Assembly: GCA_028707125.1 (NCBI GenBank)
Contig: JAQTUX010000002.1
Coordinates: 144,355 to 208,354, forward strand
Source of the DNA: Candidatus Omnitrophota bacterium
GTDB taxonomy: Bacteria > Omnitrophota > Gorgyraeia > Gygaellales > JAQTUX01
Length of the DNA stretch: 64,000 bases
Direction of reading: 5' to 3'
In this document: positions 1 to 64,000 of the stretch, in pieces
Layout: each line of letters begins with the position of its first letter
How positions within the stretch are numbered: the stretch's first letter is position 1
Notes under the pieces: generated by a model
Told to the model about the DNA's origin: nothing
Databases searched by the model: none
The model's input: only the letters and a program-made list of their open reading frames with translations
Position numbers and translations under genes: made by a program

Positions 1-1131
1 ATGCAGCCCATTGTCGCCCATATATTCCGCGTTGGGAAAATCTCCGATCTTGTGCCCGAGATGATCAAAGCCGGCGCACTGCGTGGGCATGGAAAGAAAA
101 AGATTGCGGCTGTCGATCCCGTGCTCCTCCAGATAACAGACCAGTTTATCCCTTTTAAACCCGGCGCCCTGTCTCAATATGATCGCAAAGGCGTGAGGGC
201 CTATCTGTTCATCAGGGCCCTCTTTAATAGTATAAAGCTCGGGCTCAAACTCCTTGAACCGCTTCATCATATACAGAAGATTTCCGCGCCTTTTTTTCAA
301 GATATCCTGGTATATTTCCATATTGCCTAAACCGATCGCCGCCTCCAGCTCATTCATTTTTGCCGAAAATCCAACGCGCTCGAATATGAAACGTATATCC
401 CTGTTGCCGCCCTGCTGAAAACGTTTCCGGCAATGGCCGGAGGCGGTATTCAACAGACAGCTCTCGCATTTACAGGCGCGCCCATGAGAGCGCAAAGACC
501 TCAGGATCTCCGCGAAATCATCCCTGTCGGTGGTGACCATCCCTCCCTCGGCAGTGGTGATCATATGCGCCACATAAAGGCTGAATGCCGCCATATCGCC
601 GAGCCTTCCTACCGGCTTGCCCTTATACACCGCCCCATATGCCTCAGCCGCGTCCTCAATGACAAATAATTTATGTTTTTTTGCTATGGAATTTATCGTA
701 TCCATATCAGCCGGCTTTCCCATAAGGTGAACCGGCATTATAGCCCTTGTTTTTCCGGTTATCGCGGATTCGATCTTTTCCGGTTCGATATTCAACGTAT
801 TCCTGCCGATATCAACAAATACAGGGGTAAATCCGGCCTGCAGTACCGCGTTACCCGTGGCAACAAAAGACAGCGCGGGAACTATGATCTCATCGCTTCT
901 CTTTGCCCCGAAATCGTATAAAACTGCCAACGCCAGGGCGTCCGCGTCCGTGCCGCTGCTTACCGCTACCGCTTCTTTTGTACCTATGAGCCCGGCAAAC
1001 CTCTTTTCCAATTCCCTCACATATTTGCCGCTTGAAACGCGGTTTGAATCAAGGATATCCCTTATTAGATCTTTTGATCTCCGGGTAATAGATATTGTGC
1101 CGAAGGCAACCCTCATTCTTTCTTTGATCAT
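1..1131 (-). CDS. DegT/DnrJ/EryC1/StrS-family PLP-dependent sugar aminotransferase. The C-terminus runs off the window edge, so the 3' end is partial.
   Basis: Not in the ORF track because there is no stop inside the window. The minus-strand frame starts with ATG at 1131 (MIKERMRVAFGTISITRR...). It has AAT-I-fold motifs, including ...IVPALSFVATGNAV... and DAAEAYGAVYKGKPVGRLGDMAAFSLY. It lies directly downstream of the FAD oxidoreductase on the same strand. Confidence 0.8.
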   Translation of the reverse strand, partial: MIKERMRVAFGTISITRRSKDLIRDILDSNRVSSGKYVRELEKRFAGLIGTKEAVAVSSGTDADALALAVLYDFGAKRSDEIIVPALSFVATGNAVLQAGFTPVFVDIGRNTLNIEPEKIESAITGKTRAIMPVHLMGKPADMDTINSIAKKHKLFVIEDAAEAYGAVYKGKPVGRLGDMAAFSLYVAHMITTAEGGMVTTDRDDFAEILRSLRSHGRACKCESCLLNTASGHCRKRFQQGGNRDIRFIFERVGFSAKMNELEAAIGLGNMEIYQDILKKRRGNLLYMMKRFKEFEPELYTIKEGPDEQIGPHAFAIILRQGAGFKRDKLVCYLEEHGIDSRNLFLSMPTQCAGFDHLGHKIGDFPNAEYMGDNGLH

Positions 1132-1133
1132 TT

Positions 1134-2267
1134 CTAACCTATCCTTTCAACAATATCTTCAACGTATTCAGCTATGGCAGGGGCAGCTGTCAGGCCCGGG
1201 GACTCTATGCCGATAAGATTGATAAGGCCGGGAAACCCGATCCGGCTCTCCTCCTGGATTACAAAATCACGGAATCCTTCGCCTTTACCTTGAAGTTTTG
1301 GCCGGATGCCCGCGGTGTCAGGAACTAAATCCTGCTCTTCTAAAAAAGGAAGCAACCCTGCCGCGGAATTTAAGAATTTTCCCTTCTCCGCGACATCAAC
1401 ATTGTAGTCAAACCTGTCTCTTTCAACGTAGCGGCTGTCAGGCCCTAACCGCAGGCCTCCCGCTAAATCCAATGTAGCATGGACGCCCAGTCCGCCGTTA
1501 TTCTCCGGCACAGGGTATATCAAACGATTAATTAATCCGCATTTCTGCGGGGAATTCACCCTGAAATACTGTCCCTTGCAATATTTCAATCTATAATCCC
1601 GGTCTTCTATATTGATCCCCGCCATCTTCGCTATATTATCTGATTCAAGGCCGGCGCTGTTGATCACGATCTTGGCGTGAAATTTAAAAGTATCTCCTGA
1701 AGAACCCTCTATGGCAACCTCATAACCGTCGGTTGACCTGCGCAGGCCGGCCACATTGGAATCATAAGCGATATCCCCCCTGTTATCTTTCAGCCGCTGA
1801 ACAAAATACTTCATTAAACTGTGCGAATCAATTATTCCCGTCGCAGGAGAGAATAATGCCGCCTCGGCTTTAATATTCGGCTCCATCCTCGCGATTTCGG
1901 TCTTTGTCAAGATCTTAAGCTCTCTGGCGCCGCTGGCGCCGCCTTGTTTTAAAAGCTCTTCCAACGCGCTCGTCTCTTTATCATTTACTGCTACGATCAG
2001 TTTTCCCGTCTGCCTGTAAGGGATCTTATTTTTTGCGCAGATCTCATAAAGCATTCTATTCCCCTCAACGCACGCCTTTGCCTTTAAAGAGCCGGGATCA
2101 TAATATATACCTCCGTGAATAACCTCGCTATTGCGGCTGCTTGTCTCCTGACCGAAAGACTTATGCCGTTCTAAAACGTAGACCGACCGATTTTGTTCAG
2201 AAACCTTTGCGGCTATACCTAAACCTACAACGCCCGCTCCGATAATAACTATACCTGCACGCTCCAT
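1134..2267 (-). CDS. FAD-dependent oxidoreductase of the DAO/L-2-hydroxyglutarate-oxidase type.
   Basis: 377 aa. The N-terminus has a dinucleotide-binding motif, VIIGAGVVGLGIAAK...VLER. It is tightly coupled to the neighbouring genes. Confidence 0.65.
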   Translation of the reverse strand: MERAGIVIIGAGVVGLGIAAKVSEQNRSVYVLERHKSFGQETSSRNSEVIHGGIYYDPGSLKAKACVEGNRMLYEICAKNKIPYRQTGKLIVAVNDKETSALEELLKQGGASGARELKILTKTEIARMEPNIKAEAALFSPATGIIDSHSLMKYFVQRLKDNRGDIAYDSNVAGLRRSTDGYEVAIEGSSGDTFKFHAKIVINSAGLESDNIAKMAGINIEDRDYRLKYCKGQYFRVNSPQKCGLINRLIYPVPENNGGLGVHATLDLAGGLRLGPDSRYVERDRFDYNVDVAEKGKFLNSAAGLLPFLEEQDLVPDTAGIRPKLQGKGEGFRDFVIQEESRIGFPGLINLIGIESPGLTAAPAIAEYVEDIVERIG

Positions 2268-3332
2268 CTATTCTGCCAGCTCCACCGCCGCATTCACGAC
2301 TTCCCGGACGCCGGGATAGAACTTACGCTCCAGGACGTATCCCGACGGGGTAGGGATATCAGGCGCGGCGATCCTTTTAACCGGCTTCTTTAGAAAATTC
2401 AGCCCCTTTTCAGATACCATCGCCGCGATCTCAGCTGTAACCCCTGCCGTCTTCCATCCGGTATCAACTATAATAAGCCTTCCTGTCTTCTTCAGAGAGG
2501 TCAATATAATATCCTCATCCAGAGGGTTCAACGTTCTTAAATCTATGACCTCCGCTTCAATACCCCTGGTTCTTAGCTCCTCTGCCGCGCGCAATGCTTC
2601 TATGACCATATAAGAAGCGCCTACGATCGTAACGTCGCCGCCCTCTTTTCTTATAACTCCCTTGCCGAAAGGTATGGCATATAATTTATCCGGAACGTAA
2701 CCCGTATGCTTAAACGCCCATCGGTGTTCGATGAACACTACCGGATCGTCATCAAGTACGCTTGACACCAATAGGCCCTTCGCGTCATAGGGGGTGCTGG
2801 GCATAACAAGCTTAAGCCCCGGCACATGCATAAATAATCCCTGGAGCGCCTGGGAATGCTGCGCCCCCGAGCCCCAGCCGCGGCCGATGACCGCCCATAT
2901 TACGATCGGGACATTGCTCCTGCCTCCGAACATATAACGCCACTTTGAGGCATGATTAACGATCTGATCCATCGCCAACAGAAGAAAGTCGGGCCGGTTG
3001 TGCATATAAATCGGGCGCATGCCTACAAGCGCCGCCCCTACCGCGACCCCTGTCAACGCGTCCTCTGACAAAGGCGTATCAAATATTCTCTGTGAGCCGT
3101 ATTTTTTATGCAGATTCAATGTCGCGCCGAACATGCCCGATGGGTCGTCCACCCCCTGCCCCATTATAAAAACACGGCTGTCTATGGCAAGTATCTGTTC
3201 AAGCGTCTCATAAATGGCCTGTGTATAAGGTATGTTCCTGGCCTCTGATTTACCGCTATGATCAAAGCCGGGCTCCTCTTTTTCTATACTCTTCTTGTCC
3301 CAGTCAAAACTTATTTTTGATCTATTCGCCAT
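2268..3332 (-). CDS. E1 beta-like subunit of a TPP-dependent enzyme (2-oxoacid dehydrogenase E1 beta / transketolase C-terminal family).
   Basis: It has the pyrimidine-binding and C-terminal transketolase-like domains. The ORF track extends it to 3395. I prefer the ATG at 3332 (MANRSK...) because it nearly removes the 74-nt overlap with the upstream gene, but the start is uncertain. Confidence 0.75.
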   Translation of the reverse strand: MANRSKISFDWDKKSIEKEEPGFDHSGKSEARNIPYTQAIYETLEQILAIDSRVFIMGQGVDDPSGMFGATLNLHKKYGSQRIFDTPLSEDALTGVAVGAALVGMRPIYMHNRPDFLLLAMDQIVNHASKWRYMFGGRSNVPIVIWAVIGRGWGSGAQHSQALQGLFMHVPGLKLVMPSTPYDAKGLLVSSVLDDDPVVFIEHRWAFKHTGYVPDKLYAIPFGKGVIRKEGGDVTIVGASYMVIEALRAAEELRTRGIEAEVIDLRTLNPLDEDIILTSLKKTGRLIIVDTGWKTAGVTAEIAAMVSEKGLNFLKKPVKRIAAPDIPTPSGYVLERKFYPGVREVVNAAVELAE

Positions 3333-4338
3333 CGCTATAAAGATATTTTGATACTTCCGCCTCATCGGGAAACGGGCTATTCCGGGCAAACTCAAATGCC
3401 TCGTCTATCTCTTTATCAAAGGCCTGATTAAAACAAGTGATATCTGATCCGCTTATTACCTGTCTATCCAGCAAGAAGAGCTCAAAATTTTTAAGCGGGC
3501 ACCTTTCCATCCAGGCGTCCAATTCTTCCTGTGTCCTGTACCCCAACTCTATATCGGTGCCGCCCCCCGAATGCCCGCACCATCTGTAAGTGCAAAATTC
3601 TATAAAAGAAGGCCCTTTACCGCGGCGCGCGTCCTCAACCGCCCTTCTGCCTACGCAGTAAACATCGACCACATTGTTGCCGTCCGCCTTGTAACGCGAA
3701 ATACCGAAGCCGTCAAAACGCTCATATATATCTTTGGAAGGCTGACGATTACTCCTGTGAGAGCATACCGCATAAAGATTATTCTCACAGACGTATATCA
3801 CAGGCAGTCTTTTAAGCATCGCGAAATTAATACTTTCATATAATACGCCCTCGTCAACCGCCCCATCGCCGAATAATACCATCGTCACCCGCTTATTTCC
3901 CTGCAACAAAGAACCGAGGGCGGCCCCTGTGGCAATAGGTATACCGCCGGCTACGATCGAAGAAGAACCCAGTAATCCCACTGAGTTATCGATCAAATGC
4001 ATTGAGCCGCCCCTGCCGCGGGAACAACCGGTTTCCCTGCCGTATAATTCGGCAATAAGCGATTTTAAGTCCCCGCCCTTAGCAAGATAATGGCCGTGCC
4101 CTCTGTAATTACTAAGAAGGTAATCCTCCTTATCCAGATGGGCGCACATACCGGCAGGTATTGCCTCCTGCCCCTTGCAGAGATGAACCGGCGTCTTCAT
4201 TTCGTCTTTGGGATACTCCTCTTCTATCCTGACCTGCACCTTTCTTATCCTCAACATCTGTTTATAAAGCCGGACCAAATGCTCCCGGGGGATATCCCCG
4301 ATATTCTTATCGTAATTGATCATGGGGCCTTTTTCCAT
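3322..4338 (-). CDS. E1 alpha subunit of a TPP-dependent dehydrogenase (pyruvate or acetoin dehydrogenase E1 alpha family).
   Basis: YRGHGH...GRGGSMHL and CENNLYA motifs are typical of E1 alpha. Its start overlaps the stop of the upstream B12 radical SAM gene (TAATG at 4336-4340). No E2 or E3 gene lies nearby. Confidence 0.8.
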   Translation of the reverse strand: MEKGPMINYDKNIGDIPREHLVRLYKQMLRIRKVQVRIEEEYPKDEMKTPVHLCKGQEAIPAGMCAHLDKEDYLLSNYRGHGHYLAKGGDLKSLIAELYGRETGCSRGRGGSMHLIDNSVGLLGSSSIVAGGIPIATGAALGSLLQGNKRVTMVLFGDGAVDEGVLYESINFAMLKRLPVIYVCENNLYAVCSHRSNRQPSKDIYERFDGFGISRYKADGNNVVDVYCVGRRAVEDARRGKGPSFIEFCTYRWCGHSGGGTDIELGYRTQEELDAWMERCPLKNFELFLLDRQVISGSDITCFNQAFDKEIDEAFEFARNSPFPDEAEVSKYLYSDGE

Positions 4339-5810
4339 TACGCGTATTTCCTGCGTATTGTTGTCCTTAACATATCTTTGATATGATCCACAACCTTCGA
4401 TCCGAACCTTTTCCGGATCATTTCTATATATGCCGGATCGCTGAAATATTCACGGAAGGCGCTGTCCCTGAAGCGCAGAACCTCCGCGGATGAAAGGTGC
4501 TTGGTCGCCAGCGCCAAAGTATCTTCCGCATACTGGCCATACGCATGCCATTGCCCCGGAAGCTCTCTGCCGTCTCTTACGGCATCCCTGTACAGGTCTG
4601 ACCCGGGATAGGCCATGGCTACATAAAAATTCACGTATTCAAAATTAAGCTCCTTTGACATATCCAGGGTCTTCCGCATGGATTCCAGAGTATCATCAGG
4701 CAGCCCGAATATAAAATTGCCGAGCGTATGAATACCCGCGCGCTTTGTCATATCAACGGCCTCTGATATTTTATCCTGGGATATCCTTTTTGCGACACCT
4801 TCACGGACACCGCCGCTCGCGGACTCAACGCCAAAGCAAAGCCAGTTGATCCCCGCCCGTTTCATCGCCGGCAGTATATCGCCGCTAACCGTATCAACGC
4901 GCGCGTATGCCCAGATATTGAGCCTGTACCCCCTTTGGATAATAAGCTCGCATATACGCGTAAGGCGCTCTTTCTTGATCACAAACAACTCATCAAGGAT
5001 CTTGATATTGCGCACATTATAATTTTTAACTAAAATATCTATCTCCTCTATTACCTTCTCCGGGCTGCGAAAACGAATGCCGCATTTACCATAGAAGGCA
5101 TGTATGGGACAATAGCTGCAATTAAACGGGCATCCCAAACTGGTGAAGATCACCGCATAGGGGCTTCTTTTGTCTAAATCCTCGAAGCAGTGCCAGTTAT
5201 GGGCCTTATACTTATGCATAGGTAAAAGATCCCAGGCGGCAAAAGGAAGGCGGTCAAGATCCTCGATCAAAGATGCGGGCGCGGGCGCTCTTACGCCGGT
5301 ATCATCCATATACCAAAGCCCTTCTATTCCGCAATCTTCCGGCCTTTTCCCGGATCTTAATGCCTCCAGGGTTTTAAGAAAGGTATAAAATCCCTCGCCC
5401 TGGCATACAAAATCTACCTTCTCCTCCCTGATGGTTTGTTCAGGAAGCGCGGAAGGATGAAGCCCGGAAAGGATCGTTTTCACAGCGCTACCCTTGCTAT
5501 GCAGGACGTTCAGGAGTTCGCTCACCGCGGTCATTTTAGGCGTGGAAGAAGCGGATGGATTGGTCCCCAAAACAACGATACCGGCCAAAAGCGGATTTAA
5601 CTCGGCGATCTTCTCTGCCGTGTATTCCGGGCTCCAGTTCTCCGCATCCGCGTCAATGATCCCTACAGAATATCCCTGCTCGCGGATGAACCCGGCGATC
5701 AACCCGCACCACAGAGGAGGTTCGATGCCGGCCAGAGACTCGCCTAATCTGCCGTACATCTGAGCGCGATTACCGGGGTTTACCAGCAATAGGTCTAACC
5801 GCTTATCCAC
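4338..5810 (-). CDS. Cobalamin-binding (class B) radical SAM enzyme, paralogue 1 of 7.
   Basis: 490 aa. The N-terminus is a Rossmann-like B12-binding domain (LLLVNPG...GIIDAD...IVVLGT). The radical SAM cluster motif is SLGCPFNCSYCP. Confidence 0.85.
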   Translation of the reverse strand: MDKRLDLLLVNPGNRAQMYGRLGESLAGIEPPLWCGLIAGFIREQGYSVGIIDADAENWSPEYTAEKIAELNPLLAGIVVLGTNPSASSTPKMTAVSELLNVLHSKGSAVKTILSGLHPSALPEQTIREEKVDFVCQGEGFYTFLKTLEALRSGKRPEDCGIEGLWYMDDTGVRAPAPASLIEDLDRLPFAAWDLLPMHKYKAHNWHCFEDLDKRSPYAVIFTSLGCPFNCSYCPIHAFYGKCGIRFRSPEKVIEEIDILVKNYNVRNIKILDELFVIKKERLTRICELIIQRGYRLNIWAYARVDTVSGDILPAMKRAGINWLCFGVESASGGVREGVAKRISQDKISEAVDMTKRAGIHTLGNFIFGLPDDTLESMRKTLDMSKELNFEYVNFYVAMAYPGSDLYRDAVRDGRELPGQWHAYGQYAEDTLALATKHLSSAEVLRFRDSAFREYFSDPAYIEMIRKRFGSKVVDHIKDMLRTTIRRKYA

Positions 5811-6526
5811 AAAGTCCTCCTCAGGATCTTCTCAGCCTGCTTAAGCCTTTCCGGAGTTCCGATATCTATAAAACCGCCCTCGGCCAAATACCCGTAAAAC
5901 TCCCTCTTCACCATAACCGGGAAAAAATCATTCTCCAAAGAAAAGTTCTTATCTTCCGGCATTTCAGACAATATCTCCTTGCGGAACAAATAAATGCCGC
6001 CGTTGACAAAACCATCGCCCTTAACGGATTTCTCGCTGAACGCGTTGATACGCTGCGACTCACCCAAAATTATACTGCCATAATCGCTGCTGTCTGATTC
6101 AGGCGAAACGACTATGGAACAGTACGCCTTCTTCCGGGTATGGAACTCTAAAAACTTGCCCAGATCTACGTCGCAGAAAGAATCTCCGTTCATAACCAGG
6201 AATATATCGCTTCCAATCTTTGAGGAGGCATTTTTGATACACCCCCCGGTGCCCATTAACGCCTTCTCCTCAGAGAATACAATATCATAATTGCCCTTTC
6301 CGCCCTTATAATATCGTTTAATAAATTCAGCCCCGTACCCTATACAGAGAATAAAACGCCTGAATCCAAAACGCGCGGCATAATCGATAAGAATATCCAG
6401 AAAAGGACGGCCGCCGATCTCTATCATCGGTTTAGGCAAATCCCCTGCAACCGGCCTGATGCGCCTGCCTTCTCCCCCGCAAAGTATTACCGCGTCTATA
6501 TCCTCAAATGCCGGCCTTTTGCTCAT
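5795..6526 (-). CDS. Sugar-1-phosphate nucleotidyltransferase, resembling the D-glycero-alpha-D-manno-heptose-1-P guanylyltransferase HddC.
   Basis: NTP_transferase N-terminus: AVILCGGEGRRIRPVAGDLPKPMIEIGGRPFLD. It sits next to a GHMP kinase. Confidence 0.6.
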   Translation of the reverse strand: MSKRPAFEDIDAVILCGGEGRRIRPVAGDLPKPMIEIGGRPFLDILIDYAARFGFRRFILCIGYGAEFIKRYYKGGKGNYDIVFSEEKALMGTGGCIKNASSKIGSDIFLVMNGDSFCDVDLGKFLEFHTRKKAYCSIVVSPESDSSDYGSIILGESQRINAFSEKSVKGDGFVNGGIYLFRKEILSEMPEDKNFSLENDFFPVMVKREFYGYLAEGGFIDIGTPERLKQAEKILRRTLWISG

Positions 6527-7527
6527 TATGTTGTCAATGAATCCCCCGGGCTGTAAAATATAATCTGGCTGCCTAAATTCTCAAACCTGAAAGGCACATG
6601 TAAAAGATCCTTTAAGCTCTCGCGGATCTTTGGCTGGGCATCAGGCCGGGCAAAAAACAAGATAAATCCTCCGCCGCCTGCGCCTAATACCTTTCCTCCC
6701 CGCGCGCCTGCCCTGATCGCCGCAGAGTAGATATCATCTATTAAGGGCGTGGCTATCTTGCTTGACAGGCTGCGTTTCAGCATCCAGTTTTCATGTAAAA
6801 GTTTCCCGAAATCCGATAAATCGGAGTTGCTGTTTAATATGCTCAAGGCCTTATCTACCAAGCCATACATGGCGCGCAGTTCTTTCTGCTTATGCGGCGT
6901 CTTCTCTATCTGCTCCCGGGCGATCTCTGATGCCGTGCGGGAAAACCCGGTAAAGAAAAGCATCAAATGGGACTGGAATACCCTGAGGCGCTCGACGTCT
7001 ATAGTCACAGGCCTGACCTGAATATGATCCTTGCCTCCGAATTCTATAAGGCTAAACCCCCCAAAGGCGGCTAACGCCTGATCCTGCGAACCGACGTTTT
7101 CCTTCATAACCTCCTGCTCAAGATGAATGGCATCCAATACCAGCTGCCGCTTAGTCGGCATGACGCCCTTAAGCGCGTAAAGCGCGTGAAGCAGGCCAAC
7201 GGTAAAGGCGGAACTCGACCCCATACCCGTGCGCGCGGGCAGATCGCCGTCGTGATGAACCTCCACCCCTTTATCTATGCCTATAAACTTCAGGCAGGCC
7301 CTGACGGAGGGATGCTGGATCTCATCGATCTCCTTTACGAATTCCATCCTGGAATATATTATCCTTGACTTATGTTCAAAGAAAGGAGGCAGATGCCTGC
7401 AGCTAAGATAGCAGTACTTATTTATCGTCGTAGCCAATACGGCTCCGCCGTTATCTCTATACCATACGGGATAGTCCGTACCCCCGCCAAAAAAAGAAAT
7501 GCGAAAAGGCGTTCGGCTGATAACCAT
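6526..7527 (-). CDS. GHMP-family sugar kinase, resembling the heptose 7-phosphate kinase HddA.
   Basis: The N-terminus (TPFRISFFGGGTDYP) and the GHMP motif (PARTGMGSSSAF), then GAGGGGF near the C-terminus. It shares one nucleotide with the downstream nucleotidyltransferase ORF. Confidence 0.6.
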   Translation of the reverse strand: MVISRTPFRISFFGGGTDYPVWYRDNGGAVLATTINKYCYLSCRHLPPFFEHKSRIIYSRMEFVKEIDEIQHPSVRACLKFIGIDKGVEVHHDGDLPARTGMGSSSAFTVGLLHALYALKGVMPTKRQLVLDAIHLEQEVMKENVGSQDQALAAFGGFSLIEFGGKDHIQVRPVTIDVERLRVFQSHLMLFFTGFSRTASEIAREQIEKTPHKQKELRAMYGLVDKALSILNSNSDLSDFGKLLHENWMLKRSLSSKIATPLIDDIYSAAIRAGARGGKVLGAGGGGFILFFARPDAQPKIRESLKDLLHVPFRFENLGSQIIFYSPGDSLTT

Positions 7528-7535
7528 ATCTCTCC

Positions 7536-8468
7536 TTAAACGTTGGAAAACTGATTTCTTCTTACGACCTGGTATCCTTTGATCAATTCTGAAATACCTT
7601 CTGGGAGCGAAATATCGGGTTTATATCCTGTGCCTTTGATCTTTCCGTTGCTTACGATATAATCCCTCTTGTCGGGATCCTCGCCTACCTCTGCCTCGGT
7701 AAAATAAAAATCGGGCGCCTGTTTCTTGATCTCCTCGCACAACTCCCGCTTGCTAAGGTTGGCATTGCTTAAACCCACATTATATGTTTGATTTTTCATC
7801 CGTTCAAAATTATTCAAACAGTGGATGAATGCCTTGGCAACATCCCGCACGTGAATATAGTTTCTTTTAAAATGCGCCTCAAAAATAACCAGAAACCTGT
7901 CCGTTACCGCGCGATAAGTAAAATCATTCACCAAGAGGTCCAGCCGCATGCGGGGACTGACGCCGAATGCCGTAGCCAGCCTCAAAGTGATGCTGTTGCC
8001 CGCGTCCAATATGGCCTTCTCCGCCTCAACCTTCAAATTACCGTAAAGGGAAACCGGACGTAAGGGCGTCTCTTCGGTACAGAAGATGCCCTTTTCTCCC
8101 ACCCCATATCCGCTGTTAGTGGTAGGGTAAATAACAATCTGCTCCCTGCTGCGCAAACCCAGTATTGTCTTCACCGCATCCACGATAATCGTCCTGGCCT
8201 CGATAGGGCGCATCTTACAGAGCGGGGCGCCGGTCAGGCAGGCCAGGGGAAAGACGGCATCCGCCCCCTTTAGATGACGAGATATCAAATCCCTGTCTCG
8301 CGCATCGCCCCTGATTATGGCCAGATTACCGTAATGGCAGCAATCCAACAGAGGGCTCTGATTATACATGAAATTGTCAATAACCGTCACTTCAAAATCA
8401 TTGGCCAATAATTGCGGGACCAATACAGAACCTATATAACCCGCTCCTCCAGTTACCAATATCTTCAT
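7536..8468 (-). CDS. NAD-dependent epimerase/dehydratase (extended SDR).
   Basis: MKILVTGGAGYIGS and a YxxxK motif. I moved the start to the ATG at 8468, which follows a GGGAGG RBS. The ORF track extends it to 8495. Confidence 0.75.
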   Translation of the reverse strand: MKILVTGGAGYIGSVLVPQLLANDFEVTVIDNFMYNQSPLLDCCHYGNLAIIRGDARDRDLISRHLKGADAVFPLACLTGAPLCKMRPIEARTIIVDAVKTILGLRSREQIVIYPTTNSGYGVGEKGIFCTEETPLRPVSLYGNLKVEAEKAILDAGNSITLRLATAFGVSPRMRLDLLVNDFTYRAVTDRFLVIFEAHFKRNYIHVRDVAKAFIHCLNNFERMKNQTYNVGLSNANLSKRELCEEIKKQAPDFYFTEAEVGEDPDKRDYIVSNGKIKGTGYKPDISLPEGISELIKGYQVVRRNQFSNV

Positions 8469-8481
8469 GGTCTTCCTCCCA

Positions 8482-9186
8482 TTAACGCCAAACAAATACC
8501 TCCTTTAAAACCTGAGTCAAATAAGCCGAGCCCCAGCGCACTATCTGTAATTTTCGCTTACCCCATAACCTGCGCGGCTCATCAGCAGGAATCTCGGTAA
8601 TCCTTAATTTTCTCTTTGCGGCCCTAACCGAAAGAAGAGGCATAATACATATCTTTGTATGAAACAATGCCTCCTCCCGGGAATAATTTTCATCCCTGTC
8701 AAGCTCTAAGTCGCGTATCAACTCCTTTTTAAAAGCGCGGAACATATTCATCGCGTCTGTATACTTGCCTCCGTGAAGCACGTTAATCAAAGAGGTGAAC
8801 ATCCAATTACCGAACGAAGTTATTAAACTGTCATCGTAGCTCCTGGCATCTTTTAAATATCGGGAGGCGATCACCATATCATATCCTTCCTCCATTTTCT
8901 TAACCAGCTGGGGTATGACCTCGGGTTTGCAATTACCGTCCGGACTGAATGGAATGATCACATCCCCTGTTATGCGGCCCAACGCCTCAATGTAGGCGTT
9001 CCTTATACCGGGTTTTTTCTGGACGATAACTGAATAACCGTTCTTCATGGCGTATTCAGCGGTTCCGTCGGTGGATCTTCCATCCACCACGAAAATCTCA
9101 TCCACCCATTCCCTTTTAATCTGCGGCATGATCTGCTTCATGCCGTCTATCTCATTCAAGGTCAATACAAGTAAGGTTGTCTTCAT
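8482..9186 (-). CDS. Family-2 glycosyltransferase, Dpm1/polyprenol-phosphate sugar synthase-like, soluble form.
   Basis: 234 aa. N-terminal GT-A motifs: LLVLTLNE, VVDGRSTDGT. No C-terminal transmembrane segments. Confidence 0.65.
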   Translation of the reverse strand: MKTTLLVLTLNEIDGMKQIMPQIKREWVDEIFVVDGRSTDGTAEYAMKNGYSVIVQKKPGIRNAYIEALGRITGDVIIPFSPDGNCKPEVIPQLVKKMEEGYDMVIASRYLKDARSYDDSLITSFGNWMFTSLINVLHGGKYTDAMNMFRAFKKELIRDLELDRDENYSREEALFHTKICIMPLLSVRAAKRKLRITEIPADEPRRLWGKRKLQIVRWGSAYLTQVLKEVFVWR

Positions 9187-10729
9187 TAAAACTCCTCCGG
9201 TCTGATTTATAAAAGATCTTGTTTCTCAGGTACTTAATAATCGCCAGATCGCCGAAGAACGTGTAGTATTTATTCTTCAGCCTGAATCTGTAATAACGGC
9301 TTATCGGCACATAGGCGATCTTCAACACAGCCCTTAAGAAGGCGTTCCTGATAGAATTGATGACATTAGGCACGGCATTGGCGAGGATGCTCATATAGGA
9401 TATATTTCCCAGCCGTATCCTGTCCTTACGATCAAACCAGGGATTCTTTCTGCCTTCCAGATCATAATCATCGTAAATCCAGTCGATCCACCCCTCCAGC
9501 TGCCGGGGCGCCTTGAGGCCGTTTTTAAGCGCCGACTCATACATTGGCGTCGCCGGCAGGGCCGTATAAATGGCCATGGTCTCAAACAGGGCGTTGGGAT
9601 TATCCCTTTTGAGGCGGAAAGAAAGGTCTATGGTCTTATCGATATCTTCAAATGTTTCACCGGGAAAACCGATCATTAACGCAAAGGCGGGAGTGATCCC
9701 CGCGGCCTTTGCCTTGAGATTGGCCCTGATCGTATCTTCTACCTTTATGCCCTTATTGGAAAGCTCCAGCACCCTGTCTGAACCGGACTCGGCGCCGAAT
9801 TTCAGAACATAGGCGCCGCTCTTTTTTAGAAGCGCCGTCTGCTCATCGCTGGCCTTATTAAAAACATCTACCCGGGTTCCGGATGTATACCAATGGATCT
9901 TCAGGTCATTCCGGATGATCCCTTCGCATATCCTCTGGGCCCTTTCCCGATTGATGTAGAACTCATCGTCCCTTATCCAGATGCCGCTGAGCCCGAATCT
10001 CTTCACCGTATCTACGATGATCCCGAGGCTCTTTTCAACAGACATATCGCGCCATTTCCTCTTTCGCAAACTTGCGCTGCTGCAAAAGCCGCAGTTAAAC
10101 GGGCACCCCCTGCTGGTCTGGCCTATGTCAAGGGTCCTTAAACTTTCCTTTAAATACATATCGGGATGTATGTACTTTTCCACGTCGATCAATCCCCATG
10201 GGACAGGCAATAATCCCTCAACGTCAATCAATGCCCGATCCGGGTTTCTTACGGCCCTGCCGCCGTCCTTGTAGGCAATGCCTTCTATCCCGGAAAGCGA
10301 GCCGCCTGAGGCCAGCGCCCCTACTAACTCCCGGAAGGTAACATCGCCTTCGCCAACGCAGACTATATCCACGTATTCGCTCATCAGGGTTTGCTCCGGC
10401 AGTATAGACGGATGCGGCCCGCCCCAGACTATCGGGACCTTGCCGCCCGCGGCCCTTCGCACGACCTTTGCCGCTTCAATCGCAAAGTGGATCTGCGTGC
10501 CTGTCATTGAAGAGATGCCTACGCATACGGGGCCGGACTTCAATGCCTCGGTTAAATTGCGGCCCCAATCCTTATCCACCCGCTGGTCTATTATACTGAC
10601 CTTATAACCGCCCTTCTGAAGCGGCGCGGCTATGGTTAAAAGAGAATGCGGCACGGCAACGGTTGAGCCGAAATCCATCCCTGTCTTGGGATAAACAAGG
10701 ACTACATCTGCGGCTTTATTTTCCTGCAT
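9152..10729 (-). CDS. Cobalamin-binding (class B) radical SAM enzyme, paralogue 2 of 7.
   Basis: 525 aa. B12-binding N-terminus (VVLVYPKTG...IIDQR...VWGGPHPS) and radical SAM motif TSRGCPFNCGFCS. Confidence 0.85.
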   Translation of the reverse strand: MQENKAADVVLVYPKTGMDFGSTVAVPHSLLTIAAPLQKGGYKVSIIDQRVDKDWGRNLTEALKSGPVCVGISSMTGTQIHFAIEAAKVVRRAAGGKVPIVWGGPHPSILPEQTLMSEYVDIVCVGEGDVTFRELVGALASGGSLSGIEGIAYKDGGRAVRNPDRALIDVEGLLPVPWGLIDVEKYIHPDMYLKESLRTLDIGQTSRGCPFNCGFCSSASLRKRKWRDMSVEKSLGIIVDTVKRFGLSGIWIRDDEFYINRERAQRICEGIIRNDLKIHWYTSGTRVDVFNKASDEQTALLKKSGAYVLKFGAESGSDRVLELSNKGIKVEDTIRANLKAKAAGITPAFALMIGFPGETFEDIDKTIDLSFRLKRDNPNALFETMAIYTALPATPMYESALKNGLKAPRQLEGWIDWIYDDYDLEGRKNPWFDRKDRIRLGNISYMSILANAVPNVINSIRNAFLRAVLKIAYVPISRYYRFRLKNKYYTFFGDLAIIKYLRNKIFYKSDRRSFNEDNLTCIDLE

Positions 10730-10736
10730 AGCTCTC

Positions 10737-12095
10737 CTAAAGAATAAAGGCCAGATTATTCCTGACCCAGCTCAGAATCGGGACGGCCATCACATAGAAT
10801 AAAAGGTTCAACGCCATAATAACGCCTATTATTGCCAATGACAGGTATTTATTTTTGAACTTGCCCCAGATAGTAAATATACCCAGGCTGGCGAATATTA
10901 TCAAATATGGCTCCAGAGGGTAACGATGCCTGGTGTCGCCTGAAAAGATCATAACCATAAAACTGGCATACAAAAATGATAACAGCAGTAATGCGGTGTT
11001 TACGTTCAACCCGGGCCTCACGGCTTTGATTATGCCGACTATACCGAACATAAGAATAATTGAATACCAGATATTATATATCCTCTGCATACCGTTATTA
11101 TAATGCGTCTGAAATACATCCCATAGGCACAATACTTTCTTAAGCAGCAATTTCGGCATGCGCTTATAATCAGCGGCTATAAATTTAATGGCGGTATTCT
11201 TATAGAATTTATCCTGCTCCACTTCGTTCATCCGGCTGATCTGCTTCATTTCTTCATTCGTAAATATCCGGCTGAAATCGCCGAAGGAGCTCCCCTTTGC
11301 ATAAGGGTTATTGCTGTTAAGCAGGGCGCCTCCGCCCATTGTGGAAAAAGGGACGAGCGCCCTGTGCACAAGATAATTTCTAAATGCCCATGGCGAAATA
11401 GTCAGCGTGAAAACAGCGCACATAACCAATATCCCTCTTAACGCGAGCTTAAGCGGATAACGGTATATCAACAATCCGGACAAAAATAGAGGGAAAAAGG
11501 CATTAAACGGCCTTGTTAAGGCAAGCAGGCCCAGAAAAACCCCGGATATAACCGCTCCTTTCATCTTAAGATTTACGAAGAAACCGCTTATCAGGAATAA
11601 TACAAATAAACCATACAAAATGTTGAACAGATTCTCCGAATACAGGAATCCCGGGCCGCCATAAAAGGCATAAGATATATACGGCTGATAAAAGGCAAGT
11701 ATAAGTGCCGACAATAGCCCTATGCGTTCATCAAAGATCTTCCGGCCGATATAATAGATAATAACGCACAATAAAGCGCCCATAATGCTCTGAATGACCC
11801 TTACCGCGACATAATTATGGCCAAAGGCCCGATAGATAGATGCCAGAAACAAGGGATATAAAGGGGTGCGCAAAGATGTCGGCCCCTTTTCCGGATCCAT
11901 GGAATAACCATTGCCTGACGCTAAATTGACGGCTATAGTGTCGTAATCCAGCGCATCAGCTCCCGGTTTTTGCAGGTATCGCGGCAGATTCAAAACAGCC
12001 GCTATGCGCAAAGATAAGGCGGCAACGAAAATTAACAACAAAAGCCGCTTCCTATATCTTGTCCAATTTGAGAATACTGAATTTACCATCATCAT
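10737..12095 (-). CDS. GT-C membrane glycosyltransferase, ArnT/PMT (GT39/GT83-like, PMT_2) family.
   Basis: 452 aa with about 11 predicted transmembrane segments. First-loop signature: ADALDYDTIAVNLASGNGYS...RTPLYPLFLASIY. Confidence 0.6.
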   Translation of the reverse strand: MMMVNSVFSNWTRYRKRLLLLIFVAALSLRIAAVLNLPRYLQKPGADALDYDTIAVNLASGNGYSMDPEKGPTSLRTPLYPLFLASIYRAFGHNYVAVRVIQSIMGALLCVIIYYIGRKIFDERIGLLSALILAFYQPYISYAFYGGPGFLYSENLFNILYGLFVLFLISGFFVNLKMKGAVISGVFLGLLALTRPFNAFFPLFLSGLLIYRYPLKLALRGILVMCAVFTLTISPWAFRNYLVHRALVPFSTMGGGALLNSNNPYAKGSSFGDFSRIFTNEEMKQISRMNEVEQDKFYKNTAIKFIAADYKRMPKLLLKKVLCLWDVFQTHYNNGMQRIYNIWYSIILMFGIVGIIKAVRPGLNVNTALLLLSFLYASFMVMIFSGDTRHRYPLEPYLIIFASLGIFTIWGKFKNKYLSLAIIGVIMALNLLFYVMAVPILSWVRNNLAFIL

Positions 12096-13806
12096 AAACT
12101 TCTGATATCCCTATGTTATTTCTTAAAACAGATTCTTCAACCCTGGATTTTCTTTCCTCATTTCTTACCAGGATGTGATTAAGACGGTATTTACTTAATT
12201 TATCTGCCAGATACTTTCCGTTCAGAAACAGCTTAGATTTTCCCTTGAGATAATCGATATATTCCTGATCTATGCCTCTGCCCCCATATTCTTTGATAGC
12301 GCCCATACAAACAAAATGCGCCCCGTTACCATGTCGGATAAATTCCTCGGCATCTCTGCTGTCATAACCAAACAGCGATAAAGCGATAAAATATCTGTCC
12401 TCCAGTTCTTCTTTAGATCTTATGGTCCCGATAAATAACGGTAGGAATATAAAATTATTTGTATAAAGGAGTATATCGCCTGGTGTCGGGTCTGCCTGCT
12501 TCAATTCATTGAAGGGATCAACAAGCACGACATCATCTTGGCCGGCATGCTCCTTTAGCCAGGAAAACGGCGCTGATAAGGATTGTCTCTGCGCGTATCT
12601 CGCCTTATACACATGATAATAGTGGGTCTGTTGGCTAAGCGCGGATACAGCCATAAGAACCAATATCACTCTAAATGACAATTCCTGCAATAACCTGCTG
12701 CTAACTATCCCTGCCGGCAGCCTCAGGCCGTTTAAGGATGAGAACAGCGCGATTATCAAGAATGTCTTATTGCTGTAACCGAGCCAGTGCCCGGGGAATA
12801 AAGTCATCCCGGAAATCAAATGCTGGTTCGAACAGATCAATCCTCCAGCCAGGAAAGAAACAATGAAAGCAAATCGGATGCTCCTTTTTTCTCTGTAGAA
12901 TGACATGATAAGCAATGTCGGAATTAAATAGAAAGCCGGCAATATCAGTTTGCGGGAATACACAACATCGTTAAAATATCGCAAGGCATCGTAATGAGGA
13001 TGATGCATAACCTGCCGTAAATTCAGCCAGTAAGGAATCGATATTATAAACGATACCGCGATTATCAGCATCATTCTTCGTAACAAAGCGTATTCCTTCT
13101 TTAGTGCGAGCAATATCATTAACACAAACAGGCCGGCATAAATAAACGTCCAATAATATATAAACGCGTAAAATAACGACCCTACCGCAGCTGCGGCAGC
13201 CCACGGGATGAGGCGGCCTCGTGAATAAAGCGCCTTATATACCAAAAGAAGGGATAAAATAAGCATAACATGATTAAACTGCGGGGAAACCGGCCTTAAA
13301 AACCACAATGGTTCAGCATATTTCAAGGTTAATAACTCTTTTAGTATCCATATTTTCCCCGTAAAGAAGCGATAGGCCAGCAATATACCGGCTGAACCCA
13401 GAATGCCAAGGTTCTGCGAACCGCAAAGTTCAAATATGAGACGGTAAATTAACAAAAACAGGACCGCGGGCAAAATAAAGCTCAACAAAATGTCCACCCG
13501 GACAACAGAGAGGCCCAAAACCCTGCCCACAACCCCTGAGAAGGCCTCCGGGAGAAAGCCGAATGTCCATGGCTGCCGGACGTGTTCATAGTTGTCAAAG
13601 CCGGAAAGCGTAGGATTACCTCCTTTATAAAAGGCGTTTACCCTGCCTAAATATTTGTCTTCATCAGAGGTCGTGGTTAAAGAGATACCGCGGTAATCAT
13701 CGCCCAGCTCATAACGGAACCGCATATCCGGATATATGTATATGCACCCGATCACGGCCGCAAGCGCAAGCAATAATACAATCTTCCGCAGTCCTTTACC
13801 CGGCAT
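12052..13806 (-). CDS. Integral membrane protein of unknown function, possibly a GT-C-like glycosyltransferase or a polymerase.
   Basis: 584 aa. It has an N-terminal signal or transmembrane segment, then about 10 hydrophobic helices, then a ~150-aa soluble C-terminal domain. It lies between two ArnT-like genes. Confidence 0.4.
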   Translation of the reverse strand: MPGKGLRKIVLLLALAAVIGCIYIYPDMRFRYELGDDYRGISLTTTSDEDKYLGRVNAFYKGGNPTLSGFDNYEHVRQPWTFGFLPEAFSGVVGRVLGLSVVRVDILLSFILPAVLFLLIYRLIFELCGSQNLGILGSAGILLAYRFFTGKIWILKELLTLKYAEPLWFLRPVSPQFNHVMLILSLLLVYKALYSRGRLIPWAAAAAVGSLFYAFIYYWTFIYAGLFVLMILLALKKEYALLRRMMLIIAVSFIISIPYWLNLRQVMHHPHYDALRYFNDVVYSRKLILPAFYLIPTLLIMSFYREKRSIRFAFIVSFLAGGLICSNQHLISGMTLFPGHWLGYSNKTFLIIALFSSLNGLRLPAGIVSSRLLQELSFRVILVLMAVSALSQQTHYYHVYKARYAQRQSLSAPFSWLKEHAGQDDVVLVDPFNELKQADPTPGDILLYTNNFIFLPLFIGTIRSKEELEDRYFIALSLFGYDSRDAEEFIRHGNGAHFVCMGAIKEYGGRGIDQEYIDYLKGKSKLFLNGKYLADKLSKYRLNHILVRNEERKSRVEESVLRNNIGISEVYDDGKFSILKLDKI

Positions 13807-13815
13807 ATCTATCGA

Positions 13816-15111
13816 TCACCATAAATGAATCTTTTCCATAAATGACCTTGCGAATATCTTCGCCTGATAAGAGTTAAAATATATGAAAAGATTCAGAAGA
13901 AGATACGACCCCGTCAACAGGACACCGTAAATCCTCCTGGAAAACCTTAAAACAAAATAGTAGATTCCCGCCGAAGCGATAATAATGATATACGGCTCCA
14001 CCGGCAGGCGGAACCTGGGAGAGCCGTACATGATCAATGTGATGAAAACGGCGTAGATTACAGGCAGATACACGGGCAGCAGTTCCTTGAGCCTCCTGCG
14101 CGTGATAAATATACCATAGATAAAAAACGGCATTATAAAAACGTACATAAAATTATATATCCCGTATCCGATGATCTCCCAGTCAAACGGAGACCAGAAA
14201 AATCCGAGCTTTAACAGCTCCAGCTTAAGTACCTTCAGCGGATTGCGCCTGATATATTTCAACGCCTCCCTTGCCAGAAAGTCGCTTCGTTCTGCTTCGG
14301 AATCCAACAGGTCGGCCTTTTTAGTCGTATCGTCCTTAGGGTGCAGCCCGAATAATTTACCGTTCTGCGGAACATATGAGCCGTATAGGCCCATGCCCGT
14401 CTTATTGGTGATCAATGTAAATCTATGATGCAGCTGAGAATTCCTTATTATCCAGGGCAATATCGGCAGCAGGAAAAAGGCCACAAAAATAAGTACCCCT
14501 GCCAAAATTTGCCTGATATTATACCATTTGGGGAACATCGCCCTGCCTGATAACGATAAAATAAACAGGGGGAATAAAACCAGCATATCGCGGACCATAA
14601 CAGCAAGCCCTAATACTATGCCAAGGACGACTAGATTCCTGAAAGTATGTTTCCGAAGCTGCCTTAGCAAAAGAAACATCGCTATAACGAGCAGAAAAGT
14701 AAAAAGATTTTCATTTCTCAGGTACTGCGAAATCTTGACAAACCCCGGGTTGAAACAGGCGATCAAGGCGCTTATCAGGGCAACCCTTGTATTAAAGATA
14801 TCCTTTGATATTAAGAATATTACGGCGCAGACCACTGCCCCTGATAATATCTGGATAATTATCAACGCGGAATAATTATGGTTAAATGAATAAAGCACCG
14901 AGGCGATAAAGAACGGGTAAAGCGGCGGATGGCATGAGGTTGCCTGCCCGTTGATCGAATAGCCCCGCCCATCAAGGACATTCTGCGCCAATTCCCCATA
15001 CCCCTCCACGTCGCCCGGCGTTATATGTAAAACGGGGAGAAGCAAAATCAACCTTACCAAGAACGCGCCGACGATGATCACGAATATAAGCCTTGCGTCT
15101 TTCATGGTCAT
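13816..15111 (-). CDS. GT-C membrane glycosyltransferase, ArnT/PMT_2-like; paralogue of the gene at 10737-12095.
   Basis: 431 aa, multi-pass membrane protein. Loop signature: GDVEGYGELAQNVLDGRGYS...HPPLYPFFIASVLY. Confidence 0.6.
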   Translation of the reverse strand: MTMKDARLIFVIIVGAFLVRLILLLPVLHITPGDVEGYGELAQNVLDGRGYSINGQATSCHPPLYPFFIASVLYSFNHNYSALIIIQILSGAVVCAVIFLISKDIFNTRVALISALIACFNPGFVKISQYLRNENLFTFLLVIAMFLLLRQLRKHTFRNLVVLGIVLGLAVMVRDMLVLFPLFILSLSGRAMFPKWYNIRQILAGVLIFVAFFLLPILPWIIRNSQLHHRFTLITNKTGMGLYGSYVPQNGKLFGLHPKDDTTKKADLLDSEAERSDFLAREALKYIRRNPLKVLKLELLKLGFFWSPFDWEIIGYGIYNFMYVFIMPFFIYGIFITRRRLKELLPVYLPVIYAVFITLIMYGSPRFRLPVEPYIIIIASAGIYYFVLRFSRRIYGVLLTGSYLLLNLFIYFNSYQAKIFARSFMEKIHLW

Positions 15112-16103
15112 AAGATACCTTCTAACCCCGAATATATTATCTGCGCCATCTTTTCGTTGCCTTGATCTGAGAAATGGGCGATATCGCTGAAATATTTACA
15201 GCGAGATTCATAATCCAGGGATTCAAAAAATGAAGAACAATCCAGCAGGCGGGCGTTATTTTCCCCGCAGACACCCTCGATTATATCGATAGTATCCCTG
15301 TATCTCTGCGAATCATAATCCCTGGCAGGATACTTAACTACTATGGGCATTATATTGTTTTGCCTGCATATCATTATCATCTCTCTCAGATCTCCGGCAA
15401 AGACCGGCAAAAGGTCCTTATAGACCTCATCAAATTTACCCGCCCCGGACGCGTTCTGTCTGTTGTTAAACAGGCCGCCGATGGCGTTTTTCAGTTTTAA
15501 ATAAACAATGCTGTTATCTACCAGGAAATTGTTAACCCTCGCGGAAATGGGCAATCCTTTAAAGTAGACATTTCCCGGCACCCAGCTGTATTTCGACTTC
15601 AGGCAGCCGACCAGGTTCCAACCGGTAAAGATAATCACCGCATCCGGCTCAAGCGCCAATATGTCTTTCCTCAACCTGGCAGCCAGATTGCTCGAACCAT
15701 AGCCGCAGACGCCCGCATTCAATACTTCGTAGTCCGGCGGCTGCGAGCCATTATTAAGGAGCCCTTCCAGGATCTGCGGCCAGACCTTCGCGTTGTCAAA
15801 CTGCTCCTGGCCAAAGGTAGTGGATTCTCCCAGGCAGACGATCCTGACCTTATTGCCTTTATTTATATCAAAATGGCCTTTTCTCATACCCCGATAGCAT
15901 AATCCATGCTTACCTTTATATTGAGCGCTTATCTTATAACCTAAGGCCTCATCGCCCTCATAAAGAAAGGATTCCTTATAACCGAAATGGTGTTTTTGAT
16001 AAAAATACCATCTCCCTGAAAGCTCTAATAGAAACAGGAAAAGAAATGTAAAGGCCAAAGACATTAAAAGTACCCTGATATTCTTCATTTCATTATTATC
16101 CAA
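15108..16103 (-). CDS. SGNH/GDSL-family hydrolase, a candidate sugar O-acyl esterase or transferase, with an N-terminal membrane anchor.
   Basis: GDS(L) block IVCLGESTTFG. The D..H catalytic block appears as DIAHFSDQGNEKMA. The N-terminus is a hydrophobic helix. Confidence 0.55.
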   Translation of the reverse strand: MDNNEMKNIRVLLMSLAFTFLFLFLLELSGRWYFYQKHHFGYKESFLYEGDEALGYKISAQYKGKHGLCYRGMRKGHFDINKGNKVRIVCLGESTTFGQEQFDNAKVWPQILEGLLNNGSQPPDYEVLNAGVCGYGSSNLAARLRKDILALEPDAVIIFTGWNLVGCLKSKYSWVPGNVYFKGLPISARVNNFLVDNSIVYLKLKNAIGGLFNNRQNASGAGKFDEVYKDLLPVFAGDLREMIMICRQNNIMPIVVKYPARDYDSQRYRDTIDIIEGVCGENNARLLDCSSFFESLDYESRCKYFSDIAHFSDQGNEKMAQIIYSGLEGIL

Positions 16104-17473
16104 TGAAAGAACCTCTTTAAGAGGAACCCGAAATGCCTGAAGGACTTGATCCCCAAAAGATTCTTCAATATTATGCGCGGCCTGGTATAAAACTTCAGGA
16201 ACGCCGATCGCTGTAATGACCTGAGCTGCTTATTGGATAATCCCCCATGGCTGTAAGGGGCGCTCATAAAATAAAATCTGTCCCAGTTAACCTTATTGAT
16301 CTCGCCGCTAGAAACCAGCCCGCTGTAACTTTCGGTCCCGGGAAACGGCAGATACGTGAAATAATTAGCCCGAATCAAGCCAAGGTCCAATGAGAAGCGT
16401 ATCGTCTTTTTTATATCTTCGACGGTCTCTCCGGGAAAACCGATAATAAAAAATCCTGCTATATCTATACCGAAGCGGTGTATCAACTCTATGCCTTCGC
16501 GGATCTTCTTGAGCGTTACGTTCTTTTTCATAAGGCCCAGGACCCTGTCGGAACCGGATTCTATGCCTAAAGATATTAAATAAAGCCCGCTCTCCTTCAT
16601 CAACTTCAGCAATTCTTCGTCCAGGCTGTCGATACGCACCCCGTTGGGAGTAGCCCAGCTGATATCCAGGCCCAGGTCAATAAGTTTCCTCAAGAACTCT
16701 TTGGCGTAAACCTTATCAAAAATAAAGTTATCATCGATAATATGGAACTCCCTGATCTTGTGCCTGTCATACAAATATTTTATCTGGTTAATTATAAAAT
16801 CCGGGCTATGTCTTCGTATCCGCCTCCCCGATACGATATGCCCCGCGCAAAAGGTGCAGGCAAATGGGCATCCGCGCGTAAGCATGATCGGGGCAATGGG
16901 GAATTTCTTGAAAAACGCCCCATGCTGGGACTCAGGGTATTCTTCCGGCCGGATCAGGTCCCAGGCCGGCATGCCTAAAGTATCCAGATCGTCGACAAAT
17001 TCCCGCTGGTTTATCTTAATCGTGCCGTCGTCCCTGAAGGCCAGCCCGGGAATGCCGGAGATGCCGGCCGACGAACTGCCGCTCAATTTATCAAGCAATA
17101 ACGGCAGCGCCCTTTCCGCTTCTCCCACAAAAATAAAATCCAAAGAATCGTTAAAATACTCAAAACTTTCCCTGGGAAGCGCCGAAGGATGCGGCCCTCC
17201 TATCGCCGTAATAATCCCCCTCCTGTAACTCCTGCACTCGCACAATGCCTCTCTGATAAAGTCCATGTCAAAGGTATAACATTGGAAACCCACAAAATCG
17301 GGATTATAGCTTTTAAGCGCGTTCTTAAACTGACCTATTTTTATATTCTCCTTTATACAGTCCAGTATCCTGACGTCGCCCCTGCTCCTTATGGCTCCGG
17401 CCAGATAGCCCAGGCCCAGCGACGGTTGTATATGGTCGGTTAAGTTATACGGTTTTACCAATAGCGTCTTCAT
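16085..17473 (-). CDS. Cobalamin-binding (class B) radical SAM enzyme, paralogue 3 of 7.
   Basis: 462 aa. The N-terminus is MKTLLVKPYN...ILDC...AIGGPHPS. Radical SAM motif: TRGCPFACTFCA. Confidence 0.85.
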   Translation of the reverse strand: MKTLLVKPYNLTDHIQPSLGLGYLAGAIRSRGDVRILDCIKENIKIGQFKNALKSYNPDFVGFQCYTFDMDFIREALCECRSYRRGIITAIGGPHPSALPRESFEYFNDSLDFIFVGEAERALPLLLDKLSGSSSAGISGIPGLAFRDDGTIKINQREFVDDLDTLGMPAWDLIRPEEYPESQHGAFFKKFPIAPIMLTRGCPFACTFCAGHIVSGRRIRRHSPDFIINQIKYLYDRHKIREFHIIDDNFIFDKVYAKEFLRKLIDLGLDISWATPNGVRIDSLDEELLKLMKESGLYLISLGIESGSDRVLGLMKKNVTLKKIREGIELIHRFGIDIAGFFIIGFPGETVEDIKKTIRFSLDLGLIRANYFTYLPFPGTESYSGLVSSGEINKVNWDRFYFMSAPYSHGGLSNKQLRSLQRSAFLKFYTRPRIILKNLLGIKSFRHFGFLLKRFFHWIIMK

Positions 17474-18980
17474 TGCTCTGTGATAATGCCTTATCTTGCG
17501 CGAGTGAATATATATACTGCGATCTGATAAACATGGTTATCGATTCTTTCATGCGAATATAAAGGTTCCTGCCGATAGATAAAAAGAATATGGAAACTAC
17601 CCTGGTAAAGGCATTGATGGGTATCCTTTTTATCAAAGGATGCAGGAAATCCGGCGTCTTTGTCAGTATCGGTATCAACACCTGCAGCCTTTTGGCCTCC
17701 TCTACCTCCACATTCTGCAACAGGCTGCCTTCTTTCATATTCCTAAGGTCGGTATCTTTCCTGAGGGCGCTTTCGCCGTTACAGATCCTTTCATAAATGT
17801 CCTTACGCAAAAACCCGTTTTGAAGGCAAAAATCGGTCAATTCCGTGTGGGGAAACGGGTAAAAGATGGTCATGATCGTGCCGTCGGGTTTTATCCGCCT
17901 GTTCAGATCATATGTCTGCCACATCTGTTCGCGCGTTTCAGTCGGGAAACCGACTATGTTTAACGTGCAGAACCTGATCCCGACCTCCTTCAATGTTCTG
18001 GACGTATTAACGATATCCTCGTTGCTCATATTTCTTTTAAGCAGCTTGCGCCTGAGCTCTTCATTACCCGACTCTATGCCGATATCCGTATAGATGCATC
18101 CGGCCTCCGCCAGCTGCCTCATCGTGTCTTTCTTCACGGCCTGAGGGTGCACCATTATCTTGAAGGGAAGCCGTATATCTCTTTTATAGATCTCGCAGAA
18201 TCTCCTTACCCAGTCCTCGTTTATGGTGAATATGTCATCGTAGAAGAATACCTCTTTTATCTTATACCTGTCCTTGAAGAACCTGAGCTCGCTGATAACG
18301 TTTTCCACGCTTCTGCGGCGGACGTATGGTTTGCCGCTGATATTAAATAACTTTCTGTAGTGCGAATTGAAACAGTAAGTGCACTGATGAGGGCATCCCC
18401 TGCCGCTCATCACATATAACCTGTCGGAAAAGCAACCGTATTTCCTGAAGCCGTCTTTGTCCGGGAACGGCAGCGAATCCAGGTCCTGAATAAGCGGCCG
18501 CGACGGATTACGCACGACCTCGCCGTCGCGCTTAAACCATATATTTCTTGTAGAATAGTCCACATCACCCTTCTGCATGCCGTTGACGAGTTCAAGCATC
18601 GCCTCCTCGCCTTCGCCCACGCATATCATATCAATATTGGGGTTTTTTATGACATATGCAGGCAGTATAGTCGGATGTATCCCTCCCACTATAATCGGGA
18701 CATCCATACGCTGCTTTATAAGACCTGCCATTTTGGATACCCAGGGATATAGATTGGTCAGGCAGGAAAAGGCTATTAAATCGGGGGAATACTCCTCGGC
18801 CCTTCTGACCATCTTCTCGCCGACGTCAAAGAACCTGTCCAGGACTTTAAACCTGTATTCTATGTCCCCTGAACCCGGGTCAAAAAGCAGCTCTGTCTGG
18901 TGCCCGGCATTCTTAAGGACGCTGGATAAATATTCTATGCCCAGCCACTCAGCGTTCCTGTGAAAAAATAACACCTTCAT
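17445..18980 (-). CDS. Cobalamin-binding (class B) radical SAM enzyme, paralogue 4 of 7, in tandem with paralogue 3.
   Basis: 511 aa. The N-terminus is MKVLFFHRN...IVGGIHPT. Radical SAM motif: SGRGCPHQCTYCF. Confidence 0.85.
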   Translation of the reverse strand: MKVLFFHRNAEWLGIEYLSSVLKNAGHQTELLFDPGSGDIEYRFKVLDRFFDVGEKMVRRAEEYSPDLIAFSCLTNLYPWVSKMAGLIKQRMDVPIIVGGIHPTILPAYVIKNPNIDMICVGEGEEAMLELVNGMQKGDVDYSTRNIWFKRDGEVVRNPSRPLIQDLDSLPFPDKDGFRKYGCFSDRLYVMSGRGCPHQCTYCFNSHYRKLFNISGKPYVRRRSVENVISELRFFKDRYKIKEVFFYDDIFTINEDWVRRFCEIYKRDIRLPFKIMVHPQAVKKDTMRQLAEAGCIYTDIGIESGNEELRRKLLKRNMSNEDIVNTSRTLKEVGIRFCTLNIVGFPTETREQMWQTYDLNRRIKPDGTIMTIFYPFPHTELTDFCLQNGFLRKDIYERICNGESALRKDTDLRNMKEGSLLQNVEVEEAKRLQVLIPILTKTPDFLHPLIKRIPINAFTRVVSIFFLSIGRNLYIRMKESITMFIRSQYIYSLAQDKALSQSNEDAIGKTV

Positions 18981-19682
18981 CTAACCCTCTCTCTCTAATC
19001 TATGTTTCAATATGACAAATACCGCCATAAATCCGTCTCTCCATGAGATCTTCTTGCCCTCCCTGTATCCGCGGGGACGATATGAAATCGGGACTTCATG
19101 GATCCGGAACCCTTTCTTGATCAGCTTAACGGTTATTTCCGGTTCCATCTCAAACCCCTGCGCCGTTAAATTTATTTTTTTTAACGCGTCCCTCTTGATC
19201 AATTTGTAACATGTCTCCATATCAGTGATCTTTGTGCCGAAAAGCAAATTGACCAGGAAATTGAGAAACTTATTGCCAAAAAGATGAGTAAAATGAAACA
19301 ACCGCCTGCATGACAACAAGCTATTCTTATTCAAAAACCTTGAGCCGTATACGACATCCGCGCCCTCTTCAAGGATTGGCCTTAATAACCGCGGATATTC
19401 CCGAGGGTCATATTCAAGGTCCGCGTCCTGGATGATCAGGGCATCGCCGGTTGCGTGCTTGAAGCCGGTGCTTAAGGCAGCGCCCTTTCCCCTGTTTTTA
19501 TCATGAAAGAACACCTTTATCCCGTCCTCCTTAAATCCCTGCAGCAGCTCTTTTGTGCCGTCTGCGGAGCAATCATCCACCACAATGATCTCTTTTTCTA
19601 TGCCGACGTCCCTGACCCTGCGGATGACCTCGCTTATGGTATTTACTTCGTTATAAACGGGGATGACAACCGATATCTTCAT
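18981..19682 (-). CDS. Family-2 glycosyltransferase, Dpm1-like polyprenol-phosphate sugar synthase.
   Basis: MKISVVIPVYNEVNTI...VVDDCSADGT, with DAD/DxD-like motifs. 233 aa. Confidence 0.7.
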   Translation of the reverse strand: MKISVVIPVYNEVNTISEVIRRVRDVGIEKEIIVVDDCSADGTKELLQGFKEDGIKVFFHDKNRGKGAALSTGFKHATGDALIIQDADLEYDPREYPRLLRPILEEGADVVYGSRFLNKNSLLSCRRLFHFTHLFGNKFLNFLVNLLFGTKITDMETCYKLIKRDALKKINLTAQGFEMEPEITVKLIKKGFRIHEVPISYRPRGYREGKKISWRDGFMAVFVILKHRLEREG

Positions 19683-19683
19683 T

Positions 19684-20622
19684 TCAGGCGCCCTTTGTTC
19701 CCATCATAGTTATCTCATTCTCCAGGATCTTGATCTTCCCGAACCCCGATTCCTCAAACCAGCGAAATACCTCCCAGTGGGTATGCTTTGATTGATACTT
19801 CGGGGAATACCAATCAAAGGTATCCAGGACCCTCCATCTCCAGTCCTTCCACATGGGTATGACAAACAGCATCTTGCAGATGCTGCCTAAAACCGGGATC
19901 CTGTAAAGATAATAAAGAGGCACGGCAATAAAACTCAGGTAATAAAGGATCCTTTTCGGCAGCCTGGTCGTAAAAAAACGCCAGAATGCCGAAGAGTAGA
20001 CGATCCCTTTATTATAGGAACTATAAACAAAAATAGACATTTCGCCGCGCGGCTTTACTAATCCGGCTATGTGCCTGAATGCCTTCGCCGCGTCAGGCGT
20101 GTGATGCAGCACGCCAAAACTGAAGATAAAGTCAAAGGCCTCTTCGGCAAAAGGAAGGTTAAACAGGTCGGCCTGAATAAAATGCGCGCAAGGATGCCTG
20201 CCCATGTTCTTAAATGCCACATCTACGGAAAAACTCAAGTCCACTCCCACTACCGTCGCTCCGTTCTTAAGGGCCACCTCCGAAAATCTTCCCGTGCCGC
20301 AACCCGCATCCAAAACCAGTTTTCCCTTTAACTGCGACAGAGGAAAATCAACCCTGCCCTGGAATTGGCGCGATGAAATATCATATCCGCTGAAACTGTC
20401 TACCTGCGTCCTGTTATGCACCTGCCACTCAAAACTGAAGCTCTTCACATACTTGTCTTCCGAAACGAACCGCGGGATGAAATCGACTATGTTGAACTTC
20501 TTTCCGCAGCCGCTTATAAGAAGCCCTGTTTTCACCTCTGCTTGCTCCATGACCTCATCGCGCAGCGTCAGAGGGCCTTTGCATTCCGGGCAGACCAGAT
20601 GATCAAGCAATCCCTTCTTCAT
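19684..20622 (-). CDS. Class I SAM-dependent methyltransferase with an N-terminal Trm112-like zinc-ribbon.
   Basis: HLVCPECKGPL (Trm112-like) is followed by motif I, VLDAGCGTGRF. The C-terminal ~90 aa are hydrophobic. Confidence 0.65.
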   Translation of the reverse strand: MKKGLLDHLVCPECKGPLTLRDEVMEQAEVKTGLLISGCGKKFNIVDFIPRFVSEDKYVKSFSFEWQVHNRTQVDSFSGYDISSRQFQGRVDFPLSQLKGKLVLDAGCGTGRFSEVALKNGATVVGVDLSFSVDVAFKNMGRHPCAHFIQADLFNLPFAEEAFDFIFSFGVLHHTPDAAKAFRHIAGLVKPRGEMSIFVYSSYNKGIVYSSAFWRFFTTRLPKRILYYLSFIAVPLYYLYRIPVLGSICKMLFVIPMWKDWRWRVLDTFDWYSPKYQSKHTHWEVFRWFEESGFGKIKILENEITMMGTKGA

Positions 20623-21731
20623 TGCCCCAGCAATCCTTTGTATAGAGCCACGACCCTGTTAACATAGTCAGACGGCTTAAAATTATTTAATACGTGACGG
20701 CGCGCGGCCGAACCGAGCACGCGCCTTAGATCACCATCATCAATGACCCGTTTCAAAGCGCCGGTCAGCCCCGCGATATCCCCGGGAGCGAAAAGCAGTC
20801 CCGTAACCGCATCCTCTATTACTTCCGTTATGCCTCCAGCGCGGCTGGCAACGCAGGCCAACCCCGCTGACATCGCTTCAAGCAGACATATAGGCAGCCC
20901 CTCGCTCAATGAAGGGAGCGCGAAGATATCAAAAGCATTAAGCATATCGGCTACGTCATCGCGCGGCCCGGTGAAACGCACCCTGTTGCCGACGCCGAGT
21001 TTTTGCGCGTAATTTTTCAGATCATCCTTTAACGGACCGTCTCCGGACATAACCAGGAAAAGATTATTTTTATTTAAATCCCTGACGGCGTCAATAAGGA
21101 TCTTTTGATTCTTTATCCAATATAATGAAGATATTGTCCCGATGACAACCGCATCAAAAGGTATATCCAGCCCGGATCTGACTTCTTCTTTAGGGCGCTT
21201 GATCTCATTCCTTTTATCATCTATCAAATTCTTAAGCACTATCATATTATCGCCCTTGAGGCCGTAAGTGCGCCGAACTCCCTGTTTAACATAATCGCTG
21301 CAACAAATAACCATACTGCTTCTTTGAGCCGTCTTTTGCCCCACAACGCGATAGATAAAATGCCTTATGCCCGAATGCAGGTAGTGTTCACCGTGCTCCT
21401 CGGTGATCAAAAAAGGTATTCCGGCCATTCTCGCGGCTAAGGCGCCGTGATAATTCGCGTAAAAAAGAGCGGAGTGGACGATATCAAAATGATTATTTTT
21501 TATATAATTATACAGTTTAAGTGTGGTGGAAAACCGCGATAAACCATACGGCTCATTTAATGCCTTCACTCTATAGCCCAGGCGCTCTATTTTTTCGCCG
21601 ATCTTTCCCTTACGGCCCAGGCAACATACATCCACGCCTGAGACCTTTGAGTCCAGGTGCTTTAAAAACATATAGCGTACGGACTGTACCCCGCCCAGGT
21701 CCAGAGAATTATGCACATACAATACCTTCAT
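20619..21731 (-). CDS. Family-4 (GT-B) glycosyltransferase.
   Basis: The C-terminus has the EX7E-type region (PSLSEGLPICLLEAMSAGLACVAS) after VMSGDGP...RFTG. Confidence 0.75.
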   Translation of the reverse strand: MKVLYVHNSLDLGGVQSVRYMFLKHLDSKVSGVDVCCLGRKGKIGEKIERLGYRVKALNEPYGLSRFSTTLKLYNYIKNNHFDIVHSALFYANYHGALAARMAGIPFLITEEHGEHYLHSGIRHFIYRVVGQKTAQRSSMVICCSDYVKQGVRRTYGLKGDNMIVLKNLIDDKRNEIKRPKEEVRSGLDIPFDAVVIGTISSLYWIKNQKILIDAVRDLNKNNLFLVMSGDGPLKDDLKNYAQKLGVGNRVRFTGPRDDVADMLNAFDIFALPSLSEGLPICLLEAMSAGLACVASRAGGITEVIEDAVTGLLFAPGDIAGLTGALKRVIDDGDLRRVLGSAARRHVLNNFKPSDYVNRVVALYKGLLGQ

Positions 21732-22642
21732 CCTGCCCTGCCTGACCCCAGGATCAATTTAACGCTCAATTTAACGGCGTTCATGTTAAAGGCCCTCTGC
21801 CTGAAAGAATCAAGGGCAGCCCTACGGGACTCTGCTTTATTACCGCGCTCCAAAAGCATAAGGCCCTTTTTATAAAACAGCTGCGCGTATCTGTTTCTTA
21901 ACTGCCTTTTATACCGCCTGAGTATTTCCGGATCTTTCGCTATCCAGTCATCCAATATGCGGAAACTCTCCTCTATGAATCTTTGAGATTTAGACATGAT
22001 CGTATTGCCCCCATGAATATGATAGACGGCTAAGGGCTCATCTATATAATCAAACCTATACTTACGCGCCACCTTAAGAAATATGTCAAATTCCTCATTC
22101 ACTTCGTAGTCCGGGCTAAACGGCAGAAACTCATAGAGGATGCTTCTTGGCATCATAACCGTGAATAAAGGGGCAAAGTTATCGGAAAACAGGTACTGAT
22201 AAAAGACATCCCCTCTGAAAGGCCTTCTTTCCTTAAAACAAGTGGCGATCGTCCTGCCGTATTTCTTAATGTAGGCGTCGGAGAATACCAAGCCTGTTTG
22301 CCCGCCTTTTTCAAAGAGCCCCAACTGCTTTCCAATCTTTTCCGGCAGCCATTCATCATCATGGTCTAGAAAAGCGATAAATTCGCCTTTTGCCAAAGCT
22401 GCCAGCCGGTTACGGGTATGCGATAAGCCCTTATTTGCCTGATAAAAATAACTTATCCTTGAATCACTGCTGCCTGCCTGCCTGACGATATCTGCGGTCT
22501 TATCGCTTGAACCGTCGTCTACCACTATCAATTCCAAATCCCTGAACGTCTGATTCAGAACGCTGTCAATAGTACGCTGAATAAACTTTTCAGCATTGTA
22601 AGCCGGTATCAAGACGCTGACCTTCGGGTTATCTGTGCCCAT
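21728..22642 (-). CDS. Family-2 glycosyltransferase.
   Basis: VSVLIPAYNAEKFI...VVDDGSSDKT...FLDHDDEW. Confidence 0.75.
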   Translation of the reverse strand: MGTDNPKVSVLIPAYNAEKFIQRTIDSVLNQTFRDLELIVVDDGSSDKTADIVRQAGSSDSRISYFYQANKGLSHTRNRLAALAKGEFIAFLDHDDEWLPEKIGKQLGLFEKGGQTGLVFSDAYIKKYGRTIATCFKERRPFRGDVFYQYLFSDNFAPLFTVMMPRSILYEFLPFSPDYEVNEEFDIFLKVARKYRFDYIDEPLAVYHIHGGNTIMSKSQRFIEESFRILDDWIAKDPEILRRYKRQLRNRYAQLFYKKGLMLLERGNKAESRRAALDSFRQRAFNMNAVKLSVKLILGSGRAG

Positions 22643-22647
22643 AATAC

Positions 22648-23772
22648 CTATTTAAAAAAATCCTTCACTGCGCCTACGACCTTATTGAGGTCCTCTTCGC
22701 TCATCTCGCTATATAAGGGCAGGGTGAGCATTTCCTGCCAGACCATTTCCGTCACCGGTAAAACCGACTTATAGGGCTCAAAAAACGGCTGAATATGATT
22801 TGGGATATAGTGCACCCCCGAATCAATGCCGCGTTCTTTTAAGAACTCTATCAGGCGGTCCCTTTCTCTCTTTACCCTCAAAACATAATTAAAAGGCGCG
22901 GTTTCTGCATAGTCGCGTTTAAGCAGGAGGATATCGGCGATACCCCTGAACTCGTTATCGTATCTCTGGACTATCTGTTTTTTTCTATCGATAAAACCCT
23001 CTATCTTCCTGAGTTGCACCAGGCCTATCGCGGCGTTGATATTGCTCATATGGTATCTGTAGCCCGAGGTGGTCACATTATAGAACCATTCCCTTTTATG
23101 TTTATACCTGCTCCAGGTATCCTTATCTATTCCCAGGATGCGTTTTTTATACATAACCTGCATAAGTTCTTTGTCGACGGTAACTACCGCCCCTCCCTCT
23201 CCGCAGGTGATATTCTTGATAGGGTCAAAACTGAAACAGGTCACATCGCCGAAAGAGCCGATCTTTTTCCCTTTATAAGACGAGCCGAACGCGTGCGCCG
23301 CGTCCTCTACGACCCTGATCCCCTTCTCGCGGCTGATCTCCAATATCCTGTCCATATCGCAGGCAAGCCCGCCGTAATGCACGGGCATTACCGCCCTGGT
23401 GCGCGCGCTGATGCGACGCTGCATATCGCCGACGTCCATATTAAAAGTGTCCTCTTCTATATCGCAGAAAACCGGCCTTGCGCCGGCTGCGATAATCGCC
23501 TGGGCCGAGGCGGCAAAGGTCAGCGAAGGCACGATCACTTCATCACCCTTGTTTATCCCGATGGAATCCAGGGCAAGGTGCAGCGCGGTTGTACCGGTAT
23601 TGACGGCGATGGCATTGTCTGCCCCTAAAAACCGCTTTAACTCTTCCTCAAACCTCAATGTCCACGCCCCTAGTCCTAGCCAACGAGAGACAAACACCTT
23701 TTCCACCTCGTTAATCTCCTCTCTGCCTATCGATGGCCTGGATATCGGTATTAAATCCTTATATGTTGACAT
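22648..23772 (-). CDS. DegT/DnrJ/EryC1-family sugar aminotransferase.
   Basis: 374 aa. Motifs: IPISRPSIG, DAAHAFGSSYKGKKIGSFGDVTCFSFDPIKNIT. Confidence 0.85.
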   Translation of the reverse strand: MSTYKDLIPISRPSIGREEINEVEKVFVSRWLGLGAWTLRFEEELKRFLGADNAIAVNTGTTALHLALDSIGINKGDEVIVPSLTFAASAQAIIAAGARPVFCDIEEDTFNMDVGDMQRRISARTRAVMPVHYGGLACDMDRILEISREKGIRVVEDAAHAFGSSYKGKKIGSFGDVTCFSFDPIKNITCGEGGAVVTVDKELMQVMYKKRILGIDKDTWSRYKHKREWFYNVTTSGYRYHMSNINAAIGLVQLRKIEGFIDRKKQIVQRYDNEFRGIADILLLKRDYAETAPFNYVLRVKRERDRLIEFLKERGIDSGVHYIPNHIQPFFEPYKSVLPVTEMVWQEMLTLPLYSEMSEEDLNKVVGAVKDFFK

Positions 23773-23786
23773 AGTGCCTTTCAGAA

Positions 23787-24581
23787 TTACGGATTGCCAT
23801 GCAATATAGATACATACCTATAACTTCCCGCCGATAGCTCTTTAAATATTCTCAGGCCTGCCTTTTTATAGAGTCTTCTGCATTCTCCGCGGCTCCTGAG
23901 ATAACCGCTGAACTTCCCCTTATAACTGTCTTTTTTAACCAGAGGCTTCCCCAACATCATCCTAATAAAAGAAGATTCTTTAAGAGGCCACAATAAATAT
24001 GAATTAAAAAGTTTGTCTAAACAGATTACCCCTCCTTGAAAATCCATTATTTCTTTACACCCTATTTCTTTCAATCTCTTAAACAGGAGGATAAAATTAT
24101 CGTCATCCATAACGTATGAAGAGCCTAAAAAAACTGCCAAATCAATTCCACCGGGCAGCAGTTTATCTTTAATCTCTCTCACGTCATCTTTAAAAAAGTC
24201 AAACCTGACAGGAGTTATACCGGGCAACAATTCTTTTGCCTTATCAATCAAATAAGGGTCAAAATCAGCCGCCACAACTTTGGAATTCCCAGGAAGTCCG
24301 AATCTAAGTAAATATTCCGAAATACAGTTGCCGGCGCCCAACGAAAGGATATTCGTAAATCCCTTTTTATTAATATAGTCCATTAAAAAGCCTATGTCAG
24401 AAAGCCTTTTGCCATCTCCGGACAAGGCCCAAAACAAAAGGCCCTCCCTTGATTTAAATCTATCGGCAAACTCTTTCTCCATTACATAGGCATGTTCTTC
24501 GGCACTGAATATCTCCCCTTTATTATCTACCTGCCTGAGTAGATCCAGATTATGACCTTTAGTATAATATTTTATTTTCAT
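23787..24581 (-). CDS. Probable class I SAM-dependent methyltransferase.
   Basis: NILSLGAGNCISEYLL fits motif I. VVAADFD fits the acidic motif II. It otherwise has no recognisable family. Confidence 0.4.
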   Translation of the reverse strand: MKIKYYTKGHNLDLLRQVDNKGEIFSAEEHAYVMEKEFADRFKSREGLLFWALSGDGKRLSDIGFLMDYINKKGFTNILSLGAGNCISEYLLRFGLPGNSKVVAADFDPYLIDKAKELLPGITPVRFDFFKDDVREIKDKLLPGGIDLAVFLGSSYVMDDDNFILLFKRLKEIGCKEIMDFQGGVICLDKLFNSYLLWPLKESSFIRMMLGKPLVKKDSYKGKFSGYLRSRGECRRLYKKAGLRIFKELSAGSYRYVSILHGNP

Positions 24582-26011
24582 CGGAGAATCTTCTCAATGA
24601 GTCTGTTTAATAACAATACGGGGTGTTTTCTATACAATTTTAGCCTGAGACGATTGTAACCTTGTTTAAAAACTCTCCTGATATCCTCTCCATCCCAAGC
24701 ATCCGTAGAAATACTGCAACTTGTAATATATAGATCGTCCAAAAAATCATTACTGATATAACCCTTCTTCAAACAAATAGTATAAAGTTCTGAACCTGGA
24801 TAGGGAGCAGCCACGGAAACAAAGGGATCGTAAATACCTAAATCTTCTGCAAAGCGATAACTTTCTTTCATCTGCTGAATCGTTTCCCCCGGCATGCCGA
24901 TTATGAGAAAGATATTAACATCAAGATCTATGCTCTTTGCATATTTGATTAACGACTTAACCTTTTTTAAATCTACCGGCTTTTTTAGGATGTTCTTAAG
25001 GACATCCTCGCTTCCCGACTCAACCGCGATATTCAACTTATAGCAGCCCGCCGCCTGCATCTTATCGATCGTGGGCTCATCCAGAGAAAAGGCAGCGACC
25101 CCGTTTGGGGTATCCCACTTAAAACCCATCTTCTCCTTTATCATCAGGTCAAATATCTCATTGCTGCGTTTGACGTCCAAAGTAACATTGTCATCTTCGA
25201 ACAGGAGCTCCTCGATGCCGTATTTATTCTTCAGTTCCGCCATTTCGTCAATGACGTTCCTCGGGCTTCTTTTGCGGAACATCTTTCCCCATACCCTGTG
25301 GGCGCTGCAGAATGTGCAGCCTATGGGGCAGCCGCGGGAGGTAATGATGGGAGAGAACCTTTCACAGCGCCTCATTCCGTGCGAGGACTTCAAGCCAAAA
25401 TATTTCTCCATGGCCAGCAAGTGGCGCGCGGGAAAAGGCAACGCATCTAAATCCTGTATAAATCTTGTTTTTGGTATAAGTTTTACGCTGCCGTTATCTC
25501 TATATGCTATTCCGTCAAGGCCCGAGACCTCTTTCTCGCCTTCTATGGCCCTGATCAATTCAAGGAACGTCTGTTCACCCTCGCCGATCACCACAAAATC
25601 GACATTCTTGTCGGATAAGACCGCCTCCGGCATAACAGTAGGGTGCGCGCCGCCGGCAACGGTAATAATGCCCCCGCTTATTTTCTTGGCTAATTTGTAA
25701 ATGGCATGCCCGTTTTCCCTCTGCCTTGTGAATAGATTATTCACCCCTACTATATCAGGCGAAAAATCTTTGATAAACCCGGCGATCTCATCAAAGCCCA
25801 AACCAACCCTTATGATGTTATCTTTTATTTCTGCCCTGTTATCCCATCCCTCCATTAAACAATCTACGATCTTCACCTTTATGTTCTCATTTTCCAGGAC
25901 CGCGGCAAGATATGCCAGCCCTAACGGAGGAAGCGGATTGATATCCGGATCATCCTTAAAGGTAAACGCCGGAGGAACAAATAAAAGTACCTTTTTAATT
26001 TGTCTTTTCAT
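24578..26011 (-). CDS. Cobalamin-binding (class B) radical SAM enzyme, paralogue 5 of 7.
   Basis: B12-binding N-terminus, radical SAM motif TSRGCPIGCTFCS. I moved the start to the ATG at 26011 (MKRQIKKVLLFVPP). A GGTGA RBS precedes it, and the change removes the overlap with the cyclase gene. The ORF track extends it to 26047. Confidence 0.8.
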   Translation of the reverse strand: MKRQIKKVLLFVPPAFTFKDDPDINPLPPLGLAYLAAVLENENIKVKIVDCLMEGWDNRAEIKDNIIRVGLGFDEIAGFIKDFSPDIVGVNNLFTRQRENGHAIYKLAKKISGGIITVAGGAHPTVMPEAVLSDKNVDFVVIGEGEQTFLELIRAIEGEKEVSGLDGIAYRDNGSVKLIPKTRFIQDLDALPFPARHLLAMEKYFGLKSSHGMRRCERFSPIITSRGCPIGCTFCSAHRVWGKMFRKRSPRNVIDEMAELKNKYGIEELLFEDDNVTLDVKRSNEIFDLMIKEKMGFKWDTPNGVAAFSLDEPTIDKMQAAGCYKLNIAVESGSEDVLKNILKKPVDLKKVKSLIKYAKSIDLDVNIFLIIGMPGETIQQMKESYRFAEDLGIYDPFVSVAAPYPGSELYTICLKKGYISNDFLDDLYITSCSISTDAWDGEDIRRVFKQGYNRLRLKLYRKHPVLLLNRLIEKILR

Positions 26012-26675
26012 AAAATTCACCGAAAACAGTGCAGGGGGCGCTGTCAACGCCCTTTATAAATAATGGGACCGCGTATACAGCCCTCAGATCATCAAACCTG
26101 CCTTCAAGATTCAAGCCCTCTATTAAAAACAATGGGCCGCCGGGGAAACCATCTTCCTTTAACAATATCCCGTGGGCCTGCCTTCCGGCCTCGCGGTTTT
26201 GGAAGGCGGAAAATGAGATCGCGTCTATGCCGGCCGCCTTGAGAAAGGGATATTCCGATCTAAGCAGCCTTGCCGCTTCAGCGGATATGCCGGGATTATG
26301 CTTCATATATTTCTCATCCTTCCTGTATTTATAAAACCCCGTCCTGAATAGAACCAGGTCGCATCCATCTGGTATCCCGCGCACATCATCCTCGGATATC
26401 AACTCGTCCTTATCCTTCGGGCGATCTATGATATGCGGACGGCTGAAAATAAAATCGGTTATTGGAAATTCCGCTATCGGCCTGCCCGTATCATAAAAAT
26501 GCCTGGGCGCGTCAATATGAGTGCCGGCATGGTTTGAAAGACCGACCTCAAATGTGTTGCAGGAGTCATTTCTCTTTATCTGTTTGTCCGGTTTTATTTC
26601 AAATAACCCGGCTCCGCCGTAGAAGGGCATGCCCTCTTCTAATGGATACGATAGCAATCTATACTTTCCGGCCAT
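25995..26675 (-). CDS. Cyclase-family protein (putative metal-dependent hydrolase, kynurenine-formamidase-like).
   Basis: The HxGTHxDxPxH motif is present as SNHAGTHIDAPRHF. 226 aa. Confidence 0.6.
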   Translation of the reverse strand: MAGKYRLLSYPLEEGMPFYGGAGLFEIKPDKQIKRNDSCNTFEVGLSNHAGTHIDAPRHFYDTGRPIAEFPITDFIFSRPHIIDRPKDKDELISEDDVRGIPDGCDLVLFRTGFYKYRKDEKYMKHNPGISAEAARLLRSEYPFLKAAGIDAISFSAFQNREAGRQAHGILLKEDGFPGGPLFLIEGLNLEGRFDDLRAVYAVPLFIKGVDSAPCTVFGEFYEKTN

Positions 26676-27303
26676 TGATCAATTTTTCCAGATCAAACAT
26701 ATCATTAATAAGCGAATCTGCCTCTAATCCTGAAAAACGTTGTCCCTCCCGTACCCGGCCGATAAACCTGATGCCCGCCTTTTGCGCCGCCTCATGATCA
26801 TCTATGGAATCGCCTACAAAAACCGCCTCTCGCGCAGCTAAGCCGTATTTCTCAAGGACCCCAGAAATCAGGTTCTGCTTTTTAGCGGGCGAACCAAAGA
26901 CCTCGCAAAAAAATTTCTCCAATCCGCGCTCCTTTACAATAAAGGCGATCTCTTCCTGCGGAGTGCCCGAAACAACAAACAGCGATATCTTTTTATAATA
27001 CTTGGCTAAAAATTCCTGAGCGCCTTTAACAAAGGGGCATCTTATTACCTCCTGGCACACATAGTCCTTGAATTTAATGCCAAGTTCCTCGCTCAACCCT
27101 TCAGAAAAAGGCAGGCGGAGGATATTCTTGTAAATATGCTCAAACTTTTCAAAGCGCGATATGCCGCCGTGAAGCAAGTGCCACTCAACGATAGCGTCTA
27201 TGTGCCGGGGATAATCCTTGAATAAATGAGCGAACGCCCTCGTCTTTATATCCACCGACTCCACGATGACGCCGTCAAAGTCAAAAATAACCGCCTTAAT
27301 CAT
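26659..27303 (-). CDS. HAD-superfamily hydrolase or phosphatase (beta-phosphoglucomutase-like subfamily).
   Basis: The DxDGV motif appears as VIFDFDGVIVES. The C-terminus has VFVGDSIDDHEAAQKAG. Confidence 0.75.
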   Translation of the reverse strand: MIKAVIFDFDGVIVESVDIKTRAFAHLFKDYPRHIDAIVEWHLLHGGISRFEKFEHIYKNILRLPFSEGLSEELGIKFKDYVCQEVIRCPFVKGAQEFLAKYYKKISLFVVSGTPQEEIAFIVKERGLEKFFCEVFGSPAKKQNLISGVLEKYGLAAREAVFVGDSIDDHEAAQKAGIRFIGRVREGQRFSGLEADSLINDMFDLEKLINGRKV

Positions 27304-28184
27304 GCCACCTTCTCGCCGACGTCTTTTGATATCTCCTCAATGCACTCAAGCAGGCCGGCTCCGAGGTCGATGAACTGGTCGCTGACCAGCTTCCTCCCCG
27401 GCTCAGGCTTCTTATAGTTATAGTTTGTGAGCTTGTAATGGGTCTCGTTGTCTTTGCGGGTATATACTACCTCTATTTTGTTGCCCAGCATCTCGTTTAT
27501 CATATCCAGGATATCCCTGTAGCGCATGGGATAATTGCCCGTTAACATGATATTCTTATTCTCATATTCCGGGGCGAGCACCTTAACGCTCAGCGCCGCG
27601 GCGTCTCTGGCATGTATATATTCTCTTACCTCATCACCGCTCCCATGATAGGTTATCTTCCCGGTTGAGACCGCCTCCTTCAGGATCTTGTAGATACTAT
27701 TGCCGGCGTTGGCCCTGTCTCCGTAAAGCGAACCGTATCTCAAAATAGTATAGGGCAGGCCGTATTTTTCGTGATAGCTGTGTATAAATAACTCACAGGC
27801 CTGCTTGCTGCTCTTGTAAAAAGAACCGTAGTTGCTGTATACATAGCTAGAGCTGGCGAAAAGGTACCTTCTGATCTTCGCTGATTTGGCCGCTTCTAAG
27901 ATCACGGAATTACCCATGACGTTATATCTTGCCACCTCCAGCGGCTTTACCGCGCATTCGTCTATATCGGATATGGCGGCGAAATTATAGGCGATCTCGC
28001 AGCCATCCAGGGCCTTATTGACCAGCGCCTCATCCAGGATGTCTCCGACTACCATTTGCTGCTTTTTATTCAAATACCTGGATTTCTTCAGGTCGTATAT
28101 CGTGACCTCATGCCCCTTTTCGCTAAGCATATCCGCGACATGGCTGCCTAAGAAACCCGAACCGCCGAATACCACGATCTTCAT
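27300..28184 (-). CDS. NAD-dependent nucleotide-sugar epimerase/dehydratase or reductase (extended SDR).
   Basis: MKIVVFGGSGFLGSHV and a YxxxK motif (YKSSKQACE). 294 aa. Confidence 0.75.
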   Translation of the reverse strand: MKIVVFGGSGFLGSHVADMLSEKGHEVTIYDLKKSRYLNKKQQMVVGDILDEALVNKALDGCEIAYNFAAISDIDECAVKPLEVARYNVMGNSVILEAAKSAKIRRYLFASSSYVYSNYGSFYKSSKQACELFIHSYHEKYGLPYTILRYGSLYGDRANAGNSIYKILKEAVSTGKITYHGSGDEVREYIHARDAAALSVKVLAPEYENKNIMLTGNYPMRYRDILDMINEMLGNKIEVVYTRKDNETHYKLTNYNYKKPEPGRKLVSDQFIDLGAGLLECIEEISKDVGEKVA

Positions 28185-28185
28185 T

Positions 28186-29094
28186 TTATTCCTCCTCCAA
28201 ACCTTTTATAAGATTCTTAACGGCCTGTAACTCCATATCAATCCTTGCCTCCCGCGCGTAGGAACCGGCGTGAGGCGTAAGAATAACGTTATCAAGATCC
28301 CTTAACTGGCCGGTATACGGCTCCTGCTCAAAGACGTCGATAGCCGCCCCTGATAAATATCCCGACTTGAGCGCCTGGTAAAGGGCGTCGTGATCCACCG
28401 CCCCACCCCGGGACAGATTCAACAGGTATGAGCCCTTCTTCATGGTCCGGATCTCCGCCTGGCCGATAATCTGCCCGGCAAAAGAGGCGTGGACGGACAC
28501 GATATCAGCCCATGCGAGCAGTTCATCCAATGCCGCCCTCTTAAAACCGCGTATGCCGTCGTCCTTCTGCGGATCGGTATATCTTATCTCGCAGCCAAAG
28601 CCATTCAATAGCTGCGCCACCCTGCTCCCGATACTCCCGAACCCCACTATCCCCACTTTTTTTCCGCAAAGCAGATTGCCTGTTATCTTTTTCCAGCCGC
28701 CGCTTCTTATCGCGCTGTCCATGGGAACTATCCGTCTTAAAAGGGCGATGGCCAGGCCAACCGTCAATTCGGCGACCGCCAGAGCCGGCGCATCGGGCGT
28801 GTTGTATATCTTGATCTTAAGCCGTTGTGCGGCGCGCGTGTCTATATTGTCCAGGCCCGCTCCGCAGCGGGAAATGACCTTAAGGCCGGGTAAGCCCTTA
28901 AGGACCTCCTCGTCAAACATCTCGGTTCCGGCTATAATACCGCAGGCGCCTTTACAGATACCGCCGATCTCTTCCTTCTTTAATTTCCTCCCCAAAGAAT
29001 TCATCGTTATCTGAAAACCCCCGCCCCTGAGCAGGATGACCGGCTCTTCGCTGCCCTGCCCAAAGGTCGTGGTGGTAATGGCCACTTTTTTCAT
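28186..29094 (-). CDS. D-isomer-specific 2-hydroxyacid dehydrogenase-family NAD-dependent oxidoreductase.
   Basis: GIVGFGSIGSRVAQLL NAD-binding motif with an overall PGDH-like layout. 302 aa. Confidence 0.7.
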   Translation of the reverse strand: MKKVAITTTTFGQGSEEPVILLRGGGFQITMNSLGRKLKKEEIGGICKGACGIIAGTEMFDEEVLKGLPGLKVISRCGAGLDNIDTRAAQRLKIKIYNTPDAPALAVAELTVGLAIALLRRIVPMDSAIRSGGWKKITGNLLCGKKVGIVGFGSIGSRVAQLLNGFGCEIRYTDPQKDDGIRGFKRAALDELLAWADIVSVHASFAGQIIGQAEIRTMKKGSYLLNLSRGGAVDHDALYQALKSGYLSGAAIDVFEQEPYTGQLRDLDNVILTPHAGSYAREARIDMELQAVKNLIKGLEEE

Positions 29095-29106
29095 GCCGCG
29101 CCTTTC

Positions 29107-30843
29107 TCAGAGAAAGCTTGCCAGTCTTTCATCGGTGATCTCCGAAAAATAATCACTAATATAACCCCTGTTGTAATCCTCTGTTTCTTTGGTTTCCGCG
29201 GCGCTTTTTGCCGGATCCCGATTATAATATATATTCAAATAATCTTTGAATCCCTCCACTGAGCTGACCACTATTTTATTCCGCTTATAACCGAATAAAC
29301 GGTCTGTATTATACATCTGCCCGTTAAGCGCGAAATATCCCACAGTGATATTGTGTTTCAGCGCCTCAATGCACAGGGTATTATCGTCATAAAGCAATAT
29401 GTCTATCTCTTTGAATATGTCCTGCCAGGGGATGCCCCTGGCATCAATAAAGTTTTCAGGCAGCATATGCCCGAAATCTATATTGTGGACAAAATCCGGA
29501 TGAAATTTAAGATAGACGGTATATTCACTGCTGTCAAAGATCCGCATAAGATGAAATAAAATCGTCTCATAATTTTTAAAATCGAAAGAGAAGGCGTAGG
29601 CGACCTTTTTAGCCGAGCCCATCCTGCCGGTAAACGGCTGCCCGCGGAAAAGATGCTGGTAACGCAGGCCGCAGCCCTCCTCCACGATACCGGGGGCAAA
29701 ATGCCCCCTGGCCTCCATCGTGTCTTTCAATATCCTGCCCCCCGTAAATATCTTGTCCGGCATAAAGGCGGCCCCCTTTTCATGCCTGCCGGGAAAATAC
29801 TGCAGGAGCTTGTAAGATACGCTTGAATGTTGAAAAGCGGTCAATTTTACAGGCGAAGACATCTCATTCCTGGCTGATATAAATGCCTTTTCCCAGGGAT
29901 GATTCTCAAAAGGATAGAATATCCTGCCTATTGAAAACCTGCTTAAGATATCTTTGGCAAAAAAGTAATCCAGATACGCCTTGATCCAGCCCAGGCCGTA
30001 AAAATCTTCCCTTAAGGACAGCCGCGCCAGAGCGGATATATCATACCCCTTGAACAGCATCCCGCCTGCGATCTTCGGCCTTTTAGAAATTCCGTACACC
30101 AAAGATAAAAATAAATCTTTAAATGTCAAATACCTGTAATTCACGGTATTCCTGTAAGGGGTACGGGTTCTGGATATGTCAAAATAATGCCGTAAAATGA
30201 CATTTATCTTGTTGTGGTGCATGATCTGATTGAATACCATAATACGCTTGCCTTTTGCGGCCAGCCATTTCAGGAGCGGGTCAAAATATTCATCCCTGTG
30301 CCCGCCCTCCTGATAAGAGCGGTAATCGCAAAATGAATAAAACGCGCAGTCAAATGCCGCCTCATGCGGTATCTTAAAGAAAAACCTTGAACTGACGATG
30401 GCAAAGGTATTGACTATAATGACCTTGACGGCGTCGCGGATAAACTTCATGCCCGCGGCCAGGCCGAATAACTTCAAACGGTATGGATTATAGCCGACCT
30501 CGATGCCCCTGCCCGCGGCATAGGCGATCAAGGCCCTGATAACTTTATAGTCAAGATTATTAAAGACGATGTTCTCCCCTGTTTTATCAATGAGTTCAAG
30601 GCAATAGATGAACCTGCAGACCTTGTCATAAAACAAAGTCATCCCCTCTATCCTGGTAAGAGTAGGCGATACCAGATATTCTATGGCGCTGCTATTCCTG
30701 CCAACGACCTCAGAGAATAAATCATTGTATTCCCATATATCGTCCTCTTTTATGCAGGGGATATCGGAAACCCTGATCTTGCCGATATCCACGGCCCTAT
30801 AGCGCTTATCCTGACTGTCTTTTAATATCTTCAGCGTAAACAT
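29107..30843 (-). CDS. Hypothetical soluble protein, possibly a GT-B ulosonic-acid (sialyl/Kdo-type) transferase-like enzyme.
   Basis: 578 aa. I recognise no family. It contains a KFHPDF HP motif of the kind found in bacterial sialyl- and Kdo-transferases. The call is speculative. Confidence 0.3.
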   Translation of the reverse strand: MFTLKILKDSQDKRYRAVDIGKIRVSDIPCIKEDDIWEYNDLFSEVVGRNSSAIEYLVSPTLTRIEGMTLFYDKVCRFIYCLELIDKTGENIVFNNLDYKVIRALIAYAAGRGIEVGYNPYRLKLFGLAAGMKFIRDAVKVIIVNTFAIVSSRFFFKIPHEAAFDCAFYSFCDYRSYQEGGHRDEYFDPLLKWLAAKGKRIMVFNQIMHHNKINVILRHYFDISRTRTPYRNTVNYRYLTFKDLFLSLVYGISKRPKIAGGMLFKGYDISALARLSLREDFYGLGWIKAYLDYFFAKDILSRFSIGRIFYPFENHPWEKAFISARNEMSSPVKLTAFQHSSVSYKLLQYFPGRHEKGAAFMPDKIFTGGRILKDTMEARGHFAPGIVEEGCGLRYQHLFRGQPFTGRMGSAKKVAYAFSFDFKNYETILFHLMRIFDSSEYTVYLKFHPDFVHNIDFGHMLPENFIDARGIPWQDIFKEIDILLYDDNTLCIEALKHNITVGYFALNGQMYNTDRLFGYKRNKIVVSSVEGFKDYLNIYYNRDPAKSAAETKETEDYNRGYISDYFSEITDERLASFL

Positions 30844-31775
30844 TTTTCTTTCTGTTTGGCGATACCCACCGGTTGATACCTGGGCTCATAGATCCCAAAA
30901 GGCAGACCGCTATCGGCTGTGCCGAGATAATACCTGGAGACCCTCTTTTTTATCTCGTTGGAATCCTTTAATTTTTTAAACAGGTTGTCATAATCGACAA
31001 AATTTGCCGGACAGCCGTCTAAGGCGAATATCTTCCTTATGGAATCCTCGCAAAAACACCAGCCCCGCGCAGGATGAAAATACCAGTCCTTGTCCTTTGC
31101 CGCGCTGACGGTTAAAAACATATACGCCGACTTCTTCAAGATACGGTTAAATTCCCCCGCTGCCTTGCTGATATCCGCGTGGTCGGCATGTTCAAGCGCG
31201 GAAACGGAGATAATACAATCCAGCTCCCCATCCGCAAACTCCTTCAGATTCGTAAAGTCCCCCAGGACACGCACTATCTTTCCGTAGGCGTTGCTGCCGA
31301 ACCTGGACTTGAATGCCTCCTTCCACATATTCAGGTTAATATAGGTGGGCGCGAATTCATAAACGAGATATTTTATAATACCCTTAACACCCCAATCCGG
31401 CTTCTTTTTCTTATGGCTTATAAATTTTCTATAACGGTGTTCAAAATTATCCAGACCGTGCCTGCGCTGTTCCACATTGAAGATCATGCCTGCCGCGGGC
31501 GGCAGGTCCCTTTCCGCGAAATCCAGACTAATGACGTTGTATCCGCGCGCCGCCAGAATAAACTGCAGCACGCCGTTACCTGCCCCGGCATCCATTATCC
31601 ATGAACCCCTGGGCAGTTTGATCTTTTCTAAATGATCCAATATCCATATAAAATCCAGCCAATAATGCCAGCCCATCGGATAATGGGTCACGCCTGCCCA
31701 GTATTCGACCAGCTTAAGTTTATCCGGGTGATCTTTCATAAGGTCAGCGCTAAGTATCTCTATCTTATCCTGCAT
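30831..31775 (-). CDS. Class I SAM-dependent methyltransferase.
   Basis: Motif I is WIMDAGAGNGVLQFILAARGYNVISLDF. 314 aa. Confidence 0.7.
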   Translation of the reverse strand: MQDKIEILSADLMKDHPDKLKLVEYWAGVTHYPMGWHYWLDFIWILDHLEKIKLPRGSWIMDAGAGNGVLQFILAARGYNVISLDFAERDLPPAAGMIFNVEQRRHGLDNFEHRYRKFISHKKKKPDWGVKGIIKYLVYEFAPTYINLNMWKEAFKSRFGSNAYGKIVRVLGDFTNLKEFADGELDCIISVSALEHADHADISKAAGEFNRILKKSAYMFLTVSAAKDKDWYFHPARGWCFCEDSIRKIFALDGCPANFVDYDNLFKKLKDSNEIKKRVSRYYLGTADSGLPFGIYEPRYQPVGIAKQKEKCLR

Positions 31776-31781
31776 GATCTT

Positions 31782-33308
31782 TTACTCCGTAGGTACGGGC
31801 GCCTTCAAACGCGTAAGCCGCTGCATAAATAGGTAAGATGACGCCAGAAGCCGCGTAAATACCCTGCGCCTCCCTATAAAGACCACTAACCTGTTTGTAA
31901 AGAACCTGTAGAACGCATTATGAAAGCGCCTTAACGAATGCGACCTCTTCATAAAGTAGATGATCATGGAGCAGACCGTGTAATAATCAGCGCGGTGTAT
32001 CTCTTCCAACTGGTTTAATCCGGCTCCAGCCAGATAGCGAAGATATGTGTCTTCCTTTATCAGTCCTGCCTTCCTGGCCATTTCATAGAGGGCAGTGCCT
32101 GGGAAATGGACCAGAGGGAAAAACCTGATATTGAAAAACGGGTCTATCCTGTGAACAAAATCCAGTGTTTCGCGCGTGCTGCTTGCCGGCTCCATTTCAT
32201 TACAGACGATCAAATGCACAAAACAGGACCTTACCTTATCCTTATAGGACCTGATGACCTCCAGCACCTCATAGACCTTTTCGATCTTCATATGCCGCTG
32301 ATACATATCCCTGTTTGTTCGGTCGCAAGCGGTCTGGACCCCTATCAGGCATTCCACGGCTCCGGCATCCACCAATAATTTGAACTTATCCTCATTAAAC
32401 GCCGAAGGGGTAAACTCTATTTTAAAAGGCAGGTTGATCCTTGACTTGTATAAGCCGGCAAATTGCTTGATGAAATCCAGCGGTTGGGCAAAAAGGTCCT
32501 CATCGCTTAAAAAGATATAATTAATGAAGGGATGCCTTTTCAATACCGCCTCGATCTCCCTGATAACATTCTCCGCGCTTTTTCTCCTGGAACTTATCCC
32601 GCCGTAGAGCTGCTGCAGGCCGTTATTACAGCAGTAGGCACAGCGATAAGGGCATCCTCGCGACGTTGCCACGTAATAATCAATGCGGCCTCCCCAGGTA
32701 TTGCCGCTGGTCATATATTTCTTCATCAATTCCGGCGTTATCCGCTTTAACGCCCCTTCTTCCACTATCAGATGCGACTGAAAATCATTATCAGGATAGG
32801 GCAGGCTGTCCAGGTCTTTCAGCAATGGACGCAGGGGGTTCTCCTTGATGGCCTCATTTCCGTTACCATCGTGTGTGCGGACCCAAAGGTTCTTGATATC
32901 GGAGTAATCCTCTCCTCTGGAAACACGCTCCATTAACTCCAGCAGGGCCTCCTCTGATTCGCCGCGGGAAATGATATCCGCTTCTTTGATACAGCCCTCC
33001 GGGAATAAGCTGGGGTGCACGCCGCCCCAGACAATGGGTTTACCCAATTTCCTGATCTTCTTTGTGGCCTTTGCCGCCTCTAAATGATAGTTTGAGGTCA
33101 CCGACAGGCCGATCAGATCGGAATCACTGCAGGCATCCATTACCTGTTCATACACGCTGTCGGGGAAGATATCGAGAAAACGGTCATAAGGAGAAAGCAT
33201 ATAAATGATCTGCGCCTGGTGGCCCCTGGCCTTCAAGTAGGCGCTGAGGCTGGTAATGCCGACCGTATTGAGCTGATAGGTATAAAAGATCAAACTGACT
33301 TTAGCCAT
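31782..33308 (-). CDS. Cobalamin-binding (class B) radical SAM enzyme, paralogue 6 of 7.
   Basis: 508 aa. The N-terminal B12-binding domain includes KVSLIFYTY...IVWGGVHPS. Radical SAM motif: TSRGCPYRCAYCC. Confidence 0.85.
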   Translation of the reverse strand: MAKVSLIFYTYQLNTVGITSLSAYLKARGHQAQIIYMLSPYDRFLDIFPDSVYEQVMDACSDSDLIGLSVTSNYHLEAAKATKKIRKLGKPIVWGGVHPSLFPEGCIKEADIISRGESEEALLELMERVSRGEDYSDIKNLWVRTHDGNGNEAIKENPLRPLLKDLDSLPYPDNDFQSHLIVEEGALKRITPELMKKYMTSGNTWGGRIDYYVATSRGCPYRCAYCCNNGLQQLYGGISSRRKSAENVIREIEAVLKRHPFINYIFLSDEDLFAQPLDFIKQFAGLYKSRINLPFKIEFTPSAFNEDKFKLLVDAGAVECLIGVQTACDRTNRDMYQRHMKIEKVYEVLEVIRSYKDKVRSCFVHLIVCNEMEPASSTRETLDFVHRIDPFFNIRFFPLVHFPGTALYEMARKAGLIKEDTYLRYLAGAGLNQLEEIHRADYYTVCSMIIYFMKRSHSLRRFHNAFYRFFTNRLVVFIGRRRVFTRLLASSYLFMQRLTRLKAPVPTE

Positions 33309-34002
33309 TTTTTACCCTCGCTTGCCGTTTAAGCACCCCCGACTTGAAGATCGATTCCGCCATCCGGAAATCCTCTTCTTCGTCAATATCTATCGCCTCG
33401 ATCCTGTTCATTTTATACAGATACGGTTTCAAGCCGATCCTGCGGCCCTTATTTTCAAAACTGCTTCTGGAAAAAATGTAAAAGTTTGAATTCTCTTCAT
33501 ATACGGGAGAAAGATCCTGGGTGCGTATAAGCCTGCGGGGATCATGATTAAGAGGATGGAAATCATCATCATAGAACCTCGCCCTGTGCTCTGTCACGGA
33601 AAACAATGAATCATATCCGTCTTTTAAAGAGGCAAAGTATGTTTTCACAGCATCCTCTATTGTGGCCGGCATTAAAAGCGGGTTTGTGCTATGTGTCTGC
33701 AGGAAGTGCTCTCCCTCCAACAGCGAAATATCGTGGCCGATGATCTTATTCATGGAAACATGGTCGCCGCTAAGGCGGACAGGCCTGTCTATGAGCAGGA
33801 CTGAAGGATAGCCGCTTTTAATGAGCTGTTTGATCTTCCCGCTGTCTGTATCCACTACTATCGCCTCAACGCAGTTTACCTTCAACAGCGCGTCAAATAT
33901 CCTGTGGAACAGCGGCCTTCCGCAGAAATCGCGTATATTCTTATTCGGCACCCTCTCGCTGTGTCCCCTCATCGGGACCAACACCTTAATCTTCACAGCC
34001 AT
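33301..34002 (-). CDS. CMP-ulosonic-acid cytidylyltransferase, of the acylneuraminate cytidylyltransferase (NeuA/KdsB/CTP_transf_3) family. This is the second such gene in the locus.
   Basis: VLVPMRGHSERVPNKNIRDFCGRPL is the typical N-terminal motif of this family. 233 aa. Confidence 0.7.
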   Translation of the reverse strand: MAVKIKVLVPMRGHSERVPNKNIRDFCGRPLFHRIFDALLKVNCVEAIVVDTDSGKIKQLIKSGYPSVLLIDRPVRLSGDHVSMNKIIGHDISLLEGEHFLQTHSTNPLLMPATIEDAVKTYFASLKDGYDSLFSVTEHRARFYDDDFHPLNHDPRRLIRTQDLSPVYEENSNFYIFSRSSFENKGRRIGLKPYLYKMNRIEAIDIDEEEDFRMAESIFKSGVLKRQARVKNG

Positions 34003-35059
34003 GGAATCCCCTTTTCAATAATTTAAGGAGCCCGCTCTTTATTCTGGAGGCGGACCTTATCAGCCTGCCTGCCCTGCTTTTGTTCATGCTCAGGCGTTTT
34101 TCTTCCAACTGTTTCAGCGTACTTATGATAGTAAAATAATTATTTGAAAGATCGAGGCCGCAGACATGAGACGGCTGGCACCGGAACAGGCTGCGCACGT
34201 ATTCGTCACCCGCGATGAATTTAAAACCCAACGGCTCTATGACGGAACGCAGGGAAAGAAGGTTAAAATTATAATTATGGACAAAGGCCGAATAAACTAT
34301 ATAGTTATAATCGTAGTCCTTTAAGTAACAGACGCCGGGGACCTCGACATATAAATACCCGCCCTCTTTGACAAGGGGCTTGATCTTGTTAAACTCGCTT
34401 TTTATATCGCCGAAATGCTCAACCACATGGCTCAAGATCACGATATCCGCCTTTTTCCCGGCTAATGACTCTGCCAGCCCCTTATAAACATCAATGCCTC
34501 TGCTACGGGCCATCTGCGAGGCATCTTCCGAAGGTTCGCAACCGCATACATCTACAGCGATCCCGTCTTTTTCCAGCAGGTTCCTGACCTTGTCCAATAA
34601 AGCTCCCCTGCCGCAGCCGATCTCTATGATCTCAAGGCGCCTGCCCGCCTCTTTACGCGTAACGTATCTGTCCAGATATTCGTATATCTTTTCGGCAGAA
34701 TCGGGTTTGACCGTCATCAGGTCCCTTATTGACTCGCCCAATATCAGGTCATAGTAAACCTTCTCATAGAATTCCGGCAGGTCATTGAAAGAAAGCCGGG
34801 GTGATACCTGGATCAGGCCGCATTGCCTGCAGATCTTTGTCCCGAATGGCAGTACGAACCTGTCCTGCACGCTCAAGACCTCAAGGTCATCAGAGCCGCA
34901 GAGGCATTTCTTAACGTGCTCCAGGCGGTATTTACCGTCAAAGATATACTTCAACAATGTAAAATAGGCCCTGCGCCTTTTCGGGTCCAGCTTAAAGCCG
35001 TAATAAAAAGGAAATTCAACCGCTGCCTGTCCGGACGTTTTGTCTTTCATTGCCATCAT
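33986..35059 (-). CDS. Class I SAM-dependent methyltransferase with an N-terminal C4 zinc-ribbon.
   Basis: CLCGSDDL...CRQCGL, then motif I RRLEIIEIGCGRGALLD. I trimmed the start to the ATG at 35059, which forms an ATGA overlap with the TGA stop of the upstream gene. The ORF track extends it to 35119. Confidence 0.7.
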   Translation of the reverse strand: MMAMKDKTSGQAAVEFPFYYGFKLDPKRRRAYFTLLKYIFDGKYRLEHVKKCLCGSDDLEVLSVQDRFVLPFGTKICRQCGLIQVSPRLSFNDLPEFYEKVYYDLILGESIRDLMTVKPDSAEKIYEYLDRYVTRKEAGRRLEIIEIGCGRGALLDKVRNLLEKDGIAVDVCGCEPSEDASQMARSRGIDVYKGLAESLAGKKADIVILSHVVEHFGDIKSEFNKIKPLVKEGGYLYVEVPGVCYLKDYDYNYIVYSAFVHNYNFNLLSLRSVIEPLGFKFIAGDEYVRSLFRCQPSHVCGLDLSNNYFTIISTLKQLEEKRLSMNKSRAGRLIRSASRIKSGLLKLLKRGFHGCED

Positions 35060-36237
35060 ACCTGTTTCAGGCGATTTGCCAGTATCTGCCAAAGGGGCAG
35101 ATTTTCCGACCAATCGCACTTAAGAAATTGCTGCCGGTAATGCCGATAATGCGGCTGGCTGACCTTCAATTCGTTTTCCCAGTCGATCTTCGATTCCTTA
35201 TCTATATACACCGCCCTTTTACCGTGCAACTGGGCCAACACTTCAATAAACTTGCTGTCCTGCATGCCGTCGTACGCGAGAAAGACAACCGGCTTTAGAA
35301 AAAGATTTGCCAGGCTGACAGCGGTGCTGGATTGGGTCAACACCAATTTCGCTTCCCTTATCAGCTCTGCGGTCTTGCCCTTGATACACTTGCGCCCTTT
35401 ATAATAATCCGGCAGTTCATCGTAACGGGAACGCGGATGGGCCGCGATAACAACCTCGAGTTTCAAGTCCCTCTCTACCGCGCCAAAAAAATCGTCGAGA
35501 AGCCCGTAATACCTGTCTATATCATAATTGCTCTTCACGCCTTCATAAAAATAATTCCAGTCCAGCGCCGGACAGATGTCCAGAAATACCGCGATATCGC
35601 GCTCCCGCGATGTCTTTTTTGACTCCTCAAGATAAACGTCGTAATCAAGGTTGTGTCCCCAGACCAATTCCGTATTTTTACCCAGCGGCAGCCGATGCTT
35701 GTTGACCGAGCCTTCGCCGCCGGCCATAAAAAACCGCGCCGGTTTTACGCCGAACAATCCAAGCGGCAGCAGGGGCAGTATCAATCTCTTATAAAGCCCT
35801 GAAGGAGTATGCCGCGACAATGACTTTAATTTTCTCATAATGACGGAAGCGCGCCTATGCCCGTTGAGCCGGTCAATGTCCCTCACGTCCGGCATGGCGT
35901 TGAGCAGCGCCACGATATATTCCGCCTTTGCCCTGCTTATTACCCTGTATAGATCGAGCAGCTTGAATTGAAAGGTTATGGCGTCAAAGATCACGCTATC
36001 CTGATCCAGATCCAATAATTGGCCATATAATGTCTTCGCGTCGTAAAAGAACTTCGTCCCCTTAAAGTCAACGTAATCCGAGGCCTTGTATTGCTTAAAG
36101 AGCTCCGGATGCAAGAAAGGTGTAATATCCCAATACTCCACCTTAAAACCGTTATCTTCCAGCGTCTTTATGCCGTAACGCCGGAAATTCCATTCGTTCA
36201 GGTTCTGCCTGGCCAATATTATTATATTTTTTATCAT
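35056..36237 (-). CDS. Hypothetical protein, possibly a GT-B ulosonic-acid (sialyl/Kdo-type) transferase-like enzyme.
   Basis: 393 aa. It has an HP motif (AAHPRSRYDELPDYY) followed about 33 aa later by TQSSTA. This spacing resembles the HP and S motifs of bacterial sialyltransferase and KpsS-like enzymes. It has no strong family match otherwise. Confidence 0.35.
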   Translation of the reverse strand: MIKNIIILARQNLNEWNFRRYGIKTLEDNGFKVEYWDITPFLHPELFKQYKASDYVDFKGTKFFYDAKTLYGQLLDLDQDSVIFDAITFQFKLLDLYRVISRAKAEYIVALLNAMPDVRDIDRLNGHRRASVIMRKLKSLSRHTPSGLYKRLILPLLPLGLFGVKPARFFMAGGEGSVNKHRLPLGKNTELVWGHNLDYDVYLEESKKTSRERDIAVFLDICPALDWNYFYEGVKSNYDIDRYYGLLDDFFGAVERDLKLEVVIAAHPRSRYDELPDYYKGRKCIKGKTAELIREAKLVLTQSSTAVSLANLFLKPVVFLAYDGMQDSKFIEVLAQLHGKRAVYIDKESKIDWENELKVSQPHYRHYRQQFLKCDWSENLPLWQILANRLKQV

Positions 36238-36998
36238 TTAATCTTTTTTATCTTCTTGATCAGTTCTCTGCAGGTATGTCCCAGGAATAACGTATCAAGG
36301 CTGAATGCCAGGAACCTGTATCCTTCATCGATCTTCTCTGTAAGCAGCTCCGCCTGCGGAGGTATCAGGTGGAATCCGGCTGTCTTTTTCATATCCCTGG
36401 CGACCTTCATAATGCGCGCCAGGGCGGCCTTAACCCGCGGATGCTCAAACTCTCCAGGCCTGCCGATAGAACCTGAAAGGTCATAGGGTCCGACGATAAA
36501 CCCGTCCACGCCTTCAACCTTCAGTATTTCCTCCAGATTATCCACCGCCTTGATGTGCTCTATCTGCGCGATCACCACGCTGCCCTTATTAACCCAATTC
36601 TTATACTTCTCAAATCCCATCCCATACCCCTGAGCCCTGGCAAGGCCCACCCCTCTTCTTCCTTCCGGAGGGTATCTGACGGCGCTTACCGCCGCAACCG
36701 CGTCCTCTTTGCTGTTTACCATAGGGACGATCACGCCGTGAGAACCGGCATCCATAACTCGCTTGATAAGGACCGGGTTGTTTTCGCCCACCCTTACCAG
36801 AGGCAGGCAGCCGGACAATTCGATTATCTGGATAAGCGCCTGGGCCTGATCAAGTGTTATCGCGCTGTGCTCCATATCTACTGTCAACCAGTCAAAGCCC
36901 GCCCTGGCCATGATCTCCGCGATTGAAGCATGGCCCACGGTGATCCAGGAACCCACGGTAAGAAGCCCTTTTCTTAATCTCTCTTTTAGGTCTATCAT
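36234..36998 (-). CDS. HpcH/HpaI-family class II (metal-dependent) pyruvate aldolase.
   Basis: 254 aa with a TIM-barrel aldolase layout: LRVGENNPVLIKRVMDAGSHGVIVPMV...PEGRRGVG...VIAQIE. Confidence 0.75.
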   Translation of the reverse strand: MIDLKERLRKGLLTVGSWITVGHASIAEIMARAGFDWLTVDMEHSAITLDQAQALIQIIELSGCLPLVRVGENNPVLIKRVMDAGSHGVIVPMVNSKEDAVAAVSAVRYPPEGRRGVGLARAQGYGMGFEKYKNWVNKGSVVIAQIEHIKAVDNLEEILKVEGVDGFIVGPYDLSGSIGRPGEFEHPRVKAALARIMKVARDMKKTAGFHLIPPQAELLTEKIDEGYRFLAFSLDTLFLGHTCRELIKKIKKIK

Positions 36999-37015
36999 CT
37001 CTGATCTCCTGATTT

Positions 37016-38569
37016 TTAATACCCCAGCTTGCTGCTCACGGCCTTAGTGGCCCTTGATATTAAAATCCGCACATCCTGTTTATTCATGCCAAAAATAAGG
37101 GGAAAATAATAAATAACGGCTAAAACTATCAGAGAATATAGAAAACCGGCGGATAAAAACCTGAGAATAACGGCTTCGCTGCCCTTCAACAATATTTTGT
37201 CTATACAGGCAGTCGCCAATACAGCGGCCAGAACAAATAACACGATACTCGCTATCTGATGCTCCAGATATTTCCAAAAATTTATCTTGATGAGTTTCAT
37301 ATTAAAGAACAGATAGGTATTGACTGTGATCAACTGTATCAATAATGTCTTAACGGCCAGGCCTGTGGCGCCGGCATCAACACCCCAGAGATGCCTGGGG
37401 GCGATCAAAAGATATGTGATCGGCAATCCGATCAACATGAATATTACGTCTATATTCCTGTGCAATTTAGTCCTTCCTGCCGCGAGGATGACAGAACTGC
37501 TTATCTGTCCGTAGGTCTGGTGTATGGGGGCAAAGGCCATGACCGTTACCGGGATCAACGCCTGGTAATATTTATCCCCCCCGATTATATATATTACTTT
37601 GGCCGCCTGTATGGCCAGGAAACAGGAAAAAAACGCGGTGATAGAATACATTAAGGGCACATACTTCCTGAAAAGCGAAGATATCTGCCCTAAATCTTTA
37701 TTTTCAAATCCGATGGCGAACTCCCTCATAAGCAGCGGCGTCATCGCCCCGACAAAAAGGAAACAGAGCGTGCCTATCTGATAGGCGAAGCCATAGAAAC
37801 CCTGTTGTATGCTGCCCCCGAAAACCTGCAATAACCATCTGTCTAATATGCCCACGGCTAAACCGACTATGGAAGTCATAAAAAGCGGATGACTGTAATG
37901 ATAAAACTCTTTTGAGTACTGTTTTAGTTTTAATGATCCGATCCTCCAGCCCTGCCTGAAAGAGTATCCGTTCGACCCCATGATCCAGATAAATACAGCG
38001 CCTATAAATATCAAGGTAAAATACTGATAATAAAAATAACTGCTCAAAGACAATTTGCCGGAAATATACAGAAGTATCAATAAAATAGCCCCTAAGAATT
38101 TCTGCACGATCCTCGCCTTCTCCGCGGGAACGGTCAGGCCGTAGGCATCCGTCATCTTATTGAATAAATTGACGGCCCAATTACAGATGCCCCATCCAGC
38201 GGCCAGATAGATATAGAATATTTTCTGCCCGGGCCAGAGATTAATATGCAGCGAAGTCAAATGGGCAAAGGCCACAAAAGCCAATGTGATCAAAGTGACG
38301 CATGCCATAAAATACCTGTAAAAGGCGGCCAGGCTGTGATCCTTCGGCCTTTGTGACAGCTTATTATAAAAACACATGGATGTGCCCATATCGAGAAAGC
38401 CGGTGATCTGGGAGAAAAAATTAGTCAAAAAGCTGAAGTTACCGTATAGTTTAGGGCCCAGGCCTCTCGGCGCAATAGCGGCGGTGACAAAACTCAAAAT
38501 AAATCCCGCGATATTGGTTGAAAGTTTATAAAAATATCTCTTATTTAATGAATCCATCTTTAAAATCAA
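37016..38569 (-). CDS. Wzx-like oligosaccharide/polysaccharide flippase (MOP superfamily, Polysacc_synt).
   Basis: 517 aa with about 12-14 predicted transmembrane helices. The N-terminus (KLSTNIAGFILSFVTAAIAPRGLGPKLYGNFSF) is typical of Wzx/RfbX. Confidence 0.7.
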   Translation of the reverse strand: MILKMDSLNKRYFYKLSTNIAGFILSFVTAAIAPRGLGPKLYGNFSFLTNFFSQITGFLDMGTSMCFYNKLSQRPKDHSLAAFYRYFMACVTLITLAFVAFAHLTSLHINLWPGQKIFYIYLAAGWGICNWAVNLFNKMTDAYGLTVPAEKARIVQKFLGAILLILLYISGKLSLSSYFYYQYFTLIFIGAVFIWIMGSNGYSFRQGWRIGSLKLKQYSKEFYHYSHPLFMTSIVGLAVGILDRWLLQVFGGSIQQGFYGFAYQIGTLCFLFVGAMTPLLMREFAIGFENKDLGQISSLFRKYVPLMYSITAFFSCFLAIQAAKVIYIIGGDKYYQALIPVTVMAFAPIHQTYGQISSSVILAAGRTKLHRNIDVIFMLIGLPITYLLIAPRHLWGVDAGATGLAVKTLLIQLITVNTYLFFNMKLIKINFWKYLEHQIASIVLFVLAAVLATACIDKILLKGSEAVILRFLSAGFLYSLIVLAVIYYFPLIFGMNKQDVRILISRATKAVSSKLGY

Positions 38570-39438
38570 AATTTAAAATGCGCCAACTTATCTTCCTCCG
38601 TAAGTTTATACGCTTCTAATCCTATGGTCGCCTCGCCCGGGCGAGGCAAAACATAAGCGACTACTTTATCAAGAAATCCCATACGCACTCCGGCGCGAAA
38701 CATTCGGTCCTGCAAGTCGGTATCGTTAACGCGATTCCAGTTTTTTCTCCAACAGTTAATATTGTATCTGAAAAACCTCAAATAAGAACGATATAGCCAC
38801 GTCTGGGTCCCGCCGATCCTTGGGTTCTCATTAGCGGCGTTATTGACCATCCTGTTGCCGCGGCGCTCTTCCACATAAGCGGCCGACACGAATTCATAAT
38901 CTCCTTCTCGGGCAAAACGCAGTAAGGCATCGAGGTGGTCGGCCGTCCACGTATCGTCATCATCTATACGGGCGATCCACCTGCCCCTGACGGACTCCAG
39001 CGCCTTATTGGCCGGCACAACAGGGCCGGCAAGCCAATGATTCTCGGCCGTAGGCGGGTATCTATACCGCCTTCGGGATAAATTATAGAACCGTATCCTG
39101 GGATCGTTGATCCTGGAAACCAGCTCTTCGGTATTATCCGTGCAACAGTCCCCGACAATTATGAATTCGAAATTCTTATATGTCTGGCTCAACACCGAAG
39201 ATACGGCCCTTTCCATAAGCAGGGAGCCGCGATTATAAGTGGGGACATAGACAGAAATAAGCGGATCCTCCTTAATAGATGCGTACAGGTTTCCGTACCG
39301 TATGCGGTCGATCCTCAGCCTTATCGGCTCGGCGAAGCCATAATACAGCGAATCCCTCATGCTGATCAACCTGTCTTCAACGCCCCGTTTGCGCTTAACA
39401 GGCCTTATACCGGAATTATTTTTCTCTCTTACGATCAT
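38566..39438 (-). CDS. Family-2 glycosyltransferase.
   Basis: ISVYVPTYNRGSLL...IIVGDCCTDNT...ARIDDDD. Confidence 0.75.
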   Translation of the reverse strand: MIVREKNNSGIRPVKRKRGVEDRLISMRDSLYYGFAEPIRLRIDRIRYGNLYASIKEDPLISVYVPTYNRGSLLMERAVSSVLSQTYKNFEFIIVGDCCTDNTEELVSRINDPRIRFYNLSRRRYRYPPTAENHWLAGPVVPANKALESVRGRWIARIDDDDTWTADHLDALLRFAREGDYEFVSAAYVEERRGNRMVNNAANENPRIGGTQTWLYRSYLRFFRYNINCWRKNWNRVNDTDLQDRMFRAGVRMGFLDKVVAYVLPRPGEATIGLEAYKLTEEDKLAHFKF

Positions 39439-40315
39439 TTATGTTAACCAGTTGGTTATTCTCGTCTAAACACAGCTCCGGAGTGCACTGCTTGAAATCC
39501 CTATGGCTCCACGGGGTCCAGCCTTTTTTAACGGCCTTTTGGATATCCTCTTCGGTGATCTTTTTGTCAAAGATATTAACCTTACCTTGCAGATATTTTG
39601 GCGCCTTGGCCTTTTCCATCCTTAAGGCGTTGCTTTTCGATACCATATCGGATGCCGCGCCGCTGCTCGGCCGGGGCATGGGGATGGCAGCGCCGCACAT
39701 CGGGCAATGCCGTTTAACCTGATCTACGAATTCTTCCGGATTCTTATCCCACCACCTCTTCTCAACAGGATAGCCCCCAGGGCCGTCAAACAGATGATCC
39801 ATTGCCGCGGCTACTTCGCAGAAGAACCCTCCCTTGGGGGTAATGGAAGCGGACCACCTGTATTGGATCCAGCAGCTTCCGATAAGCCTCCACATAAGCG
39901 CCTTATCTTCTATTATATCATCCGCGGCTATCAACAGCGGCTGATGCGCCCCTGCCGGGCTGCTGTGGTCGTTATATACTATGTTCTCCGGACAAAATGT
40001 ATCGTAAATCTTGTCTTCATACTCTTTCCACTTGTATCCATTGCTCCAAAGCTGCCTGTGTCCTTTATCCGGTATCATTTCCTTAAAAATATCGCATATT
40101 TCGGGAAATTTCGGATGCAGGGTGGGCTCGCCGCCCATCAGCCCTATATTGCCCTCATATCCCTCAAGCGAATCTATCGCCTTTCTGACCATGTCCAGAT
40201 CCATGAAAAATGGTTTGCTATGGTGGCCTACGAACCTGGTGCAATTCGCGCACTGCATATTACAGGCATTTGTTACTTCAATTTGTATGGTTTTAACTCT
40301 GTAAATAGGAATCAT
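39416..40315 (-). CDS. Radical SAM enzyme without a B12 domain, with an extra C-terminal cysteine cluster.
   Basis: CNMQCANC (CxxxCxxC) near the N-terminus, GGEPTLHP glycine-rich SAM motif, and a C-terminal CPMCG. 299 aa. Confidence 0.7.
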   Translation of the reverse strand: MIPIYRVKTIQIEVTNACNMQCANCTRFVGHHSKPFFMDLDMVRKAIDSLEGYEGNIGLMGGEPTLHPKFPEICDIFKEMIPDKGHRQLWSNGYKWKEYEDKIYDTFCPENIVYNDHSSPAGAHQPLLIAADDIIEDKALMWRLIGSCWIQYRWSASITPKGGFFCEVAAAMDHLFDGPGGYPVEKRWWDKNPEEFVDQVKRHCPMCGAAIPMPRPSSGAASDMVSKSNALRMEKAKAPKYLQGKVNIFDKKITEEDIQKAVKKGWTPWSHRDFKQCTPELCLDENNQLVNINDRKREK

Positions 40316-40347
40316 GCCCGCCCCTTTTTGGTTGTGCCGCCATCATC

Positions 40348-41559
40348 TCAATCGTCTACGCCGCCGCCCCAGACCGTATGCCTTAGCCCCCACTCATTGT
40401 TGACCTTGGTCCATACATGAGGCGATAACGACCTGTAAAAATCGACTACTTCGTGAAATTCTTCTTCGGTTATACCGAGATATCTCAAAAACCATTGAAA
40501 ATACTTCTTCGGGAAAGCCCCGTCGTAACGCTTGACAAGGGCAACCCCTTCCTCGCGGGTAATATGGCCGTCCCTGATCTCATGCGCGGCATCCGAGGTG
40601 GCCCTGGCGATACCGAACTTCATGTAAGCAAGATAAAAATGGAAACCGTCCTGCTTATCATCCAGGCTGGCATACTTGGAATAGGTCCCTTCTGAATGTT
40701 CGGGGTTAGGCTTAAATCCGGTATTCTCTACACAATAATAATAATTTTCCTGCGGGACCCATTTCTTGTAAAAGGAAAACCAATGCATCTGCGCCCCTAT
40801 CTTGCTCAACTCTTCCAGTTCCGGCGGCCTATACAAGCGGAATGAATCAGCGTTTATCTCCTCCTTCTTGAAGACCCCCGCCTCTAAGCCATGCCGGATC
40901 AGATCGTCTATGCCGGAACCCTTATAATAAAGTTCTTGCCAGTCCTCAGGCCTCTCATAGGCATTCTTGATATTTTTGCTGGACCCGCCGTATTCGATCT
41001 CTCCGCTTTCGCCATAAAACATCAAAGGGATCTTAAACCTTACCGCCATCTGAAACGCATATGCCTTTTGCCCATAGGCAAAGGGCTCCCACGCGTCACC
41101 CAGAAGCTCGAAGGACAATCTGGATAATTTTCTATGTAAAACACCATCGGGAAAGCATAATAAATTATCAAAACCGGAATCTTTAAAACTCAAATAATTC
41201 TGCCAACCGATATCCGTGTACTCAAAAGGGGCCCAGGTCACGGTCAAAGGATGCATGCCGTATTTATATTTCAGTTGGTGCGCGACGTAACCGGAATCCT
41301 TGCCTCCGCTGCCGGGGACAATACAATCATAGCTCCCGTCCTTTGAACGGTACCTGTTCAGCAGATCAACGAGCATCTTCTCTCTTTCTTTCCAATCTAT
41401 CGTGTTATGTTTCAAGTACGCATAACGACAGGCGCTGCAAACGCCATTCTCGTCAAAAGTGATCCTCGGCCTCTGATTCGAAACAACGCAGCTTTTGCAG
41501 AATCTGGTCTCTTTTGGAAGTCTGCCCAGCTGTTTATCTAACGTTTTTCTGAATAACAT
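40348..41559 (-). CDS. N-acetyl-sugar amidotransferase (PP-loop ATPase, WbuX/PseA-like) that makes an acetimidoyl (acetamidino) group.
   Basis: N-terminal zinc-ribbon (CKSC...CSAC) and PP-loop SGGKDS. The next two genes downstream are a HisH/HisF-like pair, as in the wbuXYZ arrangement. Confidence 0.7.
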   Translation of the reverse strand: MLFRKTLDKQLGRLPKETRFCKSCVVSNQRPRITFDENGVCSACRYAYLKHNTIDWKEREKMLVDLLNRYRSKDGSYDCIVPGSGGKDSGYVAHQLKYKYGMHPLTVTWAPFEYTDIGWQNYLSFKDSGFDNLLCFPDGVLHRKLSRLSFELLGDAWEPFAYGQKAYAFQMAVRFKIPLMFYGESGEIEYGGSSKNIKNAYERPEDWQELYYKGSGIDDLIRHGLEAGVFKKEEINADSFRLYRPPELEELSKIGAQMHWFSFYKKWVPQENYYYCVENTGFKPNPEHSEGTYSKYASLDDKQDGFHFYLAYMKFGIARATSDAAHEIRDGHITREEGVALVKRYDGAFPKKYFQWFLRYLGITEEEFHEVVDFYRSLSPHVWTKVNNEWGLRHTVWGGGVDD

Positions 41560-41589
41560 GCCCTGCCTCCAATGTGCCGGATAAAAAAA

Positions 41590-42234
41590 CTACATCTTAA
41601 GGAAATTCTCAAATATTTTTAAACCGCCTCTGGCGCTCTTTTCCGGATGGAACTGGCATCCCCATATATTATCTTTGCAAAGTACGCTGCAGAATCTATC
41701 CTTGCCATATTCCGACTCCGCTATTATGTTGTTATCTTCATTCGGCGAACAGATAAAAGAATGCACGAAATAGAAATGGCTCCCGTCGGCAACATCCCTT
41801 AAAATAGACCTGCCCGGATTCAAAGCGCCCTCCTTAAAATAAATTTCTCTCCAGCCAACGTGAGGGATCTTAAACGAATTATCCTTTTCCGGTTTCTCCA
41901 GGATCCGGACTCTTCCCTTTATTAAATTCAGGCCGTTGCAAAGACCGAATTCATCGCTTTCGCTCATAAGCAGCTGCATACCTAAACAGATACCCAATAA
42001 TGGCCTGCCGCTTCCAGAAAATTCACAGATCGCATCGCTTAAGGACCTGTCTTTTAACTCGCGCATCCCCTCACGAAAGGCGCCCACTCCCGGCAATATC
42101 AATCTTTGCGCGGAGCGGACTTTCACAGGGTCGCCGGTGATCTCGGTTTCGCCTCCGATATAGGCCATCGCCCTTTCAATACTGAAGAGATTGCCCATTC
42201 CATAATCAACTATGGTGGCCTTATTATTGTTCAT
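41590..42234 (-). CDS. hisH: Imidazole-glycerol-phosphate-synthase HisH-like glutamine amidotransferase subunit (WbuY-like).
   Basis: Class I glutaminase triad region LLGICLGMQLL...HVGW...CQFHPEKS. 214 aa. Confidence 0.8.
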   Translation of the reverse strand: MNNNKATIVDYGMGNLFSIERAMAYIGGETEITGDPVKVRSAQRLILPGVGAFREGMRELKDRSLSDAICEFSGSGRPLLGICLGMQLLMSESDEFGLCNGLNLIKGRVRILEKPEKDNSFKIPHVGWREIYFKEGALNPGRSILRDVADGSHFYFVHSFICSPNEDNNIIAESEYGKDRFCSVLCKDNIWGCQFHPEKSARGGLKIFENFLKM

Positions 42235-43118
42235 TATGGATTAACCGCTCCCTGCAGCATGCACCTGCAACTGACCCCTGCTTCGCTCAGTCTCTTTTTC
42301 ACTTCTGCTATAGAATCGGGCTTGATCCTGTTAGGCATAAAATTCAAACTGCCTCTGCTCCTCTTTATAAACTCTATATTGCCTTCTTCTTTAAAATCAA
42401 CGGGGTCGATATCCCGCTCCATATATTGATAGTGGAAAATAGACGCCGCGCTTACAGCATCGGCATGCCCATGCCTTATGGCCTCCAGGATATGCTCAAA
42501 TTTACCGCATCCTCCGCAGGCAATGACCGGTATGGGCGACTCTTTCGCTATCGGGCTTACCAGACCTAAATCATACCCTAAGCCGGTGCCTTCATTATCA
42601 AGGGAAGTCAAAAGGATCTCTCCCGCGCCCAAGGCGACTACTTCCTTTGCCCAATTAAACACCTCTTTGCCGCTCGCCTCTCTTCCGTTGTCGGTCATGG
42701 CTATATATGCATTATTGATCAGTTTTGCCTGAATAGATACCACGATACACTGAGAACCGAACGTCTCGGCCGCTTCCCGGATAAAATCCGGGTTATGGAT
42801 GGCCGCCGTATTGATAGCGACTTTATCGGCTCCGGAGCGCAATATCCTCTTGATATCCTCAATCGACCTTATGCCGCCGCCTACTGTCAGAGGAATAAAG
42901 ATATTTTTTGCGGTCTTCTCTACGATCTCTAAAAGATTATTCCTTCCGTAAAGGCTGGCAACCGCGTCTATGTAGATCAACTCATCCGCTCCGTCCAGAT
43001 AATACTTACAGGCGAAATCCCACGGCTTTCCCAAAACGCGCAGGCCTTCCAGATGAATGCCCTTGACTAAGTTAGGGCCCTTGATATCCAGTCTCGGTAT
43101 AATCCTCACATTAGCCAT
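42234..43118 (-). CDS. hisF: HisF-like cyclase subunit (WbuZ-like) with a C-terminal extension.
   Basis: (beta/alpha)8 HisF motifs: RIIPRLDIKGPNLVKG...TVGGGIRS...GADKV...GAGEILLTS. Its stop shares one nucleotide with the hisH-like start. Confidence 0.8.
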   Translation of the reverse strand: MANVRIIPRLDIKGPNLVKGIHLEGLRVLGKPWDFACKYYLDGADELIYIDAVASLYGRNNLLEIVEKTAKNIFIPLTVGGGIRSIEDIKRILRSGADKVAINTAAIHNPDFIREAAETFGSQCIVVSIQAKLINNAYIAMTDNGREASGKEVFNWAKEVVALGAGEILLTSLDNEGTGLGYDLGLVSPIAKESPIPVIACGGCGKFEHILEAIRHGHADAVSAASIFHYQYMERDIDPVDFKEEGNIEFIKRSRGSLNFMPNRIKPDSIAEVKKRLSEAGVSCRCMLQGAVNP

Positions 43119-43119
43119 A

Positions 43120-43860
43120 TCAGACCGCGGTCCACCCTCCGTCTACGACAAGGTTGTGCCCCGTTACATAGCCCGACGCGTCGGATGCCAGGTATATTGC
43201 CGCTCCCGCTATATCAACCGCCTTTGCCATCCTTCCCAGAGGGGTCTTGTCTGAATATCTTTTCACAAAGGCATCCGCCTGCCTGTCGCGCACACCGCCC
43301 GGAGAAATACAATTAACCCTGACCCCATGCCCGCCGTAGTAGGAAGCGAGGTATCTCGTGAAAGCGATTATTCCGCCCTTAATAGCGGAATAGGCTCCGG
43401 GGCAGGTCATTTTGGTATTCTTATAAATAGAGAAATCCGGCCCGACCATGCCATAAATAGAAGCAAGGTTAATAATGGACCCGCCTCCCTTCTTTTTCAT
43501 ATACTCGGCGGCATTCCGGCAGCAGATAAAATACCCGTTAAGGTGCGTATCGATATTCTTTCTCCAGGACGATACCGGCACATCCTCAAACTTCAAGGCC
43601 CAATCGCCGGTCCTGGGATAAGCGCTGTTGACCCATATATCCATACGGCCATATTTCTTATCCACAAACTTGATCAAAGAAGAGACCGACCGCTCATTGG
43701 CGATATCCACATGCCGGCCGGCGTTTTTATTGATATCGGCGGCCACAACAGAGGCGCCAAATGCCGACAGGCCGCGCGCTATTTCCTTTCCAATCAACCC
43801 CGCGCCCCCCGCTACAACCGCTACCTTGCCTTTCAGGCAGAAAAGATCATCGTATTTCAT
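43120..43860 (-). CDS. Short-chain dehydrogenase/reductase (classical SDR), possibly a PtmA-like accessory enzyme of the nonulosonic acid module.
   Basis: KVAVVAGGAGLIGKEIA glycine-rich motif and YSAIK (YxxxK). Confidence 0.75.
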   Translation of the reverse strand: MKYDDLFCLKGKVAVVAGGAGLIGKEIARGLSAFGASVVAADINKNAGRHVDIANERSVSSLIKFVDKKYGRMDIWVNSAYPRTGDWALKFEDVPVSSWRKNIDTHLNGYFICCRNAAEYMKKKGGGSIINLASIYGMVGPDFSIYKNTKMTCPGAYSAIKGGIIAFTRYLASYYGGHGVRVNCISPGGVRDRQADAFVKRYSDKTPLGRMAKAVDIAGAAIYLASDASGYVTGHNLVVDGGWTAV

Positions 43861-44581
43861 TTTTCCACAGTCCTTCCTTGATCAGGAACTCAATAAATTT
43901 AAAATCCATCTCGCTGTCTATGTCGTATCGTGACAACGCGCCCATAATATAGATCTCCGTCCTGCCGGCAAAAGGCATGGAATGCCTGGTATCAAGCAGA
44001 AAATCCCTGGAGTAAAAATATATCGAGGCATTCATATCAAATACCTCAGGAGCCGCCTGCCTGCCGGAAACCTTCCTGGACAGGGCCTTACAACGCCTGA
44101 CCGATCCGTCCCCTTTCCTTTCAACCATATTAAAATACGGATTCCTGTGCGCCCTGACCACGCTGAAAAGTATCGCGGGCTTACTTCTAAGAAATAACTT
44201 CAGGCATTCATCCAGGTCTTTGATCCTCCTGATCGGAGACGTAACATCCAGATCCACGACAATATCGTATCGTTCCTTGAATATCTTTTCGCTCTGGACA
44301 AGCGCGTGCCTTATGCTCAAAAGCTTGGGGGCGCTATCCGCGGCCAACTTATCCGGCCGCATAAAAGGCACCTGCGCCCCAAAATCCTTCGCGATATCAG
44401 ATATCTTTTCTGAGTCGGTAGACACGACAACCCGCCCAGCCCCGCCCCATCTCAATGCCTGCTCTATCGTATAGGCGATCAGCGGTTTACCCATTAAAGG
44501 GCGGATATTCTTATCCTTGAGCCCTTTGGACCCGCCTCGCGCGCAAATCGTGCATAATATATTGGGCCTGCCTGCCGCCAT
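43847..44581 (-). CDS. legF: CMP-nonulosonic acid synthetase (acylneuraminate cytidylyltransferase family, NeuA/LegF-like).
   Basis: ILCTICARGGSKGLKDKNIRPLMGKPLIAYTI. I moved the start to the ATG at 44581 (MAAGRPN...), which sits just downstream of the upstream gene's stop at 44584 and follows a GGAG/AGGGG RBS. The ORF track extends it to 44632. Confidence 0.75.
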   Translation of the reverse strand: MAAGRPNILCTICARGGSKGLKDKNIRPLMGKPLIAYTIEQALRWGGAGRVVVSTDSEKISDIAKDFGAQVPFMRPDKLAADSAPKLLSIRHALVQSEKIFKERYDIVVDLDVTSPIRRIKDLDECLKLFLRSKPAILFSVVRAHRNPYFNMVERKGDGSVRRCKALSRKVSGRQAAPEVFDMNASIYFYSRDFLLDTRHSMPFAGRTEIYIMGALSRYDIDSEMDFKFIEFLIKEGLWKNEIR

Positions 44582-44583
44582 AT

Positions 44584-45507
44584 CTACACCCCTAAAACTC
44601 CTAACACATCCAACGCCTGATCCAGAGAGCACAGCCTGGGCTTCAACCGGCGGTCAAGGCCCAGGAATACCCTGAGCATACTGATGTAGGATCCATCAAT
44701 CGCATCATTCCTCAGGACTGTCTTTCCCGATATCTCCAGCCGGCCGGTGATAAGGTCATAATAAAGATTCCTGGAGTTATCGCAGATTATCTTTAAATAC
44801 CTCTCAGCCGGCTTTCTTATATAATCCAGAGTTATATCCACAATAAATTCACGGTAATCTAAGATCAATTTAAAGGTATCCGGCGCGTGGATATCCAGGC
44901 CGCTGATCTTAGCCCTGTATAAAAACCTTTTCTTGAAGGCGCTGCCAAATAGCCATAACGCGTAGTCGATCTCGTGGGAAAGGTCCAGATCAACGCCTCC
45001 CCCCAGGCGCCTGTGCGCGCTGTAAGAATCCCCTGTTTCCCTTCCCGGCCGCCATTCCCTCAAGTCCTGCCCGGCCGCTATTTCAACGATCTTGATGCTA
45101 CGCCTTTGCCCTGCTATAAAATCGGCGATCATGTCAAATGCCCTGAGAAACCTCAGATTGTAAGCGACAAATACCCCGACGCCTGAGCCGGCTGCCAGCC
45201 TTTTTATCTCTCTGCCTTTTAAGGCCGAGGATTCAACCGGCTTCTCAATGAGCACGCCCTTCAGCCGCTTCAAATTACGCAGGCAACTTTTAAAATCAGC
45301 CAAATGCCTGGACGTGACGGAAGAAATAACGCAATATTTGATATCTCTGGATGTGAGGCCCTTGATGCTGTCAACAAACCTGGCGCCTGATCCATCGGGA
45401 TGCCTCGTCAGCACGTAAGGATTGATCCCCAGCGACATTAGATTCCCGACATGACGCTTCCCTGCAGAGCCGTAACCGGCCACTAAAACTTCAACGCGCC
45501 TATTCAC
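44584..45507 (-). CDS. Gfo/Idh/MocA-family NAD(P)-dependent oxidoreductase (PtmF/WbpB-like accessory sugar oxidoreductase).
   Basis: N-terminal Rossmann VLVAGYGSAGKRHV...EKP. 307 aa. Confidence 0.7.
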   Translation of the reverse strand: MNRRVEVLVAGYGSAGKRHVGNLMSLGINPYVLTRHPDGSGARFVDSIKGLTSRDIKYCVISSVTSRHLADFKSCLRNLKRLKGVLIEKPVESSALKGREIKRLAAGSGVGVFVAYNLRFLRAFDMIADFIAGQRRSIKIVEIAAGQDLREWRPGRETGDSYSAHRRLGGGVDLDLSHEIDYALWLFGSAFKKRFLYRAKISGLDIHAPDTFKLILDYREFIVDITLDYIRKPAERYLKIICDNSRNLYYDLITGRLEISGKTVLRNDAIDGSYISMLRVFLGLDRRLKPRLCSLDQALDVLGVLGV

Positions 45508-46495
45508 AAATATCCTCTTTCAACAATTCCCTTATTTCCCCGGCCGCCATGACCTTGCCTTCATTGGATCTATATACGATACGGCTGCCTTTATCGCTGT
45601 GTTTGCCGTGATTTAGCGTGGAAAGAATGTACATATCATCCAGTTCGTTCACTATCGCCGCCTCATCGTCATTCATCAACTCCTCATGCATCTTCTCCCC
45701 GTCTCTCCTGCCGATGAAATCAATCTTGACCTCTTCCTTACCGCGCCCGTATTTAGGGGCGAATTCCTCAATGACCGCTTTAGCCAGGTCCTGAATAAGC
45801 AGGGCGGGCATTTTCAGTATGAATGTCTCTCCCCCTTTTGAGATGTGCGCTGCCTTAAGCACCAGCTCGGTGGCCTTATCAATGCTCATCACGAATCTGG
45901 TCATTGACCCGTCGGTAACAGTGACCGGGCCTCCTTTCTTTACCTGCTCCTTGAACAAAGGCAGGACAGACCCCCGGGAATTCAAGACGTTGCCGAATCT
46001 CACGCAGGAAAAAACCGTCCGCCTTTCCCCCTTGTATAAATTAGCCGATACTGTTAACCTTTCAGCAAGCAATTTAGACGCGCCCAGGACGTTGATCGGG
46101 TTTACCGCCTTATCCGTGCTGATAGTGATGAATCTATCGATCTTTTCATCCATAGCGGCTTCTATCAGATTCTTGGTCCCTAAGACATTTGTCTGAACCG
46201 CCTCAAAGGGGTTAAGTTCGCATAACGGCACGTGCTTGAGCGCTGCAGAGTGGAATACTATATCTATGCCTTCAACAGCCCTTCTCAGCCGCTCCTTATC
46301 CCTGATGTCCCCTATCAGAAGCCGTATCTTATCGCGTGGCAGCTTACGCCCAAGGTGGAACAGCTCTGTCTCATCCGTATCCATGATCCTTACGGTATTT
46401 GGGTTGTACTCCAGCAGCTTCTTGACAAGCGCGCTGCCTATGGAGCCGGCTCCGCCGGTCACAAGGATCATCTTATTTTCATAAAAATTCTTCAT
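45500..46495 (-). CDS. legB: NDP-N-acetylhexosamine 4,6-dehydratase (PseB/LegB/CapD short-form family).
   Basis: MILVTGGAGSIGSALV...DKAVNPINVLGASKLLAERL. 331 aa. It begins the nonulosonic acid module. Confidence 0.75.
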   Translation of the reverse strand: MKNFYENKMILVTGGAGSIGSALVKKLLEYNPNTVRIMDTDETELFHLGRKLPRDKIRLLIGDIRDKERLRRAVEGIDIVFHSAALKHVPLCELNPFEAVQTNVLGTKNLIEAAMDEKIDRFITISTDKAVNPINVLGASKLLAERLTVSANLYKGERRTVFSCVRFGNVLNSRGSVLPLFKEQVKKGGPVTVTDGSMTRFVMSIDKATELVLKAAHISKGGETFILKMPALLIQDLAKAVIEEFAPKYGRGKEEVKIDFIGRRDGEKMHEELMNDDEAAIVNELDDMYILSTLNHGKHSDKGSRIVYRSNEGKVMAAGEIRELLKEDICE

Positions 46496-47622
46496 TTATT
46501 CCTCCTGAAAAATGTCTTTATTGTTTTTACAATATGATCCATTTCCTCGCAGGATAATCCCGGATGTATGGGCAGCGACAAGACCTGCCTTGATATCCTC
46601 TCGGTAACCGGCAGCCGGGCCGCCTGTTTTGAACGGCCCGCGTAAAAGCGGCTACGGTGCACAGGATCAAAATATACCTTTGTGGCGATACCTTTTGAAG
46701 CAAGGTATTCCCTCAGCTGCTCCCTGCGCCTTTTGACTATCACGGAGTACAGTTGATATACGTTAAAATGGCCCTTCGGCGGCTCAAAGACAGCGATCTC
46801 CTCGATCTGTCCTAATCCGCCGGACATATACTCGGCCTTCTGCCGCCTCAGCGCGATAATCTTAGCGGCCCTTCTCAACTGGGACATGCCGACTGCCGCC
46901 GCGATGCTTGACATCCTGAAATTATAACCCAGGGAAACGTAGTCAAACGACTCTGAAGAAGCAAAATAATTGCCCGCCCCGGACCTGCCGTGCGACCTTA
47001 TAAGTTTCAATTTCTCATATATCCTAGGAGAATCTGTCAGAGCCGCGCCGCCTTCGCCCGTGGTGATTATTTTATTCTGGCAGAAACTAAGCATGGCGCA
47101 ATCGCCGAAGGCGCCGGCCATTTTACCGCCTGCCATCGCGCCGAATGATTCGGCGGCGTCCTCTATAAGGAACAGGCCGCGCCTCTTTGATATCTTTTTT
47201 AATTCCTCTATGCCGCAAGGGCAGCCGCCATAATGAACGGGGATTATCGCCCTGGTCCTGGGAGTGATCCTCTTCTTGACATCCTCCGGATCCAGGCCAA
47301 AGGTTTCCTCTTCTATATCCGCGAATACCGGCCTGGCCCCGACAAAAAGCGGGGCGTTGGCTGTAGCAATGAATGTAAAAGAAGGGACGATAACCTCATC
47401 ACCCTCCCCGATCCCATAAGCCAATAAAGCGGCGTGCAGAGCTGAAGTGCCGGAATTGAAGGCCAGGCAATACTTAACGCCGATGTACCGGGCCAGCTCA
47501 TTCTCAAACGCCCTTATAGCCGGCCCCTCTGCCCAGTACATCCCTGACCTGATAACAGAGGCAGCAGCCCTTACATCGTCTTCATTCCAATCTATCTTAA
47601 ATAAAGGCACCTTCTGCTTCAT
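46492..47622 (-). CDS. legC: DegT-family aminotransferase of the nonulosonic acid pathway (LegC/PseC-like).
   Basis: DegT motifs IVPSFTFIATANA and DAAESFGA. It is adjacent to the dehydratase and the NeuB/NeuC homologues. Confidence 0.8.
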   Translation of the reverse strand: MKQKVPLFKIDWNEDDVRAAASVIRSGMYWAEGPAIRAFENELARYIGVKYCLAFNSGTSALHAALLAYGIGEGDEVIVPSFTFIATANAPLFVGARPVFADIEEETFGLDPEDVKKRITPRTRAIIPVHYGGCPCGIEELKKISKRRGLFLIEDAAESFGAMAGGKMAGAFGDCAMLSFCQNKIITTGEGGAALTDSPRIYEKLKLIRSHGRSGAGNYFASSESFDYVSLGYNFRMSSIAAAVGMSQLRRAAKIIALRRQKAEYMSGGLGQIEEIAVFEPPKGHFNVYQLYSVIVKRRREQLREYLASKGIATKVYFDPVHRSRFYAGRSKQAARLPVTERISRQVLSLPIHPGLSCEEMDHIVKTIKTFFRRNK

Positions 47623-47626
47623 ATCC

Positions 47627-48067
47627 CTACCTTGAAAATGTTTCTATTTCTTTCCTGGTCAATTTCCTCGCTACCTTTGCCGGAACCCCGTAGGCCAGCA
47701 CATTGGCCGGTATATCTTTATTTACAAAACTGAAGGCGCCGATGACCGAATTCTCACCGATCTTTACCGCCGGCATTATCACGCTGTGGCTGCCGATCCT
47801 GCAATTCCTGCTCAAGGTAACCGGCCCCTGTTTATTGTCAATAGTAGAAACGGAGTATACGGAGCAATGAGACCCTATCTGGACATAATCCTCTATGGCC
47901 ACGCCCTTCTTGGCGTTAATATACGTATAGGCCCCTATATCGGTCTTGTAACCCAACTTAAAATTGCCCTTATGCTGAACCAACCAGTTGAATTTCGTAG
48001 GCCTGCCTTCTTCTATTTTCGGGTATTTCCAATCCTTGAATCTTGCGCCCATGTCGCTCCTCATCAA
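47627..48067 (-). CDS. Hexapeptide-repeat (left-handed beta-helix) acyl/acetyltransferase.
   Basis: 146 aa with isoleucine-patch repeats (VQIGSHCSVYSV...CRIGSHSVIMPAVKIGENSVIGAFSFV). Confidence 0.7.
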   Translation of the reverse strand: MMRSDMGARFKDWKYPKIEEGRPTKFNWLVQHKGNFKLGYKTDIGAYTYINAKKGVAIEDYVQIGSHCSVYSVSTIDNKQGPVTLSRNCRIGSHSVIMPAVKIGENSVIGAFSFVNKDIPANVLAYGVPAKVARKLTRKEIETFSR

Positions 48068-49209
48068 TAAGAAATCCTTTTGTTTAATAACCTGCTGTTT
48101 ATCCTGAGCCCTTTCAAGATCTTTGTTATTCTTTCAGACGCCCTGCCGTCGCCGTATGGATTCCTATCCTTCATAAGCCGCCTTCTAAAATTCATATCAA
48201 AAATCGCCTTCTTAATCGCGGACTTGATCTCGTTCTTATCATACCCCGTATCTATCACGTTAGCCGCCCTTTCCCTGCCTTGCTGCCTTGCGCCTACATT
48301 AACTGCCGGCAGATGAAATGACGGGGCCTCAATGATCCCAGAACTGGAATTCCCGACCAGGGCGCCTGCCAGACCCATAAGCCCCAGGTAATCTCCATAA
48401 GGGATACTCCTGAATATCCGTATAAAGGGATACCTTCTATATTTTTCAATAATGCCTATAATGTCCCTGCTGCCGGCATCCGCGTTAGGGTAAATTACGA
48501 TCGTCTGATGCCCCAATTCTTTGAGGGCCTCCATTGTCTGTTTCATTTGACGCCCGGCATTATCAACATCCATAGTAACCGGATGTTGGATCGCCAAAAT
48601 AACCGGCTTAGAGAGGTCCAGATCATACCTGCGCGGCAGGCCCTCCCTGGAAGTCGCGAACCTGCCGTTGACGATATTATCCAGGCCAGGCGCGCCCACA
48701 ACATTTATGCGCCAGGCATCCTCCCCCATCCTTTTTATCCTCCCGGCTGCCTGGCGGGTAGCCGCCAAATGAAAATGAGAAAGTTTAGTTATCGCGTGCC
48801 GGACGGTCTCGTCAACCGTGGAAGTAACCTCTCCTCCGTGAATATGGACCACGGGTATTGACATATAGGAGCCTGTAATCGCCGCCCCCAGCATCTCCGC
48901 TCTGTCTCCCAATATAAGAATAATGTCGGGGGCGATCCTGCCGATACCCCTGGCAAACTTTGAGGTAAAATCGCCTATAAATCCGGCCATGGACCGCTTA
49001 TCATTGCCCTTGTATACCGCCCTGATTATGTGGACGGGAATATTATCCTTTCTTATCTCGTTAACCGTCTTGCCGAATTCCGGCATCAGATGCATGCCCG
49101 TGGCAACGATATCCAGCTTAAGGCCGGGATGCCCCTTAATGGCAGACAATGTATTCCTCATCAGTCCATACTCAGCCCGCGTACCGGAAACATACAGGAT
49201 ATTTCTCAT
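48064..49209 (-). CDS. legG: Hydrolysing NDP-N-acetylhexosamine 2-epimerase (NeuC/LegG family).
   Basis: MRNILYVSGTRAEYGLM...HIHGGEVT...GNSSSGIIEAP matches NeuC-type epimerase_2 motifs. 381 aa. Confidence 0.8.
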   Translation of the reverse strand: MRNILYVSGTRAEYGLMRNTLSAIKGHPGLKLDIVATGMHLMPEFGKTVNEIRKDNIPVHIIRAVYKGNDKRSMAGFIGDFTSKFARGIGRIAPDIILILGDRAEMLGAAITGSYMSIPVVHIHGGEVTSTVDETVRHAITKLSHFHLAATRQAAGRIKRMGEDAWRINVVGAPGLDNIVNGRFATSREGLPRRYDLDLSKPVILAIQHPVTMDVDNAGRQMKQTMEALKELGHQTIVIYPNADAGSRDIIGIIEKYRRYPFIRIFRSIPYGDYLGLMGLAGALVGNSSSGIIEAPSFHLPAVNVGARQQGRERAANVIDTGYDKNEIKSAIKKAIFDMNFRRRLMKDRNPYGDGRASERITKILKGLRINSRLLNKRISY

Positions 49210-50222
49210 ATTAAATCATGAAACCTTATCAAGGAATCCTTCTTAAGGCCCCTTCTGGCTTCTCTGCCTATTATTCTATCTAAGTATTTTGGGGCGACTC
49301 CGATGCCCGGCCTTTTAATATCGATCGCGTCATTCGTTATCTTGGCGCCCTTGGGTATATCTATTTTCGCCACTATGCTTTTCCTGACATGTCTTTTGAT
49401 CCTTTTCTCATCCCTGGTGGGCGCCTTGACCCCGTTACCGATGGCCTTCTCGGTATTCCGTATCCCATCCACCAAGCTCTTTAACTGGTCCGGCTCAAGG
49501 CTCATCATGTGGTCCGGCCCTTTCATATTCCTGTCTAAGGTAAAATGTTTCTCTATTACTGTGGCGCCCAGGGCAACTGCCGCGATAGAGATCTCGATGC
49601 CTTCCGTATGGTCGGAATATCCCACGTTGACACCCAGGGCGTCTCTTATGGTAAGCATGGCCAGAAGATTGACATCCCTATAGGCAGCCGGATAAGCCGT
49701 TGTGCAGTGCAAAAAGGTTATATTGTTTTTAGAAACACCTGAACGCACCAGAATATTTAACGCCTGTCTGGCCTCGTCCAGGTCTGCCATGCCGGTAGAG
49801 ACAATGACCCTTTTCCCTATACCTCCTATCTTTCTTAGATAGGGAATATTCGTTATTTCTCCCGAAGGTATCTTGAATATCCTCAGCCCCAGCCCGTTAA
49901 GCAGGTCTATGCTCTCCAAATCGAACGGGCTTGATAAAAACGCTATCCGTTTCTGCCGGCAATGACGGATAAGTTCTCTGTGGGCATCCAGGCCAAGCTC
50001 CAGCTTTTCTAACATCTGAAGCTGCGATTCATTTCTGGCTGTGGCCCGGAGCTGATACCCTGCCTTCAGAGCGAGTCTGCTGGCCAGCCGGCGCGCCCGG
50101 AATGTCTGAAATTTGACCGCGTCGGCTCCGGCATAAGAAGCGGCGTCTATCAGCCGTTTGGCCAATTTAACGCTTCCGTTGTGGTTAACCCCTGCCTCTG
50201 CTATTATAAAAACCTTACTCAT
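49206..50222 (-). CDS. legI: Nonulosonic acid synthase (NeuB family; N-acetylneuraminate/legionaminate synthase).
   Basis: [26 protein letters not shown]...KFQTF...SSPFD motifs. 338 aa. Confidence 0.85.
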   Translation of the reverse strand: MSKVFIIAEAGVNHNGSVKLAKRLIDAASYAGADAVKFQTFRARRLASRLALKAGYQLRATARNESQLQMLEKLELGLDAHRELIRHCRQKRIAFLSSPFDLESIDLLNGLGLRIFKIPSGEITNIPYLRKIGGIGKRVIVSTGMADLDEARQALNILVRSGVSKNNITFLHCTTAYPAAYRDVNLLAMLTIRDALGVNVGYSDHTEGIEISIAAVALGATVIEKHFTLDRNMKGPDHMMSLEPDQLKSLVDGIRNTEKAIGNGVKAPTRDEKRIKRHVRKSIVAKIDIPKGAKITNDAIDIKRPGIGVAPKYLDRIIGREARRGLKKDSLIRFHDLI

Positions 50223-51931
50223 AAGCGGCCTTCAAATTTATGCCTCAAGGGATAAAAAGAAACAGCCGGCAATTCAGGCAAACCTTTATCAAGCCATCTA
50301 CGATAGGGGACGTCGGGATATTTTAAAAGGATCTCCCGATTTACCAATAACTCCCCTTCCCTGTAATGTATGAATATCAACTTCCTGAAATCAAAGGCAT
50401 CCTCTCCCCAATGCGAAAGCCGCCTCAATCTGCCGTCATCCGGGCCGCCGGGCAATCTTCTCTTTTTAAGTTCGGCGGCAGTGCATACCTTGTATCTCCG
50501 GAATGACTCCGGCTGCCCTGATGCCGCATACAACAGGTTCAGGGGAAACTCAAAATCATAATAATTATTCAGGTCGGCATAAAAATAGCCGTTCTCCATA
50601 TTAAAAAACGGTATGGCGGCCTGGGCGTCCGCAAAGAACATCGCCTCCGGCGGAAGGGCGGGAAAACGCTCCCTAAACGCCTGAAAAAATCTGCTTTCTT
50701 CCTGCCATCCCCTGAAATACAAGTCAAGGTTAACATTGTTGAAAAAGACGCCCAACCCGAAAAAAGACGCCAGAAAAACACGATACAGCCTCGCCCTGAT
50801 ATTTGAGCCGGCAGACGCCCTGAATATCAAGTATAAAAAGGCGGCGGCTAAAACAGACCAGCCAAACTGCAGTATTATGCCATGCCTTGAGCTTGAGCCA
50901 GGGGCACCGGCATTGCCGACATATAAATACATAATCATCGGAAAGACCAGCAATACAGAGCCAAACAACATAGAAAACCCGAACCAACCACCGTCATCCT
51001 TGCGCTGCTCTGCAATAATTATCCGCCTCAAAGCATAAAAGCTCAAAATTCCGGCAGTTACCCCCAATAGCACCGACCAGCCGTTTACAGACGGAAAATG
51101 CCTTGCGAAAATATACCAACTCTGGAATAAAAGATATTTTAACGCCTGCGGATATTTGGCTAAATTAAGCATCCCCGAAAAATTCCCCGCGTATGCCCCT
51201 TCGTAGATACCGTAGGGGCTGAATTTTAATTTATATACGACCAAGGGTGCGCACAACAACAGAAATGGCGACCAGGCGGTCATCGCCTTCTTCAGTGACC
51301 TTCTCCAGCTCCCTGTATCCAGGGCAAGCAGGCGGCATATCAAAATAAACCTTGCCGGTTCCAAAGCCACTGTCCCCTCCATAAGCAGATAGGCAACCGC
51401 TGAAATCCCCAGTGCCGCGGACAAAAACCGCAGCCGCCCGCTGCCTGTAAATGCCCTGTATGTCAAATAAAAGGAAATGACGCTCAAGCATACACCCAGG
51501 CGATAATAAAGATTGGCGTAAACAGGCATTGAGCTATCCAAAGGGGATGCCAGAAAACAACCGGCAGCCAAAAAGGCCAAAAGGCGGCTTTTCCCGGACA
51601 GACCCCTGATAAAAATATAAATAAAGGCCGCTGACACGACCTCTATGAATATGGCGGCGGAATGCCATATCATATAAGCATGGTCCGATACCTTATGAAG
51701 ATTAAAAAGATAATACAGGAATGCGCCTTGCGGTATCCTTCTCATCTGCGCAAAACCCATATTGATAAATTCACCCGGGCTGCCGCTTGAATATGCCGAT
51801 ATAAGCCAGCAATTATCGTCCCAGGCGGCGTTATGGAACAAATATAACCTGCCGTAGCTTAACAGCGCCAGAAATACAATAAATACCGGAGTATAAAAAT
51901 CGCCTCTTTTAGACATCATAACCGGCAGCAA
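50219..51931 (-). CDS. Multi-pass integral membrane protein, probably a GT-C-like glycosyltransferase. Function unknown.
   Basis: 570 aa. It has about 11 hydrophobic helices and a ~130-aa soluble C-terminus. The first loop ([21 protein letters not shown]) resembles the ArnT/PMT-like paralogues. Confidence 0.4.
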
Positions 51932-53031
51932 AACTCCTTCACCGCTTCCGCAACCGCAGTAATTTCCTCCTTAGTGATCTCCGGATACAAAGGCAGAGAA
52001 ATAACCTCCTCTGCCGCTAATTCCGCGTTAGGCAGATCGCCCTTTTTGTAAGACAGCTCCTTATATATCTCCTGGAGGTGCAAAGGCAGGGGATAATGAA
52101 CCGCGCCGATAATATCTTTCGCCTTTAAGAACTTGAGGAGCTCGTCCCTCTGTTTAAGCCGGATAACGTAAAGGTGAAAAACATGCCTGCCTTCTCTGAT
52201 CGTCCCGGGAATGGCCAGCTCCTCAGACAGGCCGGACTTTTTGAAAAGCTCATTGTATACCTCGGCCTTCTCTATCCTCTGCTCATTCCATTTATTCAGA
52301 TATCTTAATTTCACGCGTAAGATCGCCGCCTGCAATTCATCCAGGCGGCTGTTGCGGCCGCGGGTAACACAGTAATACCTCTCCCTGCAGCCATGGACAC
52401 GCAGCACGCGCAGCCTGTCGGCGATATCTTGATTGTCTGTGACCGCTACTCCGCCGTCTCCGTAAGCGCCAAGGTTCTTGCTGGGGTAAAAACTGAAACA
52501 GCCGCAGTCGCCGAAAGAGCCGACTTTTCTGCCCTTATATTCGGCCCCTATTGCCTGGGCGCAGTCCTCAATGATCATCAAATTATGATCCCTGGCGATC
52601 TTGATCAGCTCATCCATCCGGCAGGGCTGGCCGTAAAGATGCACGGGGATTATGGCTTTTGTCTTTTTGGTGACTTTCCTCCTTACTTCCTCAGGGTCAA
52701 TATTATATGTATCAAGGTCTATATCGGCAAAGACCGGGCGCGCGCCCACCGAACAAACTGCCTCGGAGGTGGCAAGAAAGGTAAAAGGCGTAGTAATGAC
52801 TTCGTCATTCTCACCGATATTTAAAGCCCTGAGGGCCAATTCCAACGCGTCTGTGCCGGATGCGACCCCTACCGCGAACTTAACGCCCAGAAAAGAGGCC
52901 ACCTCCTCTTCCAGGCGCCGCACATTTTCCCCTAAAATGAATGAGCCGCTATCCAGCACCCTCTGGATAGCCCCGTCTATCTCCCCTTTAATGCTCTGGT
53001 ATTGCAGTCTTAAATCCAGCGGCGGAATCAT
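51916..53031 (-). CDS. DegT/DnrJ/EryC1-family sugar aminotransferase.
   Basis: 371 aa. Motifs: [42 protein letters not shown]. Confidence 0.85.
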
Positions 53032-53080
53032 TATCGCTAACCTCTCCTTTCTCTAAAGCACATTCTCCGGCGTCAATATT

Positions 53081-53704
53081 TTACGCCATTGAATAAAAAC
53101 TGATCCCTGACAACTCCTTGTCGTTATTGAGCCTGTGTAAGATCTCGTCATTATATCTTATTGACGTAACCAATACCGCGTCCGGCCTTAATTCCTTTAT
53201 GATCCGCGGGGGCTGCACAATAAATCCGAACATCTTATTGTTATGCTTATTTTCATCATCATCTGTTATGCCTAAAACCGAAAACTCAAAACCAGAGCCA
53301 TTTATAATAATAAACACCACTTCTAAGACCTCGCCCGCCCCATAGCATACTATGCGCTTATGCCCCGCGGTAGAAAGCGTGTTAAGGCTGGCAGTTACCT
53401 TATCTCTTAAGGCGGAATAATAGCTGACGGTGTGTTGAAGAAAATGATAGGCCAGTCTGGCTTTTTCGCTGAAACCTTTAGGGGTAAGATAGTAACCTAT
53501 CCGCTTGTGATTAATGCCTTGGGCCTTTACCAGCCCTTTGCTGACCATCTTTTTCAGGCAGGCATTGGTCACACCCAGGGCTACGCCTAAACGCTGGGAA
53601 AGTTTGCGCTGTGAAACAGTGGAGTCCTTAGCTATCTCCTCCAATAACTGAAGATTGCGTAAGTTTTCGGTAGGTTTTAAAAACTTGTCTTGCAATTCCG
53701 GCAT
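53081..53704 (-). CDS. Putative transcriptional regulator with an N-terminal winged-helix and a C-terminal Rossmann-like domain (a Rex-like layout).
   Basis: The N-terminus reads as a helix-turn-helix (TVSQRKLSQRLGVALGVTNACLKKMVSKGLV). The C-terminus (KRIVCYGAGEVLEVV...GFIVQPP...DAVLVTS) resembles a CoA/NAD-binding Rossmann domain. It is the first gene after the only large intergenic gap. Confidence 0.45.
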   Translation of the reverse strand: MPELQDKFLKPTENLRNLQLLEEIAKDSTVSQRKLSQRLGVALGVTNACLKKMVSKGLVKAQGINHKRIGYYLTPKGFSEKARLAYHFLQHTVSYYSALRDKVTASLNTLSTAGHKRIVCYGAGEVLEVVFIIINGSGFEFSVLGITDDDENKHNNKMFGFIVQPPRIIKELRPDAVLVTSIRYNDEILHRLNNDKELSGISFYSMA

Positions 53705-53900
53705 GTAATTTTGGCCTGTTGCCCTGAAAAACCCGAGTTTTCCGGGGGGTGGCGTTCTAAAAATGAACGATTACCATTTTACGGCTTTTGCCCTGCTTTG
53801 TCAAGTGACTTCTGCGTTCAAATCAGCCGGAAAAAGCCGCTATCTTAAGCTCGTATCTTCTTCAAATGCAATTGGTTTTGCTCCTGTAGAAAAGGCGGGA
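53705..53900 (-). promoter_or_regulatory. Largest intergenic region in the window; candidate promoter/operator or attenuator for the regulator gene and the downstream nonulosonic-acid genes.
   Basis: It is a 196 bp non-coding gap in an otherwise gap-free locus. It contains a weak stem followed by a T-run (CCCGGAAAACTCGGGTTTTT on the transcribed strand) about 30 nt upstream of the regulator start. Confidence 0.3.
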
Positions 53901-55439
53901 TTAAGCGCGCTGCATAAGGCGGTTGAGGATCTTGATCTTTCTGAATTTGGACAAAATAAACCTTTCCGTTTTTAGTTCCTGCCTGCCTGACAGGACATTC
54001 AATACCACGCGGCCGGTTTTAACCGGATGGAAGGCCGCCTTGACTCCATGGAACAAAAGGTAACCGGAGATCTGGTAGACCTTTAATTCCCAATCAGCGA
54101 TATCCTCTGACCAGGACCTGGCCTTACCGATGTCGCCCATTGATATCAATGAGGCGAAGAATGCCTCGTCTACCTTTATTTTTCCTGCTTTGCGGAGTTT
54201 ATCAAACAATTTTGCTCCCGGCAAAGGGGCAAACAGCCCTGCCACACATTCATCAACGCCGTTCTTCGCCAGCCGCATCATCAAGCCTAATGTCTTAAAA
54301 ATATCGCCTTTTTTCTCTCCGGGGAACCCCATAATGAAGTATACCGACGTCTTGATCTTGGCCCTATTCGCGATCCTGGCGACCTTGATGATCTCCTCCA
54401 GATCCAGGGACTTGCCGATGATCTCATCAAGCACCCTTTTTGAGCCGGATTCCGGAGCCAGGATAATATTGGTGCATCCTGCCTCAACCATCCTGGAGAT
54501 GATCTCCGCGTTCATCCTATGCGGCCTTATTCCGTTTGCCGGCTGCCAGTTGATCTTAACCCCCTGCCTGATAAGCTCATCGCAAAATGCCAGCAATCTG
54601 CCCGGCTCAGTATTCATGTTCTCATCTTCAAAGTGGACCTCTTCGATCCCGTACTTCTTTTGCAGGAATATTATTTCCTCAACCACCTTTTTAGGGTCCC
54701 GTGGGCGCCATTTCCTTCTCCAGATCCCGGGGGTGGTGCAAAATGAACAATCATAGGGGCAGCCCCTTGAAAATAACATGACTGTCCACTTGTCAGACCT
54801 CGTGCAGCCGTGCGGCTCCCTGAACCTGAAATAATTATTCATGGGAACGGCATCCCAATCCGGATAAGGCAGGGAATCCACATCCTGCAATAACTCAATA
54901 TCCTTATTGATAATAAGCCCGGAACCATGCTTAAAACATAACCCGGGGATATCCTTCAAATCAGAAAGATCGACTTCCCATTGATTTCCAGCCAATGCCC
55001 GGCATAGCTTAAGGAAGGTGATCTCCGCCTCTCCCACGCAAACAAAATCAACGCATCCGGACATCAGCATGTATTCGGGCAGGGCCGATGCATGCGCCCC
55101 TCCCAGGACCAGGACCGCCTTAGGCAGCCTCTCTTTGATCGATCTGCATAGGTCCATTACAAACGCGTGCGCTATTGAGAATAAACAGGAGATCCCTATG
55201 ACCCTGGTTGCAGGATGGATCTTTTCTATAAGTTCCGAAGGCCGCAAGCCCCTATAGGCGCTGCCTTTATATTTATAATACTGGCCGGGATTCTCGCCAA
55301 GGCCGTCGATCAGATGCACTCTAAAATTATTTTTTTTAAGAATCGATGAGATGTACAGCAGGCCAAGCGGAGGTGTGACCCCGTCGGTAACCTGCGTAGG
55401 GGAAGAAAATTGCGCGGGATTGATAAGCGTTATGTCCAT
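53901..55439 (-). CDS. Cobalamin-binding (class B) radical SAM enzyme, paralogue 7 of 7.
   Basis: 512 aa. The N-terminus is MDITLINPAQF...LIDG...LGGAHAS. Radical SAM motif: FSRGCPYDCSFCT. Confidence 0.85.
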   Translation of the reverse strand: MDITLINPAQFSSPTQVTDGVTPPLGLLYISSILKKNNFRVHLIDGLGENPGQYYKYKGSAYRGLRPSELIEKIHPATRVIGISCLFSIAHAFVMDLCRSIKERLPKAVLVLGGAHASALPEYMLMSGCVDFVCVGEAEITFLKLCRALAGNQWEVDLSDLKDIPGLCFKHGSGLIINKDIELLQDVDSLPYPDWDAVPMNNYFRFREPHGCTRSDKWTVMLFSRGCPYDCSFCTTPGIWRRKWRPRDPKKVVEEIIFLQKKYGIEEVHFEDENMNTEPGRLLAFCDELIRQGVKINWQPANGIRPHRMNAEIISRMVEAGCTNIILAPESGSKRVLDEIIGKSLDLEEIIKVARIANRAKIKTSVYFIMGFPGEKKGDIFKTLGLMMRLAKNGVDECVAGLFAPLPGAKLFDKLRKAGKIKVDEAFFASLISMGDIGKARSWSEDIADWELKVYQISGYLLFHGVKAAFHPVKTGRVVLNVLSGRQELKTERFILSKFRKIKILNRLMQRA

Positions 55440-55463
55440 AAGCGCTGCGGCCCCGTTTATATT

Positions 55464-56393
55464 CTAGAAATTGACCTTTTTCTCTATTATATACTCAGGA
55501 CGGCCCTTTACTTCATCAAAGATACTTCCAATATACGACCCCAATATGCCTACGGTCAAAAGCTGGATCCCGCCGAAGAAAATGATTATGACCAAAGTAG
55601 AGGCCCAGCCGGAGGTCCTTCTGAAATCAGATAAAAATACATAAGCGACCAGGCAAAAAGACAAGATTATGCTGGCAAACCCCATTCCCATGGCCAGCTG
55701 CAGGGGTTTCTTGGTAAAATAAAATATGCCTGTCCCCGCGAACTTCACCATCCTGCGGAACGGATACTTTGTCCTGCCTGCGGCGCGCAGATCACGCTGG
55801 TAATAGATCGGGGCCTGTTTAAACCCCACCCAGCTTATTAAACCGCGGATATATTTATTCTTTTCCCGTAAATTCTTGAATTCTTCGATCACCTTTCTAT
55901 CGATCAACCTGAAATCGCCGGTATCTAAGGGCAGCCTTACCTCAGACAGGCTGTTAAGTATCCTGTAAAAGAACTTTGCCGTAAATTTCTTAAAAAAACC
56001 CTCCCCCTTCCTGCTTGTCCTTACCCCGTATACCACATTGCATTTCTCTTCATCATGTTTTTTTATCATCTCAGGGATAAGCTCAGGAGGGTCCTGCAGG
56101 TCCGCGTCTATAATGACGGCTATGTCGCCGCTGCAATTCTTAATGCCGGACGATACCGCGGCCTGATGCCCGAAATTCCTGGAAAAACTGATCACCTTTA
56201 CGCCCTTGTCCTGCGCCGCTATCTGTTCTAAAATACCCGGCGTGCCGTCTTTACTCCCATCGTCGATAAATATGATCTCGCGGCTGTTGTAACCGTTGGC
56301 GTCCAGGACCCCCTTGACCCTTACGTAGGTTTCCCGGATCACCGGCTCTTCATTATAACAAGGTATCAGGATAGAAATCTTATGTTCAGGCAT
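55464..56393 (-). CDS. Family-2 polyprenol-phosphate glycosyltransferase (ArnC/GtrB/DPM-synthase-like) with two C-terminal transmembrane helices.
   Basis: ISILIPCYNEEPVI...FIDDGSKDGT...IDADLQDPPE, plus a hydrophobic C-terminal pair. This layout is typical of ArnC/GtrB. Confidence 0.75.
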   Translation of the reverse strand: MPEHKISILIPCYNEEPVIRETYVRVKGVLDANGYNSREIIFIDDGSKDGTPGILEQIAAQDKGVKVISFSRNFGHQAAVSSGIKNCSGDIAVIIDADLQDPPELIPEMIKKHDEEKCNVVYGVRTSRKGEGFFKKFTAKFFYRILNSLSEVRLPLDTGDFRLIDRKVIEEFKNLREKNKYIRGLISWVGFKQAPIYYQRDLRAAGRTKYPFRRMVKFAGTGIFYFTKKPLQLAMGMGFASIILSFCLVAYVFLSDFRRTSGWASTLVIIIFFGGIQLLTVGILGSYIGSIFDEVKGRPEYIIEKKVNF

Positions 56394-56395
56394 TC

Positions 56396-58105
56396 TTAAT
56401 CTCCTCCGAGTTTAACCAGCGTTCCCAGGCCCGGTATTTCATATACGCCGGCCCCCTGCTTCTGTAATAGTTTGACATAGGGCTTTATGTAATTCCGGTA
56501 GCGTATACCGAAATTCGTCGCGCATCCTGAATTTTCGGCCAGATTACGGGATACAAGAACACAGTCAACGCGCTCAGGCCGCAGCCCATTATAATGCGGA
56601 GTTTCCAGAGAACCGAAGGGCGGGATCTCCCATATATCGTATACCCTGTCTAAAGGCAGCTCCATAAATGCGCCGATGAATGTGTGCTCAAGCGACATTA
56701 TCCCCCTGCAATCCCTTACCAGAGGGCCAAGCATTTCAAAAGAGGCCTTCATCGGATAAGCGGAGTTCTGCATCAGGCGAAGATCGCCTTGACGGACGTC
56801 CTTAACAAGATCCTTTATCAGGTTTATCCTCAGGCGTGAATAACCGTCCGCGTTAGAAAAGAAAAAAAGCATTATGGGCACGGCTAAACACCCCAGAGAC
56901 GCGGCCATTTTATTCTTCGAGAAGGCGTTACGCAAATTAGCGCCATACCAGGAGGCGCCGATGATAAACACGGGGATAACGGGCACCATATATCTTGTCT
57001 TTGGCATAGAGATAACCGTGCTGGCAACGAGCAAAATACTGCCGAGTAAAAACAGCAGCATCGGCCTGCTGCCCCCTACCGCGCGAAACGCGCCATACAG
57101 GACCAGCGCAACCATAAATAAAGAGCAAAGCCAGCTGACAACCCTCAAGAAAATACCCGCGCGCGCGGTCCGGGGAAATTCCGTCATGCCGGCTATTATG
57201 GGAACAAGATATTTGATATTCCTTATGACCTGCCCCGCTACAAATGACGGATTGGCGCGGATGGCCCCGGTAATGGTCGCGGCCCCGCCAAAGATCTCCC
57301 GATTTGTAAAATAAATGTCCTTATCAGCGCATGTTCCGTATTTGAGCCGGATGAATTCCTCGTTATAGTTTTGAATAAAGGCGCCGTCTGAGAGCCTCTT
57401 GTTGTCTCCGGGAAACCACGTCCCGGTAAACAATGATGTATTGTTCCAACGGTGCGTTGACTGCATACCTATAAAATATGCCGACAACGCCATTACTAGA
57501 ATGACCGGCCAATCGGAATGCCGGGGAATCAATTGCGCGAATAAATTCTTCGCGCCTTTTTGTCTTAAAAAATTAAAGGTATCCCATATTACAAATATAA
57601 AGATAAAAATTATGTACGTGCAGCGGAACATATACGCCAGGCCAAACAAGGCATATGAACTTGCCAGCCGGAACCTGCCTGCCTGTTCCCTTCTGGCTGC
57701 GATAGCCAGGCAGCTAAATGCCAGAGCCAATTTTTGCACAGGGGGTTCCGCGCTCTGCAGGAAAGGGATCCACAGCAGGACTGCAAAGGCAGATAAATAA
57801 GGCCCCAGATATGGCCTGAATAATACAATCAGGGCTATGGCTGTAATTAATGTGGTTATAAAGTATTCGCTTGTTACCGAAAGCGGATATCCCAGCCAGC
57901 TGAAAAGGTTCAGGTATAGCGCGTAAAGCGGGCTTCTGTCAAGAACGACAAACCTGCCTGACTCAGCGAACATCCTGGCAGACAACCAGTATCCCCATCC
58001 TTCCCCGCTTATTTCCCAATGGCTGAGAAGGCTTAGCGCAAGCGCGCCCAGGACTATCAGTATAACTACGGCGGTCTTAAACGGGGTAACGGTTGAATGC
58101 TCCAT
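56396..58105 (-). CDS. GT-C-like multi-pass membrane glycosyltransferase (ArnT/PMT-like), the likely partner of the adjacent ArnC-like GT2.
   Basis: 569 aa. It has about 11 transmembrane helices followed by a C-terminal soluble domain of ~100 aa. Loop signature: GEGWGYWLSARMFAESGRF...DRSPLYALYLNLF. Confidence 0.5.
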   Translation of the reverse strand: MEHSTVTPFKTAVVILIVLGALALSLLSHWEISGEGWGYWLSARMFAESGRFVVLDRSPLYALYLNLFSWLGYPLSVTSEYFITTLITAIALIVLFRPYLGPYLSAFAVLLWIPFLQSAEPPVQKLALAFSCLAIAARREQAGRFRLASSYALFGLAYMFRCTYIIFIFIFVIWDTFNFLRQKGAKNLFAQLIPRHSDWPVILVMALSAYFIGMQSTHRWNNTSLFTGTWFPGDNKRLSDGAFIQNYNEEFIRLKYGTCADKDIYFTNREIFGGAATITGAIRANPSFVAGQVIRNIKYLVPIIAGMTEFPRTARAGIFLRVVSWLCSLFMVALVLYGAFRAVGGSRPMLLFLLGSILLVASTVISMPKTRYMVPVIPVFIIGASWYGANLRNAFSKNKMAASLGCLAVPIMLFFFSNADGYSRLRINLIKDLVKDVRQGDLRLMQNSAYPMKASFEMLGPLVRDCRGIMSLEHTFIGAFMELPLDRVYDIWEIPPFGSLETPHYNGLRPERVDCVLVSRNLAENSGCATNFGIRYRNYIKPYVKLLQKQGAGVYEIPGLGTLVKLGGD

Positions 58106-58116
58106 ATCCGGAGGCC

Positions 58117-59406
58117 TTAGATTCTGGATAACTTCTTATCGGTAAGATTATTGTAGATATTCCTGCAGTCGAATATCCTCTTCGCATGTCGCAGGACATA
58201 ACCGTAATCTATCCGCGAATGATCAGTCGCTATAACTACCATATCCTGCGATCTTAATAATCCGGCGGTCAATCTTTTTGCCTTTAAATTGATGCCGTTT
58301 ATTTTCAGGAAAGGGATGAGGGGATCGTAATAGGCAACCTTTGCGCCTGCCTTCTGGAAATATTCGATCGCGTCAAGCGAAGGGGACTTACGCAAATCCC
58401 TGACATCTTTTTTATACGTCACACCGATAATCAAAATATTTTTATCTTTTAAATCTCCGACGGCCTCCCGAGTCCTTTCAACCACGTACCTGGGCATATA
58501 TGTTATTATGTCTGACGCCAATTTTATGAATTTTGACTTGAATCCGTATTTCTTCGCCTTCCAATAAAGATACAGGGGGTCTTTTGGGATACAGTGGCCG
58601 CCTACGCCGGGGCCGGGATAAAACGGCATAAAACCGAACGGCTTGGTCCTGGCGGCATCAATGACCTCCCAGATATTAATGGACATCTTGTGCGCCATCA
58701 TCGCAAGCTCATCTATAAGCCCGATATTCACCAACCGGAAGGTATTTTCCAGCAGCTTCACCATCTCGGCAACCCGCGCCGAGGATACCGGCACTGTCCT
58801 GGCAAGGGCGCTGCCGTAAAATAACCGGGTCATGCGGGTGGCCTCAATAGTAGTGCCGCCGATAACCTTTGGTATCTTATTTACGTGGAATTTTTTATTG
58901 CCCGGGTCGATACGCTCGGGAGAAAATGCCAGCAGAAAATCCTTGCCGCAAACAAGCCCCTTGCTTTCAAGTATGGGCTGTATCACCTCTTCGGTGGTCC
59001 CGGGATACGTGGTGCTCTCCAGGATCACCAGGCTCCCGCTCTTCTGGTATCCGGCTATCTGCCGCACCGCCTTCAAAATATAAGATATATCCGGGTGGTA
59101 TTTTCTTTTAAGGGGGGTAGGAACGCATATGAGCATCACGTCAAGCTTCCCTATCTGCCTGAAATCCTGCGTAGCGTGAAACATGCCTGCCTTTACCACG
59201 GCCTTGAGGTCGGCGTCTTTTACGTCGGAGATATAGTTTACCCGCGCGTTGATGTTATCAACTCTGCCCCTGTCGGTATCTATACCGAGCACCTTAAAGC
59301 CCTTTTTCGCGAACGTCACGGCAAGGGGCAGGCCCACATATCCCAACCCCACCACCCCCACAAGCGCGCTCTTATTCCCTATCTTCTTCTCTAATTCACG
59401 TAGCAT
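58117..59406 (-). CDS. Nucleotide-sugar 6-dehydrogenase (UDP-ManNAc/UDP-GlcNAc dehydrogenase WecC/WbpA/Cap5O-like).
   Basis: VGVVGLGYVGLPLA N-terminus and the catalytic motif GPGVGGHCIPKD. Confidence 0.75.
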   Translation of the reverse strand: MLRELEKKIGNKSALVGVVGLGYVGLPLAVTFAKKGFKVLGIDTDRGRVDNINARVNYISDVKDADLKAVVKAGMFHATQDFRQIGKLDVMLICVPTPLKRKYHPDISYILKAVRQIAGYQKSGSLVILESTTYPGTTEEVIQPILESKGLVCGKDFLLAFSPERIDPGNKKFHVNKIPKVIGGTTIEATRMTRLFYGSALARTVPVSSARVAEMVKLLENTFRLVNIGLIDELAMMAHKMSINIWEVIDAARTKPFGFMPFYPGPGVGGHCIPKDPLYLYWKAKKYGFKSKFIKLASDIITYMPRYVVERTREAVGDLKDKNILIIGVTYKKDVRDLRKSPSLDAIEYFQKAGAKVAYYDPLIPFLKINGINLKAKRLTAGLLRSQDMVVIATDHSRIDYGYVLRHAKRIFDCRNIYNNLTDKKLSRI

Positions 59407-60281
59407 TTCTCAATATACTCCTTTAGCGCTTCCTGCCACGGCCTCAGCCTGTAACCCGCCGCCCGCGCGAATCTCTTATTTTCCAACACCGTGCATCTGG
59501 GCCTCTTCGCGGCAAAGCCGTATTCATCCAGCCTGGTTGAAGAAATATTCACGCCGTTATGCCCGTAGAATTCCTTTATCTTCAAGGCGAATTCATACCA
59601 GGAGCACTTGCCTGAATTCGTGATATGATAAATCCCCCGCGGATCACCGCCGCGCCCTCCGCGAAGCATCCCTATGAGGCCGGCGATAGCGCCGCTCAAA
59701 TCAACGCTATACGTCGGAATGCTGTATTTATCGCCTATTATATTAAAATCCGCGCCCTGCCTTATCTTCTTTATCACGGTATCTACAAAGTCCTTGTGCC
59801 GCGCGCCGAAAAGCCAGCTTGTCCTGATGATCAAATACTCCTTGAGCGTCATCGCGCATATTTTTTCCGCTTCAAATTTTGACTGCGCGTATACATTTAT
59901 GGGCTTCGGCTCATCATCCTCTGTATAGGCAGACAGCTTGGTACCGTCAAAAACATAATCCGTGCTTATGAATATAAGTACGGTCCCTGATCCCGCGCAG
60001 GCCTGAGCTATGTTACGCGTCCCCTCCGCGTTGATATTGAACGCTGATCGCGGGTCTTTTTCGCAAGCATCAACGTCTGTCAGCGCTGCCGCGTGGATCA
60101 CGACCCGCGGGGACTCGCGGATAAATACCTCTTGTACCTTTTTGGCATCCGTGATATCGCAGTCAGAGCGCCCGATACCCTTTACTATATATTTATCTGA
60201 AAGCGCGCTGGTAAGGCAGCTGCCCAGAAGGCCGCCGGCCCCGGTAACCAGTATCTTTATATTATTCTTTTTTTCCACCAA
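59391..60281 (-). CDS. rfbD: dTDP-4-dehydrorhamnose reductase (RmlD family) or a related 4-ketoreductase.
   Basis: ILVTGAGGLLGS...YAQSKFEAE (YxxxK). It sits in the RmlABD gene block. Confidence 0.75.
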   Translation of the reverse strand: MVEKKNNIKILVTGAGGLLGSCLTSALSDKYIVKGIGRSDCDITDAKKVQEVFIRESPRVVIHAAALTDVDACEKDPRSAFNINAEGTRNIAQACAGSGTVLIFISTDYVFDGTKLSAYTEDDEPKPINVYAQSKFEAEKICAMTLKEYLIIRTSWLFGARHKDFVDTVIKKIRQGADFNIIGDKYSIPTYSVDLSGAIAGLIGMLRGGRGGDPRGIYHITNSGKCSWYEFALKIKEFYGHNGVNISSTRLDEYGFAAKRPRCTVLENKRFARAAGYRLRPWQEALKEYIEKCYVN

Positions 60282-61213
60282 TCAAAATTTCCGGAATACC
60301 AGCCTATAGTCAGATTTAACGCGTCATTAAAATTATATTCTGGCCGCCAGCCCAAGGTCCGGATTTTATGCGTGTCAAGGCTGTATCTAAAATCGTGGCC
60401 GAGGCGATCTTTCACGCGCCTTATCATATTATGGCCCTTATTCATTTTCTTCAATATGAGTTTTGTGAGATTCAAATTGGTAATCTCGGAATTGCTGGCA
60501 ATATTGTAAACCCCTTCTTTCCTGCCCTTACGGATAACCGTATCTATTGCGGCGCAGTTATCGTACACATAAATCCAGTCCCTGATATTCTCCCCCCGGC
60601 TGTAAAGCGGGACCTTCTTGTTCCTAAGTAAATTGGTGATAAAAAGCGGGATTACCTTCTCAGGATATTGATACGGCCCGAAATTATTGCCGCTCCTGGT
60701 GATTATAACGGGAAGTCCGTAGGTGTTGGCGTAAGACATGCAGAGCAGGTCCGCTCCTGCCTTGCTTGCTGAATAGGGATTGCCCGGAGCAAGAGGAGAA
60801 TCTTCACGGAACCTGCCCCTTTTTATGCTCCCGTAGACTTCGTCGGTAGATATCTGAACGAATAGCCCGGCGCCGCTTCCCTTGCATGCCTCAAGCAGAT
60901 TGCGCACACCCGCTATGTTGGTGTCAATAAAACAGCTTGAATCATTAATGGAACGGTCAACGTGCGTCTCGGCCGCGAAATTAACTATAACATCCGCCTT
61001 CCCGGCCAATCCCGTAACCAGGCGCCTGTCGCGTATATCCCCTTTTACAAACCTGTGCCTCTTATCGGCCTTAAGCGAGGCAATATTATCTATGTTGCCG
61101 GCATATGTAAGCTTATCCAGATTGATTACCTCTGCCGCCTTGTATTTATTCAATATGAATTTAACAAAATTGGAGCCGATGAATCCGGCTCCGCCCGTGA
61201 TCAGATATCTCAT
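60257..61213 (-). CDS. rfbB: dTDP-glucose 4,6-dehydratase (RmlB).
   Basis: MRYLITGGAGFIGSNFV...STDEVYG...YSASKAGADLL. 318 aa. Confidence 0.85.
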   Translation of the reverse strand: MRYLITGGAGFIGSNFVKFILNKYKAAEVINLDKLTYAGNIDNIASLKADKRHRFVKGDIRDRRLVTGLAGKADVIVNFAAETHVDRSINDSSCFIDTNIAGVRNLLEACKGSGAGLFVQISTDEVYGSIKRGRFREDSPLAPGNPYSASKAGADLLCMSYANTYGLPVIITRSGNNFGPYQYPEKVIPLFITNLLRNKKVPLYSRGENIRDWIYVYDNCAAIDTVIRKGRKEGVYNIASNSEITNLNLTKLILKKMNKGHNMIRRVKDRLGHDFRYSLDTHKIRTLGWRPEYNFNDALNLTIGWYSGNFDWWKKRII

Positions 61214-61932
61214 TTCCGCTCTTTTCTCGCGATAAGATTATTGGCCCTGAGAAGCGATTCGTGCGTCCCGCAGTCAGTCCACCATCCGCTTAATATATCA
61301 AAAAACATCTCCTGTCTCTCTATATAGGCATTATTTACATCCGTTATCTCCAGCTCGCCCCGCTTAGACGGCTTGAGAGTGCGTATAATATCAAAGACCC
61401 GTGGATCATACATATATATGCCGGTGACTATATAATCGGACTTGGGATTCCTGGGCTTCTCCTGGATTGAAACTATCCGCCTGCCCCTTAATTCCACCAC
61501 TCCGAAACGTTCAGGGTCCGGCGCCTTCTTTATCAATATCCTCGCCCCTCTTCTCTGCCGCCTGAATTTTTCAACATAACGCTTTATGGATTTCTCCACG
61601 ACATTATCTCCCAGGATAACCGCTATTTTGTCTCCGTCGGCAAAATGCTCCGTAAGGGCCAGCGCCGCGGCGATCCCGCCCTCGCCTTGCTGATAAGTAT
61701 AGTTAATATGTTTTAAGCCGAAATCCGAACCGTTTCCCAGAAGCCGCAGGAAATCTCCGGCGTTATTGCCGCCCGTAACGATCATGATATCCGTAATGCC
61801 TGCCTCAACAAGGGCCATGATAGGGTAATACACCATCGGCCGGCAATAGACAGGTAGAAGGTGCTTGTTTGTGATGCGGGTCAACGGCTCTAAACGCTTA
61901 CCCAACCCGCCTGCCAAAATTACGCCTTTCAT
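61210..61932 (-). CDS. rfbA: Glucose-1-phosphate thymidylyltransferase-like nucleotidyltransferase (short-form RmlA).
   Basis: MKGVILAGGLGKRLEPLT...KHLLPV. 240 aa. It is adjacent to rmlB and rmlD. Confidence 0.6.
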   Translation of the reverse strand: MKGVILAGGLGKRLEPLTRITNKHLLPVYCRPMVYYPIMALVEAGITDIMIVTGGNNAGDFLRLLGNGSDFGLKHINYTYQQGEGGIAAALALTEHFADGDKIAVILGDNVVEKSIKRYVEKFRRQRRGARILIKKAPDPERFGVVELRGRRIVSIQEKPRNPKSDYIVTGIYMYDPRVFDIIRTLKPSKRGELEITDVNNAYIERQEMFFDILSGWWTDCGTHESLLRANNLIARKERK

Positions 61933-61945
61933 ATTATCACGCGTC

Positions 61946-62006
61946 CATTTTCCTCTACAGGCTTACGCCTGTAGAATCCTCATTCCCCACACGTAAGTGT
62001 GGGGTC
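61946..62006 (-). repeat. Copy A of a ~60 bp double-hairpin intergenic element, between the rmlC-like and rmlA genes.
   Basis: On the transcribed strand it reads GACCCCACACTTACGTGTGGGG-n10-CTACAGGCGTAAGCCTGTAG-AGGAAAATG. That is two perfect 8 bp stems with 4 nt loops. It is about 90% identical to copy B at 62465-62524. Confidence 0.8.
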
Positions 62007-62459
62007 CGGATGTAACGGCCTCAAATTATCCCAGTCGTAATATTCATTCTTTATGCGGAATTCATCCGGTTTGTTTCTATCGTACTCGGGATCAATGCAG
62101 TTTATTATAAATGCCTCTCCCGCTAAACTCTTAAATGCGTGGAGCACGCCTTTGGGGATACCTACAAGGCAAAAGTTTCCCTCGCCGATCTCGAATTCGT
62201 TGAGCTCGTTCTTTGTCCTGCTGTTATCGCGTATATCGACTAAAACGAGCTTTATCTTTCCTTTGATGCAGCAGAAGAAATCGGCCTGATCTTTATGCAG
62301 ATGGAACTTGTCCTTGTCCTTCGTGACCCCTTCAAATGCCGTTGTCAGATATACCTGCCGCGGCTGGATACCTGTTTCCGATACCCGGAATATCTCCATA
62401 AGCCGCCCGCGCTCGTCGGAGATCACCTTAAGCTTCTTAATCCTGACGCCTTCTATCAT
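61980..62459 (-). CDS. RmlC-like cupin: a dTDP-4-keto-6-deoxyhexose 3,5-epimerase, or more likely an FdtA/QdtA-type 3,4-ketoisomerase.
   Basis: 159 aa. It has DERGRLMEI, FHLHKDQADFFCCIKGKIKLVLVD (the HxH(K) pattern of FdtA-type isomerases, against RGLHFQ in RmlC) and GIPKGVLHAF. The last ~10 codons overlap repeat copy A. Confidence 0.55.
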   Translation of the reverse strand: MIEGVRIKKLKVISDERGRLMEIFRVSETGIQPRQVYLTTAFEGVTKDKDKFHLHKDQADFFCCIKGKIKLVLVDIRDNSRTKNELNEFEIGEGNFCLVGIPKGVLHAFKSLAGEAFIINCIDPEYDRNKPDEFRIKNEYYDWDNLRPLHPDPTLTCGE

Positions 62460-62464
62460 ACGCT

Positions 62465-62524
62465 CATTTCCTCTACAGGCTTACGCCTGTAGTATCATCA
62501 TGCCCCACACGTAAGTGTGGGGTC
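62465..62524 (-). repeat. Copy B of the double-hairpin element, between ugd and the rmlC-like gene.
   Basis: It has the same two stems and the same AGGAAATG tail. It begins immediately after the ugd TAG stop and ends at the mini-ORF and the rmlC-like start. Confidence 0.8.
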
Positions 62525-63816
62525 TATCTCCTGCCGATCCCGCAATAATGGAACCCCATCTTCTTCATTTTATCGGGTTCGTAAATATTCCTCCCGTCTA
62601 CAATTATGGGGTGCCTCATAAGTTTCTTTATCCTGGCGAGATCCAGCTCTTTAAACTGCGGCCATTCCGTAATAAATACCGCGCAATCGCAGGAACGGAA
62701 ACAACCGTAGAGGTCGCGGGAAAATTCCACGCCCGCGATCATATCCTTTGCCTTGCGCATGGCATGCGGGTCGTACGCCTTGATCTTTGCCCCTTCGCTC
62801 TGAAGGCGCCTTATTATGTCAATGGAAGGCGCGTTGCGCAGGTCATCGGTGTCCGGCTTAAAGGCCAGGCCCAATACCGCGATGGTCTTCCCCCTTACGA
62901 TCCAGAGCATACTTTCGATCTTTTTCATGATATTTATCTTCTGTTCCTCGTTCACCCGTTCCACCGCCTTTAATAATTCAAAGTCATACCCTATTTTCTG
63001 CGCGATATTGATAAATGCCTGAACGTCTTTGGGAAAACAACTGCCTCCGTATCCTGCTCCGGCGTCAAGAAAGGAGCGCCCTATCCTCCTGTCCAGCCCC
63101 ATTCCCTCCGCGACCTTGACCACGTCCGCCCCTACCCTGTCGCAAACCTGCGATACGGCATTTATAAAAGATATCTTCGCGGCCAGGAAAGAATTACTGG
63201 CATGCTTTATTATCTCGGCGGACTTGATATCGGTTACTATGATCGGGCAATCAAGCGGCTCATAAAGATCCCTTAATATCCTCTCCGCGCGTTTTGATTC
63301 TACGCCGATAACGACCCTGTCCGGATGCATAAAGTCGGATATCGCCTGGCCTTCCCGCAGGAATTCCGGATTGGATGCGATGTCAAACTTGACCTTTCTT
63401 TTATTATTCAGCCCCACTGTATGCTCTACCCATTTGCCTGTCTCAACCGGGACCGTGGACTTCTCCACTATGAGCCGATAGGAACGCATATATTTGGCGA
63501 TATTACGCGCGACCTTTTCCACGCCGCTTAAATCCGCCTCTCCACTTTCCCGCGAGGGAGTACCTACCGTTATAAATATTACCTGCGAGCTATCTACCGC
63601 CTCCTTGATGCTGGAAGAAAAAAACAGGCGCCTGCCGCGCGCGTTATCCCTGACCATCTCTTCTAAGCCGGGTTCATATATGGGGATATCCATCCTTTTC
63701 AGGCGCTTGATCTTCTTTTCATCGTTGTCCACGCATATGACACGGTTACCCAATTGAGCAAAGCAGGCGCCCGTAACCAGGCCCACATAACCCGTCCCGA
63801 CGATCGCGATATCCAT
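62524..63816 (-). CDS. ugd: UDP-glucose 6-dehydrogenase.
   Basis: MDIAIVGTGYVGLVTGACFA and the catalytic motif GAGYGGSCFPKD. An AAGGAGAG RBS lies 5 nt upstream. 430 aa. Confidence 0.85.
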   Translation of the reverse strand: MDIAIVGTGYVGLVTGACFAQLGNRVICVDNDEKKIKRLKRMDIPIYEPGLEEMVRDNARGRRLFFSSSIKEAVDSSQVIFITVGTPSRESGEADLSGVEKVARNIAKYMRSYRLIVEKSTVPVETGKWVEHTVGLNNKRKVKFDIASNPEFLREGQAISDFMHPDRVVIGVESKRAERILRDLYEPLDCPIIVTDIKSAEIIKHASNSFLAAKISFINAVSQVCDRVGADVVKVAEGMGLDRRIGRSFLDAGAGYGGSCFPKDVQAFINIAQKIGYDFELLKAVERVNEEQKINIMKKIESMLWIVRGKTIAVLGLAFKPDTDDLRNAPSIDIIRRLQSEGAKIKAYDPHAMRKAKDMIAGVEFSRDLYGCFRSCDCAVFITEWPQFKELDLARIKKLMRHPIIVDGRNIYEPDKMKKMGFHYCGIGRR

Positions 63817-63833
63817 GACTCTCCTTATTAAAA

Positions 63834-64000
63834 CTAACTCCCCGGCTTCGGCTGATGGTACTCTTTATTGTATTCAAATTCCATTTCCGGGAACGCCTTT
63901 AACCTGTAAATGAACCACAATGCCTCTCCCTTATTCCTGGTCACATTATAGGTAATGTCCAATTCCCCGCAGTGCAGATCGCGCGTGAGCACATATTCCT
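63834..64000 (-). CDS. 3' end of an upstream gene of unknown function; the 5' part lies outside the window.
   Basis: The open minus-strand frame ends ...EYVLTRDLHCGELDITYNVTRNKGEALWFIYRLKAFPEMEFEYNKEYHQPKPGS, with a stop at 63834-63836. I recognise no family. Confidence 0.4.
   Translation of the reverse strand, partial: EYVLTRDLHCGELDITYNVTRNKGEALWFIYRLKAFPEMEFEYNKEYHQPKPGS

Follow-up and report, generated by a model that had tools for sequence, protein, structure and literature searches.

The closest described counterparts of the repeat analysed here are the REP/BIME/REPIN-RAYT systems (REPtrons) of E. coli and Pseudomonas, in which short palindromes carrying an unpaired 5' GT[AG]G/CGTC tag are tied to an HUH-Y1 enzyme of class 2, the RAYT. 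REP copies inside tnpA_REP have been described for subclass 2.4 (PMC6006769), and in E. coli ribosomes stall at REPs that are no more than 15 nt from a stop codon (Liang 2015, as cited in PMC12306157). A second group comprises the IS200/IS605 elements and their ORF-less derivatives (PATEs), with enzymes of class 1, which is marked in Table 1 of PMC6006769 by the motif 'Y---Q'. Finally, intercistronic stabiliser or processing hairpins, such as the malE-malF REP and those of Rhodobacter puf, form a third point of reference. Here we compare with these systems a double-hairpin repeat that occurs twice in a 64-kb window, the whole stretch of Omnitrophota DNA that was analysed.

Two copies in the ugd/rmlC-like/rmlA locus

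The two gaps that separate ugd from the rmlC-like gene and the rmlC-like gene from rmlA are each filled by one copy of the repeat, as the sequence-only reading had described, and Pfam matches bear out its gene calls. The features of the locus, all on the minus strand, are as follows.

62524-63816, minus: ugd, UDP-glucose 6-dehydrogenase (PF03721, PF00984, PF03720), the cistron upstream of copy B
62465-62525, minus: element copy B, whole, in the ugd/RmlC-like gap (covariance-model match, 77.8 bits, E 2.8e-15)
62503-62522, minus: copy B hp1, CCCCACAC-TTAC-GTGTGGGG, 1 nt past the ugd TAG stop (exact match and predicted fold)
62493-62502, minus: copy B spacer, CATGATGATA (sequence)
62473-62492, minus: copy B hp2, CTACAGGC-GTAA-GCCTGTAG, GNRA loop on the mRNA strand (exact match and predicted fold)
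62467-62472, minus: copy B AGGAAA, Shine-Dalgarno-like right end (sequence)
62467-62456, minus: mini-ORF B, ATG AGC GTA TGA (MSV*), its TGA overlapping the RmlC-like ATG
61980-62459, minus: RmlC-like cupin of the dTDP-4-dehydrorhamnose 3,5-epimerase family, 159 aa (PF00908), between the two copies
61947-62007, minus: element copy A, whole, in the RmlC-like/rmlA gap (covariance-model match, 78.4 bits, E 2e-15)
61985-62004, minus: copy A hp1, coding for the tail PTLTCGE* of the RmlC-like protein (exact match)
61975-61984, minus: copy A spacer, AATGAGGATT (sequence)
61955-61974, minus: copy A hp2, CTACAGGC-GTAA-GCCTGTAG (exact match and predicted fold)
61948-61954, minus: copy A AGGAAAA (sequence)
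61948-61937, minus: mini-ORF A, ATG GAC GCG TGA (MDA*), ending 4 nt (TAAT) before the rmlA ATG at 61932
61210-61932, minus: rmlA-like nucleotidyltransferase (PF00483), the cistron downstream of copy A

A repeat search of the window recovered the two as direct copies of a single repeat family (61949-62006 and 62467-62524), identical at 55 of 58 positions (95%, slightly above the earlier estimate of ~90%), with all three mismatches in the spacer. Each copy contains two perfect 8-bp hairpins, hp1 and hp2, and the 20-mers CCCCACACTTACGTGTGGGG and CTACAGGCGTAAGCCTGTAG occur exactly twice each in the window, none being expected on the basis of 100 shuffles. No further copy was found in the 64 kb, either with up to three mismatches or with the covariance model. 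Fold prediction recovers both of the previously proposed stems on the mRNA (minus) strand (z = -5.4 and -4.7), and the opposite strand folds as well or better (z = -8.6 and -5.7). No target-site duplication is visible in the sequence at either copy.

The GAGGA core of copy B ends 9 nt 5' of the RmlC-like ATG (62459), a normal Shine-Dalgarno distance, and the MIEGV start of the protein agrees with those of its homologs; the corresponding core of copy A ends 18 nt 5' of the rmlA ATG, a distance beyond the normal Shine-Dalgarno range. The RmlC-like protein has a 100% match in an Omnitrophica MAG, and its homologs stop soon after ...YYDWDNLRPL, the window protein adding HPD-PTLTCGE*, read through hp1, with the TGA stop (61980-61982) inside the copy A spacer. 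The comparison with homologs thereby identifies an hp1-encoded tail and confirms the proposal that copy A supplies the final RmlC-like codons. The element accounts in this way for odd C-terminal tails, here the final 7 residues of the RmlC-like product, and for odd stop codons.

In three related Omnitrophota loci (L064, L067, L068) the order LptD-ugd-rmlC-like-rmlA-rmlB-rmlD is kept and the element is absent, the ugd, rmlC-like and rmlA genes abutting, overlapping or lying within ~80 nt of each other. As neither site holds the element in relatives with the same gene order, the insertions in the window are specific to this lineage. The arrangement of two direct repeats that bracket one small gene, one of them overlapping its 3' end, could also be read as a pair of attC-like recombination sites of a gene cassette, or as the trace of a local duplication, that brought in the RmlC-like gene. 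We regard this as extremely improbable, since relatives without repeats have the gene in the same place, between ugd and rmlA, the element is found singly in gene contexts that are unrelated and number in the hundreds, and the sequence contains no GTTRRRY/RYYYAAC core sites; an integron attC or gene cassette proper is rejected on the synteny of the repeat-free relatives.

A repeat family in Omnitrophota and Planctomycetota

Scanning public genomes and metagenomes yielded ~100 non-redundant elements of the same design, A-hp1-AAT…AT[A/T]-hp2-(AGG), in Omnitrophota and Planctomycetota. An exact hp1 scan of species-representative genomes found 63 loci, compared with an estimated ~1 by chance for a 20-mer; these were mostly from Planctomycetota and Omnitrophota and mostly of the form hp1-AATGGATA-hp2-AGG, with 5-7 exact hp1 copies in each of several MAGs. 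A separate hp2 scan of metagenomes found 92 loci. A strict hp1-like hairpin lies 4-20 nt 5' of hp2 in 40 of 86 non-redundant matches, as counted by script, and further matches contain, by eye, variant or expanded forms of hp1. The spacer typically begins with AAT(G) and ends with (G)AT[A/T], AGG follows hp2 in about half of the family members, and A occupies position -1 of the element in 77%, which is the sole conserved target position, no 4-5 nt target having been found. The identical 20-nt hairpin is common to different phyla, and at sites shared between species the element is 95-100% identical, with flanks at 68-96%. Only a single viral contig carries hp1, and the idea of a phage origin was set aside. 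Of the stem pairs, 7 of 8 in hp2 and 5 of 8 in hp1 show compensatory changes, and 98-100% of cells are paired, a sign of selection on the hairpins. The apparent conservation is inflated in that a first alignment took perfect stems only and one or the other hairpin was fixed by the search patterns.

The idea of a mobile or duplicated double-hairpin element is upheld by this large repeat family together with the absence of the element from the same sites in relatives. The family is widespread and apparently undescribed: Rfam gave no gathering-level match anywhere in the window, and the literature searched yielded no paper linking REPs to Omnitrophica and no relevant paper with the hairpin sequence. 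Two hits of the region to the Rfam family RT-6, retrieved at E <= 10, score 18 and 15 bits where 46.7 is the threshold and are attributed to chance. The R. baltica REP families GTAG-20 and GTAG-21, compared by their encoded peptides alone, were ruled out as the same family because those peptides differ.

Random orientation relative to genes, as in a generic REP, which the sequence-only reading had named as an outcome that would speak against it, is not what the family displays. About 90% of decidable elements are co-oriented with the neighbouring genes (same versus opposite strand, 49 to 5 for the upstream and 50 to 6 for the downstream gene), as counted by an explicit orientation rule, with Planctomycete-type elements being quasi-symmetric on both strands and with genes called by a crude longest-ORF rule. 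Typically, the upstream stop ends 0-14 nt before hp1, the element closes with an AGGA that serves the next gene, and the real start follows 6-13 nt past hp2. AGG is missing from a subtype in which hp2 is preceded by AATT and followed by T, and some copies of this subtype lie in the opposite orientation.

Each of the two window copies had been proposed to act as a termination-reinitiation device, with ribosomes loading at AGGAAA(A)TG, translating the 3-codon mini-ORF and reinitiating on the downstream gene. Both mini-ORFs are indeed present as described, except that the gap from MDA* to rmlA is 4 nt and not 3. The proximity of the two mini-ORF stops to the downstream ATGs, overlapping in copy B, would suit such coupling, as would the absence of a good Shine-Dalgarno sequence of its own before the rmlA ATG and a similar ATGA overlap in one other family member (L080). 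Across the family, however, the picture is different. Most members have AGGA after hp2 and the true start 6-13 nt on, with no short ORF, and in most of the ~86 hp2-ascertained copies any ATG in the 12 nt past hp2 is the real start. Short ORFs are sporadic (for example in L080, L101 and L105 and, by eye, in L017), vary in length and frame, and occur at a rate that we judge compatible with chance. In addition, a Shine-Dalgarno sequence needs a minimum spacing to the start codon, and the mini-ORF ATGs, 2-4 nt past the GGA core, are too close for efficient initiation. In copy B the mini-ORF ATG is 2-3 nt from the AGGA, and the true start has the normal spacing of 9 nt to it. The position of the short ORF is thus not conserved, and because the mini-ORF is sporadic the reinitiation idea is left unsupported; we consider it very unlikely. 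To judge from the sequences, the mini-ORFs look like incidental by-products of an ATG at the right edge of the element, which would therefore have been inherited with the element rather than having evolved at each site.

Hairpin symmetry and a Y1 transposase gene

In 62 of 98 elements the hp1 loop is exactly reverse-complementary to that of hp2 (TTAC/GTAA in 34, TTCC/GGAA in 28), and the flanks are mirror images (A-hp1-AAT versus AT[A/T]-hp2-[A/T]). On the sense strand hp2 always has a GNRA loop, and hp1 has the reverse complement of such a loop. On this symmetry, hp1 and hp2 are an inverted pair, as in the REP doublets of BIMEs and REPINs. Kissing between the complementary loops was considered and set aside, because the loops are closed tetraloops with mirror-symmetric flanks, which an inverted DNA repeat fits better.

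The hairpins are also found in a protein-coding gene. An IS200-like HUH-Y1 gene of ~120 aa carries both, hp1 being read in frame (TPHLRVGN) and hp2 lying at the stop codon. The example at positions 2817-3179 of locus L058 matches PF01797 with an E-value of 1e-28, its hp1 encoding TPHLRVGN and its hp2 IPHT*. Among 17 aligned homologs a TPHLRVGN-like motif is kept in most, down to ~45% identity, and the IPHT/IPHM end in about half. One Omnitrophota gene, located by way of its protein sequence (L069), has CCCCACGC-TTCC-GCGTGGGG as hp1, a compensatory DNA change that turns the peptide into TPRFRVGN, and an hp2 of the window type (CTACAGGC...GCCTGTAG) that supplies the TAG stop; in a second such gene (L071) the doublet lies directly past the stop. 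Y1 genes are present in 18 of the fetched 8-kb loci, which span 1.02 Mb around hairpin matches, or 15 distinct genes after three duplicate loci are collapsed, and 9 of the 15 are close homologs of the hairpin-carrying family. Y1_Tnp genes with hairpins inside or adjacent occur in L016, L035, L038, L043, L046, L048, L058, L069, L071, L152 and L163. The aligned proteins contain the motifs DHVH, FWARRYGY and Y[IV]R[NE]Q ('Y---Q'), by which the enzyme looks like class 1 (IS200-like) and not like a class 2 RAYT, and the gene is placed inside host operons (such as V-ATPase and fab) like a passenger cistron. The L058 gene reads hp1-AATGCC...(90 nt, Tyr helix)...AAAAGGATA-hp2, the mini-element hp1-AATGGATA-hp2, so that the latter resembles the hp1...hp2 segment of the gene with its interior deleted (hp1-AATG...GGATA-hp2).

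The reverse-complement GNRA loop, the mirror flanks, the equally good folding of both strands and the location of hairpins inside the gene of a single-strand DNA transposase argue for a DNA-level repeat. Of the earlier description as a mobile RNA element, the two hairpins and the mobility hold; the RNA framing is doubtful, and any RNA effects would be secondary. The opposite emphasis would make the repeat a dedicated cis-acting RNA module of Planctomycetota and Omnitrophota operons, secondarily associated with the transposase, in which hp1 caps the upstream 3' end, the A/U-rich linker is an endonuclease site, and the GNRA hairpin hp2 with AGGA gives the next cistron a protected 5' end and a site of ribosome entry. 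The 90% co-orientation and the built-in AGGA are stronger than expected for a purely selfish repeat and would also fit a selected RNA function, as would the precise placement relative to stops and starts, the sense-strand GNRA tetraloop in every hp2 and the slower change of the element than of its flanks at shared sites. Nevertheless, we think an RNA module unlikely. Related Omnitrophota with identical gene order do without the element at the same operon junctions, the hp1 loop is not a stable RNA tetraloop in a structure whose loops and flanks are mirror-symmetric, and the antisense strand folds equally well or better. Variant stems contain wobble pairs and true mismatches at similar frequency (9 versus 7 cells), the hairpins embedded in HUH-Y1 genes undergo DNA-level compensatory changes that alter the protein, and the AATT/T subtype has neither AGG nor a uniform orientation.

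We therefore favour, with a probability of roughly 0.7, the reading that the copies are miniature non-coding mobile DNA elements made of two inverted REP-like palindromes and mobilised by an IS200-like HUH-Y1 transposase. The hairpins would be the likely single-strand DNA substrates of the ~120 aa enzyme, which presumably copied the elements in trans; because the 64-kb window contains no Y1 gene, we only infer a cognate enzyme in this organism. In the window lineage two copies would have inserted into the ugd/rmlC-like/rmlA operon, at gaps that are very short, one directly past the ugd stop and the other in the RmlC-like 3' end, where it replaced the tail. The AGGA ribosome-binding sequence that the element carries directly past hp2 may be why the operon tolerates it. 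Effects on the mRNA are probable by analogy, and the transcribed hairpins probably act like E. coli REPs: hp1, within 15 nt of the stop, could hold up ribosomes as they terminate or shield the upstream 3' end, and through hp2 with AGGA the next cistron would be initiated independently. Translation of ugd, the RmlC-like gene and rmlA has probably become uncoupled through the two insertions.

A more far-reaching proposal, which we offer tentatively and regard as rather unlikely, is that Omnitrophota and Planctomycetota harbour an undescribed REP-type system, in which a class 1 Y1 enzyme has in-frame substrate hairpins bracketing its catalytic-tyrosine helix and the miniatures have been domesticated as polar, plug-in intercistronic modules that rewire translational coupling and mRNA stability. 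Such a module would consist of a hairpin past the stop codon, followed by a GNRA hairpin and a Shine-Dalgarno sequence. Most members of these phyla are uncultured, and there is hardly any annotation of their non-coding DNA; the analysis provides a searchable model and a name for a repeat that fills many of their operon gaps. The family, with its unusually strong polarity relative to transcription and an enzyme gene that contains its own hairpins, is a tractable case of how selfish hairpin repeats become useful operon parts.

Relationship to known systems

With the REP/BIME/REPIN-RAYT systems the family shares short, GC-rich and mostly extragenic palindromes, present in many copies per genome and often as inverted doublets, the location between co-directional genes near stop codons, the occasional supply of stop codons or entry into ORFs, conservation at sites shared between species, and the tie to an HUH-Y1 gene with the same hairpins inside or beside it. 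It is not a textbook REP-RAYT system, because the canonical 5' tag is absent and the Y1 enzyme is class-1-like. In place of the tag there are feet (NAT[A/T]) that face inward, any GTAG or GTGG being base-paired, at the 3' end of the hp2 stem. Unlike the class 2 RAYT, the enzyme is a minimal 120-aa protein (DHVH ... Y[IV]R[NE]Q) with no YIxxNP-type Tyr motif. Moreover, the hairpins here form part of the Y1 reading frame and its stop codon, and the family differs in its strong polarity to genes, its built-in AGGA and the identity of a 20-nt hairpin across phyla. It would thus extend REP-like systems to a class 1, IS200-like enzyme whose gene holds its own hairpins in frame.

The IS200/IS605 elements and PATEs have the same Pfam Y1_Tnp domain and the class 1 'Y---Q' motif, and their enzymes use ~20-nt subterminal hairpins with a short guide at the foot, on single-stranded DNA and with no target duplication, none being visible at the two window copies either. 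As in a PATE, the hairpins of the mini-element are those of a tnpA-bearing parent, of which it looks like an internally deleted form. In IS200/IS605, however, both end hairpins are external to tnpA and share one orientation on one strand, whereas here they are inverted, one inside the ORF and one at its end; the Y1 gene sits within host operons, and in place of a conserved 4-5 nt target there is only the A at -1.

The intercistronic hairpins of malE-malF and Rhodobacter puf occupy the same place, after a stop and before the next ribosome-binding site, and by analogy differential stability and translation uncoupling are plausible here. Those hairpins are single-locus features or generic REPs, whereas the symmetry of the present family points to an origin at the level of DNA.

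Two copies in the ugd operon

Throughout the window (1-64000), minus-strand ORFs follow one another without interruption, their junctions tiny or overlapping, and the eight right-end ORFs that were checked are sugar-nucleotide and glycosyltransferase genes. A candidate non-coding gap at 47622-48064 was ruled out, as a stop-free reading frame of <150 aa fills the stretch. The features considered here belong to the ugd operon, in which rmlB and rmlD are further genes beyond rmlA:

62524-63816, minus strand: ugd, in the operon at the window's right end
61980-62459, minus strand: RmlC-like cupin gene (159 aa), same operon
61210-61932, minus strand: rmlA, same operon
61949-62006 and 62467-62524: two-copy direct repeat of 58 nt, from a repeat search of the window

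The near-identical copies reported by the sequence-only reading, copy B between ugd and the RmlC-like gene and copy A between the latter and rmlA, are 95% identical over 58 nt, with all three mismatches in the spacer. On the mRNA strand each consists of a first hairpin (hp1, CCCCACAC-TTAC-GTGTGGGG), a 10-nt spacer, a second hairpin (hp2, CTACAGGC-GTAA-GCCTGTAG) and AGGAAA(A)TG. The hp1 and hp2 20-mers are each restricted to these two sites in the window, and shuffles expect none. Fold prediction gives both of the stems proposed for each copy (mRNA strand, z about -5), and for the opposite strand the predicted folding is as good or better (z = -5.7 and -8.6). The RmlC-like protein does take its tail from copy A, as had been noted: ...HPDPTLTCGE* is read through hp1, and homologs stop soon after YYDWDNLRPL. 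In copy B, GAGGA stands 9 nt before the RmlC-like ATG, matching the common family pattern, and in copy A the distance from AGGA to rmlA is 18 nt.

The order LptD-ugd-rmlC-like-rmlA-rmlB-rmlD is kept in three related Omnitrophota loci (L064, L067, L068), and in none of these three is the element found at the ugd/rmlC-like/rmlA junctions. Between ugd and the rmlC-like gene, L068 has 2 nt, and L064 and L067 have 54-58 nt of unrelated sequence. The rmlC-like and rmlA genes overlap in L064, lie 16 nt apart in L067 and are separated in L068 by 80 nt of unrelated sequence. Since these syntenic relatives are without the element, the comparison indicates that both window copies were gained in the source lineage, that of a Candidatus Omnitrophica MAG. 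The ugd/rmlC-like gap of L064 (3945-4000) holds about four tandem 10-mers that are GGTTACAAGA-like, and in the Planctomycetia loci L006, L012 and L054 runs of the complementary CTTGTAAC motif lie directly downstream of the double-hairpin element; these runs may represent another type of short repeat between genes.

A family of inverted double palindromes

The suggestion of a mobile or duplicated element was borne out more generally than had been supposed, by the finding of a large family. Exact hp1 occurs in 63 loci in a scan of one genome per species, where by our estimate roughly one exact 20-mer match is expected by chance. These loci belong mostly to Phycisphaerae, Pirellulales, Planctomycetia, Sedimentisphaerales and Omnitrophota and, when lined up, share the design A-hp1-AATG(N)GATA-hp2-AGG, in which hp2 is CCACACAC-GTGA/GTAA-GTGTGTGG in Planctomycetota and CTACAGGC-GTRA-GCCTGTAG in Omnitrophota. 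With a covariance model made from 24 exact-hp1 elements, the window copies reach 78 bits, and additional copies with inexact hp1 were also recovered. A metagenome scan with hp2 only, independent of hp1, gave 92 loci; in 40 of 86 non-redundant matches a script found, at 4-20 nt upstream of hp2, a hairpin that is hp1-like under strict criteria, and other matches show, by eye, variant or expanded hp1 forms. The hp1 loops in this hp2-ascertained set are TTCC, TTAC or TCCC. Compensatory changes are seen in seven of eight hp2 pairs in the first set, whose members had been selected to have perfect stems, and in five of eight hp1 pairs in the hp2-ascertained set, where 98.5% of cells are paired. No Rfam family matches the element, and a non-exhaustive search of the searchable literature returned no description of the family.

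The relationship between the two hairpins was analyzed in 98 non-redundant doublets collected with a generic finder. Their loops are exact reverse complements in 62 (TTAC/GTAA in 34, TTCC/GGAA in 28) and in the remainder are mostly off by one base, the GNRA loop lying on the sense strand for hp2 and on the antisense strand for hp1. The flanks are mirror images, with A before hp1 (77%) and AAT after it, and AT[A/T] before hp2 and A or T after it. Because the loops are complementary and the flanks mirrored, hp1 and hp2 can be described as one unit, composed of a NAT[A/T] foot, an 8-bp stem and a GNRA loop, that is present in two opposite orientations with the feet inward. The stems contain wobble pairs (9 cells) and true mismatches (7 cells) at similar frequency, so there is no sign of selection on the stems as RNA of one strand only. 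Of the earlier description as an RNA element, the two hairpins predicted on the mRNA stand, but the anatomy is that of inverted DNA palindromes.

The double-hairpin family is not ephemeral. At sites shared by species-level relatives the element is 95-100% identical, compared with 68-96% for the mostly coding flanks; hp1 is fixed by the search, and the other ~30 nt are nearly identical too. Locus L055 (1599-1696) reads hp1-AAGTTACGAT-AAGAGGATA-hp1-AATGGATA-hp2-AGTTACGATG, with the 9-nt AGTTACGAT on either side of the inserted unit, which may be the trace left by an insertion or a duplication. In several Omnitrophota copies (L073 ~7860-7900, L081 ~1640-1690, L087/L095, L088, L114, L134, L143) a further GC-rich palindrome enlarges the hp1 loop, e.g. 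CCCCACAC-TTAC-CTGCCTGCCGGCAGGCAGGC-GTGTGGGG, as if another palindromic element had been inserted right after TTAC or TTCC.

The identical 20-nt hp1 is also present in other phyla, within different multi-hairpin repeats: it is flanked by GTGCCTTCGGCAC-type hairpins in Owenweeksia (L013, L023, L047, L053) and by GTCCGCTGAAGCGGAC-type hairpins in Acidobacteriota (L032, L039, L063), and occurs in the Bacteroidales loci L018 and L024. Several repeat families seem to make use of the hp1 module. A single viral contig carries exact hp1 (L164 374-393, IMG/VR UViG 3300029587_000245), and in Pyrinomonadaceae L004 a tandem hp1 array lies ~500 nt from a distant Y1 transposase gene (28% identity).

A Y1 transposase gene that carries the hairpins

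Several hp1 matches fall in a small ORF; that of L058 (2817-3179, 120 aa) matches Pfam Y1_Tnp (IS200-like) with E 1e-28. In this Y1 gene hp1 is in frame and encodes TPHLRVGN, the next 90 nt encode the catalytic-tyrosine helix (FWARRYGYKEV...RRYVREQ), and the end is formed by GATA-hp2, read as IPHT, with the TGA stop within the GTGA loop. A TPHLRVGN-like motif is found in most of 17 aligned homologs, down to about 45% identity and including Omnitrophica proteins, and an IPHT/IPHM end in about half. Two Omnitrophota Y1 genes, L069 and L071, were obtained via protein sequence, independently of the hairpin searches. In L069, hp1 is CCCCACGC-TTCC-GCGTGGGG, and this compensatory DNA change alters the peptide to TPRFRVGN, which argues that the hairpin rather than the peptide is what is conserved. 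Its hp2 is of the window type (CTACAGGC-GGAA-GCCTGTAG) and provides the TAG stop, with AGGAAAAATATG (the fabF start) directly after it; in L071 a full doublet lies just past the Y1 stop. The whole mini-element is in frame in the L038 Y1 gene and in the homolog P0187 (...SGYYRRKPVEGKR...), and appears to be so in that of L043, judging from a sequence reading plus the Y1 match. Y1 genes occur in 18 fetched loci (1.02 Mb total), or 15 distinct ones after three duplicate loci are collapsed, of which nine are close homologs of the hairpin-bearing family and six are distant and lie beside related hairpins. In its sequence, hp1-AATG...GGATA-hp2, the mini-element resembles the hp1...hp2 segment of the Y1 gene minus its interior. 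On account of its motifs (DHVH, W, Y---Q), the protein is probably class 1 IS200-like rather than a class 2 RAYT.

The Omnitrophota plsX-fabH-fabD-fabF operon of L069 (1-10300) is broken up by small passenger genes (GIY-YIG, two 23S-rRNA-IVP of PF05635, and the Y1 gene) and is followed by four successive nucleotidyltransferase-type genes (PF01909), three of them HEPN-paired. In Pirellulales/Sedimentisphaerales (L058 1616-4227; L027, L037, L050) the Y1 gene and several doublets share one operon, with neighboring ORFs that, going by their translations, we take to be V-type ATPase subunits. Compared with L037, one operon gap in L050 has a shortened hp1/hp2 hybrid, suggesting recombination between the similar hairpins.

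Polarity, mini-ORFs and relation to known repeats

The elements are co-oriented with genes and have AGGA at their end. The CCCC stem of hp1 was used to assign a direction to 73 non-redundant elements. Their upstream genes share the element's strand in 49 cases and lie on the other strand in 5; for the downstream genes the counts are 50 and 6, and the remaining cases were undecidable under the crude rule by which ORFs were called. Typically 0-14 nt separate the upstream stop codon from hp1, and the true start codon in elements of the common GATA-hp2-AGG subtype is 6-13 nt past hp2. In effect the element is the intercistronic region and provides its Shine-Dalgarno sequence. Another subtype, in which AATT precedes hp2 and T follows it, is without AGG, and some of its copies are oppositely oriented.

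The mini-ORFs had been interpreted as a termination-reinitiation device. MSV* (copy B) and MDA* (copy A) are present and MSV* overlaps the RmlC-like ATG, but the gap between MDA* and the rmlA ATG is 4 nt, not 3. In most hp2-ascertained copies the real start is the only ATG within 12 nt of hp2, and short ORFs follow hp2 in only a handful (L080, L101 and L105 in that set; L017, read by eye), differing in length and frame. Reinitiation as the element's purpose finds no support within the family, but at rmlA, behind copy A, it is conceivable. In the window the mini-ORF ATG is at the margin of the shared repeat, 2-4 nt past the GGA core, and an ATG dropped upstream of an existing start is soon closed by out-of-frame stop codons; we read it as probable inherited baggage.

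The inverted double palindromes have their hairpins in common with an HUH-Y1 gene and were acquired at some sites and kept at others. By analogy, the Y1 enzyme would recognize the hairpins on single-stranded DNA and copy doublets in trans, as shown for IS200/IS605 and proposed for REPs with RAYTs. In tight operons, the only surviving insertions would be those restoring the ribosome-binding site of the downstream gene, which would account for the polarity. Once transcribed, hp1 within 15 nt of the stop could stall ribosomes at termination and reduce expression of the upstream gene, as is shown for hairpins of E. coli REPs at that distance (Liang 2015, as cited in PMC12306157), and the hairpins could protect the 3' and 5' ends that would result from cleavage of the A/U-rich linker.

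The element is probably best filed with the REP/Y1-transposase kind and not as a new translational device. Its inverted-unit layout is that of REP doublets (BIMEs/REPINs), whereas the REP foot is canonically GTAG or CGTC (PMC3733652, PMC6006769). REP copies within tnpA_REP genes have likewise been described, for subclass 2.4 (PMC6006769), but here the enzyme is class-1-like. The family is distinguished by this class-1-like enzyme, by hairpins lying within the reading frame of the enzyme itself, by the NAT[A/T] feet, by the strong polarity with a built-in Shine-Dalgarno sequence and by the identical 20-nt hairpin across phyla.
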